DNA of 63,998 nt, counting the filler, from an uncultured bacterium (GTDB lineage: Bacteria; CAZSTA01): NCBI GenBank assembly GCA_964609495.1. It is 5 parts of 5 records of this genome, joined end to end, with 100 filler letters (N's around TTAATTAATTAA, not from the genome) between each part and the next. Parts side by side here need not be neighbours in the genome. Positions count along the whole stretch, not along the records: positions 1 to 15,039 come from CAZSTA010000080.1; 4 more parts are not named here. One strand, written 5' to 3'. Of this stretch, positions 1 through 63,998 are shown piece after piece. Position numbers and translations under genes: made by a program. The first letter of the stretch is position 1. Each line of letters begins with the position of its first letter. A model generated the notes under the pieces. That model was given only the letters and a program-made list of their open reading frames with translations. It made no database searches and was not told the origin of the DNA.

Positions 1-1
1 A

Positions 2-142
2 TTGCTGATCGATGTGTTAAGGGTTATGGAGGCTGAGAAATTCGCCTTTGAACTCACAGAACCTCTCAAGCCAGGAGTTATCAAAATCTTTGATGATGAA
101 AGTTATACCTGTGTAGTTATGCCAGTGAGGATCAGCAGTTAG
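2..142 (+). CDS. dnaN: DNA polymerase III beta clamp, C-terminal fragment (5' truncated by window)
   Basis: Manual translation LLIDVLRVMEAEKFAFELTEPLKPGVIKIFDDESYTCVVMPVRISS* matches the beta-clamp C-terminus (…Y.xVxMPxR). Confidence 0.85.
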   Translation: MLIDVLRVMEAEKFAFELTEPLKPGVIKIFDDESYTCVVMPVRISS

Positions 143-162
143 CTAGGTTTAGTTGATAATAG

Positions 163-193
163 AAAGGCAGATCTCGATCTGAGATCTGCCTTT
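163..193. terminator. Bidirectional intrinsic terminator between dnaN and lysS
   Basis: Perfect 13-bp stem AAAGGCAGATCTC-gatct-GAGATCTGCCTTT between convergent genes. Confidence 0.85.
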
Positions 194-216
194 AATTTCT
201 TTATCAGCTATTTCTC

Positions 217-1734
217 TCAATCCTCTTCCGAAATTTTCGGTGAATCTTCATCGCTTTCTGGCTTCATATGAGGAAATAGGATCACATCCCTTATCGATCT
301 CGAATTGGTGAAGAGCATAATTATCCTATCTATCCCCATTCCCAAACCGCCGGTGGGAGGCATTCCATACTCTAGCGCTCTGATGAAGTCTGCATCCATC
401 CTATGAGCTTCAACATCCCCAGTCTCCCGCTTCTTAACTTGTTCCCTGAAGCGTCTCTCTTGCTCTATCGGATCGTTTAACTCGGAAAAGGCATTACCTA
501 TCTCGAATTTGGCGATAAATGGTTCGAAACGTTGCACCAGGTTCGGATCGTCTTCCTTCTGCTTGGATAAGGGGGATAAGCCAGTAGGATAGTCGGTGAT
601 GAAGATGGGTTGAATTAGGTTGGGTTCAACTGTATGTTTAAATATATCATCCATAATCTTGTATATATCAAGATCGGGATCAACTTCGACTTGAAGCTTT
701 TTAGCTACCTCTAGCATCTCAGATTTATCTTTTATCTTAGAAATGTCTATCCCAGCATACTTTTCAACAGCCTCATAATAACTTAATCTCTCCCAGGGGG
801 CCGCAAGATCGATCTTCATTCCGAGATATTCGATAGAGGTGTCGCCTAAGATCTTTTCTGCCAAATGAGGAATCATAGTCTCGAATATCTCCATCATACT
901 CTCATAATTGCCATAAGCCTCATATAATTCGAGCATAGTAAATTCTGGATTATGACGCGTGGATATCCCCTCATTACGAAAGTTGCGATTTATTTCATAA
1001 ACCTTCTCGAAGCCACCTATGATCAGCCTCTTTAGGTATAATTCTGGGGCTACGCGTAGATATAGATCTATCCCCAGGGCGTTATGATGGGTTATAAAGG
1101 GACGAGCGGTAGCTCCTCCAGGGATTGGCTGCATCATAGGAGTCTCCACCTCTATAAATCCTCTAGCGTCAAGGAAGTCACGCATTCCCTTTATAATCTT
1201 ACTCCTAGTTAGGAAGGCTTCTCTTACGTTATCGTTTATGATCAGATCGACATAGCGGTGGCGATATCTTATCTCTGTATCCTTCAGTCCATGCCACTTC
1301 TCAGGAAGGGGACGTAAGGATTTGGTTAGGAGAACAAAGTCATTAATCCAAATGGTAACCTCACCCGCTCTTGTTTTGAAGAGCGTTCCTTCTACCCCTA
1401 TCCAGTCCCCGATATCAAGAGCTTTAAACAGCTCATATTTATCCTCACCAGCGGTGTTCACATTAGCATAGATCTGTATCTTTCCTGATATATCTTTTAT
1501 ATCGGCGAAACAGGCTTTACCATGACGGCGGATAGCCATAATGCGTCCAGCTACTTTCGCCTTTCGCCCTTCAACCTTCTCCCCCTTCTCGAGATAGGAG
1601 AACTCCTCCACCAGGTCCTTCGCAACATTGGTGCGATCGAACTTATCTCCAAAGGGAGCTATTCCCCTCTCTCGTAATTCCTGTAGCTTTTGCAATCTAA
1701 CTTGTCTTTCATCTAAATCCTTCCTAATCCCCAT
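217..1734 (-). CDS. lysS: Lysine--tRNA ligase (class II)
   Basis: OB fold; LPEKWHGL, FRNEG, HNPEFTMLE and YGMPPTGGLGMGIDR motifs. Confidence 0.98.
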   Translation of the reverse strand: MGIRKDLDERQVRLQKLQELRERGIAPFGDKFDRTNVAKDLVEEFSYLEKGEKVEGRKAKVAGRIMAIRRHGKACFADIKDISGKIQIYANVNTAGEDKYELFKALDIGDWIGVEGTLFKTRAGEVTIWINDFVLLTKSLRPLPEKWHGLKDTEIRYRHRYVDLIINDNVREAFLTRSKIIKGMRDFLDARGFIEVETPMMQPIPGGATARPFITHHNALGIDLYLRVAPELYLKRLIIGGFEKVYEINRNFRNEGISTRHNPEFTMLELYEAYGNYESMMEIFETMIPHLAEKILGDTSIEYLGMKIDLAAPWERLSYYEAVEKYAGIDISKIKDKSEMLEVAKKLQVEVDPDLDIYKIMDDIFKHTVEPNLIQPIFITDYPTGLSPLSKQKEDDPNLVQRFEPFIAKFEIGNAFSELNDPIEQERRFREQVKKRETGDVEAHRMDADFIRALEYGMPPTGGLGMGIDRIIMLFTNSRSIRDVILFPHMKPESDEDSPKISEED

Positions 1735-1764
1735 CTAAACCCCCTTTCCTGAAAGCAGAATACA

Positions 1765-2241
1765 TCAATATTCTATATCCACTATTTTATATCTTATAGT
1801 CCCATCCGGAACTTGAACTTCAATTGTATCTCCCTTTTTCTTATTCATAATGGCTTGTCCTACAGGAGATTCGTGGGATAACTTATTTTCCAAGGGATTA
1901 GCCTCTACTGGGCTTACAATTAGGTAGTGAGATTCAGATTCTCGCTCCATATCTCTTAGGACAACTCGAGAGCCAATGCCGATTGTTTCTCTATGGATAG
2001 TCTTGGGATCTATAATCTTAGCATCTTGCAATTTCTGCTCAAGGAATTTTATCCTATCCTCGATATAGGCTTGCCCCTTCTTAGCGCTGTCAAATTCGGG
2101 ATCATCGGTGATATCACCGATCTCCAGAGCCTTTTTTACCCTAATCGCAGCATTAACTCTCTCCACTGTCTTTAGATGCTCCAACTCCTTTCGTAGTTCT
2201 TCATATCCCTCAGGAGTTAAATAAACCTCCTCTGTATTCAT
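1765..2241 (-). CDS. greA: GreA/GreB-family transcription elongation factor
   Basis: LTPEGYEEL coiled coil, SHESPVGQA C-terminal motif, upstream of lysS; the tip motif is atypical (GDITDDPEF). Confidence 0.9.
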   Translation of the reverse strand: MNTEEVYLTPEGYEELRKELEHLKTVERVNAAIRVKKALEIGDITDDPEFDSAKKGQAYIEDRIKFLEQKLQDAKIIDPKTIHRETIGIGSRVVLRDMERESESHYLIVSPVEANPLENKLSHESPVGQAIMNKKKGDTIEVQVPDGTIRYKIVDIEY

Positions 2242-2289
2242 GTAGTATCACTCCTTTTCCTCATCAGCTCTCTTCCTAGATCCGTAATT

Positions 2290-2424
2290 AATTAGAAAAA
2301 ACACCGCAACATTATAAAAAAAGAGACTCCTACCATATAGAGTCAAATAACCTGTCTTACCTTCTTGCGGTGTTTTTAAGACAGATATTATCTAAGTTCG
2401 AATCTATAAAAGACTCTTATCCAT
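2290..2424 (-). promoter_or_regulatory. Structured greA-lysS 5' leader with terminator-like hairpin (putative attenuator)
   Basis: Minus strand has the hairpin CTGTCTTA…TAAGACAG, GACTC…GAGTC followed by a U-run, and the long-range pair AAAAACACCGCAA/TTGCGGTGTTTTT followed by U. Confidence 0.55.
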
Positions 2425-2429
2425 CATCA

Positions 2430-2458
2430 ATTATACACTATTTAAACATATTTGTCAA
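2430..2458 (-). promoter_or_regulatory. Sigma70-type promoter for greA-lysS
   Basis: TTGACA-17-TATAAT on the minus strand. Confidence 0.85.
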
Positions 2459-2611
2459 GATACTAGAAGGAAAAACTTGGGATTTTGATATAAGAAAGAT
2501 ATTAAGTAGCTCCAAATAGATTAAATTATTATTCTCATATATTCCTCTGATCGCTAAAAATGGGCTCTCCAGCATATTTTTAAAATTTTCGAAAAAAAGT
2601 TTAAAAAGGTA

Positions 2612-2640
2612 TTGACTTTTTTTGCTAAAGGGTGTATAAT
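2612..2640 (+). promoter_or_regulatory. Sigma70-type promoter upstream of the structured RNA and ABC operon
   Basis: TTGACT-17-TATAAT with AT-rich UP region. Confidence 0.8.
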
Positions 2641-2646
2641 CTAATG

Positions 2647-3031
2647 CGCCAATAAATTAGAGAAATTAGGCGATATATTAAACGGAAAGGGAGAAGCTAA
2701 GAGAGTAATGGATAGGGATATATTTGCACCTCGTAAAGGGGTAGGGTATTCTCCAAGACATAGGGGGGATTCCGCGCTCTTTGTTAAGAGTATCCATCTG
2801 CTCTATTATCAATCTCAGGCTCTCTTGGTGTCTCAAATTCCGTTCCTTGACAGTATAGATTTCGTTTCCCAGATGGGGAATAACTGTCTCTGCCACCCGT
2901 CGTTGGTCGAAAGTCCAGGTTGATTTTCCGCCATGGGCGGTTGAGACGATCGTCCATGGCTTGTATGTGAATTTAATATATATTAAGATTAGCCATGAGT
3001 CGGTCAAGTCTGACTTATGGCTAATTTTTTT
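2647..3031 (+). ncRNA. Unassigned multi-domain structured RNA or long leader
   Basis: Nested helices (2673-2682/2972-2981, 2681-2687/2838-2844, 2696-2705/2820-2829, 2708-2714/2791-2797, 2849-2854/2883-2888, 2898-2901/2945-2948) plus several hairpins, bounded by a promoter and a terminator. Confidence 0.6.
2988..3031 (+). terminator. Intrinsic terminator upstream of the ABC ATPase gene
   Basis: ATTAGCCATGAGTC-loop-GACTTATGGCTAAT followed by a T-run. Confidence 0.85.
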
Positions 3032-3059
3032 GTGTTATGGTTATAAGTGGAGGTGAATT

Positions 3060-3965
3060 ATGAAAATCGAACTAATCGAGGGTGAGAGGAATACAAAATC
3101 TGAGGAGGTAGTTTGTATGTCTGAAAAAGCCCTGATTTGCGATAATGTTTGCAAGTATTTCGTCGAGAAGAGGCAAGATGACAAAAGGAGCTTTAGGGAA
3201 AAGCTTGGACAAATCTTTCGTAGCGAAAAGAAAAAGGTAAAGGCTGTTCACAAGATCAATTTTCAGATGGGAAAAGGAGAGGTGTTTGGCATCATTGGAC
3301 CGAATGGATCGGGAAAATCCACCTTAGTCCGTTTGATCTCTACCCTTCTAATTCTTGATGAGGGAGAAATAAAGATCTTTGGGCTTGATGTGGAGAAGGA
3401 TCGTTTCGAGGTTAGAAAGATGATAAATAGAGTATCGGTTGATGCCGCCTTCTTCAAGAAGTTATCTCCCCTCGAGAATCTGCGTTATGCGGCTCGCCTC
3501 TACGGAGTTCCAGTTAAGGAGGCTCAACAGAGAGCTATGGATATACTGGTTCGCCTGGGGCTTGAGGAAAAGCGTCTGAATATCTCTCTGGAGGGAATGT
3601 CCAGAGGGATGCAGCAAAAGGTAGCTATCGCTAGAGCTTTGCTCACCTCCCCGATCTTGTTGCTTCTCGATGAGCCAACCACCGGGCTCGATCCTAAGTC
3701 CAAGCGCTCTGTGCAGGGGTTCATCACTGAGATAAGAGATACCCATAATGCTACGGTCTTGCTGACAACTCACGATATGAATGAGGCGGAGCGTCTATGT
3801 GACCGAATCGCTATCTTGGATCGAGGAAGGTTCATAGCTATGGGAACTTTAGATGAGCTTAGGGCTAAAGCTAGCGAAGATGGAAATGACCATAGCGATA
3901 TGAGCTTGGAGGATATATTCTTCGAATTAACTGGCAAGGGATGGGAAGGGGATGAGGAAGAGTGA
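3060..3965 (+). CDS. ABC-2 exporter ATP-binding protein (alternative in-frame start at 3117)
   Basis: Walker A GPNGSGKS, signature MSRGMQQ, Walker B LLLLDEPT. Confidence 0.95.
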   Translation: MKIELIEGERNTKSEEVVCMSEKALICDNVCKYFVEKRQDDKRSFREKLGQIFRSEKKKVKAVHKINFQMGKGEVFGIIGPNGSGKSTLVRLISTLLILDEGEIKIFGLDVEKDRFEVRKMINRVSVDAAFFKKLSPLENLRYAARLYGVPVKEAQQRAMDILVRLGLEEKRLNISLEGMSRGMQQKVAIARALLTSPILLLLDEPTTGLDPKSKRSVQGFITEIRDTHNATVLLTTHDMNEAERLCDRIAILDRGRFIAMGTLDELRAKASEDGNDHSDMSLEDIFFELTGKGWEGDEEE

Positions 3966-4762
3966 TAAATAACGCTACTCGAGAATTAAAAGCCACCTAC
4001 GCCTTCGTGGAAAGAAATTTCACTTTGGTAAAGAGGTATCTTGGTTGGGATATCGTATTTATGTTCTATACGGTGATCAACACCTTGACCATCGGGTTGA
4101 TCGGAGCGAGTCAAGGAAAAGATGCAGTGCTCTTCCTGGTGGTGGGAGCTATGCTTTGGGGTTTCCTCTCGTTCCTCTTCCACGAGGTCAGCGAATCAGT
4201 GTCTTGGGAGCGATGGGAGGGAACGATCGAATACACCTTTATGGCGCCCATCCATCGCTTCACTCACTTAGGAGGAATGTGCATCTACGCGATAATCTAT
4301 GGGATCATTCGCTCCATAATCCTTATGATTGCGATAACTATCTTCTTTGATCTCAGCTTAGAAAATGCTAATTTGTGGGGAGCTTTAATTGTCCTTGTGA
4401 TCTCCAGTCTCTCCTTTATTGGGATGGGATTGATGGCAGCGGTTCTACCGCTGATGTCCCCAGAGAGAGGATCGCAAGCTACTCATATCTTCCAAGCATT
4501 AGTTCTCTTAGTATCAGGGGTATATTATGATATTAAATATCTACCGACTTGGCTTCAGCCTTTCTCCTACATCTCCCCAGCGACCTACACTCTAAGAGCG
4601 ATTCGGAAGGCTCTACTTCAAGGAGCACCATTGAATACCTTAACTTCGGATATCGCTATCTTGCTGATGATAGGTATCGTTCTGATTCCTCTGGGGCTTG
4701 TGGTCTTCAATTGGGGGGAGAGATATGCAATGAAGGTCGGCAAGCTAAAGAGAAGTGGATGA
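3962..4762 (+). CDS. ABC-2 type permease
   Basis: About 6 hydrophobic segments, WERWEGTIEY motif, follows the ATPase. Confidence 0.92.
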   Translation: MINNATRELKATYAFVERNFTLVKRYLGWDIVFMFYTVINTLTIGLIGASQGKDAVLFLVVGAMLWGFLSFLFHEVSESVSWERWEGTIEYTFMAPIHRFTHLGGMCIYAIIYGIIRSIILMIAITIFFDLSLENANLWGALIVLVISSLSFIGMGLMAAVLPLMSPERGSQATHIFQALVLLVSGVYYDIKYLPTWLQPFSYISPATYTLRAIRKALLQGAPLNTLTSDIAILLMIGIVLIPLGLVVFNWGERYAMKVGKLKRSG

Positions 4763-5576
4763 GGAGGTGGTAGCAGCGATGTTAGATTCGTTTCGAGAGT
4801 TAAAATCCACTTATGCCTTTGTCGAGAGAAACTTTGCCCTTGTCCGCAGATATTTCTGGTGGGAGATGGTTTTCCTCGTCTATTCGATGGTCAATATCTT
4901 AACTATAGGTCTGATCGGAGTTAGCCAAGGAGGGGAGAAGGTCCTCTTCCTAATCGTAGGAGCGCTATCGTGGGGCTTTTTCTCCGTTCTCTCCTTCGAG
5001 GTTGCTGGATCGGTAGCGTGGGAACGCTGGGAGGGAACGATCGAATACACCTTTATGGCGCCTATTCACCGGACCACTTATCTACTGGGGATGTGCTTCT
5101 TCGCTATAACTTATGGTCTCCTTCGCGTAGTGGTTATGATGATTCCAGTGAGCATTTTCTTCAATTTAAATTTAGGCAATGCTAATCTAGGGGCCGCATT
5201 CGTTATTATGGTTCTCTCCAGTCTCTCCTTCATCGGGATAGGATTGATGGCGGCGGTTCTACCTCTGATGTCTCCGGAGAGGGGTGAGCAGGCAACCGAG
5301 GTCTTTCATGCTGTTATCTTTCTCATCTCAGGGGTATATTACGATATTAGCTATCTTCCTAAGTGGCTACAACCTCTTTCTCATATCTCCCCAGCAACTT
5401 ACAGTTTACGGGCGATGAGGAAAGCATTATTAGAGAATGCTCCCTTGAGTTCTCTCACTACCGAGGTGTGGATACTTCTGTTAACAGGTCTCATCTTGAT
5501 CCCTTTGGGATTCGTGATCTTCAGTTGGGGAGAGAGATACGCGATGAAGGTAGGAAAGTTGAAGAGAAGCGGATAG
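4755..5576 (+). CDS. ABC-2 type permease (tandem paralog; likely start 4779)
   Basis: Highly similar to the preceding permease, with identical C-terminus WGERYAMKVGKLKRSG. Confidence 0.92.
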   Translation: MDEEVVAAMLDSFRELKSTYAFVERNFALVRRYFWWEMVFLVYSMVNILTIGLIGVSQGGEKVLFLIVGALSWGFFSVLSFEVAGSVAWERWEGTIEYTFMAPIHRTTYLLGMCFFAITYGLLRVVVMMIPVSIFFNLNLGNANLGAAFVIMVLSSLSFIGIGLMAAVLPLMSPERGEQATEVFHAVIFLISGVYYDISYLPKWLQPLSHISPATYSLRAMRKALLENAPLSSLTTEVWILLLTGLILIPLGFVIFSWGERYAMKVGKLKRSG

Positions 5577-5706
5577 ACTTCTTATAGACTTACCTTTAGT
5601 GACGCATTAAATAAGGAAAGGAATATGTGCTACTTGAGATTTACATAATAATGGATTTTGAATAAAACAAGGTATTTTAACGCAAATAAAAGAGGAGTTG
5701 TAAATA

Positions 5707-6441
5707 ATGAATGAAATAGGAAAAGTATTTATGGAAAGGACAAAACACCAGTATCTGGGTATGTCAGATCAGATGAAAGGCTTGGAACAGCCACCTTTAG
5801 AGTTGGGATATGATAAGACAAAGAGAGTTATTGATTTGCCAGATCCTAAAGAGATTAGATTAGGTGATATTAGCTTGAGGGAAGCTATCGAGAAACGGAG
5901 AAGTATACGCGAACACTCACAGAGACCTTTAACTATAGAGGAATTATCATATTTGCTCTGGTGCACACAGGGTGTAAAGGAAGTTATTCCCCATCGTGCG
6001 ACATTTAGAACTGTTCCGTCTGCCGGTGCTCGACATTCCTTTGAAACCGATCTCTTGGTTAATAACGTTGAGGAGTTACAAAGTGGTGTTTATAGATTTT
6101 TAGCTATTGAACATAAACTTATTGAAGTAAACATAGATCCTGATATAGCTGACAAGATAACTAGAGCTTGTTTTGGGCAGGGATTTGTGAGAACAAGTGC
6201 TGTAACTTTTATCTGGGTGGCGGTAGCGCATAGAATGAATTGGCGCTATGGAGAGAGAGGATATAGATATATGCACTTGGACGCAGGACACGTTTGTCAA
6301 AATCTATATCTGAGTGCGGAGGAGATCGATAGCGGGGTTTGTGCTATTGCCGCTTTCTCGGATGACGATATGAACCGATTACTCGATCTTGATGGAGAGA
6401 ATCAGTTTGTAATATATATTGCAACCGTGGGTAAGAAGTGA
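5707..6441 (+). CDS. SagB/ThcOx-family nitroreductase-like dehydrogenase
   Basis: RRSIR, RTVPSAGA, YGERGYRY, LDAGH motifs. Confidence 0.9.
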   Translation: MNEIGKVFMERTKHQYLGMSDQMKGLEQPPLELGYDKTKRVIDLPDPKEIRLGDISLREAIEKRRSIREHSQRPLTIEELSYLLWCTQGVKEVIPHRATFRTVPSAGARHSFETDLLVNNVEELQSGVYRFLAIEHKLIEVNIDPDIADKITRACFGQGFVRTSAVTFIWVAVAHRMNWRYGERGYRYMHLDAGHVCQNLYLSAEEIDSGVCAIAAFSDDDMNRLLDLDGENQFVIYIATVGKK

Positions 6442-6515
6442 AAGAGCCCAACATTCGTATAACTACGGAGTATTAACATCGAACAAAGATTTTTATGCGC
6501 CACTTGAGTGTTAAA

Positions 6516-6556
6516 TAAAAAGAACCGTCGTTTCCTTTGAGGAAAGCGGCGGTTTC
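6516..6556. terminator. Terminator hairpin between convergent genes
   Basis: AACCGTCGTTTCCT-ttg-AGGAAAGCGGCGGTT with an A-run on the left. Confidence 0.7.
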
Positions 6557-6615
6557 ATAGATTAGGAGATACTAAGGAGAAGCTTCTTGAGAAGGGATAA
6601 CAAGTTTAATTGAGA

Positions 6616-6843
6616 TCAGTTAGGAAAGAGAGAACACTTATTCTCTCGATTAGCTTTGGCTATCTTCCATCCCAACTGAATCATAACCTTTCCTAAAGCA
6701 AAGCGTATCCTCGATAATACTTCCGCTAGGTTTGAAGGTGCATTTATTTCCTTTAATATCCTTTCCTCATCAGCCTCACGTAAAAGTTGCTGATATCTAT
6801 CCTTTCCACCTTGTTCAACTAAGTAATAATCGTTAGGATTCAT
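6616..6843 (-). CDS. Small hypothetical protein
   Basis: 75 aa with good RBS (AGGAGG), own extended -10 promoter and terminator. Confidence 0.7.
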   Translation of the reverse strand: MNPNDYYLVEQGGKDRYQQLLREADEERILKEINAPSNLAEVLSRIRFALGKVMIQLGWKIAKANRENKCSLFPN

Positions 6844-6897
6844 ATTCTGATCCTCCTTCTCATCTGATCAAGATGTCGCTTTTGAACTTCCATATAT

Positions 6898-6934
6898 ATT
6901 ATACCACAAGTTACTGACAACATTATGTCAGTAA
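6898..6934 (-). promoter_or_regulatory. Extended -10 (TGGTATAAT) with upstream palindromic operator
   Basis: TTACTGACA-acatta-TGTCAGTAA perfect 9-bp inverted repeat at 6911-6934. Confidence 0.65.
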
Positions 6935-7116
6935 TTTTTTAAAAAATCGAACATTTTTCCGATTTTTATCGGCTTAAATGTCATCGCTTTCAGAAAATTT
7001 AGGTTTTTGTAATGCTCTTTGCAATCAGAATATCTACCTCTAGGAAGCAGAAACTGTTGCTATTTCGTAGTAGATATGATATAATTATCAACAAAAGGTA
7101 AAAAGGGGCGATAAGA

Positions 7117-8172
7117 ATGAGTGAGGATAAGGCGGATAATAATCTAAAGATGAGCTCAGCATTAACTCGTCGAGATTTCCTAAGACTATCGCTTTTGGCA
7201 GGAGCGGTTTTAGCTGTTGATATAAACATAGCTTGTGCCGAAGCGAGCGATAATATAGGTGAGGAAAAGATGACTGAAGTTTTTATGATAAAGACTCAGG
7301 ATAGGGAAAAAGGGACAGCAGAACTTCTGAAGCACTTCGATCTAAGTAGCTTTGCCGGTAAAAGCGTAGCGTTAAAGCCGAACTATAATAGCGCTGATGA
7401 TTTTCCTGCCTCCACCCATATAGATTCTCTGCGTGCTTTTATCAGAGGTCTAAAGGGGGCTGGTGTTGATAAGATAACTCTGCCTGAGCGTAGTGGAATG
7501 GGAGTTACCCGATCAGTTCTGGAGAATCGCGGGGTGATGGCTCTCTCGAAGGAACTTGGCTTCGAGGTAATAGTGTTAGATGAGCTTGGAGAGGAAAGGT
7601 GGATCAAGTTCACTCCTGAGGGATCACATTGGAGGAGAGGTTTCTTATTGGCGAAGCCCTTCCAAGAGGCGGATAAGGTCGTCCAACTCTGTTGCTTGAA
7701 GACTCACCGCTATGGAGGCCATTTCACTATGTCCCTGAAGAATTCTGTAGGAGCGGTGGCTAAATATGATCCCACCGATAGCTATAACTATATGAACGAA
7801 CTGCATAGCTCCCGTTATCAGAGATATATGATAGCCGAGATAAATCAGGCTTATAATCCTGAGATCATAGTTATGGATGGGATAAAGGCGTTTGTCACCG
7901 GTGGGCCAGCGAGCGGTAGGGAGGTCGAGCCGGGGGTTATTATAGCCGGAAATGATCGCGTAGCTGTAGATGCGGTTGGTGTTGCTATTCTTCGCCACTT
8001 CGGTACTACCCCTGAAGTATCAAGGGGAAAGATATTCGAGCAGGAACAGATAGCCAGAGCTGTTGAGTTGGGGATCGGAGTGAAATCCGCTAAAAATATA
8101 AAGCTTGTTACAATTGGAGAAGAAACTCAGGATTTCGCTAAGAGGATAGAGGATGTATTGAAACAAGGATAA
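7117..8172 (+). CDS. DUF362-family protein with twin-arginine signal
   Basis: TRRDFL + hydrophobic segment; VALKPN, LKTH, SLKN, DRVAVDAVG motifs. Confidence 0.85.
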   Translation: MSEDKADNNLKMSSALTRRDFLRLSLLAGAVLAVDINIACAEASDNIGEEKMTEVFMIKTQDREKGTAELLKHFDLSSFAGKSVALKPNYNSADDFPASTHIDSLRAFIRGLKGAGVDKITLPERSGMGVTRSVLENRGVMALSKELGFEVIVLDELGEERWIKFTPEGSHWRRGFLLAKPFQEADKVVQLCCLKTHRYGGHFTMSLKNSVGAVAKYDPTDSYNYMNELHSSRYQRYMIAEINQAYNPEIIVMDGIKAFVTGGPASGREVEPGVIIAGNDRVAVDAVGVAILRHFGTTPEVSRGKIFEQEQIARAVELGIGVKSAKNIKLVTIGEETQDFAKRIEDVLKQG

Positions 8173-9558
8173 GTGGAGGTGGATTATTTGTTCTTCAGGA
8201 GATTCTTCATTAGAGGATTAGCGCACACATCATATATGATCGGTTCTCAGGGGGAATGTGCGGTAGTAGATCCGAGGCGAGATGTGGATTTCTACTTGAA
8301 AATAGCGGAGAAGGAGGGGCTAAAGATAACTCATATTCTCGAGACCCATTTACATGCCGATTTCATATCAGGGCATTTAGAATTGGCGGATATAACAGGA
8401 GCTAAGATATATATATCTCAGAAAGCTCAAGCTGAATACGATCATATTGGGCTGAAAGAGAATGATAGGATAGAAATTGGGGATGTGAGGATCAATGTCT
8501 TAGAGACGCCCGGACATACTCCAGAGCATATATCTCTGTTAGTTAGCGATGACTCTGATAAGCCTGAGCTAGTATTCACTGGAGATACTCTTTTCGTGGG
8601 AGATGTGGGGAGACCGGATCTATTTGGAGAGGATAAAGCTTCGGAATTGGCGGGGAAATTATACGATAGCCTTCATAATAAATTGATGAGATTGGAGGAT
8701 CATATCCAGGTCTATCCCGCTCATGGCGCAGTTTCTCTCTGTAGTCTTAAAATTGAGAGGGAGAAGTCTTCTACTATTGGGCATGAGCGGCGGTTCAATT
8801 ATGCTATACAGGAGAAGGATAGGAAGAAGTTCACCAAGCTGATATTAGAAGGAATGCTCGAAGCTCCTGTTTATTTTAGTAGGAGCAGGGAAATAAATCG
8901 CAAGGGTCCTGAGATTTTGAGGGAATTTCCAGGTAAGAGATCAATATCTCCTCAAGAGGCATATGATTTACTTCAGGATAAAGCGATACTTCTTGATATT
9001 CGTTCATCTAGAGAATTCTCCGAGCTTCATGCCGAAGGAGCGATCAGTATCGGTTTCAGCCCCTGTTTATCGACTTGGTCGGGATGGATCACTCCTTACG
9101 ATAAACCTATTATATTAATGATTAAAGATGAAGGCTGGTTAGAGCCGACGGTCCGTCGTTTGATAAGGGTAGGACATGATGATATATCGGGCTATGTTGA
9201 GGGAGGGATCGAAGCTTGGCAAGAGGCAGGATTACCCACTCAAACATTGACTTATATATCTGCTCAAGAGCTGAAACAGAAGCTAGATGATAAGGGAGAG
9301 CCAGTGGTCTTAGATGTTAGAACCAAGGCGGAATGGGATGCTGGACATATACCAGGAGCTTTTCATATTCCCCTGGGATATATTCCCGAACGTTACTCTG
9401 AGACAAATGGGAATGAAGAACTCGCGGTTATGTGCGACGTTGGATATCGTTCCACCATAGCTTCGAGCATACTCCAGCGCAACAACTTCGGCGATATTTA
9501 CAACATAAAAGGTGGAATAAACGCTTGGAAGAAAGCGGGTTATGAGACTGTTATGTGA
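8173..9558 (+). CDS. MBL-fold hydrolase with two rhodanese domains (persulfide dioxygenase/sulfurtransferase-like)
   Basis: THLHADF, TPGHTPEH, FTGDTLF; rhodanese DVR…GHIPGA and CDVGYRS. Confidence 0.9.
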   Translation: MEVDYLFFRRFFIRGLAHTSYMIGSQGECAVVDPRRDVDFYLKIAEKEGLKITHILETHLHADFISGHLELADITGAKIYISQKAQAEYDHIGLKENDRIEIGDVRINVLETPGHTPEHISLLVSDDSDKPELVFTGDTLFVGDVGRPDLFGEDKASELAGKLYDSLHNKLMRLEDHIQVYPAHGAVSLCSLKIEREKSSTIGHERRFNYAIQEKDRKKFTKLILEGMLEAPVYFSRSREINRKGPEILREFPGKRSISPQEAYDLLQDKAILLDIRSSREFSELHAEGAISIGFSPCLSTWSGWITPYDKPIILMIKDEGWLEPTVRRLIRVGHDDISGYVEGGIEAWQEAGLPTQTLTYISAQELKQKLDDKGEPVVLDVRTKAEWDAGHIPGAFHIPLGYIPERYSETNGNEELAVMCDVGYRSTIASSILQRNNFGDIYNIKGGINAWKKAGYETVM

Positions 9559-9637
9559 TGGGATGTTTGGACACCCAAGCATATCCAGATATATAGAAGA
9601 GGGATATGAAGTTGTAGTTTTTTAACAATGAAGAGAG

Positions 9638-10042
9638 GTGATAGATATGAAAGAAATGAAGGATTTGTTTCAAAGTGCGGACTGGAAGAAGGAAAAGCAC
9701 GTGCCTGTAATAGAGTTGCCTGAAAAGGCTAAAAAAGACGAGTCCTTGAGGATAACCGTGAGCGTTGGAAAGGAGATCCCCCATCCTAATACCACTGAAC
9801 ACCATATAGGATGGATAGAGGTCTACTTCTTGCCTGAAGGAGAAAAGTTCCCTTACCTCATAGGGAGATCTGAGTTCTCGGCTCACGGAGCATCTGTCCA
9901 GGGAGCAAACTCCAGTTCGGTTTACACTGAACCCGAGATGGTTTGTACACTGAAGACAGGCAAGTCGGGCACAGTCAACGTCGTGTCTTACTGCAATATC
10001 CACGGCTTATGGACCAGTTCCGCAGAGTTGAAAGTGGAGTAA
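9638..10042 (+). CDS. Superoxide reductase (neelaredoxin, class II SOR)
   Basis: EKHVP, HPNTTEHHIGW, CNIHGLW iron ligands. Confidence 0.92.
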   Translation: MIDMKEMKDLFQSADWKKEKHVPVIELPEKAKKDESLRITVSVGKEIPHPNTTEHHIGWIEVYFLPEGEKFPYLIGRSEFSAHGASVQGANSSSVYTEPEMVCTLKTGKSGTVNVVSYCNIHGLWTSSAELKVE

Positions 10043-10093
10043 ATAGAGAGGAAATGGTTGGATCATAACTAAAAGAGGATGGAAATATAAGGC

Positions 10094-10144
10094 AGAAATT
10101 GGAAGACGTTAAGCGATTGTGCTTGTTTTCGTCTTCCAATTTCT
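10094..10144 (+). terminator. Hairpin after the SOR gene
   Basis: AGAAATTGGAAGACG…CGTCTTCCAATTTCT 15-bp inverted repeat. Confidence 0.6.
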
Positions 10145-10160
10145 ATCTTATATTGCAATT

Positions 10161-10213
10161 ACCAAAAAATGTTGACAAATTTAATATTTTTTGGTATAAT
10201 ATATATAGGGGTA
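10161..10213 (+). promoter_or_regulatory. copA promoter with overlapping inverted repeat
   Basis: TTGACA(10172)-17-TATAAT(10195); ACCAAAAAAT…ATTTTTTGGT inverted repeat; downstream TATAGGGGTA resembles a CsoR half-site. Confidence 0.7.
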
Positions 10214-10274
10214 AATTAGTCAAGTTTAGATGAGAAAGATCTAGCAAGAATAGAAAGAATTATCGATTAAGAAG

Positions 10275-12707
10275 GTGATGCAGATGGCAGATCGAAGGAC
10301 AGAGGAGAAAAATATTATTAAGAGAAAATTAAAGATTGAAGGTATGAGTTGCGCTAACTGTGCCCAGACTATAGAGAAGGCTGTGGGAAGATTGGAGGGA
10401 GTGACTTCAGCCTCGGTCAACCTTGTCTCGGAGCTATTATATGTGGAGTCCGATCCTTCTGTAGAGGAGAAGGAGATAATAGAGAGGGTGGAAGACGCGG
10501 GCTATTCGGTGAAACTCTCTCCTTCAAAGAGGATCAGATTCGATGTGGAAGGGATGAGCTGTGCTAATTGCGCTCAGACTATAGAGAAGAAGCTAAATAG
10601 AACTGAGGGGATAAAAAAAGCTATAGTTAATCTGTCGAGTGAAAAGGCTACTGTAGAGTTCGATCCCGAGGTTATCACCAAAGGGCAGATATTCGCGATA
10701 ATAGATGATCTGGGATATGGAGCTAGTGAGGAGACCGAGAGGGAGGAGGAGGCGGAGGAAAAGAAGATCTCCGAAGCAGAAAGGCAGAGGGATTGGCTGA
10801 TATTCAGCGCTCTTCTCACGCTCCCTATCTTGATCCTGATGTACACAAATATCTTAGGTGCTTATACGAAATATGTAAACTTTGTCCTAGCCACGGTCGT
10901 CCAGTTCACCGCTGGGTTGATCTATTACAAAGGGGCATATCATTCTTTGAAGAATGGTTCGGCTAATATGGATGTCCTCGTCGCTTTGGGAACTTCCGCC
11001 GCTTACTTCTGGAGCGTTATGGCAACCTTCTTTATAAAGGGCGAGATATTCTTCGAGACCTCGGCTATGCTCATCACTTTCATTCGCTTTGGGAAATTTT
11101 TGGAGGCTAGAGCGAAAGGGCAAGCTAATACCGCTTTAAGGGCGCTTCTGAAGTTGCAAGCTGATAAAGCGAGATTAGCTTATGATGATGGTCATACTGA
11201 GGAAGTCCCCGCCTCTCAGATAGAGGTTGGCGAGGTGGTATTAGTCAAGCCTGGTGAGAAGATCCCGGTAGATGGGGAGGTTATAGATGGAGGATCGAGC
11301 GTTGACGAATCGATGGTAACTGGAGAATCGGTCCCTGTCGATAAGGAGGTAGGCGATGAGGTTACTGGCGCTACTATAAACAAGAGCGGAGTTCTGAAGA
11401 TCAGAGCTACTAAGGTGGGTAAGGATACGGTGTTATCACAGATCGTCGAGATGGTGCAGGAAGCTCAAGCGGATAAGGCTCCTATCCAGCGTTTAGCCGA
11501 TACAATATCTAATTACTTCGTCCCCACAGTAGTGGCTATCTCGATCATAACTTTCCTGATTTGGTACTTCATCGCTAGACAACCCTTTATTTTCTCCTTC
11601 AGTTTAGCGATAGCGGTTCTAGTTATCGCTTGCCCCTGTGCTTTAGGATTAGCCACCCCTACTGCGATTATGGTGGGAAGTGGAATAGGCTTGGGAAATG
11701 GCATCCTCTTCAAGAAAGCCTCGGTCTTGGAGAACATCTCTAAGCTAGATGTATTGATCTTGGATAAGACGGGAACGATAACTAAGGGAGAGTTTCAAGT
11801 TACCGATCTAGTTCCTTTAAATTCTATATCTGAAAGAGAGCTACTAAGCTACACGGCGACAGGTGAGAGTTCCTCCAGTCATCCTATAGCTGGCGCAATA
11901 ATTCAAAAGGCGAATGATGAGGGAGTGAGGATAGGAGAGGTGGAGGAATTCGATGAGAAGCGAGGTCACGGAATAAGCTGTAAATATCAGGATAAACCTC
12001 TATTGATAGGTAGAAAGAAGCTATTAGAGGATGCGAATATATCGATGGATGGAGTTCAAGGTAAGGTTCAGCAACTGTCCGAACAAGGGAAGACCGTTAT
12101 CTACGTAGCTTATGATAATGAACTCGTTGGGTTAGTAGCCTTAGCAGATGTTATCAAGGAAGGCTCCAAAGAGGCTATAAGGCAATTTAAGGAGCTGGGG
12201 ATCAAGATAATTATGATCACTGGCGATAACAGACGTGTTGCCGAGGCAGTGGCTAAGGAAGTGGGGATCGATGAAGTAGAAGCGGAAGTTCTTCCCGAGG
12301 ATAAACAAGTTACCATCAAGAAGTATCAATCTCAAGGTTCGAGAGTGGGAATGATTGGAGATGGGATAAATGATGCTCCTGCTTTAGCTCAAGCTGATAT
12401 TGGAATAGCTATCGGTTCGGGAACGGATGTTGCCAAAGAGACGGGAGATGTTGTCCTAGTTAAGAACGATCTACTTGATGCAGAAAGAGCTATACGCTTG
12501 GGAAGAAAGACATTAAACAAAGTCAAGCAGAATCTATTCTGGGCTTTCTTCTACAACACGATAGGCATCCCGATAGCGGCTGGTATTCTCTATCCCATCT
12601 TTGGTATAACCCTCAAGCCAGAATACGCGGGCTTAGCAATGGCTCTATCATCCGTCTCAGTGGTAACCAATTCCCTGCTTCTGAAGAGATATGAACGCGA
12701 GCTATAA
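10275..12707 (+). CDS. copA: Copper-translocating P1B-type ATPase
   Basis: Two GMSCANC HMA domains, [24 protein letters not shown] and MALSS motifs. Confidence 0.96.
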
Positions 12708-12729
12708 TTCAGTCAGGAGGAGATCGATT

Positions 12730-13053
12730 ATGAAGGGATTAAGGGAAGTTACTGATGAGACTTTTGACGATATGGTCTTGAAAGCGGATAAACCGCTACT
12801 TCTGGAGTTCATGTCTCCCACTTGTCGCTCTTGCAAAGCTATAGCAGGTCGCTTAGAAGAATTAGCGGAGGAGTTTCAAGGCAAGGCGGAATTTCTGCAA
12901 TTGAGCATCGCTGATAATATGAGATGGGAAGATTACGATATAAGAAATACCCCCACCCTACTATATTTTGCGAATGGAGAAGAGATGGAGAGGCAAGATT
13001 TCTTCCCTAGTAGAGAGGAGATAAAGGAGCAACTTAATAAGCTCACTAGTTAG
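12730..13053 (+). CDS. Thioredoxin-family protein
   Basis: CRSC CxxC motif and cis-Pro TPT; RBS AGGAGG before ATG 12730. Confidence 0.85.
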   Translation: MKGLREVTDETFDDMVLKADKPLLLEFMSPTCRSCKAIAGRLEELAEEFQGKAEFLQLSIADNMRWEDYDIRNTPTLLYFANGEEMERQDFFPSREEIKEQLNKLTS

Positions 13054-13106
13054 CTCCTCTTTCTTCAGGAGAAAATGGTTTATCTTTGAAAAATAAAATA
13101 TATTTT

Positions 13107-13143
13107 ATGGCGTCGGGTTTAATAGTCCGACGCTATTTTATTA
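13107..13143 (+). terminator. Intrinsic terminator
   Basis: ATGGCGTCGG…CCGACGCTAT followed by TTTATT. Confidence 0.65.
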
Positions 13144-13176
13144 TCAATCCCCAATATTTGCTAATCTTGAAGATGA

Positions 13177-13205
13177 TTGACAATTATTTAGTATTATGCT
13201 ATAAT
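13177..13205 (+). promoter_or_regulatory. Sigma70-type promoter of the methyltransferase
   Basis: TTGACA-17-TATAAT with TG. Confidence 0.8.
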
Positions 13206-13245
13206 AAACTGCAGAAAACAGGGTAAAGTTTCCGATGGTGGTAAA

Positions 13246-14910
13246 GTGATAATTCCAGAGAGCAGAGTAATGAGTTACAAACAACTGACTCTTTTCGATC
13301 ACACTACTAGAAAGTCTAGTTTTGGTGGGCTAAGGCAGAGGGAAAAGCATTTCGAACGCCCTGAGAAAGTTTATGGCCAATTCTTAACCCCTCCCGAGGT
13401 TGCGGATTTTATAGTGCGTTTCCTCGTTGCAAACACGGAAGGGAATCTTGGAATCGACCCAGCTTGCGGGGATGGTGTTTTCCTTGAGGCACTTATCGAG
13501 GCTGGATTTGAAGATGTTGTCGGGATAGATATCGATCCTAAAATTCTCGATAATTTGCCATTAGAGGTGGAAAGCAAGGCAAGAATCATCCTGGGTAATG
13601 GTCTCACCTCCTTTGCTTCCCTAGAGGGCTTAGGAACTGCTGTAGTAGGTAATCCACCATTCAGCGCTAAATATGGAAGGGTGAGTGACAAAGCGATACT
13701 TTCCAAGTTTGAATTGGGTAAAGGGAGGAGTAGTCAAGCGATAGAAGTTCTTTTCCTCGAGAGATTCCTACAATTCGCATCGTCGAAGGGAGTCATTGGC
13801 ATTATCGAACCTCAAGGGATTTTCTCTGCCTTACCTATGGAATATGTCAGAGCTTATATAACTAATAAAGCTACTGTTCTGGGAGTTATATCTTTGCCAA
13901 GAGGCATTTTCAGTAATGGCACTACCTCAAAGACATGCATTCTCCTTGCTCGAAAGGGAAAGAAAAAAGTGAAGACTTTTATGGGCATCGCAGAACATCT
14001 CGGTGATCTCCCAATACTCCTAGAAGCCTATATCGAGCATCAAGAACTTGAATATCCACCCTCCTTTTGGGTTAACCTAAGATCTGATACCTTCGAACCT
14101 GAATTCTACTGGTCCTCCAAGACTATTCAGCCGCTTTTCAAACCAGAGTTACCAGTTGTACCTTTAGGCGAACTTCTATCTGAAATGCGCTGCGGCGGAA
14201 CCGAGTATGGTGAAAAAAGGAAATTTGTGAACGAGGGTATCCGCTTTATCTCGGCAAAGACTATCACTCCTCTTGGCATAGACTTTAGTCGGGACGAAAA
14301 ATATGTAGAGCCAAATAGTCCTATGGACAAAAAAGGGGCTTATGTCTTTCGTGGCGATGTCTTATTCGTTCGGGTAGGTGTTGGATGTAGTGGGCGGGCG
14401 GCTGCTTTAGTTGACGATCTGCAAACAGGGATCGCTGATGATTGGATATACATTCTACGACCTAAGACGATATCTCCTTTTTATCTCGCTCTATTCTTCT
14501 ATACCAAGCCTGGTTCGATGCAAGTTGATCGCCTAAAGCGGGGCGTTGGAACAGTAAATATTCCTCAAAAACTGCTGAAACGTGTCTTGGTTCCAATTCC
14601 CCCAGAGTCCTTTCAGCAGTATGTAGAGATAGGATATCAAGAGATGGTAAAGCTCCGGGCGGCAGGATATATAAGCGAAGCACAAGAAAAATTTGCGCAA
14701 ATGAAAGCTAGCATCGAAACTATGGTAACTCAACTTCCTATAACTTCTGTCTCTCCCAGCCTTGTGGGAAAAACGGCACAGCCAAAACAGATTGTAGAGT
14801 GGGAACCATCGATGCCGATACTTTTCGATACGATTAGAGCATTTTCGATCGCATCTGAGAAGCATCATGAAGATATGATTGATGTCTTAAAGCGGATTCT
14901 TGGGATATAG
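13246..14910 (+). CDS. N6-adenine DNA methyltransferase fused to an HsdS-like target recognition domain
   Basis: GQFLTP, DPACGDG, NPPF (gamma class); C-terminal GDVLFVRVG…GRAA…NIPQKLLKRVLVPIPP TRD-like region. Confidence 0.85.
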   Translation: MIIPESRVMSYKQLTLFDHTTRKSSFGGLRQREKHFERPEKVYGQFLTPPEVADFIVRFLVANTEGNLGIDPACGDGVFLEALIEAGFEDVVGIDIDPKILDNLPLEVESKARIILGNGLTSFASLEGLGTAVVGNPPFSAKYGRVSDKAILSKFELGKGRSSQAIEVLFLERFLQFASSKGVIGIIEPQGIFSALPMEYVRAYITNKATVLGVISLPRGIFSNGTTSKTCILLARKGKKKVKTFMGIAEHLGDLPILLEAYIEHQELEYPPSFWVNLRSDTFEPEFYWSSKTIQPLFKPELPVVPLGELLSEMRCGGTEYGEKRKFVNEGIRFISAKTITPLGIDFSRDEKYVEPNSPMDKKGAYVFRGDVLFVRVGVGCSGRAAALVDDLQTGIADDWIYILRPKTISPFYLALFFYTKPGSMQVDRLKRGVGTVNIPQKLLKRVLVPIPPESFQQYVEIGYQEMVKLRAAGYISEAQEKFAQMKASIETMVTQLPITSVSPSLVGKTAQPKQIVEWEPSMPILFDTIRAFSIASEKHHEDMIDVLKRILGI

Positions 14911-14987
14911 CCAACTGTGTGGGAAGACTGATATTAAAGGGAGAGGAGATATTACGTCTTCTCTCCCAATCTATTAAAGGAGGTATT

Positions 14988-15039
14988 ATGGAGCTCCCTG
15001 TAACCTTTCAAAATGAAGGACAGCAGATAGTAGGGATGT
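14988..15039 (+). CDS. N-terminal fragment, probably an alpha/beta hydrolase (cut by contig end)
   Basis: RBS AAGGAGG then MELPVTFQNEGQQIVGM. Confidence 0.45.
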
Positions 15040-15139
15040 NNNNNNNNNNNNNNNNNNNNNNNNNNNNNNNNNNNNNNNNNNNNTTAATTAATTAANNNNN
15101 NNNNNNNNNNNNNNNNNNNNNNNNNNNNNNNNNNNNNNN
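15040..15139. other. Artificial contig junction
   Basis: 100-nt N spacer with TTAATTAATTAA six-frame stop linker. Confidence 0.99.
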
Positions 15140-15198
15140 AGCACAACGAGGCTTAATGCTAGAGCTAGTACCAAAGCAACTCTTTTGAATCTTAGCAT
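15140..15198 (-). CDS. Start of a secreted protein (signal peptide), truncated
   Basis: MLRFKRVALVLALALSLVV, downstream of sugar permeases; possibly a solute-binding protein. Confidence 0.4.
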
Positions 15199-15428
15199 CT
15201 TTATATCTGGCTATCTAATATCGCCAGATTTCCCACCTCCTTGATTTTAATGGATAGTTTTAAGTTTACAATCTGAGCTAATCTAAACTATATTTTTGAG
15301 CTTTATCACCTCCCCCTTGTTTAGAATCTAAGTTTGACGATCGGCAGAATTTCCCAGGATCAGAGAATCTACATCGAAGCCACTTTAATTTGCCGATCTT
15401 GAGAATATCTGATCTCCCCAACTAACCG

Positions 15429-15659
15429 TCACCACTTTATCTTTCCACGCGCCAAGCGATCCTCGTAGTCCTCTAGATTCCTCAAATAATCAGCGAAATC
15501 TGACTCCATTGTTTCAAATGATTCGATAAATTGCGTTAACAATTGCCAGTGGACATTGTTGCGTCTAATCTGCAAAAAATCGATGAAGTCACAAACCTCC
15601 TGAACAAGCGGTTCATCCAACTGTTGAATTTTAGCGATCGCCCTTTCGTAAACTGTCAC
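15429..15659 (-). CDS. DUF2281-like putative antitoxin
   Basis: AKIQQLDEPLVQEVCDFIDFL pattern typical of this family. Confidence 0.7.
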   Translation of the reverse strand: MTVYERAIAKIQQLDEPLVQEVCDFIDFLQIRRNNVHWQLLTQFIESFETMESDFADYLRNLEDYEDRLARGKIKW

Positions 15660-15757
15660 AGCTATTCTCCAAAACAGCATACTAGAAAGAAGAGAATGGC
15701 TGATAATAATAGTTCAAATCTCTCCCGCAGATCCAACACTTATTATCGTTTTAACTG

Positions 15758-16636
15758 TTATTCCTTTAATCCAGTTAGGGTTATCCCTTGGATAAAATAT
15801 CTCTGACCGAAGAAGTAAGCTATCATCACTGGAATAATAGCGATGGCGGAAGAAGCCATCATAAGAGTCCACTTATTGTAATATAATCCTCTTGCCGCTG
15901 ATACTAACAGGGGAACAGTGAACTTCTCCAACGTATCGAGATATATCAAGGGAGTTAGGAAGTCATTCCAAGATCCCATAAAGGTGAAGATACCCAGAGT
16001 GGCAAGAGCTGGGATGGAGAGAGGTAGCATTATATTCCAATATATGCGGAAAGAGCTACATCCATCGATCCTGGCGGCATCTAGCAAGTCATCCGGGATA
16101 GCTAGGAAGAACTGGCGAAGCAAGAACACCCCAAAAGGGTTACGTAAGACCCAAGGGACTATGAGAGGCCAATGAGTATCGATCCAGCCTATCCTCTTAA
16201 AGAAGATGAACATCGGGATCAAGGTTATCTGCCCAGGGATCATCATCGTAGCTAAGAGTCCGATGAATATCTTATCTCGACCGAAGAAATGCATCTTCGC
16301 AAAAGCATAAGCCGCCAGCGAGGAAGTAAAAATGGTCCCGATAACTACCAAAGAGGTTATCTTAAGGCTATTCAAATATCCTAATCCAAAGGGGATCAGA
16401 GTCCAAGCATCCTTATAGCCTTGCCAGCTTACAGGGTTGGGAATCCATTGAGGAGGATAGATAAAGACTTTCCCTTCCAGCTTAAAGGAGGTAGAGATCA
16501 TCCAAATGAAAGGGATAAGCATTATTATTCCTCCAATGATCAGAAGGAGATGGATTATAATTTCCCATATCGTTCTTTTAGCCTTTAGACCAGGGGTTAC
16601 TTTCTTTTTAGCTCCAATAGTATTTGTGGCTGACAT
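15758..16636 (-). CDS. Carbohydrate ABC transporter permease (MalG-like)
   Basis: EAA-type loop DAARIDGCS, WNDFL. Confidence 0.95.
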   Translation of the reverse strand: MSATNTIGAKKKVTPGLKAKRTIWEIIIHLLLIIGGIIMLIPFIWMISTSFKLEGKVFIYPPQWIPNPVSWQGYKDAWTLIPFGLGYLNSLKITSLVVIGTIFTSSLAAYAFAKMHFFGRDKIFIGLLATMMIPGQITLIPMFIFFKRIGWIDTHWPLIVPWVLRNPFGVFLLRQFFLAIPDDLLDAARIDGCSSFRIYWNIMLPLSIPALATLGIFTFMGSWNDFLTPLIYLDTLEKFTVPLLVSAARGLYYNKWTLMMASSAIAIIPVMIAYFFGQRYFIQGITLTGLKE

Positions 16637-16640
16637 TGTT

Positions 16641-17522
16641 CTACCCTCCGTAATAGTGAACCCAACGCTTGCTATAAGCGAATTGGATCAGAGTAATTAT
16701 AAAGATGATAGTGAATAGAACCCAAGCCACAGCACTCGCTTCGCCCATCTTCCAATAGCGGAAGGCAAGGTTATAGATGTGGAGAACCAAGACCATAGTG
16801 GCATTTGCTGGTCCTCCACTGGTCATTATGTAGGATTGGGCGAAGATCTGAAAACTACCTATCATAGACATAATCAGGACAAAAAAGGTGGCGGGAGAGA
16901 GCATCGGTAGAGTTATATACCTAAATTGTTTCCAACTAGTCGCCCCATCTATCCTAGCCGCCTCATAGAGGTGTTGAGGAATACCTTGCAACCCAGCTAG
17001 AAAGATGACCATATTATAGCCTAACCCCTTCCATACGCTCATAAATATGATCGAGGGCATCGCCCACTTGGTGCTAGCCAGCCATTTTGGCCCCTTTATC
17101 CCGAATTTGAGAAGGATATTGTTGATTACCCCAAAATCGGGGTTATACAACCAAGCCCAAACTAAGGCTACCGCAACCATAGGGGTTACAACTGGTAGGA
17201 AATAGATACTTCGATACCAAGTTAATCCTCTCATCTTTCGGTTCAAAGCTAAAGCTAATCCTAAGGAAAGCACTATCCCCAAGGGAATACTTGCGAAGGC
17301 GAAATAAGCTGTATTAAAAAGAGCTTTCTTGAATATGGGATGGTTAAGTTGAACTTCATAGTTTTTAAGTCCTACCCACTTAAGGGGAGCGACTAGATTC
17401 CACTCGCTAAAGCTTAGCAAGAAGGCGAATATAACTGGGCCAATGGTAAAGAGGAGCACTCCTAGAAGTTGAGGTGAGATGAACAGATAAGCCATTAAAT
17501 TTTCTCTTCTTCGTCTTTTCAC
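16641..17522 (-). CDS. Carbohydrate ABC transporter permease (MalF-like)
   Basis: LYEAARIDGA motif; GTG start at 17522 chosen because ATG 17570 lies only 3 nt from the -10 box. Confidence 0.93.
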   Translation of the reverse strand: MKRRRRENLMAYLFISPQLLGVLLFTIGPVIFAFLLSFSEWNLVAPLKWVGLKNYEVQLNHPIFKKALFNTAYFAFASIPLGIVLSLGLALALNRKMRGLTWYRSIYFLPVVTPMVAVALVWAWLYNPDFGVINNILLKFGIKGPKWLASTKWAMPSIIFMSVWKGLGYNMVIFLAGLQGIPQHLYEAARIDGATSWKQFRYITLPMLSPATFFVLIMSMIGSFQIFAQSYIMTSGGPANATMVLVLHIYNLAFRYWKMGEASAVAWVLFTIIFIITLIQFAYSKRWVHYYGG

Positions 17523-17573
17523 TCGGTATTTCCCCTCTCGTAATCTGTTGAGTATAATCCAATAACGCATTTT

Positions 17574-17602
17574 AGTATAGCATAAAATAATTTTATTGTC
17601 AA
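17574..17602 (-). promoter_or_regulatory. Promoter of the sugar permease operon
   Basis: TTGACA-17-TATACT on the minus strand. Confidence 0.75.
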
Positions 17603-17728
17603 TAGACCTCCTCGATTTTATTTTAGGGAAATATTCTTATAATAGCGGATATCTTGGGATCAACCTATTGAGCGTAAGTATCTGGAACTCGATTTCATAA
17701 TAACTACTCCAAAAATTCTTCAAAAGTA

Positions 17729-17757
17729 TTGACATAATGCAAATAATTTCGTATTAT
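17729..17757 (+). promoter_or_regulatory. Promoter of the aminotransferase operon
   Basis: TTGACA-17-TATTAT. Confidence 0.7.
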
Positions 17758-17807
17758 TACTTATAGATTTATTAATGAATTCCTGCAATTATTAGGAGGG
17801 TGATGAT

Positions 17808-19124
17808 GTGATCGAGATTAAGACGAGGCTTCCAGGCCCCAAGGCTAGGGAATATTTGGATGATGCCGAGAAATACGAACCGAACTCTATGAGCGATCAG
17901 GTGCCTATCGTTTGGAAAAAGGCGACTGGAGTATGGATCGAGGATGTCGATGGGAATACCTTTCTCGACTTCACCTCGGGGGTGCTAGTGACTAATGTAG
18001 GACATTCCCACCCCAAGCTGGTGGAGGAGATGAGGGATCAGGCCGATAAGGTTATCAACTGCTATGATTTTGTTAATGAGTATCGCCCTAAGCTAGCTAA
18101 GAAGCTGGTCAAGATAACTCCGCCTAATCTGGATAAGGCTTTTATACTAACTACTGGTTCAGAGGTGACGGAGGCGGCTATCAAGTTAGCGAGGAAATAC
18201 ACCGGAAGATATGAGATAATCGCCTTTCAGGGAGCTTTTCACGGAAGAACTTATGGGGCTTTGAGCATGGGGGGGAAGCGAAGCGGGGCAGGAACAAGGG
18301 GATTTGGTCCCTTCCTACCAGGGATCGTTCTAGCTCCTTTTGCGTTCTGTTATCGCTGTGTATTCGACAAGACTTATCCCGAATGCGATTGTTACTGCGC
18401 GGATTATCTCGATTGGCTCGTGGAGACGGAGACGGAGAATAATATCGCCGCAGTTATCACTGAGACCTATCAGGGAGGGGCAGGCTCCATAATTCCACCT
18501 CTTAAGTGGTATAAAAAGCTAGAGGCATGGTGCAAGGAAAAGGATATCCTGCTTATTATAGATGAGGTTCAAGCCTCCTTCGGACGAACTGGCAAGATGT
18601 TCTGCTTCGAGCATTACGGGATCACCCCGAATCTCCTCTGCTTAGGCAAGGGGATATCAAGCACTGTTCCCCTCTCCGCCTTAGTGGGAGAATCAAGGAT
18701 AATGGATGTATTAAGCCCCGGCACGATGTCTAGCACTCATGGGGGAAATGCCTTATGTTCTCGAATGGCTCTGAAGAATATCGAGATCATCGAGGAGGAG
18801 AATCTTGTCGAGAACGCCGCAAAGCTCGGAGATTATATGATGACGAGGTTCAAGAAGATGGAGAAGGAGATAGAATGTCTAGGAGAAGCGAGAGGGATGG
18901 GATTAGCTATTGGATTGGAGATAGTCAAGAGCAAGAGGACGAAAGAGCCTGATCCAGAGAGAGCCAAGGAGATAGTTCAAAGGTGCTATGAAAGAGGGTT
19001 ATTGCTCATAGCTCCGATCGGTCTCTATGGAAATGTCCTGCGTATCTCTCCTCCGCTCGTTATTACGGAGGAAGAAGCCAAATTAGGATTGGATATATTG
19101 GAGGAGGTGCTGACAATTGTTTAA
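17808..19124 (+). CDS. Class III PLP aminotransferase (GabT-like)
   Basis: DVDGNTFLDF, FHGRT, DEVQASFGRTG, PLP-binding lysine in LGKG. Confidence 0.92.
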   Translation: MIEIKTRLPGPKAREYLDDAEKYEPNSMSDQVPIVWKKATGVWIEDVDGNTFLDFTSGVLVTNVGHSHPKLVEEMRDQADKVINCYDFVNEYRPKLAKKLVKITPPNLDKAFILTTGSEVTEAAIKLARKYTGRYEIIAFQGAFHGRTYGALSMGGKRSGAGTRGFGPFLPGIVLAPFAFCYRCVFDKTYPECDCYCADYLDWLVETETENNIAAVITETYQGGAGSIIPPLKWYKKLEAWCKEKDILLIIDEVQASFGRTGKMFCFEHYGITPNLLCLGKGISSTVPLSALVGESRIMDVLSPGTMSSTHGGNALCSRMALKNIEIIEEENLVENAAKLGDYMMTRFKKMEKEIECLGEARGMGLAIGLEIVKSKRTKEPDPERAKEIVQRCYERGLLLIAPIGLYGNVLRISPPLVITEEEAKLGLDILEEVLTIV

Positions 19125-19992
19125 ATTAGCAGTTATAAATGATGAGATATCTCAAGAACTCGATATAGCGATAGCTCTAGCTCAGGAGTTCTATTTCGAT
19201 GGACTCGAACTGCGCTCCCTGTGGGATAAAGGGCTCCCTCAGTTAAGCGATGATGATATCGAGGAGATAAGGGATATGATGGATGACTCTGGCTTAGAGG
19301 TGGCTTGTCTAGCCTCTCCATTCTTCAAGAGCCATATAGATAGTGAGAAAGAATATAAGCAACACCTCGATATCCTGAGGAGATGCATTGATATCGCTCA
19401 TAAGCTTGACACTAATTTGATAAGAGGATTCGGTTTCTGGAGGGAAGGAGCGGAGGGCTACAAGATAGACGATATCTTAGCCAGGTATAAAGAGCCTAAG
19501 AAAATCTTAGAGGGGGAGGGTGTTTATCTGGTTATAGAGAACGAGCACGACACCCTTTTGTGCAATGCTAAGACCTTGAGGGAATTCTTAGATAGGATAG
19601 ACAGCCCCAATATCAAAGGTCTCTGGGATCCGGGCAATGAGATTTTCGATCCTGATGGTATAACCCCTTTCCCTGATGCCTATAATTTGCTCAAGGATCA
19701 GATACTACACATTCACCTCAAGAACGCTAAGGAGATAGATAGCAAGATGGAGGCTTGTCCCTTAGATGAGGGGAAAGCTGACATAAAGGCTCATCTCAAG
19801 GGATTGATCGATGATGGGTATGAGGGGTATGTTTCCTTGGAGACCCACTATCGCAAGAAAAAGGCTATCTCCTCAGAGCTACTCAAATCCCCCACAGGAT
19901 CCCAATTCTCCATGGGGGGAGAAGAGGCTACTTATGAATCTGCTCAGATTCTAGTGAGTATGTTGGCGGAGTTGACCGAGGAGGAGTTATAA
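19117..19992 (+). CDS. Sugar phosphate isomerase/epimerase (xylose-isomerase-like TIM barrel)
   Basis: IENE, WDPGN, HIHLK, SLETH metal motifs. Confidence 0.88.
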
Positions 19993-19994
19993 AG

Positions 19995-21392
19995 ATGATT
20001 ATAGACTTCCATACTCATTCTTTATTTAGCGATGGAGTGCTTCTGCCCTCCGAGTTAGCTCGGAGGGCAGAGGAGATCGGATATAAAGCTATCGCCATCA
20101 CCGATCACGTTGATGCCTCTAACTTGGATTTTGTTATACCTCGTATTATAAAGGCTTGCGAGGAAGTGAGGCGTAGCAGTTGGGAGATCGTAGCTATTCC
20201 GGGCGTGGAGATAACCCATGTTCCTCCAGAGGTGATCCCGCGCTTGGCGAAAGAGGCTCGCAAGCTGGGAGCGAAAGTGGTTGTTGTTCACGGAGAGACG
20301 ATAGTTGAGCCAGTATATCCGGGCACAAATCGCTCTGCGTTAGAAAGCGATATCGATATCCTCGCCCATCCAGGATTGATAACCCCAGAGGAGGTTAAGT
20401 TGGCTAGAGATAATTCAATATTCCTTGAGATATCTACTCGCAAGGGACATTCTTTGACAAATGGTTATGTAGGGCGACTGGCGAGGAAGATTGGAGCCAA
20501 TTTAATATTAAATACTGACACTCACGAACCAGGAGACCTCATAACTCTAAAGCATGGCAGGAGAGTTCTCTTAGGAGCGGGATTATTGGGAGAGGAAGTA
20601 ACCTCGGTATTTGAAAATGCGGAGAGATTTCTCGAACAGATCCTTTATCCGCCAGTCTCCATCTATAAGGGAAGGATATTGAATCTCGCTCATAAGGGAG
20701 CCAGTAAAGTGGCTCCAGAGAATACCATATCCGCTTTTCTTAAAGCTCAACAGATGCAAGCCGATGGTATTGAATTGGATGTCATGCTATCTAAGGATGG
20801 AGTCGTAGTGGTTAATCATGATTATCAACTAGGTCGCACCTCCGATGGGCACGGATTGATCAGAGATATGACCTTGAGGGAGTTAAAGCTACTTGATTTT
20901 GGTTCACGGTTCGATCCCGAATTCGCTGGTGAGCGGATTCCTACTCTACAAGAGGTTATCGATGGCTTAAATAAAGATATGATCATCAATATCGAGATGA
21001 AGACCGAATCGGTTGAGACCGAGGGATTGGAGGCGAAGGTTGTCAAGATTATCCAGGATAATAACTTATATGATCGGGTTATAGTATCCTCCTTCAATCC
21101 CTACGCTTTAAAGAGAGTTAAAGATGCGGACAGCGGTATTTACATAGCATTTCTCCACAAGGATAGCCCTCCTGCCGCTTTAACTAGAGGTTTGCTCAAA
21201 CCTGATGCTCTTCATCCTCTTTATACCATAGTCACTCCGGAGTATATGCGATGGGCTAAAGATGAGGGATATCAAGTTAATGTCTGGACGGTTGATGATC
21301 CGGAGGAGATGAGGAGGCTTATAAGTCTAGGAGTGGATAGCATTATCACTGATACCCCTGATGTGTTACGCGAAATTTTAGAGAACAAGTGA
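19995..21392 (+). CDS. PHP-domain phosphoesterase fused to a glycerophosphodiester phosphodiesterase
   Basis: N-half DFHTHS, TDH, HPG, NTDTH; C-half AHKGAS…PENT, ELDV, NIEMK, WTVD, IITDTP. Confidence 0.88.
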
Positions 21393-21436
21393 ATCGGCAG
21401 ATTGCGAATATCGCGGTAAATCAAGAGGGGAGGCCT

Positions 21437-22246
21437 ATGCCGGAGTTACCCGAGTTAGAGATATTAAAGGCGGAATTAAAGGATAAAGTCGTAGGGAAGA
21501 TGCTCACCTCGATCACCGTCAAGAGGGGAGCAGGTGAAGAACCAACTAAAGAGAGTATGAAGCGAGAATTGAGGAATGTAGAGCGCTACGGCAAGATGCT
21601 GGTCCTTGAGTTCTCAGGGGAGGTTTGTATTGTAGTTCATCTCCTATTAGTTGGACAGATATTATTACTCAAGGAGGAACCCCCAGAGGAGAAAGGACCC
21701 ACCATGGTCCTCGAGTTCGACGATGGAGATAAACTTCAGTTCAAGCAAATATCTTTGAAGAACATCCATACGATTAAAAAGGAGGAACTTCTCGACTTTT
21801 CGCCTATTAAAAAGCTAGGAGTAGATCCCTTTAGTGAGGAGTTCACCGCAGAGACTTTAGCTGATATACTTCATAAGCGAGATCGCCAGATAAAAGCGAT
21901 CTTGACAGATCAGGGCATCATTGCGGGTATCGGTAATACTTATGCTAATGAGATATTATTCGAATCTCGAATTCACCCCCAGCGGAAATCGAGTTCCCTT
22001 TCCGAGGAGGAGATCAAAGTCCTACATGATAATATAGATAAGGTATTGCGGAAAGCGATAGAGATGGGAGGCTCCTCAGAGATGGCGTTCGTTCACCTCG
22101 ATGGTAGTAAGGGAAGATTTCACGAACAACTTAAGGTGCACGGAAGAGAGGGAGAGCCTTGTTTGGTATGCGGTACTTCCGTCGAAAGGATAAATATAGG
22201 AGGTAGAGGAACTTACTTCTGCCCTAGTTGTCAGAAGCTCAGGTGA
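21437..22246 (+). CDS. mutM: Fpg/Nei-family DNA glycosylase/AP lyase
   Basis: N-terminal PELPE, H2TH AGIGNTYANE, C-terminal zinc finger CLVC…CPSCQ. Confidence 0.85.
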   Translation: MPELPELEILKAELKDKVVGKMLTSITVKRGAGEEPTKESMKRELRNVERYGKMLVLEFSGEVCIVVHLLLVGQILLLKEEPPEEKGPTMVLEFDDGDKLQFKQISLKNIHTIKKEELLDFSPIKKLGVDPFSEEFTAETLADILHKRDRQIKAILTDQGIIAGIGNTYANEILFESRIHPQRKSSSLSEEEIKVLHDNIDKVLRKAIEMGGSSEMAFVHLDGSKGRFHEQLKVHGREGEPCLVCGTSVERINIGGRGTYFCPSCQKLR

Positions 22247-22459
22247 TCCTACTCCAATATTTAGAAGATAGAGATCCCCTAATTTCTATCTTCTGCTTTC
22301 TATTTTCCAATCTCAGAGAGGAATCCGATACCTAATCCTCAAAATCTGCCTATCATTAGGAGTGATAATTGAAAAAGTAATATTTCCCTATGGACAAAAA
22401 TGCAGTTGTATGTTATAATGAGAGCAGACTCTTAAGTAGGGAGAGGAGGGAGAAACCAG

Positions 22460-23197
22460 ATGGCAATCAAAAAAGGAGAATTTACAAAGTACTTGGAGAG
22501 AGGGCAGGAGTATCTGGATAAGGGGCAATTTGATGAAGCGATTGAGGAGCTGGAAGTAGCGGTTCGAAGATGGCCGAATCTCCCGAATGTCCATAACAAA
22601 TTAGGGGTGGCTTATCACCTCAGAGGTCGTCTGGAGGATGCAGTGGAACAACTCTCTAAGGCGATTCAGCTCAACCCAACTTACGCGGAAGCCCATTATA
22701 ATCTAGCGATCACTCTAGGGGATAAGGGTGATTATGAGATGTCCGAAGAGATGTATAGAAAGGCGATACTTTTGGATGCCGATAGTAAATTGGGAAGCGC
22801 CGCGGTGAAGAACAGATTGGTTAATGAGCTTCACTCGGAGGCTAGCGATCTCTACCTTCGCCTGAATATGTTCGATGAGGCCGAGGACGAGATACTGAAA
22901 GCTATAAATCTTAGTCCTGCCTATCCCGATCTATACGATAAGTTAGGGATCATCTATAGAACTGCTGGCGATTATGAGAAAGCTATACCTCAGTTCTTAA
23001 GATCTATCGAGATAAATCCCCGCTATGAGAATGCTTACATTCATTTGGGATTGGCTTATCGGGATATTAACCAGATCGATAAGGCTATCGAGACCTTCGA
23101 GAAACTGCTCGATTTCTATCCAGATAATAAGCCAGCTCTTTACTACCTTCAATATCTCAGGAAGTTAAAGGCTGAAGTTGAATATCCTTCTTCCTGA
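22460..23197 (+). CDS. Tetratricopeptide repeat protein
   Basis: About six TPR units (AEAHYNLA, YPDLYDKLG…). Confidence 0.9.
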   Translation: MAIKKGEFTKYLERGQEYLDKGQFDEAIEELEVAVRRWPNLPNVHNKLGVAYHLRGRLEDAVEQLSKAIQLNPTYAEAHYNLAITLGDKGDYEMSEEMYRKAILLDADSKLGSAAVKNRLVNELHSEASDLYLRLNMFDEAEDEILKAINLSPAYPDLYDKLGIIYRTAGDYEKAIPQFLRSIEINPRYENAYIHLGLAYRDINQIDKAIETFEKLLDFYPDNKPALYYLQYLRKLKAEVEYPSS

Positions 23198-23322
23198 ATT
23201 TCACGGTTAAAAATCTACCTAAAGATTAAGGATAATCATCAGATAGAGATTGTGCTTCTATAGATGATTATTGAGCATTTCTCTAAAAGTTTAGGAGTAT
23301 GGGAGGTATAAATTAGATAAGA

Positions 23323-24393
23323 ATGACTCAAGCTAAGATAAATGAGTTGAGAAAAGAAGTAGATAAGGTTAATTTGGAGATATTGAGGCTTCTCTCCTCA
23401 AGAGGCAAGTTGGTAGAGGAGATAGGTTGGCTTCAAACGGAATTGGGATTGAGCCATTATGATCCAGTTAGAGAAGAAGAGATGTTGAAGATGATCACCG
23501 AGCATAATCAAGGTCCCTACTCCAACGATATTATAAAGAAGATCTTCAAGGAGATCTTCAAAGCCTCGATGTATCTGGAAGACGAGGAGGAGAAGAAGGG
23601 GCTTCTGGTGAGTCGCAGGCGTAAGAGAGAGGATACTATCATCGAATTGGGAGAGGTGATCATTGGGAAAGCAGGAGAGCCAGTCATCATAGCCGGACCA
23701 TGTTCCATCGAGAGCCGACCCCAATTGGAGGCTATCGCCGAGAAGGTAAGCGAGCTAGGAGTGAAGATCCTGAGAGGAGGAGCATTTAAACCCCGTACTT
23801 CCCCTTACAGCTTCCAGGGCTTAGGGGAGGAGGGATTGAAGATAATGCGGAGTGTAGCCAATAAATATAATATGTTGGCGGTGACAGAGGTGGTGGATAC
23901 TAGGGGTGTGGAGCTGGTGGAGGAATACGCCGATATGTTCCAGATCGGGGCTAGGAATATGTCCAACTTCGAACTTTTGAAGGCGGTGGGAAGAGCCAAA
24001 AAGCCAGTGGTATTGAAAAGAGGATATATGTCCACAATGGAGGAATATCTCTTCGCGGCGGAATATATTATCTCCCAGGGTAACGATAGGATCATATTGT
24101 GCGAGAGGGGAATTAGAACCTTCGAGCAGTGGACGAGAAACACCTTGGATATCTCTGCTGTCGCTTTATTAAAGGGGGAATCTCATTTACCTATCATTGT
24201 AGATATAAGCCACTCCGCGGGAAGGAAGGATATCGCGATTCCGCTGGCTAAAGCCGCTCTAGCTGTAGGAGCGGATGGGATAATGATGGAGGTTCATAAT
24301 AATCCTGAGGTGGCGCTCTCCGATGGAGCACAACAGTTGAATCTGAGCGAATTTGAGGATCTAATGGAAGGGGTATCGAATTATTTATCGTGA
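23323..24393 (+). CDS. Bifunctional chorismate mutase / type I-beta DAHP synthase (Bacillus AroA(G)-like)
   Basis: N-terminal AroQ-like domain (LRKEVD…DPVRE); AGPCSIE, KPRTSPYSFQG, QIGARNM, CERGIRTF. Confidence 0.93.
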   Translation: MTQAKINELRKEVDKVNLEILRLLSSRGKLVEEIGWLQTELGLSHYDPVREEEMLKMITEHNQGPYSNDIIKKIFKEIFKASMYLEDEEEKKGLLVSRRRKREDTIIELGEVIIGKAGEPVIIAGPCSIESRPQLEAIAEKVSELGVKILRGGAFKPRTSPYSFQGLGEEGLKIMRSVANKYNMLAVTEVVDTRGVELVEEYADMFQIGARNMSNFELLKAVGRAKKPVVLKRGYMSTMEEYLFAAEYIISQGNDRIILCERGIRTFEQWTRNTLDISAVALLKGESHLPIIVDISHSAGRKDIAIPLAKAALAVGADGIMMEVHNNPEVALSDGAQQLNLSEFEDLMEGVSNYLS

Positions 24394-24421
24394 AAAGTGA
24401 ACTAATGGGGAAGGAGGGCGA

Positions 24422-25348
24422 TTGATGCCAGAAGTTATATGCCTAGGGATCTTAGTAGCGGATGTAGTAGGAAGACCGATCAGAAAGATACCCGAGAGGG
24501 GGAAATTAGCCCTAGTAGATGATATCGAGCTACATACCGGTGGATGCGCTACTAATACTGGATTCTCAATGGCTAAGCTGGGGATCAAAGTCGGGATCAT
24601 CGGCAAGACAGGAGCAGATGGCTTCGGGGATTTCTTGATCAGGGAGATGGAGAGATACGGAGTCGATGCCAGGGGAGTAGTGCAAGACCCTACTATTCAT
24701 ACCTCCTCTACGATGGTCCTGGTCGATGAAGATGGAGAGAGGAGTTTCCTTCACTATTTAGGAGGGAATGGACAATTAGTTGAGGAGGATATAGATACGA
24801 GCCTATTCGAGGGAGCCAAGATACTTCACATCGCTGGCTCCCTCTTGATTCCTAAGCTGGATGGAGAGCCGACCGCTCATATCCTAAAGAAGGCGAAGGA
24901 GATGGGACTTACCACCTCCCTAGATACCGCTTGGGACGATACCGGAAGGTGGATGAGCGCTTTAGAGCCAGCTTTAGAATACCTCGATGTATTTCTACCG
25001 TCCATCGAGGAGGCAATTATGCTCACTGGCAGGGAAGAGCCTTCCGATATCGCCGACTTTCTTCTGAACTATGGAATAAAGATCGTGGGTTTGAAGATGG
25101 GAGAGCGAGGTTGCTATATTAAGACTGCCAGGGAAGAGTATGCAATCCCCATCTATAAAGTTGAGGTAGTAGATGCCACTGGCGCTGGCGATGCCTTCGT
25201 TGCTGGTTTTCTAACTGGATTGGTGGAGGGTTGGGATCTGGAGAAGACCGGTAAGTTCGCTAATGCGGTGGGAGCCTGTTGCGTGACCGCGATGGGCGCT
25301 ACCCAGGGTGTTAAGAGCTTCGAGGAGACTTTGAGGATGATCGAGTAA
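24422..25348 (+). CDS. PfkB-family carbohydrate kinase
   Basis: GGCATN and DATGAGDAF signatures. Confidence 0.93.
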   Translation: MMPEVICLGILVADVVGRPIRKIPERGKLALVDDIELHTGGCATNTGFSMAKLGIKVGIIGKTGADGFGDFLIREMERYGVDARGVVQDPTIHTSSTMVLVDEDGERSFLHYLGGNGQLVEEDIDTSLFEGAKILHIAGSLLIPKLDGEPTAHILKKAKEMGLTTSLDTAWDDTGRWMSALEPALEYLDVFLPSIEEAIMLTGREEPSDIADFLLNYGIKIVGLKMGERGCYIKTAREEYAIPIYKVEVVDATGAGDAFVAGFLTGLVEGWDLEKTGKFANAVGACCVTAMGATQGVKSFEETLRMIE

Positions 25349-25392
25349 CATATCCTACAATTCATAAATTTTTGAAAAATTTTACTTTAGGG

Positions 25393-25421
25393 TTGACAAT
25401 TAAACTGAGCTGTGATACAAT
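25393..25421 (+). promoter_or_regulatory. Promoter of the large surface protein
   Basis: TTGACA-17-TACAAT with TG. Confidence 0.7.
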
Positions 25422-25604
25422 TCTAATAATTGAGTGTTCTTGCAAATGAGAGATGTAAAGTCTAATTAACCCTGTAATTGGGTATAATATATAGGGGATT
25501 GTGACTCTATATCCCGTTTAATTTGTCAAACACTATCAAGGGATTAAGAGTAGATCATTCATTCTTAATAGGGTAGGATTAATATCTTCAAGGAGGGAGC
25601 TATA

Positions 25605-28600
25605 ATGTCTATAAAATATAAAACTAAATCTCTCAGATTCATAGTCATATTGTTACCCATTCTATTTCTAGCAATTTTGACTAGCTCAGGGATAGCTCTT
25701 GCTCAGTCAGTAAATATAGTGGGAACTAATAATGCTCCACCAAATGCTTGGCAAGGGCAAACTAATATCCTAATGGAGACTATAGATATTACTAATACCA
25801 CTGGTGATGGAATTACTGTTATTAGCATAAGTTCACTAAAGATAGATGGACTAAGTGGTACAGAAAATTCTGATGTTACTCAGGTAAGACTCTATCTGGA
25901 TAATGGAGATGGTATCTTCAATCCAGCATCCGATACTCAGCTTGGTGCTCCTGCGATATTCTCCCCACCACCTTCGGTGAGTGCGACCATAGGCTTTTCG
26001 GCACAGAATATTGCTGATGGAGCTTCGATCAAACTATATGTTGTATTTGATATATCTGCCATAGCTACTATAGGAAATAGCGTAGGTGCAGCTTGGGTGA
26101 ATTCTAGTTACTTCGGATTTTCCCCAGTTCCAGTAACAGTTACCTCAACGCCACCCTTCCCCTTCCAAACCGGCCTTACCACTATCACCAGCTCTGCTAA
26201 TAAGATCACTGTAACTCCCACTGATCTTGCTCCGGCCACAGTGGTGCAGGGAGATACTGATATTGCGATCGAGCAATTATGTTTGCAGATGAATGCGGGA
26301 ACTGCTACCTGGAACGGGTTAACAGTCAATATAAGCGCAAACTTTAGTGATATTTCTTTAGTTAAGCTCTATAAAGATGATGATGGAACTCCCGGCTTCA
26401 ATCCTCTAACCGATACCCTGCTCATTAGCGTCGCCCCAGCATCAGCTTCAGTATATCTAGATTTACTTGGAACTGGAGTAGCCCAAACAATTACCACTAC
26501 CTCTTCGTGTTATATAATCGCTTTTGATATAGATTTTGGGGCTACTGTGGGCAATACGGTTGGAATTACTAGTATGAATGAGACCCACTTCAATGCGACT
26601 GCTCTGGTGAATCCAATTACTATACCAGTTACTCCTCCTAATACAGCAACTATAGTGGGTAAGGTGCTTGCAACGTTTAGCGATATTTCTCCCACAAACG
26701 TTTACCCAGGGCAGAACCACATTGGTATGGGGCGGATAACATTAGCAACTAGCTCCGGTAATGCTTGCTGGAATAGTCTTACGGTTGATCTTGCAAGTCG
26801 TTCTACCGCTCCTGCCAGCGATATTCAAAATGTGCGGCTATATAGAGACAATGGAGATGGAATTTTTGATCGAACCCAGGATACTCAGTTGGGAAGCAAA
26901 GCTGGAGCAAACACAGTAACTTTCAACTTGGCTCCTGAACCTATAACTACAACATCAAAGGATTACTTCGTAGTCTTTCGGATATTGATTACTGCAACAA
27001 CAACAAACAAAGTTGGCTTCAGAATACAGGCGAGTGATTTCAATATCGATGATTGTGGAGTCAACCCGATAACTCCTACCGGAGCGTTTAACTTCATCGC
27101 ACAATCGACAATTGTCGCTCAAACGGTCAATATTAACTTCTCCAATGTCACCCCCAATAATGTCGTTGCAGGAGAGACAGATGTTGTTATGTCCAAATTC
27201 ACAATGAAAACCAATGCTGGGACTGATAAGTGGGTGAGTGTAACTCTTGATCTTTCTACTCCCTCCACTAACGTTAGCGATATAGCATCTGTCAAACTTT
27301 ATAAAGATGAAGATGGAGATGGAGTTTTCAGTGCAGGGGATACGCATCTTCGCACGGTATCAGGGGCTGCCTCGGTAACACTTACAGTTCCTTCTGCATA
27401 TAGAGATATTACTACTACTCCTACCACTTACTTCATTCTCTTTGATATAAGCACACCAGTATCGGGGACAGGGAACTTGGTCGGGTTCAGGGTAACTGCT
27501 GGAAACTTTACTATGGCGGCATCATCAACAGCAACTGTAACCCAAAATCCAGATCCCTACACTCGTACCAAAACGATTGTGGCGAAAAAAATGCATATAT
27601 GCCCCTCCGATCTATCTCCAACTCGTGTCGCCTTGGGGGGTAATGCCGTTATGGGAAGCTTCTCAATACGCCTTGAGCGAGGAAGTCCAACTGACCTGGT
27701 CAGTTTTAATATCAGGCTTTCAGGGGCAGGGCTCTCGACTAACCCTGACAATGATATATCATCCATAGAGCTCTATAAAGACAATGGGAATGGTGTTTTT
27801 GATGGAGATACCCTATTAGATACCCTAACTCCTCCATATACTTTGCCTAGTGAAACCTTCACTCTGTCCGAGACGATCGATACCAATACTTCACTCTTCT
27901 TCATCGTCTTCAATGTATCTCCTACCGCTACGGTAAACAATACAGTCGGCTTCAGATTGGGCAATGGGGCAGCTTATTTTCCCACTGGGACTTCCTTTTC
28001 TCCCGCAGATATAGATAATGTAGCATATGAAGGTGGTTGTGGCCAGGTGGATTCAACGGCTCTGGTGGGAGATCTACTCTTGGTAACTCCTACTCCTAAC
28101 GCTCCAGCGACCGTTTATCCTGGTCAGACCGATGTCCTTATGGAAACACTTGATTTCCAGACGCTCCTAGGGCCAATCACCCTATCTCAGATAAGGATGG
28201 AGATGGATCCTACTGATCCTCTTTGGACTACACCAATAGCTCCTGATGTTGATATTCCTATATCGGGGGTAAAGATATATAGGGATGATGGGGATAACAT
28301 CTTTAACTCGACACTTGATGGTCCTCCAGTTGGCACTAGCGCATTTTACTGGGATCCCCTTCCTGGTTGGAATGCTTATCGAGCTGATGTCGTCTTCTCT
28401 ATTCCTCAAGTTATCTCGACAGTCCCAATTCGATATTATGTGGCTTTCGATATAGCTTTATCCCCCCCTGCTACCCTAAATAATACAGTTGGAGCTCGAT
28501 GGGGTAATGCCGGGGCTGGGCGACCTCTGGATAACTACTTCATAACCTCCCCTATTGGCTTAGTAGATAACACTCCCCCCGACTTCAACAGTGGTCCATC

Positions 28601-30110
28601 GATCATTCAGCTCATAACTAACCAGATCACCGTCACGCCAACTGATATCTCCCCCGTGTCGGTCGCTCAAGGACAGACCGATGTAGGAATGGAGAGGCTA
28701 CAGTTAGCCACTGGCTCGGGAACTGCTACTTGGACCCAGCTAAGAGTCGATAATATCGGGACTCTCGATAGCGATGTATCAGCGGTCAAACTCTATAAAG
28801 ATGATGGAGATACCGTATTCAATCCTCTAACCGATACTCTGCTCGCCAGTGGGGTCTTTGCTGGAGGAACTGTAACCTTGAACTTCGCTGCTCAGACCAT
28901 CACTACTACACCTTCCAATTACTTCGTAGTCTTTGATATCGCGGGCGGTGCGGTTATAGGGAATAATGTAGGAGCTAGATGGAATGATCCTAGTTACTTC
29001 ACCGTAACTACTGGCTCAGTCTCAACCACCAACTTCCCCTTCCAGACCGCACTTCGACCAATTACTGTTCCGAGTGTCATCAACTTGACCGCGGTTAGTC
29101 TCGCCCCGGCCTCCACCTATCGGAATAAAACGATAGCTATGGAATCCCTACATCTAGCTACCCCTACCGCTGTTACCGGCACTTGGAGTGGGTTGAGAAT
29201 AGATCTGATAGGGACAGGGGCAACGGACAGCGATATCGCCGCTATTTATATCTACAAAGATGATGGAACTGGAGTATTCGATGGGGCGGATGTGCTGATT
29301 GGCACTGGCACCTTCGTCGGAGGAGTTTCTAATATTGTCCTCACCTTAGCTCAGACTATAGACAATAGTGGCTCTCTATACTTCGTGGTCTATCAGATAA
29401 GTTCTATAGCTGGCTTTGGAAGATATGTAGGTGCCCGCTGGGTGAACAGCGGATACTTTACTACTACTCTTCCTGTAATTGCAACATTTCCTATTTCCTC
29501 TGGCACCACCCTCATAACCTATTCACCAGGACCGGGACCATCGCCAGATACTAAACCACCTACAGTGGAAATAAAGCTTCCTGAAGCTAAGGATATACTA
29601 GCTGGTTTAATCGATATAATTGGAACAGCTACTGATGATAACTTCGCTAGATATACCCTTTACTACGGAAGAGGTGAAGTTCCCTCCAAGTGGATAGAGA
29701 TCACCGGTTCTACTTCTGCTGTAGTGGACGATCTTCTGGGGGCTTGGGATACGTCTGAATTAGCTGATGGAGTATATACCCTCAGGCTCTATGCTATAGA
29801 TGCTGAGGGCAATACGAATGATACCACAGTTAAAGTGATAGTGGATAACACTCCACCTATACTCAAGGATTTGAAGGTGGAAGCTAAAACCAATGGAGAT
29901 GAATGCCTAATCATTACCGAGTGGCTCATCTCCGCCCTGCTGATCGATCCCACTAGTGGAACCGATCGAGAGAGTATAGAGCTTGTCATCTCGAGAAAAG
30001 GTATGAACGATATCATAGTGCCTTACGATCAGCTCATCTATGACGAGGGAACAGGCAAACTTCTATACTCCTTGAAGGGCGATGAGCTAAGCAAGGGAGA
30101 TTACACCGTA
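25605..30110 (+). CDS. Large secreted repeat protein (8 beta-rich ~155-aa modules + Ig-like domain), 3' truncated
   Basis: Signal peptide; eight LY(K/R)DxGDG-containing repeats; Pro linker; DTKPPTV…DGVYTLRLYAID Ig-like domain. Confidence 0.85.
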
Positions 30111-30210
30111 NNNNNNNNNNNNNNNNNNNNNNNNNNNNNNNNNNNNNNNNNNNNTTAATTAATTAANNNNNNNNNNNNNNNNNNNNNNNNNNNNNNNNNN
30201 NNNNNNNNNN
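30111..30210. other. Artificial contig junction
   Basis: N spacer with TTAATTAATTAA. Confidence 0.99.
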
Positions 30211-30217
30211 ATTTTGG

Positions 30218-31159
30218 TTGACAGGGGGATATAGGGAATATCTCAATCTAACTCAGCTCCAATCCAGGGTGATCTTAGGTTCATCCTCGATCTTCTTTGG
30301 AGCAGGATTATCTTCCCTACTTTATAATATCGCGTCACTTCTCAAATTCAGCAGTATCTATCTCATAAACTTTATGATCCTGCTTCTCTGGTTTATCATT
30401 AAGGCTATAGTCAATAGAGGAGTCAACTTAAAATTGGGGCGAAATAGCCTCTTCTTTATTCTGTGGTTTGCTCCTCCTCTAGGCTTTTATCTACTATTTC
30501 ATTTAGCTAAAGCTGGATACACCTTAACCTATCTCTCAGGAGCCTATATAATATTAGGGATGCTTCTAATCGCCTCCGCCCGCGATAATCCTCTTACTCA
30601 TATAACAAGAGCCCTCTTTGTTTTGCTCATTATTTCTAACTCTCTCTTTTTCATTTACGCTTCTCCCTCCTCCCAAAGAGGGGCGAAGACGATGATCTTA
30701 TCTGGGAATAAACCGAGCGATTGGAGGGAGGTGACCAGGGGTTTTACCGCTAGGGCGATCAAAGAGAACGATATCTTCGTGGAGAGCTTTTTGGACAAGA
30801 TAAAGGCTCATACTCAAGATTCGGATAGGACGCTCATTGTAACCGACCCCGAGGATGATTTCCCCTCTTGGCGGCATCTGATGTTCTATCTTCCTAACTA
30901 CTATGTTTATTACTTAGACCCGAAGAGGAAGGACTTCTACGTCATAGGCAGAGATCACGATCTAAGCTGGGTCTCGCTGGAGCTGGTCTTTGTGGATGAT
31001 GAAGTTGATAAGCTTATCAGCGGCTCCGCTGATATTGTATCTGAGAGCGCCAAGATCGAGCAGATAGGAGATAAGCCCGGTATCTTTTTGATAGATGTTA
31101 TGGATAAGGAATTTATTTATAAGGGTCGCTCGTTCGTGAAGATCAAACTTGACACTTAG
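30218..31159 (+). CDS. C-terminal part of a multi-pass membrane protein (possibly GT-C glycosyltransferase), 5' truncated
   Basis: Five hydrophobic segments, then a soluble domain; starts at the contig edge. Confidence 0.6.
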   Translation: MTGGYREYLNLTQLQSRVILGSSSIFFGAGLSSLLYNIASLLKFSSIYLINFMILLLWFIIKAIVNRGVNLKLGRNSLFFILWFAPPLGFYLLFHLAKAGYTLTYLSGAYIILGMLLIASARDNPLTHITRALFVLLIISNSLFFIYASPSSQRGAKTMILSGNKPSDWREVTRGFTARAIKENDIFVESFLDKIKAHTQDSDRTLIVTDPEDDFPSWRHLMFYLPNYYVYYLDPKRKDFYVIGRDHDLSWVSLELVFVDDEVDKLISGSADIVSESAKIEQIGDKPGIFLIDVMDKEFIYKGRSFVKIKLDT

Positions 31160-31283
31160 AGGCTCTGAATCGATTAGCTAAATAGGGAAACCAGTCCCTG
31201 AGATTCAAATATTCGATTATGAGTTCAGGATCTTGAATATTTCGGATAAAATACCAAGAAACTTTTAAGAAAGGGGAATTTTT

Positions 31284-32264
31284 ATGAAACCTAAAGTTTT
31301 TGTTACCCGTCAGATTCCTGAGGCGGGATTGGATTTGCTCAAGGAGAAGTGCGAGTTGGAGATCAATAGGGAGGATCGAGTCCTAACGAAAGGGGAATTG
31401 ATCAAGGGAGTTAAGCAAAGCGATTATCTCCTGAGCCTTCTCACCGACACGATCGATGCTGAGATATTTGACGCTAATCCCAACTTGAAGATAGTAGCTA
31501 ATTATGCAGTCGGTTACAACAATATAGATGTCGAGGAAGCCACTAAGAGAGGGATAATAGTCACCAATACCCCTGGGGTGCTAACTGATACCACCGCCGA
31601 TTTCGCGTGGGCGCTTTTAATGGCTATCGCTAGAAGGGTGACTGAGGCGGATAAATATACCCGTGCGGGGAAATTCAAGGGGTGGGGACCGATGCTCCTT
31701 CTGGGGAGCGATGTCTATGGGAAGACCCTAGGTATAGTCGGCTTCGGAAGGATAGGGAGAGCGATTGCCAAGAGAGCTAAGGGCTTTGATATGAAGGTTC
31801 TCTACTATGATCCATTTCGCGCTGATGAGGAGACGGAGAACCTGCTAAATGTTAAATCCGTTAGTTTAGAGGAGCTTCTCAAAGAATCTGATTATGTAAG
31901 TATTCACGCCCTGTTGATCCCCGAGACCAGGCATCTGATTGGGGCTGAGCAACTGGCGATGATGAAGAATACCGCTTATCTTATAAATGCCGCTCGAGGA
32001 CCTATCGTTGATGAGAAGGCTTTAGCAAAAGCCCTAAAGAATAAGCAGATAGCGGGTGCGGCGCTCGATGTTTATGAGGAAGAGCCTGCTTTAGCCCCTG
32101 GTTTAGCGGGTTTGGATAACGTCGTTCTTGCTCCCCACATCGCCAGCGCCTCGATCGAGACCAGATCCAAGATGGCTGTAATAGCCGCTGAAAATATTAT
32201 AGCTTGCCTCGAGGGGAAAAAACCTCCCACTATAGTCAATCCCGAGGTGCTTGAGAAGGAGTGA
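31284..32264 (+). CDS. D-glycerate dehydrogenase / glyoxylate reductase
   Basis: AVGYNNID, NTPGVL, GFGRIG, NAARG, LDVYEEEP, PHIAS. Confidence 0.95.
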   Translation: MKPKVFVTRQIPEAGLDLLKEKCELEINREDRVLTKGELIKGVKQSDYLLSLLTDTIDAEIFDANPNLKIVANYAVGYNNIDVEEATKRGIIVTNTPGVLTDTTADFAWALLMAIARRVTEADKYTRAGKFKGWGPMLLLGSDVYGKTLGIVGFGRIGRAIAKRAKGFDMKVLYYDPFRADEETENLLNVKSVSLEELLKESDYVSIHALLIPETRHLIGAEQLAMMKNTAYLINAARGPIVDEKALAKALKNKQIAGAALDVYEEEPALAPGLAGLDNVVLAPHIASASIETRSKMAVIAAENIIACLEGKKPPTIVNPEVLEKE

Positions 32265-32270
32265 AATACA

Positions 32271-32648
32271 ATGGGAAATAAGATAAAGATCACGGCTGGA
32301 GAAGTAGAGGCAGAAGCCGAGCTAAGTGATTCTACCACTGCCCAAAAGATATGGGAGGCGCTTCCTATCGAAGGTAGAGCCAATACTTGGGGCGATGAGA
32401 TATACTTCTCCATCCCTGTTAAATCCGATTTGGAGAATGGACAGGAGGTAGTTCAGATAGGAGATCTGGGATATTGGCCTCCGGGTAGTGCCTTCTGCAT
32501 ATTCTTTGGACCAACTCCAGCCAGCTCTGGAGGAGAGATAAGACCAGCTAGCCCAGTCAACGCCCTCGGCAAGGTAGAGGGAGATCCCAAGGTATTCAAG
32601 AAGGTAAAGGGAGGAGCTAAGGTAAGGATCGAAAAGGTAGAGGATTGA
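32271..32648 (+). CDS. Cyclophilin-like fold protein (DUF369-like)
   Basis: WGDEIYF, GDLGYWPPGSAFCIFFGPTP. Confidence 0.85.
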   Translation: MGNKIKITAGEVEAEAELSDSTTAQKIWEALPIEGRANTWGDEIYFSIPVKSDLENGQEVVQIGDLGYWPPGSAFCIFFGPTPASSGGEIRPASPVNALGKVEGDPKVFKKVKGGAKVRIEKVED

Positions 32649-32654
32649 GAGAAG

Positions 32655-32900
32655 GTCAACAACCCCTACTGATTTTCAATCAGTAGGGGCTTGCGAGAGC
32701 AAGCCCTGGTTGACTAGGAGGCACTGGTATGGTGCAGAAGTTAGCAAAGAGAAATCACATACACACCTTAGAATACTCCTCTCGTTCTAAGCTCTGTGGT
32801 TTGTCATTAAACAGTTCTGAGGGTAGGGACAGTGTGGCAGACTTAAAAACCTTTGCTAACAACTCCGAAGAGGCGTTCGGTGGAGGAACACTTTATATTA
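32655..32900 (+). ncRNA. HEARO / omegaRNA scaffold
   Basis: GTCAAC…GTTGACTAG closing stem, GTTAGCAAAG/CTTTGCTAAC, CACACCTTAGAATACTCCTCTCGTTCTAAGCTCTGTG, TTAAACAG, CCGAAGAGG pseudoknot partner of CCTCTCG. Confidence 0.8.
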
Positions 32901-33120
32901 GTGTTCAACCCTTGTTAAGGGGAGGAGGCGCGGTCGGCTTCCTCCCCTTAAAGGAAACTTTTTTACCGTGAGTTCTATTTGAAGCAAAAGTTTCCTTTAC
33001 CTCAAGGGCATTTGTTAGAAAAATCTACCATACTACTTTTAGTAGGAAGGAGGGCAGGCACTTCCTCCCCGACTGATTGTAAGAAGAAAATCTACTCGGG
33101 GTCTCCGTGCCTGATTTAAG
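32655..33120 (+). mobile_element. Non-autonomous IS200/IS605 (IscB/IsrB-type) element lacking a nuclease ORF
   Basis: Left end GTCAACAACCCC-hairpin-GGGGCTTG; right end TTCCTCCCC-hairpin-GGGGTCTCCGTGCC; related subterminal hairpins; no RuvC/HNH ORF. Confidence 0.8.
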
Positions 33121-33615
33121 ATGATATATTTGCCAGAAGATCACCCTCATCTAAGGGAGATCGCAGATGCCTATTTCGTAGCAGCAGGAGATGAGGAGGA
33201 GAAAATCACCTTTGTTGTAGCCCTGGTTTATCAGGGAGATAAGTTTATTATGGGTTGGAATAATCTGCGGAGGGGCTGGGAGCTTCCCGGAGGAAGGGTT
33301 GAGGATGGAGAATCGCCCCTCGAGGCGGTGATGAGGGAGGTCTATGAGGAGAGTGGAGCTACTATCACCACCGCTCGCCGAATCGGAAGCCTCAAGTGGA
33401 AGAAGATCGAGACTGGCGATATCTTCACAGGGGCTGTTTTCGTAGCTGAAGCGCAGGAGATGGATGAGCTTCCTCAAGATTCTGAGATAATGAAGATCAA
33501 CTTCTTCGTTGAGATCCCCGATCAACTCTCCTTTAGTTGCGATAGAGTCTTTTACGATGATATGTTGGAATGGGCGAGTAAATTTAGGGAACAAATCAGG
33601 AATTATAAGGGGTGA
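33121..33615 (+). CDS. NUDIX hydrolase
   Basis: Nudix box GGRVEDGESPLEAVMREVYEESG. Confidence 0.92.
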   Translation: MIYLPEDHPHLREIADAYFVAAGDEEEKITFVVALVYQGDKFIMGWNNLRRGWELPGGRVEDGESPLEAVMREVYEESGATITTARRIGSLKWKKIETGDIFTGAVFVAEAQEMDELPQDSEIMKINFFVEIPDQLSFSCDRVFYDDMLEWASKFREQIRNYKG

Positions 33616-33645
33616 ACTTTTTGTTCGGCATTTCGTTAATTTATA
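33613..33645 (+). promoter_or_regulatory. Putative autoregulated ECF sigma promoter
   Basis: TGAACT…CGTTAA directly upstream of the ECF sigma gene. Confidence 0.6.
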
Positions 33646-34260
33646 ATGAAAAGTGGGAAGGCCGAAATGATATGCTCTGATGAGGAACTTATGATCAAAT
33701 GTAGTAAGGGCGATCGAAAAGCCTTCGATATACTTTTCCAGAGATATCAGAATCGTCTGCTCAACTTCATCTACCGCGTTGTAGGGGATGAACATCTAGC
33801 GGAGGATCTATTTCAAGAGACTCTGATCAGGGTTATCAAAGCGGCTCCCAGCTATAAACCTCTAGCTAGATTCTCCACTTGGCTATACCAGATAGCTCTA
33901 AATGTCTGCAAGGATGAGCTGAGGAAGAAGAAGCGACGATGGATGATCGATAATCCTGCGCCAGAAAGCGGGCATTGGGAAGCGATATCGAGTCATCCTG
34001 TCTCTCTAGAGCAAGAAGTTGAGGAGCGGGAGCAGCTTGGCGTTCTCCGAAGAGCTATAGATTCTCTCTCCCTAGAACATCGAATGGTTCTAGTTATGAG
34101 AGAATACGAGGGATTATCTTACGAAGAGATAGCCTCTCTCTTAGATATACCTGTGGGGACGGTCAAATCCCGTATGCACTATGCCTTACAGCGAGTCAGG
34201 AACTATGTGGTGAGGAGGGAAAGACTGCTCAGGGAGAAGGTGATAAAACGTGGATTGTAA
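33646..34260 (+). CDS. ECF (sigma-70 group 4) sigma factor
   Basis: AEDLFQET, FSTWLYQIA, LSYEEIA…GTVKSRMH. Confidence 0.95.
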   Translation: MKSGKAEMICSDEELMIKCSKGDRKAFDILFQRYQNRLLNFIYRVVGDEHLAEDLFQETLIRVIKAAPSYKPLARFSTWLYQIALNVCKDELRKKKRRWMIDNPAPESGHWEAISSHPVSLEQEVEEREQLGVLRRAIDSLSLEHRMVLVMREYEGLSYEEIASLLDIPVGTVKSRMHYALQRVRNYVVRRERLLREKVIKRGL

Positions 34261-34774
34261 GGAACTGCGAAATAATCTTACTCATTATATCTACGGGGAA
34301 TTACTGGAGGAAGAAGAGGAGCAGGTCAGGAAACACATCGATAATTGCGGAAGATGTTATAGGGAATACCTTTCCCTTCTTCACACTAGGAAGCTCTTAA
34401 GCAACTGGAGAAATATAACTCCCTCTCCTGCCCTAGCGGTGAATTGGCGAGCGAATCTAGAGGAGTTTTTCCCCGATAAACCGAAAATTTCTACTATCGC
34501 TTCTCCCTCTAGTTCTCTAAAGAGGCTAAAGGAGAGATTATCTTCTCTCTTCAATGCCTCTCTTTATCATAAGCGAGTTCCAGTCTCCATTTTGATCTTA
34601 ATAGCCATCCTATCCTTATTTTTAGGATATCTCCTTGGTCCCTTTTCAGTGGCTAGAGAGGGGCGCACACCTTCGAATGATGAGAAATTGATCGATATCG
34701 CTCAAGAGATATTAGCTCGAGACACTGGTTTCGAGCTTGTGAATGGGCAAAGTGTAATTGGGTTTATAGACTAA
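34250..34774 (+). CDS. Zinc-binding (ZAS) transmembrane anti-sigma factor
   Basis: HIDNCGRC (HxxxCxxC) and one TM helix. Confidence 0.88.
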   Translation: MDCKELRNNLTHYIYGELLEEEEEQVRKHIDNCGRCYREYLSLLHTRKLLSNWRNITPSPALAVNWRANLEEFFPDKPKISTIASPSSSLKRLKERLSSLFNASLYHKRVPVSILILIAILSLFLGYLLGPFSVAREGRTPSNDEKLIDIAQEILARDTGFELVNGQSVIGFID

Positions 34775-34838
34775 GAGGGGAACAAGGATTACGGAGGGAA
34801 CTATATCCCACGATCTAACTCGTGGGATATATTAAATT

Positions 34839-35936
34839 ATGCTCAAAAGATCAGCAATATTTGCGGTATTGATTATATTATTCTGGTTGAACAATAACCT
34901 CCTCTCAAGCGCAGAGGGTAAGCTTCCCCACCCCAAAGAAATGCTGAGGAACAATGAGGTAGCTAGGTATAAGGTAAGCTACTTAGGGACCTCGGTTATA
35001 ACAAATACCTCTTTTGAGGGGATAAAGGCGACGAGCGTTATCAAGATAGCTCACAGTCTAAAGGGCATAGATAGGATCGAGTATATTAGCTCTACCGAGA
35101 GGAAGGCTGGGGATATAATCATCAGCAGTGAGGAACTCCAACTGAATTATGATGCCTCTAGCGGAGAGTGGTTTGCCTTTTACAAGCCCAGTACCTGGGC
35201 GAAGGCCAGAAGGAAGTATATCGAGGAGTTGCTGGAGAGAACTTTCTCCCAAAGTTTATTGGAATATAAGGGGACAGAGTCCATAGCTGGACGCCGAGCT
35301 TATGTTCTATACCTTGCTGAAAAGAGGACAGGAAGAGTCTATACCAAGATATGGTTGGATAGCGAACATTGGATAACCCTCAGGATAGAATCTTACGGAG
35401 AGAATGAGGAACTTGAATCATTCTCCACCTTCTCGGATATATATTTCTTCCCCTCTTATATAGTCATAGATGAGAGAGAATGGATTCCCGAGAGTCCTGA
35501 AGCCATCGCCTATCTAGGACAGCGTCCGATCGCCCTGGATAAAGCCGAGGAGGAACTTCCTCATCCAATTTTTCTTCCGACTTATCTCCCCTTGGGCTTT
35601 GCTGTTGAGAAGCATCTCATCGCTGAGAGGGAAGATAAGTTAGAGTTTACAACCCACTTCACTAATAAGACGGGTTTTATCATCTTAACTGAGAAGGAAG
35701 AGCCCTATAACCTCGCCAATCTATCATCTTATGAAGATGTCGATATCGGAAGCTATAAGGGGAAGCTGTGGTCCAATAGCGAGGAATTTACCAGAAGATT
35801 GATTTGGAATTTCGATATAGATGATAAGAAACTGGGCTTCAGCTTGACCGCGAGTAGAGATGTAAGCGAAGAGGAGTTATTCAATATAGCGGCTTCTATA
35901 AGTGATTTAGAGTTACCAGAGGATATCACGCCCTGA
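34839..35936 (+). CDS. Secreted MucB/RseB-like (LolA-fold) regulator
   Basis: Signal peptide; ESIAGRRAYVL…KIWLDSE…LRIE motif; PTYLPLGF C-domain; follows the anti-sigma gene. Confidence 0.7.
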   Translation: MLKRSAIFAVLIILFWLNNNLLSSAEGKLPHPKEMLRNNEVARYKVSYLGTSVITNTSFEGIKATSVIKIAHSLKGIDRIEYISSTERKAGDIIISSEELQLNYDASSGEWFAFYKPSTWAKARRKYIEELLERTFSQSLLEYKGTESIAGRRAYVLYLAEKRTGRVYTKIWLDSEHWITLRIESYGENEELESFSTFSDIYFFPSYIVIDEREWIPESPEAIAYLGQRPIALDKAEEELPHPIFLPTYLPLGFAVEKHLIAEREDKLEFTTHFTNKTGFIILTEKEEPYNLANLSSYEDVDIGSYKGKLWSNSEEFTRRLIWNFDIDDKKLGFSLTASRDVSEEELFNIAASISDLELPEDITP

Positions 35937-35993
35937 GAGATAAGAGAAGAATATCATAGGAGCTAAATGCGAGGATATTGAGGAGGAGCTATT

Positions 35994-36989
35994 TTGAATA
36001 AAATTATATGTGGAGATAATCTAAAGTTGATTAAAGAAGTTCCAGATGAAAGTATAAATTTAATCATAACTTCACCTCCGTATTACAAACAGCGAGATTA
36101 TGGGGCAGGAATAGGAAATGAGAAAACAATCGAGGAGTATATTAATAACTTATTAAAACTATTTCGTGAGTGCGTTAGAGTAATCAAATCAGATGGTAGT
36201 ATTGTTTTTAATATAGGGGATAAGTATGAAAAAGGTAATCTTTTATTAGTTCCATATAGATTTGCTATTGAAGTTCTAAATAAAGAATCAGTAAAACTCG
36301 TGAATGATATTACCTGGGTCAAGTTAAATCCTACACCGAGACAATTTAGGAGGAGACTTGTAAGTAGCACAGAGCCGTTTTTTCACTTTGTTAAATCTGA
36401 TGACTACTACTATAATATAGATGCGTTCCTAAACCATTTAGATACGGTAAAGAAAAAAAATAGAAGAGTCCATAATAGCATTGGTAAAAAATATTTTGAA
36501 TTGATAGAAGGATCATCATTATCAGAGAAAGAGAAAGGGATGGCAAAAGAAGAATTAGAGAATGTGATACAAGAAGTTAAAATGGGTAAGATAGCCAGTT
36601 TTCGTATGAAAATAAGGGGTATTCATTCTCCACCTTTTGGTGGACAGGAAGGTGGTAGAAAAACCCAATTAATGAAAAAAGGATTTACTATAATCAGAAT
36701 TCATGGAAAAGCTTTAAAGAGAAATGTTATTGAATGCGCAGTAGAAACAATAAAAGGCTGTAAACACCCAGCTATATATCCTGAGTATATAATTATAGAG
36801 CTACTTAAATTGCTTACCCGGAAAGAAGATACAGTTTTAGACCCCTTTATAGGGTCAGGTACAACTGCTATGGCATGTAAAAAATTAGATAGGAATTATA
36901 CAGGCTTTGAAATAAACCCTGAATACTGTAGATACTCTAGAGAAAGAGTAGAAAGGGTTGTATATCAACCATCGTTGGAGTTATTTTAA
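35994..36989 (+). CDS. Site-specific DNA methyltransferase (N4-C/N6-A, beta class)
   Basis: TSPPY before HPA and VLDPFIGSGTT; visibly AT-richer than flanks. Confidence 0.92.
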   Translation: MNKIICGDNLKLIKEVPDESINLIITSPPYYKQRDYGAGIGNEKTIEEYINNLLKLFRECVRVIKSDGSIVFNIGDKYEKGNLLLVPYRFAIEVLNKESVKLVNDITWVKLNPTPRQFRRRLVSSTEPFFHFVKSDDYYYNIDAFLNHLDTVKKKNRRVHNSIGKKYFELIEGSSLSEKEKGMAKEELENVIQEVKMGKIASFRMKIRGIHSPPFGGQEGGRKTQLMKKGFTIIRIHGKALKRNVIECAVETIKGCKHPAIYPEYIIIELLKLLTRKEDTVLDPFIGSGTTAMACKKLDRNYTGFEINPEYCRYSRERVERVVYQPSLELF

Positions 36990-37051
36990 TGACACAAAGG
37001 AAAAATCCAAAAGAAATATTGGAAGATACTTATAATATAATGGTAGCGTAA
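36989..37051 (+). pseudogene. Possible truncated partner gene (restriction endonuclease remnant)
   Basis: TAATG-coupled 20-codon ORF MTQRKNPKEILEDTYNIMVA with the same AT-rich composition. Confidence 0.4.
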
Positions 37052-37170
37052 GTCTCCGATATGGAATGTTTTTTGATAAATCAGTCCCCTAGCCTTCTGG
37101 CTTGGGCTTCTTCGCTCCATATTCTATAGCTGGAAGATAGTCGAACAAGAACTAGAGCTATAGGCAATCT

Positions 37171-39003
37171 CTATTTTCCACTTTCCAACTTCTTCTGGGC
37201 TTCCTTCCCAAGATCGCTCTCAGGAGCGAGTTCTATAACCATCCCGAATTTCCTTCGAGCCTCTTCTATCTCACCTTGCTCTTCATAGATGATACCTAAA
37301 CTATAGAGAGCGAGAATATTTTCGGAGTCTAAGGTTAATATCTTGCCGTAGTATTCTATAGCTTCCTCTTTATTTCCCTTTCTGTAAGCCTCAATAGCCT
37401 TGCTGACATATCCTCGTATTTTGATCTCGGAATAGGATGGTATCGCTAATTTCACCTCTGGATACTTATCGATTATCTCCCTATTCTGGGAAGAGTTTGA
37501 GATGAAGACTGAGGCAGATTGATCGGAGTATATCAGAATCGAAGCTGGGCTTTCATCTAAAACATAGGCTAAGGTGAGGACTGTAGGAACGAGAATAGTA
37601 TTGATTCCATACTTTTTCAGTATCTCCTCAAAGCCATAAGTGGCCCCTTGTATTTTAGCATAATCCTCCAAAACTTCGAGAGAATAGACGGGGGTTCTAC
37701 CATCTATGAAGATCTTATACTCCGAGTATAATCTCCAGAGCGTATATCCTCCCCAAGAATACGTATTGAACAATCTCTGAGGAAGCTTGTTATCCTCTAT
37801 AAAATCTATAGCCTTTTTAGGGTAGCGAGCTCCCTCGAACATCTCATCGTTTATATCTTGAATGAATGGATTTCGCAGAGGATCAGTAAAAGTAATAAAG
37901 CTATATACCAGATAAATACCTAATAGGAGGATAACAACTACTCTGAAAGCCAGATCGGAGGTTAAAACTCTTAACCTCTCTTTTAATCGCAACTCCTCCG
38001 AGGCAGATAATAGATATTTCGCCAGTATAGGGGATACTATGATAACGAATAGGGGGATATTGCGAAAAGACGTCAGCGATATATGAAGCATAACGATGAA
38101 GTTACCTATATCTATAAAGCTCACCCTTTTACCAGATAAGACCATTGAGATTATCGTCAAGAGTATCATAAACTCGAAGGGGCGGGTTGAACTCAGATTG
38201 AATTTAGGGGATGCCCACTCCACTCCAGCCAGTCCGGTGGTAGTTTGCTCAAGGTGCATGAAGGGAAGGATTACCGAATGATAGGTATAAGGATTTATCA
38301 GGCAAGCGAGAATGGCTATTAAAGCTATCTTAGTGAGGAAGATAGCTTTTTCGTTATTTATATCAGAACTTTCCCTTTCTTCAAGGGGAAGAATCTTCCC
38401 CTTAAAGTAGCTATCCAAAAATCCCCCGATAGCGAAGATTAAAACCAAAACTATGCCGATAGCGAAGCCGGGATGAAGATTGATCCAAAATATCATAAGC
38501 AAGGGAATCATCCAGATAGGACTTTTGCCCTCAATACGATATTTATAGAGTATATAATAGGATATGGAGGAGAAGAGATAGGTAAATATTTGAGGACGAA
38601 CGACCCATCCCCTTCGACCGATATAGGCTGATAGAATTATAATAAGACAAGCTAGATACAGATTTACTTTGCTATCTAATAATATCTTCAGGACTATAGC
38701 GAAGATGATCACGATTATCAGGGATTTTAGGAGAGATAAGGAAATTGAACCGATGCCACTATATAGAAGATAGAATATAGCCTGGCTCAACCACCATCCG
38801 TTGATCCAGGGTAGAGAAGCTGTGTAAGAATAGATATCCTCCCTAGGTATCGCTTTTAGCTGAACGATCGATTTACCAACTCGAAGGTGCATCCAAATAT
38901 CGAAAAAAGTAAATTCAGATAACGCTAGGTAGAATACTAAACCTAAAGTGATAATTATAACGGCTTTATCAAGCACATTTTTATATCTATCATTTTTTAA
39001 CAT
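37171..39003 (-). CDS. Multi-pass membrane protein, putative GT-C glycosyltransferase with C-terminal TPR
   Basis: DIWMHL, RPQ, WINLH, LINPY, WGGY, FIDGR motifs; about 12 TM; TPR tail. Confidence 0.75.
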   Translation of the reverse strand: MLKNDRYKNVLDKAVIIITLGLVFYLALSEFTFFDIWMHLRVGKSIVQLKAIPREDIYSYTASLPWINGWWLSQAIFYLLYSGIGSISLSLLKSLIIVIIFAIVLKILLDSKVNLYLACLIIILSAYIGRRGWVVRPQIFTYLFSSISYYILYKYRIEGKSPIWMIPLLMIFWINLHPGFAIGIVLVLIFAIGGFLDSYFKGKILPLEERESSDINNEKAIFLTKIALIAILACLINPYTYHSVILPFMHLEQTTTGLAGVEWASPKFNLSSTRPFEFMILLTIISMVLSGKRVSFIDIGNFIVMLHISLTSFRNIPLFVIIVSPILAKYLLSASEELRLKERLRVLTSDLAFRVVVILLLGIYLVYSFITFTDPLRNPFIQDINDEMFEGARYPKKAIDFIEDNKLPQRLFNTYSWGGYTLWRLYSEYKIFIDGRTPVYSLEVLEDYAKIQGATYGFEEILKKYGINTILVPTVLTLAYVLDESPASILIYSDQSASVFISNSSQNREIIDKYPEVKLAIPSYSEIKIRGYVSKAIEAYRKGNKEEAIEYYGKILTLDSENILALYSLGIIYEEQGEIEEARRKFGMVIELAPESDLGKEAQKKLESGK

Positions 39004-39093
39004 CGCTGATTAGAACCTCGCTACTTTCTTCGATATTCTCATTATATCATAAAAATCGATTCTGTCAACGAGTTCGGGATAACCCGAAACTCC

Positions 39094-39122
39094 TTGCTTT
39101 TCCATCTCTAATATGTTATATT
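39094..39122 (+). promoter_or_regulatory. Promoter likely giving a leaderless slt transcript
   Basis: TTGCTT-17-TATATT; ATG 6 nt downstream; no SD. Confidence 0.5.
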
Positions 39123-39128
39123 ATAGAT

Positions 39129-41447
39129 ATGATGAAGAAATCATTTGTTTATCTGATAATAGTTATTATAGCTTTAGTTTTAGCTATCTCGATTATCCAG
39201 GCTGAGAAAAAGGGAACTTTTGCTTCCAATAAAACTCAAGGTAAAAAAGTTCCCTTTCAGTTGAGGATAATATCCTTTAAGATGGCTTCGGCTGAGGAAA
39301 ATGGCGCTAAGGTAGAGATGAGGATATCCGAACAGGATAATTATAGAGAGGCGATCCGATGGCTGAAGGCAACTGTAGGAGGAGAAGAGGCTCAGAGTAA
39401 CATCGAAGGAAGAGCTTATTATATACTGGGACAGCTCAACTTCAAGCTGAGGAGATGGGATAGAGCCAGATATTATCTCGAATTAGCCTCCGATATATAC
39501 CAGATACTAGGAGATTATACTCAATACTATATCGCTGAGACCTACTATAATTCTCGAGATTTTCCTAGGGCGATTATAATATACGAAGAGTTGTTGAAAC
39601 AATACCCTGATAGCATCTGGGCTCCTTCCTCTCAGTTGAAGATAGCTTTCGGCTATTTTCTGCTGGAGGATTTCGAATCCTCCGAAAAGGCTTTTCGCAA
39701 GCTGATCACTACTTATCCCAAAAGCAAGGAATCGGATAGGGCTTGGTTAGGGTTGGGAAGCAGTTTAGAAGAAGAGGGAAGGATAAAGGAGGCTATCGAT
39801 GTTTATCGAGAGCTTGAGTTCAAATTTCCTCTAAGTGCCTATGTTAATATAGCTCGCTCTCATTTAGCTCAATTAACGAGTGAATATAGGATAACACCTA
39901 GATTACCGACCGCAGATGAACTTTACGAGAGAATCGAAACTTATTACGAAGCTGGTAGATGTCAATCTGCGGTGGAAGATATAAAACAATTTCTATCACT
40001 GTATCCTGATAGCCCGCATAGTGATGATGCCGCTTTCCTCAGAGCTATGTGTAATTATAAGGTCAAGAATTATAAATGGGCTGGAATGTTCTTCCAACAA
40101 GTGATCGAAGATGAGAACTCATCTGAGGAGTATGTAGCTCAAGCTCGCCTGTATCTAGGAGATATCGAAAGGACGAACGGTAACCTTGAGAAAGCTATAA
40201 AGCTATATGGAGAGGTTATAAACTATCATCCTAAACTTCACTATGCAGTTGAGGCGGAATATCACCTCGCTGAGATAAGGAGTTGGCAGAAGGAGGATGA
40301 GCTTGCCATTTCGCTCTATCAGAAGCTAGTTGAGAATCATCCCGAAAGTTGGCTGGCTGATGATTCCCTCTGGAATATAGGTTGGCTTAGCTATCTAGGT
40401 GATAATTATGAGAGATCTTTTGAGGCATTTCATAAGTTGACCTCCGATTATCCATCTTCCAATAGAATCGTCGAGGCTCTATATTGGGAGGGGAAATCTG
40501 CCGAAAAGCTGGAGAAATGGGAGAAGGCAGTTTCCGCTTATCAAAAGCTGATACGCAAATATGCCTATACCTATTATGGATATAGAGCTCAGGAGAGAGT
40601 GGGATATCTCGAAATTCGTAATGTTCAAGAACTTTGGCAACGCACTGGTGAGGATAAGCAGAGTGAGGGTGAGATCGTAGATGATAAAGAGGAGATATAT
40701 ACACCCCAATTTGCTGAACATCTATCTAAAGGAGAGGAATTAACAGCTCTTACCTTTTATGATGAAGCGGCTAAGGAATTCGAATTAGCGCTCGAAGAGG
40801 TGGCGGAGGATACAAAGCTGGCTCTCAAATTAGCCGATACCTATAGTAAAGATAACGATCATCATAAAGCTTTGAAAGTTCTATGGAAATATTTCCCTAG
40901 ATATCTAAATGGTGAGTGGGCTCCAGATATACCGGGGGAGATTTGGAGTATAGCTTATCCCCTCGATTATTGGGAACTTGTAGAGCGATATTCACAGGAT
41001 AGGAACTTGCCACCTTTTCTGGTAATAGCTTTAATCCGAGAGGAGAGCACCTTCTATCCTAACGCTCAATCCTGGGCGGATGCCCGAGGACTGATGCAAG
41101 TTATCCCCAGCACTGGGGAGTGGATCGCCGAAAAAATAGAAATGGATGGTTATAATCACGGGCGCCTTTACGAGCCCGAGTTAAATATTATGTTGGGCAG
41201 TTGGTATCTCTCCTATCTGATGAATAGATTTGATGCGAACTTATTCCTAGTGCTAGCTGGATATAACGGCGGTCCCAATCGAGTTCAGAGATGGTGGGAT
41301 AATAAGAATAGCAGCGATATAGATCTCTTTGTGGAAACTATCCCCTTGGATGAAACTAGAAATTATGTTAAGAAAGTGTTGAGAAGTTATAATCAATATA
41401 AGAGAATATATGGAAATAGTGAGGAGGAACTAGGTAAATCTAGATAA
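39129..41447 (+). CDS. Soluble lytic transglycosylase with TPR array
   Basis: IREES, ARGLMQV, YNGGP, ETRNYVKKV; N-terminal TPRs and anchor/signal. Confidence 0.93.
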   Translation: MMKKSFVYLIIVIIALVLAISIIQAEKKGTFASNKTQGKKVPFQLRIISFKMASAEENGAKVEMRISEQDNYREAIRWLKATVGGEEAQSNIEGRAYYILGQLNFKLRRWDRARYYLELASDIYQILGDYTQYYIAETYYNSRDFPRAIIIYEELLKQYPDSIWAPSSQLKIAFGYFLLEDFESSEKAFRKLITTYPKSKESDRAWLGLGSSLEEEGRIKEAIDVYRELEFKFPLSAYVNIARSHLAQLTSEYRITPRLPTADELYERIETYYEAGRCQSAVEDIKQFLSLYPDSPHSDDAAFLRAMCNYKVKNYKWAGMFFQQVIEDENSSEEYVAQARLYLGDIERTNGNLEKAIKLYGEVINYHPKLHYAVEAEYHLAEIRSWQKEDELAISLYQKLVENHPESWLADDSLWNIGWLSYLGDNYERSFEAFHKLTSDYPSSNRIVEALYWEGKSAEKLEKWEKAVSAYQKLIRKYAYTYYGYRAQERVGYLEIRNVQELWQRTGEDKQSEGEIVDDKEEIYTPQFAEHLSKGEELTALTFYDEAAKEFELALEEVAEDTKLALKLADTYSKDNDHHKALKVLWKYFPRYLNGEWAPDIPGEIWSIAYPLDYWELVERYSQDRNLPPFLVIALIREESTFYPNAQSWADARGLMQVIPSTGEWIAEKIEMDGYNHGRLYEPELNIMLGSWYLSYLMNRFDANLFLVLAGYNGGPNRVQRWWDNKNSSDIDLFVETIPLDETRNYVKKVLRSYNQYKRIYGNSEEELGKSR

Positions 41448-41583
41448 TGCCAGTTTATGGGATCATTGTCTTCTCCGAATTAATCAAGCTACTGAAGGGT
41501 TTTCCCCTACTTTCTAACTGCCTCTTCTGAAGAGAAAAGATAAAAGATAGGAGATAAGGTAGCAGGCTCCCCGGAATTTTTTA

Positions 41584-41612
41584 TTGAAATTTCCCTCAAC
41601 TTATGTTATAAT
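41584..41612 (+). promoter_or_regulatory. Promoter upstream of the riboswitch (second similar copy with -10 at 41673)
   Basis: TTGAAA-17-TATAAT with TG. Confidence 0.7.
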
Positions 41613-41703
41613 TGAAATTAAGAGTTTACATAATTTCTAGCGGAATTTTATTAGAAATTCTCCAGACTTGGGTATAATGTAAGTAGATAACTAAATATCC
41701 ACA

Positions 41704-41784
41704 TTATGTGGAGGCGATGATTCTATAGTCTGTATTTGGGCACTTGGACTATAGGCTAGCCAATAGTGAAACCAGCCACTATAT
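41704..41784 (+). ncRNA. Cyclic-di-GMP-II riboswitch aptamer
   Basis: GGAGGCGATGA-CTATAGTC-TGTATTTGGGCACTT-GGACTATAG-..AGCCAATAGTGAAACCAGCC; CACT/AGTG pseudoknot; P1 GTGG/CCAC. Confidence 0.85.
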
Positions 41785-41802
41785 TCGTGGGTGGTATTTT
41801 TA
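41771..41802 (+). terminator. Riboswitch expression-platform terminator
   Basis: ACCAGCCAC-tatattc-GTGGGTGGT-ATTTTTT overlapping the P1 3' strand. Confidence 0.65.
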
Positions 41803-42138
41803 TATAATTTAAGGTGTATATATATATTCTATAGTTTCGCAGTTTTTGAAGATGCTAAACTGAAAACTCCATTTCCAAGCGGATTTTGGGATAGAGGAGG
41901 ATATGTGAAACAAATTCTGCAAAAATTCTTATTAATAGTAGGTTTTTTGAAAATCTGTGAAAGTATAGGATCTACTTAAAAATAAAAAATTATAAGAAGA
42001 ATTTTTGATGTAAGATCTTCTCTTTTTTTCTATTCTAATAATATATAGAGACTCAAGTATCGTATAAAAGATAAGGCGTATATATTGTTTGCTTCAATAG
42101 TTTCCGAAAAATCTTACTTAGAGGAGAGGTGAGATAAG

Positions 42139-45100
42139 TTGAGAAATTACAAACTCTATATTTTAACCTTTCTCGTAGTTATGTCCTCTTTAGCTTGGGA
42201 AGGAATCGCAAGTGCGATATCTGATAAGATCTCTCCCAAGCTTTGGGAGGAGGCTCAAACATCTCCCGAGGTGAAGGTGATAATCTATCTGAAGACTCAG
42301 CCTGTGCCTGAGATAGCGGAAAGGGTAAAAGCTGATTACAGGCCTCGGATAGAACAGTTGGAGAAACAGATACAATTGCTTTATCCCGATTTAACACCTA
42401 AGGGAGGGGAAAAAGATACAGATAAGGAAAGAGACCTGGCTCGTCGTTCTTTGGAATCCCTAACTCCTGAGGCGAAAGCGCAGATCAGAGCTCTGCATGT
42501 TCAGTTGGAGAGGGAGTTAGAGGATATGAGAATGGAAATAGTGGATAGTGCGGAATTTTTGATCAAGGGTGAGCAGGACACTTTGGCAAGCTATATCCAA
42601 TCGGTGGGAGGAAAGGTAAACTATAAGCTGAGAATAACCAATGTGATAACTGGGGTGCTTCCTAGCGATAAGCTTCAGGAGGTAGCGAATCGTTCTGAGG
42701 TTGGCTATATATACCACGATGAAAGGATGGAAGCCCATCTAAATCACAGTGTCTATGCTATAGATGCCGATGTCTGGAAAGATAATGGTTATCTAGGCAC
42801 TCCTTATGATGTAGCAGTGATAGACAGCGGAATCGATGATAGTCATCCAGCTCTATCCAGCAAGATGTCCCTGACTTATCAGAAAGTGTTCCTAGCTGGA
42901 GCAGGCAATCCAGCGTGGGATAATACCATCGATGATGTTAATGGTCATGGGACTCATGTCGCAGGTATAGTGACGAGCACAGATGGTACCTATGGAGGAG
43001 TAGCTAGTGTGGATCTACTCATCAACTGCAAGGCAGGTTATGATAGTAATGGGGTCGATGGAGGACCTGCCTATATGTATTGGTCCGATGGGATGGCGGC
43101 TGCAGATTGGGCGATAGCTGGCGCTATAAGCGATCATGCTGATGTGATAAACCTGAGCTATGGAAGTCATTCTTACAGTGGTGACGATACTGCCTATAGT
43201 CGCTTCTGGGATGGAGTGGTGATGGATATGAATATCCCAGTGGCTATCTCAGCAGGGAATGATGGGACATCATACCCTATCAGTGAGCCCAGTATAGCCT
43301 ATAACGTCTATAGCGTAGCCGCAGTTGACGATAAGAACGATGCCACTGCTGGCAATCCTGATAGAGGCGATGATACCATAGCTTCTTACAGTAGTAGAGG
43401 ACCAACACCTGGGGGAAGGAAGAAACCGGATATAGCTGCCCCTGGAGGCGAGATTTATCCTGCGATAATGTCCTGTGATAACTCCTGGGAGACAGCACCA
43501 GACTTTGTCTCTGGGATGGGGACTAGTATGGCAGCTCCGCATATAGCTGGTGCGCTAGTGATACTCCGTGATTATGGGATTTCCTGGACTCACGGGCAAA
43601 AAGCTGTTTTGCTGAACACCGCAGAGGATAAAGGAGGCGCTGATTGGGATACTGAGTATGGTTGGGGATATGTCGATCTCGCTCATGCTTACACCCACAG
43701 AAGTGACTATTTTTATGATACAGTTACCGCTTCTGGGACGCCTGGAGACTATGAGCTGTATAAGGGATATGTCTATTCAGGAGATACAGCGACCTTGGTC
43801 TGGGAGAGGCACGTAACCTACTCTGGAGCCAGTTATCCGATCACTTACTATTCGCTCAGCGATTTGGATCTCCGGATGTACAGACAATCGGACGGAGCAG
43901 CGCTCGATTATTCGACTTCCTGGATAGACAATGTAGAGCAGGTCCAAGCTTCGAGCTCTAATAATGTGGTCCTCAGGGTTAACTCTTTTTCGTTCCCTAC
44001 TGGCATAACCAGTGAATATTTCGCTTTAGCAACGGAGGAAGGCTTCACCCGCACCGATGGGCCATCTTTCAGCTTGACGACAACTAACTATAAGGCCATA
44101 GTGAACCGAAACTTCACTGCTCAAGTTACTGTGAATAACATCGGTGATGTGCCAGCCCATGGCGTCAACGTCGCTCTATCCCTTCCTACCGGAGTAAGCC
44201 TTATCTCTGGCTCCAATCCTCAGAATCTAGGGACTATCAATAATGGGTCGAGTAAGACTGCTACCTGGACTCTCAAAGCTACTTCTCTTGGAGCTCACAC
44301 TGTGAACGTGAACGTTAGTAGTTCTTCCTACGGAGAGTCCTTCTCTAAGACAGGCTCCTTCACAGTGACCGCTTCCAAACCTTATACCTGGTATTTTGGA
44401 CAGGGATATGGAGGGAGTGGCTGGCAAACCTATGTGATGATGTCTAACTCTAGTGCTTCCTCAGTGGCCTACGACGCTACCTTCTACAAGGAGGGAGGAG
44501 GAACAGTAACTGACTCGGGGACTATCAATCCCTATGCTCGAAAGACGATAGCCGCTCATCTCCTTCCTGGCTTGGGAGATGCCTTCTCGGCCAAGATAGA
44601 GACGGGTGGGCCGATAGTAGCCGAGCAACCGATGTATTGGAACTGGAGCGGGGGATTCCCTCAAGGAGGACATACCACCATCGGAGCACCGGCCTTATCA
44701 ACTACCTGGTATTTCGGACAGGGATATGGAGGGAGTGGCTGGCAAACTTATGTGATGATGGTTAATCCCCATAGCTATCCAGTGAACTACACTGCTTACT
44801 TCTACAAGGAGGGAGGAGGAACAGTAACTGACTCTGGGACCATCAATCCCTATGCTCGGAAGACGATAGCGGCTCATCTCCTCCCTGGCTTAGGAGATGC
44901 CTTCTGTGCCAAGATAGTGGCGAGTGACCCGATAGTAGCGGAGCAACCGATGTATTGGAACTGGAGTGGTGGCTTCCCCCAAGGAGGACATACCACTATC
45001 GGAGCACCGGCCTTGTCAAATACTTGGTATTTTGGACAGGGATATGGAGCGAGTGGCTGGCAAACCTATGTGATGATGGTTAATCCTCATAGCTTTCCAG

Positions 45101-45142
45101 TGACCTACACTGCTTACTTCTACAAGGAGGGAGGAGGAACAG
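42139..45142 (+). CDS. Secreted S8 (subtilisin-like) peptidase with Ig-like domain and C-terminal tandem repeats, 3' truncated
   Basis: Catalytic triad VIDSG, GHGTH, GTSMAAP; SAGN oxyanion; TWYFGQGY repeats. Confidence 0.93.
44386..45142 (+). repeat. 318-bp (106-aa) near-identical intragenic tandem repeats
   Basis: Units start at 44386, 44704 and 45022 (third cut by gap). Confidence 0.9.
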
Positions 45143-45242
45143 NNNNNNNNNNNNNNNNNNNNNNNNNNNNNNNNNNNNNNNNNNNNTTAATTAATTAANN
45201 NNNNNNNNNNNNNNNNNNNNNNNNNNNNNNNNNNNNNNNNNN
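45143..45242. other. Artificial contig junction
   Basis: N spacer with TTAATTAATTAA. Confidence 0.99.
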
Positions 45243-45313
45243 TTAAAGAATACCTGCTTACCTATTTAGGCTAGCAATCCAGATTGCTCTTTGAAAAGAA
45301 TACAATCAAGTTA

Positions 45314-45344
45314 AGAGCCCCACCTCTTATAAATGTGGGGCTCT
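45314..45344 (-). terminator. Hairpin downstream of the PEGA gene
   Basis: AGAGCCCCAC…GTGGGGCTCT. Confidence 0.65.
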
Positions 45345-45381
45345 GTTATCAACTTGCCTTATTCACATCATCTCTGATCTA

Positions 45382-47796
45382 CTACCAGAGTTTAGTCATA
45401 TAGACTTCGGTTATCCTTCGGGTCTCCCCTGCTCTCAAATCTCCTATATCCTCTACCCAAACCTCATATCCGGGCTTGAGCAGTACGAGCTGATGCCTTA
45501 TGCCAACCCTAACATCGGTTATTATTAGGGGAGTAGCCGATGTTTCTCCTCGCTTCTCTCCATCTAGGAAGACCTCGGCACCTCTTGGCACTGAGGATAT
45601 AGAGAGCGAGGCATATAGAGGAGTGAGGATCACATTGCGATAGGTAGTGCGATCGGGCTCGATGTCAATAAAGCGAGTCCAGACATCATAATCAAGAGCC
45701 TCGACTCTTAAACGGCGACCATCCTTCGCTATTACACTCGTCTCTGTTAGAGGAGTAACCCCTAAGAATTTATCATCAAGATAAACGCTAGCTCCTTGAG
45801 GAATGGAATCGACCTTCAAGAAGCCGTAACGGATGAGAGGGGTCAGGATAGAAGTTACAGTAGTAGTTTGATCGGGGGATATCTCCACCATCTTTTCCCA
45901 GGCCTTATAATCCGTAAGCTCTATCCTAATAACGTGGGGGACATTAGCCTCGACCCTAGTCCTGAAAATAGGAGTAAAACCTAAATAATCTCCGTCCAAA
46001 TATACCTTAGCTCCTGAAGGATCGGACTCGATATTGAGATATCCATAGCGAATAACTGGAGTTAAGGTAGCGGTTAAAGTCATAGTCCGATCGGGAGATA
46101 CCGTAAAGGTCTGCTCCCAAATCACATAGTCGGTTAGCTCAATTCTCGCTATATGGGGAATATTGGCTTCTACTTTAGTTCTAAAGAGAGGAGTTCTGCC
46201 TAGATATTCGCCATCCAAATAGATACTCGCAGAAGAGGGCTCTGATTCCACATCCAGATATCCATACCTGATCACGGGAACTAAGCTCGCGGATAAATTT
46301 AGACTCTCATCGGGAGATACTGTAAAGGTCTGATCCCAAATCACATGGTCAGCGAGTTCAACTCTCACTGTATGGGGAACATTCGCCTCTACTTTAATCC
46401 TAAAGAGAGGAGTTTCGCCTATATATTCGCCGTCCAGATAGACACTAGCTCCTGGGGGATCGGAAGTTATCCTTATATACCCATATCGAACTATTGGAAC
46501 TAGCGTAGCGGTTAGGGTTAAAGTTCTATCTACTCCTACTGAGAAGGTCTGAGTCCAAGTCAGATAATTCGATAACTCGATCTTCAAAGTATGTTTGACG
46601 TTAGCCTCTATTTCGGTCTTGGGGATAGGAGTCGCTCCTAGATACTCGCCATCTAGATAGACAGTGGCTCCGGCAGGATCAGAGTTCACCCTCACATATC
46701 CATATTGCATAAGAGACTCTAGCGAAGCAGTTATACCTAAACCCCTATTGGGAGCGACCTGGACCGCCTTACTCCAGCCCTCATAGCCTGCTAACTCAAC
46801 CCGCAAGTCATGAGGAACATCAGCCTCTATATCGGTCCTGGGCAAGGGAGTAATCCCTAGATATTCACCATCCAAATAGACACTAGCCCCTGAGGGATTG
46901 GAATCGACCTCGAGGAATCCATAGAGAACCGAGGGTGATAGGTAAGCGCTTACCCTGACCATCCTATCGGGAGATACGTTAACTGTATCTTGCCAGGTAT
47001 CATATCCTGACTTCATAACCTCTACGGTGTAAGTCCCAGCTAGGACCGCATAATCCATAGAAGTTGTCCCTATATAGTGACCATCCACATATACCTCTGC
47101 TCCTGAAGGATCTGAATCGATCCTGATCACTCCAGCATAGGAAGGACGACGCCCTACATAGAAGACCGCGCTATCCTCAGCCCACTTACTTTGGGGAAGA
47201 GGCTTTACTACCACCTTCAAGGCAGTAACGAACTCTCCCGGATCCTCGCTCACTGTCGCAAATCCGCTCTCCTCATATCCACTATAAGAGCTCAGATCCT
47301 GACCAGTTAGCCTTCTTCTATCGAGCGTTGCTATAGCCTTGATGATCTCCGTGCCGGGAGGTCCCTCTACCTCGAATTCAAAACCATAATCGGGACCGGG
47401 GATCTTATAAACCCTTCCCGCTTGGATGTAGTTATTCGAGTTATATCTATTGGGGAAGATAACATGCACATCGTTAGTGGTGGTGAAATCGAAGAGGGTT
47501 AAGTAACAATCTCGATCCGATTTGAAATAGACATATAACTTCTCCCCTGGTTGATATACCGCCCCATCTCCTTTATCTACCCATACATCTACATTGAAGG
47601 GCGCTGTCGGGTTGACTATTACCTTCGTCACCTCAATTTGCAAAGATTCCTCCTGCTTTTCCTCAACTACGACCTTCATAGCGCTCATCTCTTCCTCTTC
47701 ATCATTATCGTCAGCCCATACGGAAGTTATACCAATACTCATAACCAATAACATCGTCAGCAGAGAAATCACAACCTTAATCCCTTTACTATTCAT
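45382..47796 (-). CDS. Secreted DUF4384 + 8 PEGA-domain surface protein
   Basis: Signal peptide; VWVDK..YQPGE…IFPN…GPPGTE domain; eight SxPxGAxVYLDG repeats. Confidence 0.9.
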   Translation of the reverse strand: MNSKGIKVVISLLTMLLVMSIGITSVWADDNDEEEEMSAMKVVVEEKQEESLQIEVTKVIVNPTAPFNVDVWVDKGDGAVYQPGEKLYVYFKSDRDCYLTLFDFTTTNDVHVIFPNRYNSNNYIQAGRVYKIPGPDYGFEFEVEGPPGTEIIKAIATLDRRRLTGQDLSSYSGYEESGFATVSEDPGEFVTALKVVVKPLPQSKWAEDSAVFYVGRRPSYAGVIRIDSDPSGAEVYVDGHYIGTTSMDYAVLAGTYTVEVMKSGYDTWQDTVNVSPDRMVRVSAYLSPSVLYGFLEVDSNPSGASVYLDGEYLGITPLPRTDIEADVPHDLRVELAGYEGWSKAVQVAPNRGLGITASLESLMQYGYVRVNSDPAGATVYLDGEYLGATPIPKTEIEANVKHTLKIELSNYLTWTQTFSVGVDRTLTLTATLVPIVRYGYIRITSDPPGASVYLDGEYIGETPLFRIKVEANVPHTVRVELADHVIWDQTFTVSPDESLNLSASLVPVIRYGYLDVESEPSSASIYLDGEYLGRTPLFRTKVEANIPHIARIELTDYVIWEQTFTVSPDRTMTLTATLTPVIRYGYLNIESDPSGAKVYLDGDYLGFTPIFRTRVEANVPHVIRIELTDYKAWEKMVEISPDQTTTVTSILTPLIRYGFLKVDSIPQGASVYLDDKFLGVTPLTETSVIAKDGRRLRVEALDYDVWTRFIDIEPDRTTYRNVILTPLYASLSISSVPRGAEVFLDGEKRGETSATPLIITDVRVGIRHQLVLLKPGYEVWVEDIGDLRAGETRRITEVYMTKLW

Positions 47797-47883
47797 TATA
47801 TCTCTCCTCCTTAAAAGTTATTCTGAGGATTGATGATCTCCTTTAACTATAAATTAAGAAAATGTATTCCAAAAGTTTCAACT

Positions 47884-48330
47884 TTATTTCTTCACTTCAG
47901 GAGGCGGAGTTACTACTCCCTTACTGATAATATCTAGTCTATGAGAATTCATAAAACATCTTCCCCAAAACATAGCCCCCGCAGATATATCCAAAGAATT
48001 GGTGGTGATATCCCCATATAACCTACCACTTTCAGTGAGTATCACCTTCTCCTCCGCCATAGCATTTCCATGTAGCTCCCCTGATATTATAATCTGCTTG
48101 GCTCTTACATTTGCTGAGAGCTTCGCACTTTCTGCGATTATAACTCCACCTCTGACCTCTATTTCCCCCTCAAATCGCCCCTCGATCTTAACAGTCTGAT
48201 TGCTCTTCAGATCGCCTTTGAACTGGGTAGCCTTTCCTAATATCGTAATTACCTCTACTGGAGGATGGACAACTGTGGGCTGAACAGCTGGTAACGTTGT
48301 TGTAGTATCCTTTCTTTTTCTCCCGAACAA
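47884..48330 (-). CDS. Bactofilin (polymer-forming cytoskeletal protein)
   Basis: TILG..TQFKGDL…IEGRFEGEI…GDITT..L.I..GA.F.G; adjacent to an M23 peptidase. Confidence 0.92.
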   Translation of the reverse strand: MFGRKRKDTTTTLPAVQPTVVHPPVEVITILGKATQFKGDLKSNQTVKIEGRFEGEIEVRGGVIIAESAKLSANVRAKQIIISGELHGNAMAEEKVILTESGRLYGDITTNSLDISAGAMFWGRCFMNSHRLDIISKGVVTPPPEVKK

Positions 48331-48429
48331 TAGATTTCCCCCCTTTTATAAAATGAGCAGGAAGGCGAATAGACCTTGCCACCCTGCTCTCATAATACAT
48401 ATTTACCTAATCGCCCCAAGCAAAGCGAA

Positions 48430-49413
48430 TCACGGCAGATAATTGAGAGGATCGGTAGGTCGATCCTTGATTCGAACCTCATAATGACAGTGAGGACCGG
48501 TACTTCGACCAGTACTACCTAGATAAGCTATTGCATCCCCTCTCCTTACCCATTGTCCTTTCTTCACTAAGTTCGCCGAATTATGGGCATACAGAGTAGA
48601 GAAACCGTATCCATGGTTGATTATAACTGTATTTCCGTATCCACTTTTCCAGCCAGAAAATTGTACTACACCATCCGCGGTAGCTCTAATAGATGTTCCC
48701 GTAGGAGCTATAATATCCACTCCATTATGCATCTCCCACTTTCCGTCAATGGGGGATTTTCTCCGTCCGAAGAAGGAGCTTATCCAGCCCACAACTGGCC
48801 ATATACTAGGAGTGGCAGCAGCTATAGCCCTCCTTTCTACCAGGACCTGTTTATCCTTATCCAACTTCTTAGTTATAGCGGATCCCTTCTCAAAACGATC
48901 AAAGTTTTCCCAGATCATCGCTACCCCTGAGATAGCAACTGCTCTGCTTTGATCAAGTCCTACTCCCGCCTCCTCAGTTAAGGATAGAGTCTCTGTTCCT
49001 CCTCCTTGTCCCCCCTCTTTAAACTCCAGTTCAGCCAGCCTCTCATCGCTGGGAGCAGCCAGACCTGCTAATTCCCTTATCTCCCTATCCAATCTATCCA
49101 ATTCCTTAAGTCTCTGAAGCAACAGATCGCTTTGTTTACGAAGGGAAAATAACTCCCTCTCCTGGATACTAAGTTTATTACCAAGTTCAGCTGCTCGGAC
49201 TTTATCCTCTCTCCTTCCTCTCTGTAATAGCATTTGCTCAGCTCTGATATTTCTATAGTGCATAACGAAGATAGTAGAAGCACTACCAGATAGAAATAGA
49301 AATATCACTAAACAGAAAATAACCCATATAGGAAGCCTAAAGCTTAATTTTGAGCCCTCGCCGTGGGGAACGATCATAATTGTGAACGCGGACGTTCTCT
49401 TCCTCCGGCGCAA
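48430..49413 (-). CDS. M23-family metallopeptidase
   Basis: HNGVD, YAH, STGPHCHYEV; N-terminal TM and coiled coil. Confidence 0.93.
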   Translation of the reverse strand: MRRRKRTSAFTIMIVPHGEGSKLSFRLPIWVIFCLVIFLFLSGSASTIFVMHYRNIRAEQMLLQRGRREDKVRAAELGNKLSIQERELFSLRKQSDLLLQRLKELDRLDREIRELAGLAAPSDERLAELEFKEGGQGGGTETLSLTEEAGVGLDQSRAVAISGVAMIWENFDRFEKGSAITKKLDKDKQVLVERRAIAAATPSIWPVVGWISSFFGRRKSPIDGKWEMHNGVDIIAPTGTSIRATADGVVQFSGWKSGYGNTVIINHGYGFSTLYAHNSANLVKKGQWVRRGDAIAYLGSTGRSTGPHCHYEVRIKDRPTDPLNYLP

Positions 49414-49451
49414 ATCCTACCACCACCTTTCTTTACTCAATTAGGGAAAAT

Positions 49452-49527
49452 TGGCTGGGGCGGGAGGGCTCGAACCTCCAAATGACGGATCCAAAGTCCG
49501 TTGCGTTACCGATTTCGCCACGCCCCA
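49452..49527 (-). tRNA. tRNA-Gln(UUG)
   Basis: TGGGGCG acceptor, anticodon arm ACGGA-CTTTGGA-TCCGT, GGTTCGAG T-loop, encoded CCA. Confidence 0.97.
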
Positions 49528-49533
49528 CTAGTA

Positions 49534-49806
49534 TCATCCCATGTCCCTAGCCTCTGCTTCTCTATAAGCAGCTAATACCGCGTCTTGGATAATCTGACGA
49601 GCCTCATTGACTATGGGGTGAGCAATATCCCAATATTCTCCATTCCGAAGTTGCTTACTGGGCATAACTACAAAGAGCCCATTGCTTCCCTCAATCACCC
49701 TTAGATCATGAACAACAAAAGAATCATCTATAGTAATAGAGGCGAAAGCCCTCAGATTACTGTCTCTTTCCACCCTTCTTACCCTCACATCCGTGATCTC
49801 AATCAA
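49534..49806 (-). CDS. spoVG: Septation regulator SpoVG
   Basis: [32 protein letters not shown]. Confidence 0.96.
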
Positions 49807-49809
49807 GGG

Positions 49810-50568
49810 TCAACACCTTCCTTTCAGAATCCTCCTGACATATCTTAGATCGGTGGGCTTATCAACATCTACTCCTATCTCTGGATACGGCATATCGATA
49901 GCCGCCGCTTCACAGCCGAATATAGATGAGACTCGCCTCTCCACGTCAGCAATAGTTAAGGTCTTAATTAGGAATTTAATTAAGCATCTCGATCCTACTA
50001 ATCTAGCAAGTTGCCACATACTCTTACGGTACTTTATCGTTTTTTCAACTATATCAGTGAATTTATCGACCAAAGAGGTGTTGACAAGCATCATATTACC
50101 CCCGACGTATACCCCCTCTTTGATCCTAACGTAAGTCCTTTTTATCCCTGGATATTTCTCCTCGAAATATTCTTTTTTAATTATAGGATAGCATATCTCA
50201 GCTTTCTTTTTTATAGAGCACTCGATGAAATCATTTATTATCTGGGAAGTTATAAGTGGTATATCGGTAGTCGATATAACCGCCAGAGTATCTTCTGGTA
50301 AAGAACGAACACCTGCTCTTATATTGCCCATCAGGGAACCGCTGTCCTCCATAATTCGATCGACTTTAGAAGAGAAACGACTCAACTCCTCATAAGGTCC
50401 TACCAAGATTATATTATCTACGTGCCCGGAGTTGTCCATAGCATCTAACACATATTCAACCATTGGCCTCCCATTGATATCCAAGAAAGCTTTGTTTGGT
50501 AACTGATACCCCTCTCCAAACTTTTCCGCAGGAGGCTCTCCTCCAGCAACCAAGATCACACTAGGCAT
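49810..50568 (-). CDS. MobA-like nucleotidyltransferase
   Basis: ILVAGG, KAFLDINGRPM, DIP, DVDKPTDL. Confidence 0.85.
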   Translation of the reverse strand: MPSVILVAGGEPPAEKFGEGYQLPNKAFLDINGRPMVEYVLDAMDNSGHVDNIILVGPYEELSRFSSKVDRIMEDSGSLMGNIRAGVRSLPEDTLAVISTTDIPLITSQIINDFIECSIKKKAEICYPIIKKEYFEEKYPGIKRTYVRIKEGVYVGGNMMLVNTSLVDKFTDIVEKTIKYRKSMWQLARLVGSRCLIKFLIKTLTIADVERRVSSIFGCEAAAIDMPYPEIGVDVDKPTDLRYVRRILKGRC

Positions 50569-50590
50569 TAAATATATTCCCCTTTTGGAA

Positions 50591-50830
50591 TTAAGAGAGA
50601 GTTATCTCTACTAAATTGGCTAGAACGTCGGAGTAAGTGAAGGATATGTGTCTTTCACTTTTGTCTAATCTTACTATAAATAAATGAGGATAGGTCTTCT
50701 CTAACACTCCCTCTCGCTCCTTACTCCTCTTGCGACCTTTATTAGTCTTGAGAATAACTCTCTTACCGACATAGCCTTCTACCATCTGTTTAACAACGCC
50801 TAAGGAGACTCTCTCTTTGCTAAAGGCCAA
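50591..50830 (-). CDS. veg: Veg protein
   Basis: GRKR…EGVLEKTYP.LF…SFTYSDVL. Confidence 0.92.
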   Translation of the reverse strand: MAFSKERVSLGVVKQMVEGYVGKRVILKTNKGRKRSKEREGVLEKTYPHLFIVRLDKSERHISFTYSDVLANLVEITLS

Positions 50831-50921
50831 TTTTATGCCACCAACCTTTTTGACAATATTTTATTATCAATAGAGGGATAAAGAATTATTAAGTTAAACA
50901 TTCCCGGTCTTCGTCCTTTCA

Positions 50922-50950
50922 ATTATACAACATTTTCCCTCAATTGTCAA
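50922..50950 (-). promoter_or_regulatory. Promoter of the veg-spoVG-tRNA operon
   Basis: TTGACA-17-TATAAT on the minus strand. Confidence 0.8.
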
Positions 50951-53404
50951 CTATGTCGATGAATTTTTTAAGGGCTTTAGGGGAAGGATCAAGTAATAGA
51001 GGGTCATAGATATGAACATAACTGCGAGGAGGGCTATATAAAGACCGAGGCGAAAGGAAAACGATTTGAATATAAATTCTACTTTATTTTTTCCCTTATC
51101 GAGCGCGATAGCCTGCATAAGATAATTTGCCGTAAAAATCCTACCTTCTTTGCCATTTATATAAACTTCCCAGCCTGGATAGCTTATTTGATTTATCAAT
51201 AGAAAACCATCCTCTTTTAACTCAGCAGAGATAAGGATACGATTATCGAGAAGAGAGACCTTCTCTATCTTTCCCTTAGGGGGAGGAATCCTCCCCTCTT
51301 TAAAGAGGGAAGGAGAACTTACCAATTTATCGTTCAATCTGTATTTATCTTCATCAAGTAAGAGATATCTTTGGGGTGCAAAATCTTCGCTCTTCATTCT
51401 GTTCAATATCTCTTCGCCGTTAATGAGTTCCGCTCGAGGGACTAAGAAAGCGCGAGGAAGATAATCCTGATTTTCGTATATGTGGGGACCCTTCTCCCCT
51501 TCTGGAAAGACCGATTTGAGATCGGGATAATTTAGTTCCTCAAAGGATAGGATGTATTTAACATTAGCCAGATCTAATAATTTGGAGTTGGGGAAGTCCT
51601 CATACAGAAGGGATAAAAATTTTTGATTGGCGACTAGAGGAAAGAACCCATATCCAGAGAGATTAGGTATTTTATAAGATAATCCGATGTTATAGGATAA
51701 AGTGTCCTTAAACTTCAAGGTATCCTCGAGGGAAGTGGAGCCAAAGCTTGATACGGGGATATAGCTTTCTATTATCCCTCGGCGATAGAGAGGAGCCTCT
51801 ATTATGCGAAATATTTCCTTATCACTCTTTAGGAACTCTATAGAAGGGGTCTCTTCGAGATAAACCTCTTTTTCGGTAAGCGGAATAAGTTTTATGGAGA
51901 AGATAAATAGATCGGCTACTATCAAAAGCAAGATTATCCCTTTGAATACCCCCAGAGAGAGTTTGTTTCCGAACAATAGAAATAGTGATATCGAAGTGAT
52001 CACTATGATGATAGTTGGCAGATACAGACTATTACGGATCGTGAAATATTTTAGGATGGTAAAATAAAGCTCTTCAAAGGAGGGATTATAAATATTTCGC
52101 CATACAGTGAGCAGAGGTTTCATACCTAAATGGATAAGAAGCACTCCTAAGACGACTACTATCGTTATATATCCAATCGCTTTTTGGACTCTGACTGGAG
52201 GGGAAGGAATCCTTCCCTCTACCCCTCCTATATTATTAATTGTTGGAACAGCAATTTTTCTTATCGAAGTATCAGCGCCCCATCCGACCAAGACCGTCGC
52301 GGAGAAGGTGAATATCGAGGCGAATCTTATGGGACTTCTAAAGAAACTAAAACCAGGTAGATAACGATAAACTAACCTATATAGAGGAGTGTTGAATCCA
52401 AGGGTTAGCAAAAGAGAGAGGAAAGCTAGACCAATGAAGAAATAACTATCTTTTTCGGGACGCCTTGCTATTGAGATAAGGATCAGGATAAAAGGGATTA
52501 ATCCCAAATAGATGTTCACTAGTTGATAACGAGGACCTCCCCAATAATTACCTTCTACAGGATGACCATAAAAATCTGGGAGTATAAGATCTATCAGATG
52601 CTTAATGGGAAGCGATAAGCCTCCCTGTTCACCTAACTTCCCCGAGAGTCTCGATAGCTCATAAGAGGGAAGCAGTTGAATAGCAGAGAGAGATAATCCT
52701 ATAATTAATATTAAGACAAATATCAACAATAATTTAGCCGAGGGATATAAATTCTTTCCCTCTCCGAAAGTTAAATACACCTCAAAGATAAAATATAAGA
52801 AGATGGCTATTAGAGTATAGAAGCCGATCTGAATAAAACCACCTAGAATTTGAAGGGATAGGGTTATTCCTGCTAGAATTACATATATAAGATTTTTCCT
52901 TCTAAATGATAGTCTGAGCAGGAGGAATAGAAGGGGAAGCCACACTACTGAATATAATATCGGCAGAAACTCAGATCTACCTATGAGATATCCGCTGAAC
53001 ATAAAGGATAGGCTGGAGATAAGAGAACCAAAGCCACTAACTCCTAGACTCCTAACAAACATATACATAAATATTCCAGCTAGGAAGATATGAAGGACAA
53101 AGCTATATCCGATAGCCTTGTAGGTGGGTATTAAGTAGAAGATAATATTGGGAGGATAGAACAACGCGGCTTGAGAATCAGCCGCGAAGGGAGTTCCTAG
53201 ATAGGTGTAGTGATTCCACAGAGGGATATATCCACTCCTTATCGCCTCAGAGCCATACAATCGCTCTGGATAGTAATAGAGCATTACATCCCCGAAGAAG
53301 AGAACCCTATTCCCGAAGAGTATCTTGGAGAACGATATCAGAACTAGAGTTAGAAGTATTACTATGGATAAGAGATCCTTCTTTGATATTTTCATCTTGA
53401 ACAT
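50951..53404 (-). CDS. YfhO-family membrane glycosyltransferase (GT-C)
   Basis: PLWN…G.PF.AD.Q..LFYP, AIQLLP, YPGW…NYLMQAI motifs. Confidence 0.88.
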   Translation of the reverse strand: MFKMKISKKDLLSIVILLTLVLISFSKILFGNRVLFFGDVMLYYYPERLYGSEAIRSGYIPLWNHYTYLGTPFAADSQAALFYPPNIIFYLIPTYKAIGYSFVLHIFLAGIFMYMFVRSLGVSGFGSLISSLSFMFSGYLIGRSEFLPILYSVVWLPLLFLLLRLSFRRKNLIYVILAGITLSLQILGGFIQIGFYTLIAIFLYFIFEVYLTFGEGKNLYPSAKLLLIFVLILIIGLSLSAIQLLPSYELSRLSGKLGEQGGLSLPIKHLIDLILPDFYGHPVEGNYWGGPRYQLVNIYLGLIPFILILISIARRPEKDSYFFIGLAFLSLLLTLGFNTPLYRLVYRYLPGFSFFRSPIRFASIFTFSATVLVGWGADTSIRKIAVPTINNIGGVEGRIPSPPVRVQKAIGYITIVVVLGVLLIHLGMKPLLTVWRNIYNPSFEELYFTILKYFTIRNSLYLPTIIIVITSISLFLLFGNKLSLGVFKGIILLLIVADLFIFSIKLIPLTEKEVYLEETPSIEFLKSDKEIFRIIEAPLYRRGIIESYIPVSSFGSTSLEDTLKFKDTLSYNIGLSYKIPNLSGYGFFPLVANQKFLSLLYEDFPNSKLLDLANVKYILSFEELNYPDLKSVFPEGEKGPHIYENQDYLPRAFLVPRAELINGEEILNRMKSEDFAPQRYLLLDEDKYRLNDKLVSSPSLFKEGRIPPPKGKIEKVSLLDNRILISAELKEDGFLLINQISYPGWEVYINGKEGRIFTANYLMQAIALDKGKNKVEFIFKSFSFRLGLYIALLAVMFISMTLYYLILPLKPLKNSST

Positions 53405-54224
53405 GCGTAGGTCTCTTAGATATAGAGGGGATAAGGGACGATTTCTCCTTTATCGGTTTCTGAGCGATACCTAGAAGCGATGATCCAAAGGGGAAATTTA
53501 TATTTCTTGTTAGAAAAGAGCGCTCAGAGGTAAATATCTTGATCATACTTTTGTTGAATAGCTCAGATCCCATCTTCACTTCCGATTCTGGAGGTCTTTC
53601 AACCTTAAAGAGCCTATCCACAATTTTCTTTCCCATTCTTCTAAAGAAAATAATTGGAAAGAGTATAGAGCTTATATGAGTCAACCTCTTGACCTCGAAT
53701 CCTGCCGAGATTATCTTCCTTTTAAATTCGCCCCTATAGTATCGTCGTTTATGATGGCTGGCAAAATCATGCCCACTCCACAGAAAATTATAAGCGGGAA
53801 CGGTGATGAGCAACGTTCCCCTAGGTTTTAAGACTCGATATAACTCCTTTAAAGTTTTCGCGTCCTCCTCTATATGCTCAAGCACATCGAGCATCGTTAT
53901 TACATCGAAGGAATTATCTCTAAAAGGGATTTCCTCTCCAGAAGCTTGTATCAAGTCATACTTTCCCCGAAGGTTACAGAACTGAAGAGCCGACTTGGAG
54001 AGATCGATACCAGTTACCTTGCCGTATCTGGAGAAGTACCTTAAATTAGCCCCTGTTCCGCACCCCACATCTAAAATCCGGCGATTGTTGGGGCTTCTAT
54101 CGACATGTTGATCTAATAAGGATAATATTATATTCCTTCTCCCGACGAACCACCAGTGTTTCTCCTCCATCTCGTAGAACTCGCTATACATAGTTTCTTC
54201 CACAGCTCTCCCCCTCACTTCCAA
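53307..54224 (-). CDS. Class I SAM-dependent methyltransferase
   Basis: HWWF.GRR, ILDVGCGTG, DVLEH, TVPA..LWS.HD. Confidence 0.9.
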   Translation of the reverse strand: MEVRGRAVEETMYSEFYEMEEKHWWFVGRRNIILSLLDQHVDRSPNNRRILDVGCGTGANLRYFSRYGKVTGIDLSKSALQFCNLRGKYDLIQASGEEIPFRDNSFDVITMLDVLEHIEEDAKTLKELYRVLKPRGTLLITVPAYNFLWSGHDFASHHKRRYYRGEFKRKIISAGFEVKRLTHISSILFPIIFFRRMGKKIVDRLFKVERPPESEVKMGSELFNKSMIKIFTSERSFLTRNINFPFGSSLLGIAQKPIKEKSSLIPSISKRPTHVQDENIKEGSLIHSNTSNSSSDIVLQDTLRE

Positions 54225-55219
54225 TTAAGTCTATACTTCGTATTAGCCTCGAACCAACTGATGGTTCTCCTCAGACCTTCCCTCAAATCGATCTCCGCCT
54301 TCCAGCCAAGAAGTTCATGAGCTTTGCTATTATCTCCATAAGATCTCCAAACCTCGCCTGGTCTGTATGGCAAAGCCCCTGTCTTCAGCTTTATCTTGTC
54401 CCCCATCAAAGAAATTATCTCGGTGGCAACCTCGACTAAACTATGTGGCTCGCCAGTCCCTACATTGATCGTCTGACCTATTGCATTATCTAAGAGGGAA
54501 GCTCTAAGGTTCGCCTCCACAATATCATCTATATAGGTGAAATCCCTCGTCTGCTCACCTTTAGTCATCTCAAAATCCTCTCCTCTCAAACAGGAGAGGA
54601 TAACTTGGGGGATGAAGCGTCCGGGATCCTGATGAGGGCCATATATAATAAAAGGTCTCAAAGTTACGATGGGGAGGTTATATATCTTATAATACATATC
54701 ACAGAATAAACGAGCCGCCGCTTTAGAGGCGGAATAAGGAGATAAGGGAGCGACCCTCTGCTCTTCGCTGAATGGAGAAGGATTATTTCCGTACTCCTCC
54801 GCGGTGCTGGTATTCACCAGGCACTTAAAACGGGGGAGAGATTTCCCCTCGGCTAAAGCATTTAGGAGATTCAGAGTTCCCTGAAAATTTATCTTGACTG
54901 CTGGTTCAACATTTCCTATATCCCTGGAGGAATTAGTATAAGCGGCTAAATGATAAATCTTATGGGGTTTTATATCCCCTATAGCCTGAGAGAGTGCTTT
55001 CCTATCTCCTATATCTATATCATATATCTTGACCTCATCCCAAATATCCGCTAATCGTCTCTTGGCCCTCTTCGAAACATAGCTCATCCTATCCAGAAGG
55101 TGAACTTTTGCCCCTTCTTTGACTAGGCGCCTCGAAAGATGCGACCCGACAAATCCACTTGCCCCGGTAACTAAGACCCTTACTCCAGCTAGAATTTTAT
55201 CCATCTGTCCTATTCCCAA
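54215..55219 (-). CDS. NAD-dependent nucleotide-sugar epimerase/dehydratase
   Basis: GASGFVG, YSASK, YGP, RDFTYIDD. Confidence 0.92.
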   Translation of the reverse strand: MGIGQMDKILAGVRVLVTGASGFVGSHLSRRLVKEGAKVHLLDRMSYVSKRAKRRLADIWDEVKIYDIDIGDRKALSQAIGDIKPHKIYHLAAYTNSSRDIGNVEPAVKINFQGTLNLLNALAEGKSLPRFKCLVNTSTAEEYGNNPSPFSEEQRVAPLSPYSASKAAARLFCDMYYKIYNLPIVTLRPFIIYGPHQDPGRFIPQVILSCLRGEDFEMTKGEQTRDFTYIDDIVEANLRASLLDNAIGQTINVGTGEPHSLVEVATEIISLMGDKIKLKTGALPYRPGEVWRSYGDNSKAHELLGWKAEIDLREGLRRTISWFEANTKYRLNWK

Positions 55220-55242
55220 AAGCTGAGGCCCTCCCTATTCCC

Positions 55243-56040
55243 TTATCGCTCCCAGATCCTCCAAGGGACTCCCCCACGATTCCAGATCCTATTCAAAGCC
55301 ATAGCGTCTTTAAATGTATCCATAGATTGCCAGAAACCCTTATGATGATATACTGCCATCTTCCCCTCCCTGGCGAGTCTCTCCATTGGCTCCTTCTCCA
55401 GGATGCTATTCTCATCCAGATAATCGAATATCCTCCGATCGAACACGAAGAAGCCTCCACTGACCCAGTCATCCAAGCGAGGTTTCTCCTTGAAGCTCCC
55501 AACTAAGCCATCTCCATCCACCTCGAATACCCCATACTTTGATAGGGGATGAAGTCCAGTTATAGTGGCTATCTTACCCTTTTCAAGGTGATAATCGAGC
55601 AAAGCATCTAAATCTATATCCGCCACTCCATCACCATAGGTAGCTAAGAATAGTGGCTCTTTTATATATTTTTCGATCCTCTTTATCCGGCCTCCGGTAT
55701 TCGTCTCCAAACCGGTATCAGCCAAAGTGATATTCCAATCCACCTCATTATGTGAGCCATGAAAGGTTATATCCCTCTTATGTCCCAGGTTAATAGTAAA
55801 GTCGTTGTTCATACACTCATAGTTCATAAAATACTCTTTGATCATATTGCCCTTATATCCTAAGCAGAGGACAAAATCTTTATAGCCGTAGTAGGCGTAT
55901 ATCTTCATAATGTGCCAGAGGATCGGTCTTCCCCCTATCTCCACTAGTGGTTTAGGGCGAAATTCGGTCTCCTCCTTGAGCCTCGTCCCCATACCTCCAC
56001 AGAGGATCACAACTTTATAGTTTTTATCTCTCATATTCAT
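55243..56040 (-). CDS. rfbF: Glucose-1-phosphate cytidylyltransferase
   Basis: LCGGMGTRL.EET..PKP.VEIG, TGGRI, TYGDG, FWQSMDT. Confidence 0.95.
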   Translation of the reverse strand: MNMRDKNYKVVILCGGMGTRLKEETEFRPKPLVEIGGRPILWHIMKIYAYYGYKDFVLCLGYKGNMIKEYFMNYECMNNDFTINLGHKRDITFHGSHNEVDWNITLADTGLETNTGGRIKRIEKYIKEPLFLATYGDGVADIDLDALLDYHLEKGKIATITGLHPLSKYGVFEVDGDGLVGSFKEKPRLDDWVSGGFFVFDRRIFDYLDENSILEKEPMERLAREGKMAVYHHKGFWQSMDTFKDAMALNRIWNRGGVPWRIWER

Positions 56041-56098
56041 TATCCACCTCCCTTAAATGATAACTTTTGCTTTCAACTAATATATGGTTAAAAAGTTA

Positions 56099-56788
56099 TC
56101 ATTTCAGCTTGAACTTCATCATATTAGATAAGAACTCCAATATGGTCCTGAATCTAACGCTTGAAGCCCCCTCCTGTCTCTTCTTGAATTTGACTGGCAC
56201 TTCCCCCATTTTATATCCTAAGGCTTGAGCCTTCAATATTATCTCCGCATCTATGAACCAATCTTTAGAATTGAGGTCGAGCAATTCATAAACGTTTCTT
56301 CGCATAATCTTCGGTTTTCCGTTTATATCACCAATGGGGGTATGGAAGAAAATGGGAAATAGAAAATTGAATATCTTGGAGACAAGCTTCCTGATGGGAC
56401 TTGTGTCACGGACTACCCTATAAGCCTTACAAATATCCAGGGAGTCAACTCTGATCTTATCGAATATCTGGACTATGCTCTCCGGAGGTATTTGCCCATC
56501 CCCATCGGAGAAGCCGACATATTCGCCCTGATTCTCCCTAAGACCATTTATTATCCCCCATCCATATCCCTCGTTCACCTCTATAGTAACCGTTCGCAAT
56601 CGGGGGTTATCCTGGGCTAGCAGGGAAATTATCTCCCCGGTTCTATCAGTCGAGCCATTATTGACTAACACTAATTCGTAATCTATTCCCACTTTTTCTA
56701 ACTCAGCTACCAGATCTTGAACTACCTTCCGAACATTCTTCTCCTCGTTATAGAAAGGCAACGTAAGTGATAGCTCATATTTAGTCAT
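56099..56788 (-). CDS. GT2 glycosyltransferase (polyprenyl-phosphate glycosyltransferase-like)
   Basis: PFYNEE, NGSTD, N.GYG, DGDGQ. Confidence 0.9.
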   Translation of the reverse strand: MTKYELSLTLPFYNEEKNVRKVVQDLVAELEKVGIDYELVLVNNGSTDRTGEIISLLAQDNPRLRTVTIEVNEGYGWGIINGLRENQGEYVGFSDGDGQIPPESIVQIFDKIRVDSLDICKAYRVVRDTSPIRKLVSKIFNFLFPIFFHTPIGDINGKPKIMRRNVYELLDLNSKDWFIDAEIILKAQALGYKMGEVPVKFKKRQEGASSVRFRTILEFLSNMMKFKLK

Positions 56789-58532
56789 AATCTGCTTGGG
56801 CTTCCTCAAGCTTTCTATAGATAAGTCTGATGCTCTCGTTTTCTGGATCATATCGTCTCACCCTTTCAAATTGGATCTTCGCTTTTGCTAAATCCCCTCT
56901 CATAAAATATGCCCACCCCAAAGATGCCACCGCATTGATATTATTCGGCTCTCTCGCTAGTATCCTATTGCATTCAGTTGTCATCTCCTCGTATATCTTA
57001 ATTTTAGGGAGAGAGGATGAGGCATCTCTTATGAGAAGCAAAGAATTATCATCATAATATATTAATTTCCATAAATCACTAAGATAGAGTCCACTGATGT
57101 AAGGTAACATCTCTCCATCCGATTGACAGGAGGGAGTTATAATAAAGCTAACCTCATATTTATCTAATAGTTCCTGCCAAGAGGGTTCGGCCTCAACTAT
57201 ATCTAAGTAATCCTCAAAGACTTCGACGCTCGTAGTTCTTCCATCGATAAAGACCTTCTGCTCAGGCCACAACCTCCAGATAAGATATCCGCCCCAATCA
57301 TAGAAGTTGAACATATTCCCCTTTATCCCCTGAGATTTTATAAATTCGACCGCCTTCTGAGGAAATAGAGCTTTATCGACCCCTAACTTCCAACCTGCAG
57401 GCGAGGAGATAGCCAGAATTAAAGATAAAAGAAATATTCCCGAGAGCAATAGGCTAACGGTGGATGGTGCTGGATTAGTCAGGATATTTCCTCTTTTCCT
57501 CATAAATGATGTTATTTTCGCCTCAATTTTAGCTAGGTCTATATCGGCATATTTAGCGAGAATAGGGGATATCGCTATCGCAAACAGGGGCACATGCCTT
57601 GAGGCAGAAAGAGCCAGGTAGGAAAAAGCGGCGAAAATCCCTATATCAACAAGGTCTAACCTCTTTATCGCCGAGATCATAGCTATAAGACTGACAAAAA
57701 ACATCAACCAGAAAAGGGGAGATTGAGAGAAAGTAGGGGAAAACATCTCCCTCACATTTTCGGCGAATACCGAATTAACTTGACGAAGCGGCCATAAGAT
57801 AGCCTGATAAGTTATGGGATTAATCAAAGATACTAGAAATGATATTAGAGCAACACCTATTAGGACTATCAGTTTCTTTGACTCCATAGCAGAGTCGATA
57901 TCGAAGAGATTTTTGGCAATGAATTTCGCCCCTTCACCTAGCACATATATCCCAAGCACTATAAATCCCGCTATAAATGCCGGATGAGAATTCGCCCAAA
58001 AGAGCATAAGCAGAGGCAAAAGAAATATATATTTCTCATCTCGATATCTAAATCGATCTAGGATATAGATAAATACAATTACTAGAAGATAAGATAGAAG
58101 TTGAGGTCTGATGAGCCAGCTTTCCTTAGAAGCGGAAGCACCTACGAGGAGAACGATGAGGGCTAGGTAGGATTTCACTCCTCTATTGAGGGAAGCGAAA
58201 TATACAAAAGTGAATATAAGAACGATGAAGATCGCTCTCAAGAATATCAGCCCGTTGAACCCCAAAGCGAGATAGACTATGTAGAGAAGAAGTTCGAATA
58301 GCCAAGCTATATAATACCAAATTTGACCGGGCGAGGTATAGGAGAATATATCGTAATAAGGGATTATCCCCTTTTCAAATATCACCTCTCCCGTCTTCAA
58401 GTGCCACCAGGTATCGGGATCTTTGATCTCAAATACTGCGAAATAGAAGAGTAAGGTTAAAGCTAGGATAAGGGATACTATATCCCATCGTTTGCTGGTT
58501 ATTAAATTTCTCCATCTGGGGATGCTCTCCAT
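56781..58532 (-). CDS. Multi-pass membrane protein, putative GT-C with TPR (paralog of 37171-39003)
   Basis: DTWWHL, RPQ, WANSH, LINP, WGGYL.W, FIDGR; TPR-like tail. Confidence 0.75.
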   Translation of the reverse strand: MESIPRWRNLITSKRWDIVSLILALTLLFYFAVFEIKDPDTWWHLKTGEVIFEKGIIPYYDIFSYTSPGQIWYYIAWLFELLLYIVYLALGFNGLIFLRAIFIVLIFTFVYFASLNRGVKSYLALIVLLVGASASKESWLIRPQLLSYLLVIVFIYILDRFRYRDEKYIFLLPLLMLFWANSHPAFIAGFIVLGIYVLGEGAKFIAKNLFDIDSAMESKKLIVLIGVALISFLVSLINPITYQAILWPLRQVNSVFAENVREMFSPTFSQSPLFWLMFFVSLIAMISAIKRLDLVDIGIFAAFSYLALSASRHVPLFAIAISPILAKYADIDLAKIEAKITSFMRKRGNILTNPAPSTVSLLLSGIFLLSLILAISSPAGWKLGVDKALFPQKAVEFIKSQGIKGNMFNFYDWGGYLIWRLWPEQKVFIDGRTTSVEVFEDYLDIVEAEPSWQELLDKYEVSFIITPSCQSDGEMLPYISGLYLSDLWKLIYYDDNSLLLIRDASSSLPKIKIYEEMTTECNRILAREPNNINAVASLGWAYFMRGDLAKAKIQFERVRRYDPENESIRLIYRKLEEAQADYD

Positions 58533-58665
58533 CTTAAAAATTCAACCTATATCGAACTCACTATATAATATATTCCCATCCTAGCCAAATTATAGACCTA
58601 ACTGAGCCTAAAATAGAAATATCGGATTTTATCACTGCCTCTCTCACTATGGCTAAAATCCGATT

Positions 58666-58866
58666 GCTCATATTCGCATAAGGTGCGCTAGACTGATCTA
58701 ATAAGCGAAAGAAATAATTTCCCCCTCACCCTATCCCACGAGGGGAGAGGGGACATCCCGATAGGGCTGATCTTCCTATTTTCCCCTCCCTTGATGGGAG
58801 GGGTTAGGGGAGGGTGATTACGAAATAAAGACATTTTTAGCTAAGCACGCAGAATCCAACATGAGC
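58666..58866. mobile_element. MITE-like element containing a double REP-like hairpin
   Basis: GCTCAT…ATGAGC imperfect terminal inverted repeats flanked by AATCCGATT direct repeats (58657-58665, 58868-58876). Confidence 0.55.
58719..58819. repeat. REP-like CCCCTCACCC…GGGAGAGGG repeat, copy 1
   Basis: Reverse complement aligns to 60231-60322 and 62372-62603. Confidence 0.8.
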
Positions 58867-58893
58867 GAATCCGATTATAAACCCTGAGCATCC

Positions 58894-60025
58894 TCAATTT
58901 ATCCTCGGCTTTTGTTTATGGTGATCGGTATTCTGCTCGAAGGTGTAAGCCACTCTCAAGATCGTCTCCTCCGCGAAGGGCTTGGCTATAATCTGCAATC
59001 CAATAGGCAAGCCGTTGTGAAAGCCACAAGGAATCGATATTGCCGGCAAGCCTGCTAAATTGATGGGAACAGTGCAGATATCCACCAGATACATTTGAAG
59101 CGGATCGTCAACCTTCTCTCCGATCTTGAAGGCTGTAACTGGAGAGGTAGGGGTGATTATCACATCGAACTTCTCAAACGCCTTATCGAAATCCTGCTTG
59201 ATTATAGTGCGAACCTTAGCCGCCTTTAGGTAATAGGCATCATAATAACCCGCGCTTAAAGCATAAGTTCCTAGCAGTATCCTTCTCCTCACCTCTGATC
59301 CGAATCCCTCCCGGCGAGTTCTTCGATAAGAATCGATCATATCTAAGCTCTCGTTAGTTCTATATCCATAGCGCATACCATCATAACGAGCTAGATTCGA
59401 ACTGGCCTCGGACATAGCTATTAGATAGTAAGCGGGGATCCCATATTCTATATGAGATAGGGACACTTCATCAGCCTCAGCAGAAAGTCCTACTAGGAGA
59501 TCGACTGCTTTCTTCACCGCCAGTTCAACTTCGGGCATAACTCCTTCCGTGAAGAACTCGGGAGGGACTCCTATCTTCATACCTTTCACATCATTTGTTA
59601 AAGATTTCGTATAATCGGGAAGGGGAAGATCCGCCGAGGTGGAATCCCTAGGATCATAACCCCCGATAACGTTCATAATCAAGGCACAATCGGTAACATC
59701 CTTCGCGATCGGGCCGATCTGATCTAGAGATGAGGCATAAGCGATCAAGCCATAACGGGACACTCGCCCATAAGTGGGTTTTAATCCTACCACTCCACAC
59801 ATCGCCGCCGGTTGGCGAATCGATCCTCCGGTATCAGTTCCTAGAGCCAATATAGTCTCATCCGCGGCAACTGCTGCCGCAGATCCCCCACTCGATCCCC
59901 CAGGAATGGTGGATCTATCCCAGGGGTTATAGGTAGGGCCAAAGTAAGAATTCTCAGTAGTGGACCCCATCGCGAATTCGTCCATATTTGTTCTACCTAC
60001 GAACACAGAATCGGAGGAGAGCAAT
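58894..60025 (-). CDS. gatA: Asp/Glu-tRNA amidotransferase subunit A, 5' truncated
   Basis: [55 protein letters not shown]. Confidence 0.96.
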
Positions 60026-60125
60026 NNNNNNNNNNNNNNNNNNNNNNNNNNNNNNNNNNNNNNNNNNNNTTAATTAATTAANNNNNNNNNNNNNNNNNNN
60101 NNNNNNNNNNNNNNNNNNNNNNNNN
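60026..60125. other. Artificial contig junction
   Basis: N spacer with TTAATTAATTAA. Confidence 0.99.
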
Positions 60126-60230
60126 CTCCCTAGCGAAAAGCTACTTAAAATCTGCTAGCACAAACTTTTACATGCTTACTCAATAGAAGGAAGCATATAA
60201 AATCTGGGCTCTAATTTGCTTTGCATTACA

Positions 60231-60322
60231 CCCTCCCATCGAGAGAGGGGGGAACTAAAGAGAGCAAGCTTATCCCAACGTTCCTCCTCCCCTCGTGGGA
60301 GAGGGCTAGGGTGAGGGGGAAT
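60231..60322. repeat. REP-like repeat, copy 2
   Basis: CCCTCCCATC…TCCCCTCGTGGGAGAGGGCTAGGGTGAGGGGG. Confidence 0.75.
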
Positions 60323-60376
60323 TATAATTCGATCTGAAATCATTTTGATCTCCGATTCTATATGTATCCTCAATAG

Positions 60377-60515
60377 AAAGGAGGTGAAAGAGAGCAATTC
60401 CTCCCCTTAAAGGAAACTTTTGCGGACAATAAAACTCAAGTGTTCTGGTAACTTTTGCAGACAAAAAATATATAAGGTTAAAAAGTTACCGGAATTAAGA
60501 GGTTTTCCTTACGCT
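60377..60515 (+). mobile_element. Remnant IS200/IS605-type end related to the 32655 element
   Basis: 24-bp identity TTCCTCCCCTTAAAGGAAACTTTT with 32939-32962, preceded by AAGGAGG…GCAA. Confidence 0.5.
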
Positions 60516-60534
60516 AAAGTGGGGAGGGGTCTCC

Positions 60535-61290
60535 TTGCCCGATTCTAGGATGAAGAGGAGAGTTTTTATCTCGGTTATATCAATTATAATATTAATTACT
60601 CCTATATCCTCGGCAGGTTCTGTCTATGAGATACAACCTAAGGATACTCTCTGGAGCATAGCTCATAAATATAATATCTCTGTGGAGATTCTCTCCGAAG
60701 TCAATGGATTAGAGGATGCTAACCTGATAAAGACGGGGAAATATCTCTTTATTCCCACTACCTATAAGGTAAAGCCGAAGAATACGCTCTTCAGTTTATC
60801 AAAGATATTCGGTGTTCCTATAGAGGAGATAAAGAGGGCGAATAAAATTGGCGATGATAATATAATAAAGATAGATCAATTATTGGTAATTCCTACTCCT
60901 GAAGATAGAAAATTATCTTTAGTGGTAGCGGTGAGGAATCTACTGGATGTTCCTTATAGATATGGAGGGATAGATGAGAAAGGAGTAGATTGCTCTGGTT
61001 TTATCCAACTAGTGTTTGCTAGAAATGGAATCGAACTCCCGCGTCGCGCTGAGGATCAGTTCAATGAAGGAAAACCCATATCCTATAAGTCCCTTCAGAT
61101 GGGAGATCTACTCTTCTTTGGAGAGAAGGGGCGGGGAGTAACCCACGTGGGAGTATATTTAGATGGGGGTTTCTTCGCGCACTCTTCCTCCGTGGAGGGA
61201 GTATCAATCAGTCGTCTTAAGGATTCCTATTGGAGAACAAGATATATCGGAGCTAGAAGGATATTAAATCTAGAGGAAGCGCCTAGGTGA
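60535..61290 (+). CDS. LysM-domain NlpC/P60 cell-wall peptidase
   Basis: Two LysM repeats; PYRYGG, DCSG, HVG, AHSS. Confidence 0.93.
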   Translation: MPDSRMKRRVFISVISIIILITPISSAGSVYEIQPKDTLWSIAHKYNISVEILSEVNGLEDANLIKTGKYLFIPTTYKVKPKNTLFSLSKIFGVPIEEIKRANKIGDDNIIKIDQLLVIPTPEDRKLSLVVAVRNLLDVPYRYGGIDEKGVDCSGFIQLVFARNGIELPRRAEDQFNEGKPISYKSLQMGDLLFFGEKGRGVTHVGVYLDGGFFAHSSSVEGVSISRLKDSYWRTRYIGARRILNLEEAPR

Positions 61291-62327
61291 AGATGATAAA
61301 AGAAGACGAAAAAATTTTAGGTAGAATCAGGGAAGTTCATTATAGAGATATAGATACTATCGGACGTATTTATCGGGAAACCTTTCCGAGGGAGTTCCGA
61401 ATCGCAGGGATAAATATAGATCAGGAGATAGAGCAGATCAAAGCCTTTTACCCTCTGATGAGGATTCTATCTCTATTTCCCAATAGGTATCAACATTTCT
61501 TCAATATCTATGTTTATGAAAGAGAAGGTCAAGTATTGGGTTGTGTCAGCGTAAATAGTGCGAGAGATAATAAGAGACATTGGTGTATCCACAGCTTTGC
61601 GGTTGATGAAAGATTTAGAGGGCGGGGAATTGGAAGCTCTCTGCTGAAGTATGTTATAGAGCTATATGGGAGATTGGGGACTAAGACTTTCCTATTAGAA
61701 GTTAGGGATAACAATCCTGCTATTAGGCTGTACAAAAGGTTGGGATTTGAGATCGTAACTCATTTCAAGATTATGGAATGGAGAAATCCTCGCCTCGAAG
61801 AGAGGATAATTGCCCCTTCTATCAAAGGGTTTCGCCCCAGGCATTATGGAGATTGGAGAGGGATATTTGAGTTATATCAAGCAGAGACCCCAGAGAACCT
61901 GCGTCGAATTCAAGCGAAACGGACTAATTGCTATCACAACTCTATATTCAAGAGCATCTTCTCCTCTCTTGCTCATCTCTTTACTCAGCTAAATGATATC
62001 GAGTATGTGGTGGACTGTGAGGGAAAGATCATAGCTTATTTGAGTCTGGAATATCGCTCTAAATACTATGAGATTAAAGCTATGCTTCATCCCGATTATC
62101 CGAGCTTGACTAAACCTCTGATTATGAAGGTTAAGAGCCTGCTTTATTCTTGGTTCGCTCGTAGAGCCTTGATCGAGGTGATGGATTACCAGGAAGAGCT
62201 GGGGAATGAGCTCTTGGAGGAGGGATTCTCCATATGTGATGGTCTATATCTGATGGCTAAGATAGTAAAAGAGCCTCGCGATCGGCTATTTATATCCTCG
62301 GAGGGAGAAGATTCGAGAATCGGATAA
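61287..62327 (+). CDS. Tandem-domain GNAT acetyltransferase
   Basis: FRGRGIGSSLL, NPAIRLYKRLGF; degenerate second GNAT domain. Confidence 0.85.
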   Translation: MKMIKEDEKILGRIREVHYRDIDTIGRIYRETFPREFRIAGINIDQEIEQIKAFYPLMRILSLFPNRYQHFFNIYVYEREGQVLGCVSVNSARDNKRHWCIHSFAVDERFRGRGIGSSLLKYVIELYGRLGTKTFLLEVRDNNPAIRLYKRLGFEIVTHFKIMEWRNPRLEERIIAPSIKGFRPRHYGDWRGIFELYQAETPENLRRIQAKRTNCYHNSIFKSIFSSLAHLFTQLNDIEYVVDCEGKIIAYLSLEYRSKYYEIKAMLHPDYPSLTKPLIMKVKSLLYSWFARRALIEVMDYQEELGNELLEEGFSICDGLYLMAKIVKEPRDRLFISSEGEDSRIG

Positions 62328-62334
62328 AGTAATC

Positions 62335-62650
62335 ATGTAGAATATTGTGCTAGCGGTTTTGAACTCCCTTAAATCACCCTCCCCTAACCCCTCCCGTCAG
62401 GCACTGTAAAAAATAGAATGAAAACTCAAAAGACTGGGGGTTTTTGGTGATAAGAGGTGAAAGATGGATAAAATAGGAGAAGAGATTGGGGGGATATTGG
62501 GTCAAGAAATGCTCTAAAGTTAAGGGAGGGGGAAATAAAGAGAGCAGGCTTATCTCGATGTTCCCTCTCCCCTCGTGGGAGAGGGATAGGGTGAGGGGGG
62601 AATCACATCTTGACTTCTTAGTAAAAATCTACTAGCACGAAATTTTACAT
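62335..62650. mobile_element. Nested MITE-like element: outer inverted repeats, REP copy 3, inner IS-end fragment
   Basis: ATGTAGAATATTGTGCTAG…CTAGCACGAAATTTTACAT inverted repeats; REP split by a ~122-bp insert beginning GGCACTGTAAAAAAT. Confidence 0.55.
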
Positions 62651-62674
62651 ACTTCCTCGGATAAAGATATTGTT

Positions 62675-62688
62675 GTATTTTTATGCCA
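62675..62688 (+). promoter_or_regulatory. Possible ARG box
   Basis: TGTATTTTTATGCC resembles the TG(A/C)AT-wwww-AT(T/G)CA consensus; just upstream of a TATAAT and argR. Confidence 0.4.
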
Positions 62689-62755
62689 AATAGGATATAA
62701 TATATACGGGTAGCACCTTGGTTATTTTGATCCGATTCTGATATTTGTCGAGGAG

Positions 62756-63232
62756 GTGATACAGATGTCCAGGCGATCGAAATTAGAAAGACAGGCTAAA
62801 ATAAGGGATATCATCTTAACTACGGAGATCGAAACGCAGAAGGAGTTGATGCAGAGACTTGAGGAGGCGGGGCTAAAGAGCACTCAAGCTACTGTATCTC
62901 GTGATATAAGTGAATTGGGAGTAATTAAGATGCCTTTAGGAGACGGCAGGCATAAATATACTATTCCTCCCAAGGAACGATCCGAGAAGGAGCTTATAGA
63001 TAAGCTAAAAGCTAGGTTCAAAGAGGTGGTTTTGAGTGTAGATCGCGGTGAGAATGATATAGTAGTGGTTACTCGACCAGCTCATGCTCCAGAGATTGCG
63101 GCCGCTATAGATTCTTTATCGCTACCCGAGGTGGTAGGGACGGTAGCTGGTGATAATGCGATCATAGTAGTGGCTAGAAATAAGGAGGTAGCTAGCAAAG
63201 TTGTTGATACATTCGGAGATTTTCTTAAATAG
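62756..63232 (+). CDS. argR: Arginine repressor family regulator
   Basis: TQKEL, TQATVSRD; C-terminal GTVAGDNA (variant). Confidence 0.88.
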   Translation: MIQMSRRSKLERQAKIRDIILTTEIETQKELMQRLEEAGLKSTQATVSRDISELGVIKMPLGDGRHKYTIPPKERSEKELIDKLKARFKEVVLSVDRGENDIVVVTRPAHAPEIAAAIDSLSLPEVVGTVAGDNAIIVVARNKEVASKVVDTFGDFLK

Positions 63233-63254
63233 CTAGGAAGGATGGGGGGGGAAA

Positions 63255-63998
63255 ATGGGAGGTTGGGAAGTTAGAAGGCTAGATGACGCTTTTTCCGAGC
63301 AGATCGGAGAGGATATAAAGAAGATCAGAGGTAGTGTTACCACCGTCAGAGGATTTACAGCGGCAGGGGTTCGTTGCGGTATGAAGACCTCTGGGAAGAG
63401 AGATTTAGCCCTCATTTATTCTAAGGTTCCAGCCAGCGCGGCGGGCCTCTTTACCACCAGCAAATTAAAAGGAGCTCCAGTTATAGTTAGTCAAGAGAAT
63501 ATTATAGGTGGTTTGGCTCAGGCTATAGTGATCAACAGCGGTTATGCGAATGCTTGTACCGGAGAGAAGGGGATAGAGGATGCTCGCCGGATGGTTGAAT
63601 TAGTGGCAGAGGAGCTAAATGTTCTGCCGGAGATGGTTCTTGTAGCTTCCACTGGCTTGATAGGACAACGATTACCTATGGATAAGATCGAGAGGGGGAT
63701 AGTTTCCGCTGTTAATTCCTTGAAATCTGGTGGAGGTGATATCGCGGCAGAAGCTATTATGACCACTGATAACAAGACTAAGGGGATAGCTCTGGAGACG
63801 ACTATAGATGGGGCAATAGTGAGAATAGGTGGGATAGCTAAGGGGACGGTTATGGTGAATCCTGATCTGGCAACTATGTTGGCTTTCATAACTACCGATG
63901 TAGCTATCAGCAGCGTCGCTTTGAATAATGCTTTGAAGAGAGCAGTTGATAAGAGCTTTTCTCGGATTACTATTGATGGGGATCGTAGTCCTAATGAT
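63255..63998 (+). CDS. argJ: Ornithine acetyltransferase ArgJ family, 3' truncated
   Basis: Manual translation: DLALI, FTT, NSGYANACTG, STGLIG, IMTTD, ATML. Confidence 0.9.
   Translation, partial: MGGWEVRRLDDAFSEQIGEDIKKIRGSVTTVRGFTAAGVRCGMKTSGKRDLALIYSKVPASAAGLFTTSKLKGAPVIVSQENIIGGLAQAIVINSGYANACTGEKGIEDARRMVELVAEELNVLPEMVLVASTGLIGQRLPMDKIERGIVSAVNSLKSGGGDIAAEAIMTTDNKTKGIALETTIDGAIVRIGGIAKGTVMVNPDLATMLAFITTDVAISSVALNNALKRAVDKSFSRITIDGDRSPND

Follow-up and report, generated by a model that had tools for sequence, protein, structure and literature searches.

Between greA and an ABC-2 exporter operon of an uncultured bacterium, we delineated a highly structured RNA of ~385 nt (2647-3031, plus strand) within a window of 63,998 nt, the whole stretch of DNA that was analysed. 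Our preferred reading, held tentatively and at a little less than an even chance, is that it represents a lineage-restricted 5′ leader RNA that acts as a transcription attenuator of the exporter operon. The initial annotation had proposed a new large non-coding RNA or a riboswitch/attenuator for the exporter. From this proposal we retain the structured unit without an Rfam family and a plausible exporter link, while "riboswitch" is a guess, given that neither homologues nor significant support from strain variants were found.

Two divergent promoters lie in the 818 nt that separate greA (1765-2241, minus strand) from the gene of the ABC ATPase (from 3060). On the minus strand, a perfect TTGACA-17-TATAAT promoter (2458-2430) is directed at greA-lysS. 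On the plus strand, the promoter scan detected a sigma-70-type promoter at 2612-2640 (TTGACT-17 nt-TATAAT) with 11 of 12 consensus matches, in agreement with the consensus promoter previously placed ahead of the RNA. Based on the spacing of this promoter, the transcript is predicted to start near 2647. The other end is formed by an intrinsic terminator on the plus strand (2985-3031), which consists of a 19-pair stem (2985-3028, 6 G-C) with a 6-nt loop and a T run. It had been described as a 14-bp terminator; terminator and T run are present, with 14 bp being the length of the uninterrupted core of the 19-pair stem. The region contains three terminator-like sites, compared to 0.6 expected from shuffles.

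The unit of ~385 nt is thus counted from the predicted transcript start to the end of the terminator, and the ABC-2 operon begins 29 nt further downstream. This operon (3060-5576, plus strand) encodes an ATPase and two ABC-2 permeases and presumably comprises the regulated genes. A GGAGGTG ribosome-binding site and the first ATG of the ATPase gene lie at 3047-3062 on the plus strand. There is a second possible start, ATG 3117 behind GAGGAGG at 3102-3108. In the closest loci, alignments with homologues of the ATPase begin at residue 9-24, and in others further along. The scan for consensus promoters, which leaves an independent promoter of the ABC operon outside the consensus possible, found no promoter-like site on the plus strand after 2809, including the 29 nt between terminator and start codon. 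Because this short interval holds no such site, the link to the exporter is plausible.

A 396-nt stretch covering the RNA has an MFE of -143.8 kcal/mol, compared to -105.5 +/- 5.3 kcal/mol for dinucleotide shuffles (z -7.18), and none of the 100 shuffles folded as well. The core at 2673-2981, without the 5′ hairpin and the terminator, yields a z of -4.34. Among 964 windows of 396 nt from both strands, corrected for GC content, the RNA ranks first for stability (-3.6 sd from the trend), above the window containing the HEARO RNA. G-U pairs make up 19 of the 124 pairs in the MFE structure. The reverse complement reaches an MFE of only -91.4 kcal/mol (z -1.82). Neither an intact nor a decayed DNA palindrome would produce such an asymmetry, whereas selection acting on a plus-strand RNA would. 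With its promoter and terminator, the region is a genuine unit that resembles a transcript and whose strong structure is specific to one strand.

These values bear on an alternative in which the locus has no function or arose very recently, for instance from an insertion now in decay or from local expansion of an inverted-repeat region. It would then fold well and carry a terminator by coincidence, and its large fold would not be under selection. The strand asymmetry, which decayed DNA palindromes would not show, argues against it, as do both z values and the near-consensus promoter aimed at the RNA. Neither terminal inverted repeats nor a repeat copy in the window were seen. In its favour are 9-nt direct repeats, ATATATTAA, which lie on both sides of the core at 2673 and 2978, and several features of the strain variants described further below.

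In the MFE of 2647-3031, the RNA begins with a 5′ hairpin (2647-2672), in which CGCC/GGCG closes an A/U-rich loop. Next to it follows the 5′ arm of a basal helix, ATATATTAAA (2673-2682), which is complementary in 10 of 10 positions to the 3′ arm TTTAATATAT (2972-2981) and is present in the MFE. An A/T palindrome at 2973-2986 overlaps this 3′ arm. Domain 1 (2681-2845), recognized from complementarity and the MFE, is an extended rod of purine-rich/pyrimidine-rich composition that branches at its tip. The 25-nt arms of its lower rod (2681-2705 and 2820-2844) are 76% complementary and contain AACGGAA/TTCCGTT as well as GCTAAGAGAG/CTCTCTTGGT. In its inner part, two folds compete, the complementary segments ATGGATA (2708-2714) and TATCCAT (2791-2797) or the pairing of GGGTATTCT (2744-2752) with 2787-2795. 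TATCC (2791-2795) is accordingly paired either with GGATA (2710-2714), as in the initial annotation, or with GGGTA (2744-2748), as in the MFE. Domain 2 is a hairpin at 2849-2888 that combines the MFE helix GACAGT/ACTGTC (2849-2854/2883-2888) with TTCCC/GGGAA (2866-2870/2876-2880) from the local fold.

Domain 3 contains the complementary segments GCCA/TGGC (2892-2895/2957-2960), CGTC/GACG (2898-2901/2945-2948) and CCGCC/GGCGG (2928-2932/2936-2940). All complementary segments named beforehand are present, some of them 1 nt off the implied position. The four-way junction assembled from those of domain 3 did not hold up to the same extent: in the local ensemble, three serial hairpins reach -31.0 kcal/mol versus -15.4 kcal/mol for the four-way fold (-19.7 when optimised), which is less stable by 11-16 kcal/mol. 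Two of these hairpins are small and lie within 2892-2928 (2892-2895/2904-2907 and 2909-2915/2922-2928, local MFE). The third, called hairpin A in the following (2930-2960), has 14 bp (8 G-C) and a pair probability of 0.996 in the local ensemble, and its 3′ arm carries the strand of a candidate antiterminator.

This candidate antiterminator consists of CATGGCT (2955-2961) and AGCCATG (2991-2997), complementary in 7 of 7 positions; its function is suggested by this pairing potential. At the sequence level, 2955-2961 can pair with either 2930-2936 or 2991-2997, and the two pairings are mutually exclusive. The switch-like logic put forward initially is supported in this respect, since complementarity and alternative pairing are both present, but it is weakened by the length of the proposed antiterminator, only 7 bp versus the 14 bp of hairpin A and the 19 pairs of the terminator. 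Perfect 7-mer complements such as ATGGATA/TATCCAT and CATGGCT/AGCCATG are moreover expected ~5 times by chance per 400 nt. Inspection by eye for features of a CsrA sponge, a G-quadruplex or a tetraloop-receptor interaction gave nothing convincing.

If the RNA is an attenuator, the near-consensus promoter would fire at ~2647 and the folded transcript would consist of the 5′ hairpin, followed by the A/U basal helix, a rod of 165 nt, one hairpin domain and another three hairpins. The strong intrinsic terminator would stop most transcripts at ~3031, and the exporter operon would be transcribed only via read-through. How much read-through occurs may depend on two pairings that compete for the 3′ arm (2947-2960) of hairpin A. 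As long as this arm is kept in hairpin A, the terminator would form; pairing of CATGGCT with the 5′ arm of the terminator would block it. The large upstream fold might shift this balance by sensing temperature, a protein, a small molecule or a second RNA. After termination, the leader may in addition build up as a stable RNA.

We compared the whole window with Rfam 15 (4227 families, gathering thresholds), including the models for T-box, RNase P, SRP, 6S, tmRNA, OLE, ROOL, GOLLD, raiA, HEARO and riboswitches. Three matches were obtained in the window and none within 2647-3031. The three matches, all outside of the RNA, are a HEARO RNA, a tRNA and a c-di-GMP-II riboswitch. Allowing E-values up to 10 on 2400-3200 gave eight matches, all far under gathering and mostly microRNA models placed on the terminator hairpin; the best of them, also on this hairpin, was a plant microRNA model with 30.1 versus 102 bits. 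ARAGORN detected no tmRNA in the window, and the sole gene that it found was tRNA-Gln at 49452-49527. The absence of any gathering-level Rfam match and of a tmRNA or tRNA in the RNA is in line with the earlier statement that hallmarks of tmRNA, RNase P, SRP, T-box, 6S and the common riboswitches are absent. Among the full texts retrieved with our search terms, none described such an RNA.

Two segments, GAAAGUCC (2909-2916) and GGCUU (2958-2962), resemble the P4 strands of RNase P. We rejected this candidate because only ~35 nt separate the two segments and, even with E-values up to 10 allowed, none of the RNase P models gave a match.

The arrangement of promoter, structured leader and terminator just before an operon, with a segment capable of two mutually exclusive pairings, is shared with riboswitch and attenuator leaders. 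The RNA differs from these in that no Rfam riboswitch or leader model matches it and no homologues with a conserved aptamer were found, and in the 7 bp of its antiterminator. Its folded part (~300 nt) exceeds, to our knowledge, the size of any known single aptamer. T-box leaders appear to resemble the RNA in general layout, with a terminator/antiterminator choice that comes after a long first domain in the form of a rod. In contrast to these, no T-box model matches the RNA even at an E-value of 10, neither a conserved T-box sequence nor a UGGN bulge was seen in the candidate antiterminator, and the downstream genes encode an exporter rather than amino-acid functions.

With OLE, ROOL, GOLLD and the raiA motif, the RNA has in common that it is long, intricately folded and non-coding and possesses its own transcription signals. 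However, none of their Rfam models matches it. Those classes are reported to rest on homologues that covary and number in the hundreds to thousands (PMC12286853, PMC12968392), whereas we found no homologue of this RNA. HEARO, found elsewhere in the window, is another of the large orphan RNA classes.

We searched for relatives of the RNA in 124 related loci, 80 ABC-2 loci from genomes and 44 GreA loci from metagenomes. The 80 genome loci encode relatives of the first permease with up to 72% identity and come from many phyla; blastn, nhmmer and a covariance model found the RNA in none of them. The RNA is thus not common to this ABC-2 family. It was likewise absent from the 44 metagenome loci, whose GreA relatives share at most 52-53% identity, and had no match among phages and plasmids. 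A blastn search against 401 genomes returned five short matches of 22-47 nt, none of which could be extended, and the two that were inspected are coding sequence; we dismissed all five as chance matches, being short and in coding regions. A covariance model built on 2847-2964 (36 pairs) found no match in sets of 34 and 151 genomes and only the RNA itself within the window. Pattern scans of viral contigs gave 1 and 18 matches without extended similarity, consistent with chance.

The position of the host gives a context for these results. Its LysS shares 48-58% identity with the copies in the 15 genomes reached via the loci, and at most 62% within the 401-genome sample, drawn from the phylum of genome G011 (locus title Clostridia). 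No closer LysS was found in the order (4 genomes) or the class (34 genomes) of the best genome. These low identities suggest that the organism belongs to a deep branch without a close relative within reach. Since conservation of the RNA is seen only within one species-level population, both "new RNA class" and "riboswitch" are to be treated as hypotheses.

An alternative to the leader interpretation is a stand-alone small or medium-sized RNA that acts in trans or binds protein. The terminator would then be constitutive, the position before the ABC operon incidental, and the operon transcribed by leaky read-through or from an unseen promoter. The combination of a strong promoter with a very strong terminator fits this alternative, as does the basal helix, which closes off the entire fold in the manner of many stable RNAs. 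The same holds for the most extreme folding energy of the window, beyond that of the HEARO window, and the absence from 80 of 80 related ABC-2 loci shows that the RNA is not tied to this transporter family. On the other hand, a stand-alone RNA would leave the operon without a promoter-like site, its start codon lies only 29 nt after the terminator, and neither a second copy of the RNA nor a target-like complement was found within the 64-kb window. Widespread housekeeping RNAs, furthermore, usually have homologues, and none were found here. We consider this alternative unlikely, though not negligible.

The leaders of related operons are informative for the attenuator interpretation. In the five closest operons (L001, L002, L004, L008 and L009), the ATPase gene comes after a TTGACA promoter, a conserved leader of ~170 nt and an intrinsic terminator, in this order. 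They share with the RNA described here the place, the operon family and the order promoter-leader-terminator-ATPase. Their leader differs in its length and in holding a conserved small ORF, for which a peptide pattern matched in four of the five leader-bearing loci. The start and the end of this ORF are brought together by a 14-bp helix in three of the five. It has no match in Rfam. An nhmmer profile of it recovered all five members (E 1e-52 to 4e-29) and did not match the RNA, the best match in the window lying elsewhere at an E-value of 64; the peptide pattern was not found in the window. We also considered GAGTATCCAT and TTAGCCAT as boxes common to both types of leader, but they are ordered and nested differently in the two and the profile was negative, so that we regard them as chance similarities. 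Because the unrelated leaders of these relatives end in a terminator as well, attenuation-type control appears to recur in this ABC-2 family.

The RNA overlaps two ORFs. One of them, with 71 codons (2708-2923, plus strand), lies inside the RNA and has its stop codon at 2921-2923, 7 nt ahead of hairpin A; the other, with 109 codons, is on the opposite strand (2678-3007) and gains a stop in one variant. Neither matched a Pfam family. Among 5.8 billion protein clusters, the sole match of the 71-codon ORF was itself, and a full HMMER search against 1.84 billion representatives added one marginal match (E 4e-4) to 26 residues of a 958-amino-acid protein. Fifteen variable sites within this ORF comprise 5 synonymous and 10 non-synonymous changes, which looks neutral, and its codon score is 0.011, compared to 0.113 for the 5th percentile of the genes in the window. 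The ORF is probably not a protein gene. The initial annotation had named a conserved protein at 2708-2923 as a finding that would speak against an RNA; with no homologue, neutral-looking changes and a codon usage unlike that of genes, it is not one.

The same ORF could still serve in a translation-coupled attenuator. On reaching the stop codon or its vicinity, a ribosome translating the ORF would melt the 5′ arm of hairpin A and free CATGGCT for the terminator arm, which would lead to read-through. The geometry fits, with the stop codon followed in turn by hairpin A, the 7-bp alternative pairing and the terminator. The ORF is open in five of five variant fragments, and its last nine codons (2896-2923) contain a single change, which is synonymous. 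A conserved small ORF ahead of the terminator in the closest operons, with the pattern in 4 of 5, points in the same direction. A published analogue exists in bmrB-bmrCD of Bacillus subtilis, for which a leader ORF, alternative stem-loops and a requirement for translation have been described (PMC4191407). In both systems, the operon of an ABC exporter lies behind a leader that contains an ORF, has alternative stem-loops and includes an intrinsic terminator. They differ in that the transporter in the window is of the ABC-2 type with separate permeases, and in that its leader ORF has 71 codons, a weak ribosome-binding site and no conservation. The terminator lies downstream of the ORF in the window and not within it.

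Several observations weigh against coupling to translation. The Shine-Dalgarno match of the ORF is weak and its start codon is buried within a predicted helix. Seventy-one codons are long for a leader peptide, and heavy structure lies over the ORF. The neutral-looking changes, the codon score under the 5th percentile, the near-complete lack of homologues and the absence of the relatives' peptide pattern count against this mechanism as well. Altogether, we regard a bmrB-bmrCD-like mechanism as improbable.

Independent evidence on the locus comes from metagenomes. Among the matches listed, near-identical DNA occurs in 20 runs from 18 studies of marsh, soil, subsurface and sediment metagenomes, none of them an RNA run. 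Over 2400-3200, contigs from the runs X2, X7, X12 and X13 are 93-100% identical. The junction between the terminator and the ABC region is bridged by X12, X2 and X13, and the X7 contig ends at 3045, just beyond the terminator. Since contigs bridge the RNA and this junction, the locus is not an assembly artefact. A 199-nt contig of X12 matches 3050-3083, the first 34 nt of the ABC region, and continues with a different sequence upstream. Hence some related genome carries another leader, and the one described here is not universal among relatives.

Within 2647-3031, we identified 25 variable sites and one 1-nt deletion. Mapped on the MFE fold, nine sites keep pairing, eight break a pair and eight are unpaired. 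On a hybrid fold, in which two helices of the initial annotation were enforced (-133.8 kcal/mol), nine keep pairing, including one compensatory pair, six break a pair and ten are unpaired. Unpaired positions are not enriched among the variable sites (32% versus 36% of all positions). The compensatory pair, G2711A with C2794T in ATGGATA/TATCCAT, occurs on a single contig (X13 record 8), and G2746A and C2794T are compatible with the MFE alternative GGGTA/TATCC. The variants at 2865, 2875 and 2879 in domain 2 fit the 5-bp register given initially better than the 7-bp register of the MFE. In the 5′ hairpin, one strain variant disrupts the pair at 2648 and preserves that at 2649. T2950C turns a G-U into a G-C pair in hairpin A; in the terminator, G3008A lies in the loop and T3026C preserves a pair. 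No variation was seen in the arm of the basal helix at 2673-2682, which makes the variants uninformative on its pairing.

The haplotypes fold with energies of -141.6, -142.5, -135.6 and -147.5 kcal/mol, compared to -141.7 for the reference and to averages of -136.8, -139.1, -133.2 and -138.5 for random substitutions matched in type. Random sets folded as well in fractions of 0.17, 0.20, 0.33 and 0.05; the haplotypes share changes, and the result is non-significant. The variants thus show a trend toward preserved folding energy, which falls short of proof. The RNA diverges at about the rate of the flanking non-coding DNA. This rate, the restriction of the RNA to near-identical strains, variable sites that favour neither unpaired positions nor pair-keeping changes, and the contig with another upstream context are all in line with the non-functional or very young sequence considered above. 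Weighed against the strand-specific folding and the promoter, we judge that alternative very unlikely.

We return to the attenuating leader as the preferred reading. A structured leader with a terminator choice is a known kind of element, and its size and the absence of relatives make this RNA at most a variant of it. A more far-reaching version would see here the founding member of a new class, a very large (~300 nt) leader that senses a ligand or factor and gates an ABC-2 exporter by read-through, confined to a deep-branching, uncultivated, Bacillota-like lineage of marsh and sediment that has barely been sampled publicly. We consider this rather unlikely.

Should the RNA turn out to be non-functional, it would be a warning that even a very strong folding score alone is no proof of function. 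For the transporter family, the comparison with the related operons suggests that leaders of the attenuator type, at least two of them and unrelated to each other, were gained within one ABC-2 operon family in different lineages. A functional fold would make the RNA a regulatory leader of unusual size and elaborateness without known relatives, and finding the signal to which it responds could reveal what the transporter handles.

Within 3060–3119, the ATPase gene that opens the ABC-2 operon (3060–5576, plus strand; an ATPase and two ABC-2 permeases) could begin at either of two start codons on the plus strand, ATG 3060 or ATG 3117. Both are preceded by strong ribosome-binding sites, GGAGGTG and GAGGAGG respectively. 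The alignment to homologues begins only at residue 9–24 or later. An ORF of eight codons (3037–3063) overlaps the first of these ATGs. At this same point, a 199-nt contig from the metagenome run X12 exactly matches positions 3050–3083, the start of the ABC region, and diverges upstream into a different sequence with a T run at its end. The sample therefore includes a related genome in which a different leader or terminator occupies this site.

Downstream of the operon lies a gene for a SagB-family dehydrogenase with a nitroreductase fold (5707–6441). A check of the first 40 related loci found no such gene beside the ATPase, so it probably lies outside the conserved ABC-2 unit.

On the other side, the upstream neighbor greA, in reverse orientation, has a promoter of perfect consensus (2458–2430, minus strand). 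Its upstream region (2242–2458, minus strand) includes a leader of ~190 nt, in which a terminator-like hairpin carrying a T run (2344–2325, minus strand) is embedded in a longer helix of 13 bp. In Escherichia coli, the greA leader is subject to premature termination, which the hairpin recalls; the folding z-score of the leader is only −1.35.

Elsewhere in the window, Rfam searches identified a HEARO RNA (32655–32880; 127 bits versus a gathering score of 83), the guide-like RNA of IscB-type elements, and a c-di-GMP-II riboswitch (41701–41786; 57 versus 53.5 bits) upstream of a gene encoding a subtilase-family protein of 1019 amino acids (42139–45198). The intergenic stretch at 60030–60540 contains N; in the minimum free energy scan, a neighboring window at 60193 (plus strand) ranked toward the stable end.

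The ABC-2 operons closest to that of the window, from metagenome-assembled genomes titled Zixibacteria, Gemmatimonadota or just "bacterium", have in common a conserved leader of ~170 nt (L004:4996–5160, L008:1410–1574, L002:3724–3881, L001:2735–2897 and L009:4890–5048, in each locus's own coordinates), for which no Rfam match was found. A TTGACA promoter drives toward a small ORF in this leader, whose C-terminal motif is conserved and was detected in four of the five loci; third-position changes in the ORF appear synonymous. A 14-bp helix links the start and end of the ORF in three of the five loci, and an intrinsic terminator follows. The leader of these closest operons looks like an undescribed leader-peptide attenuator.
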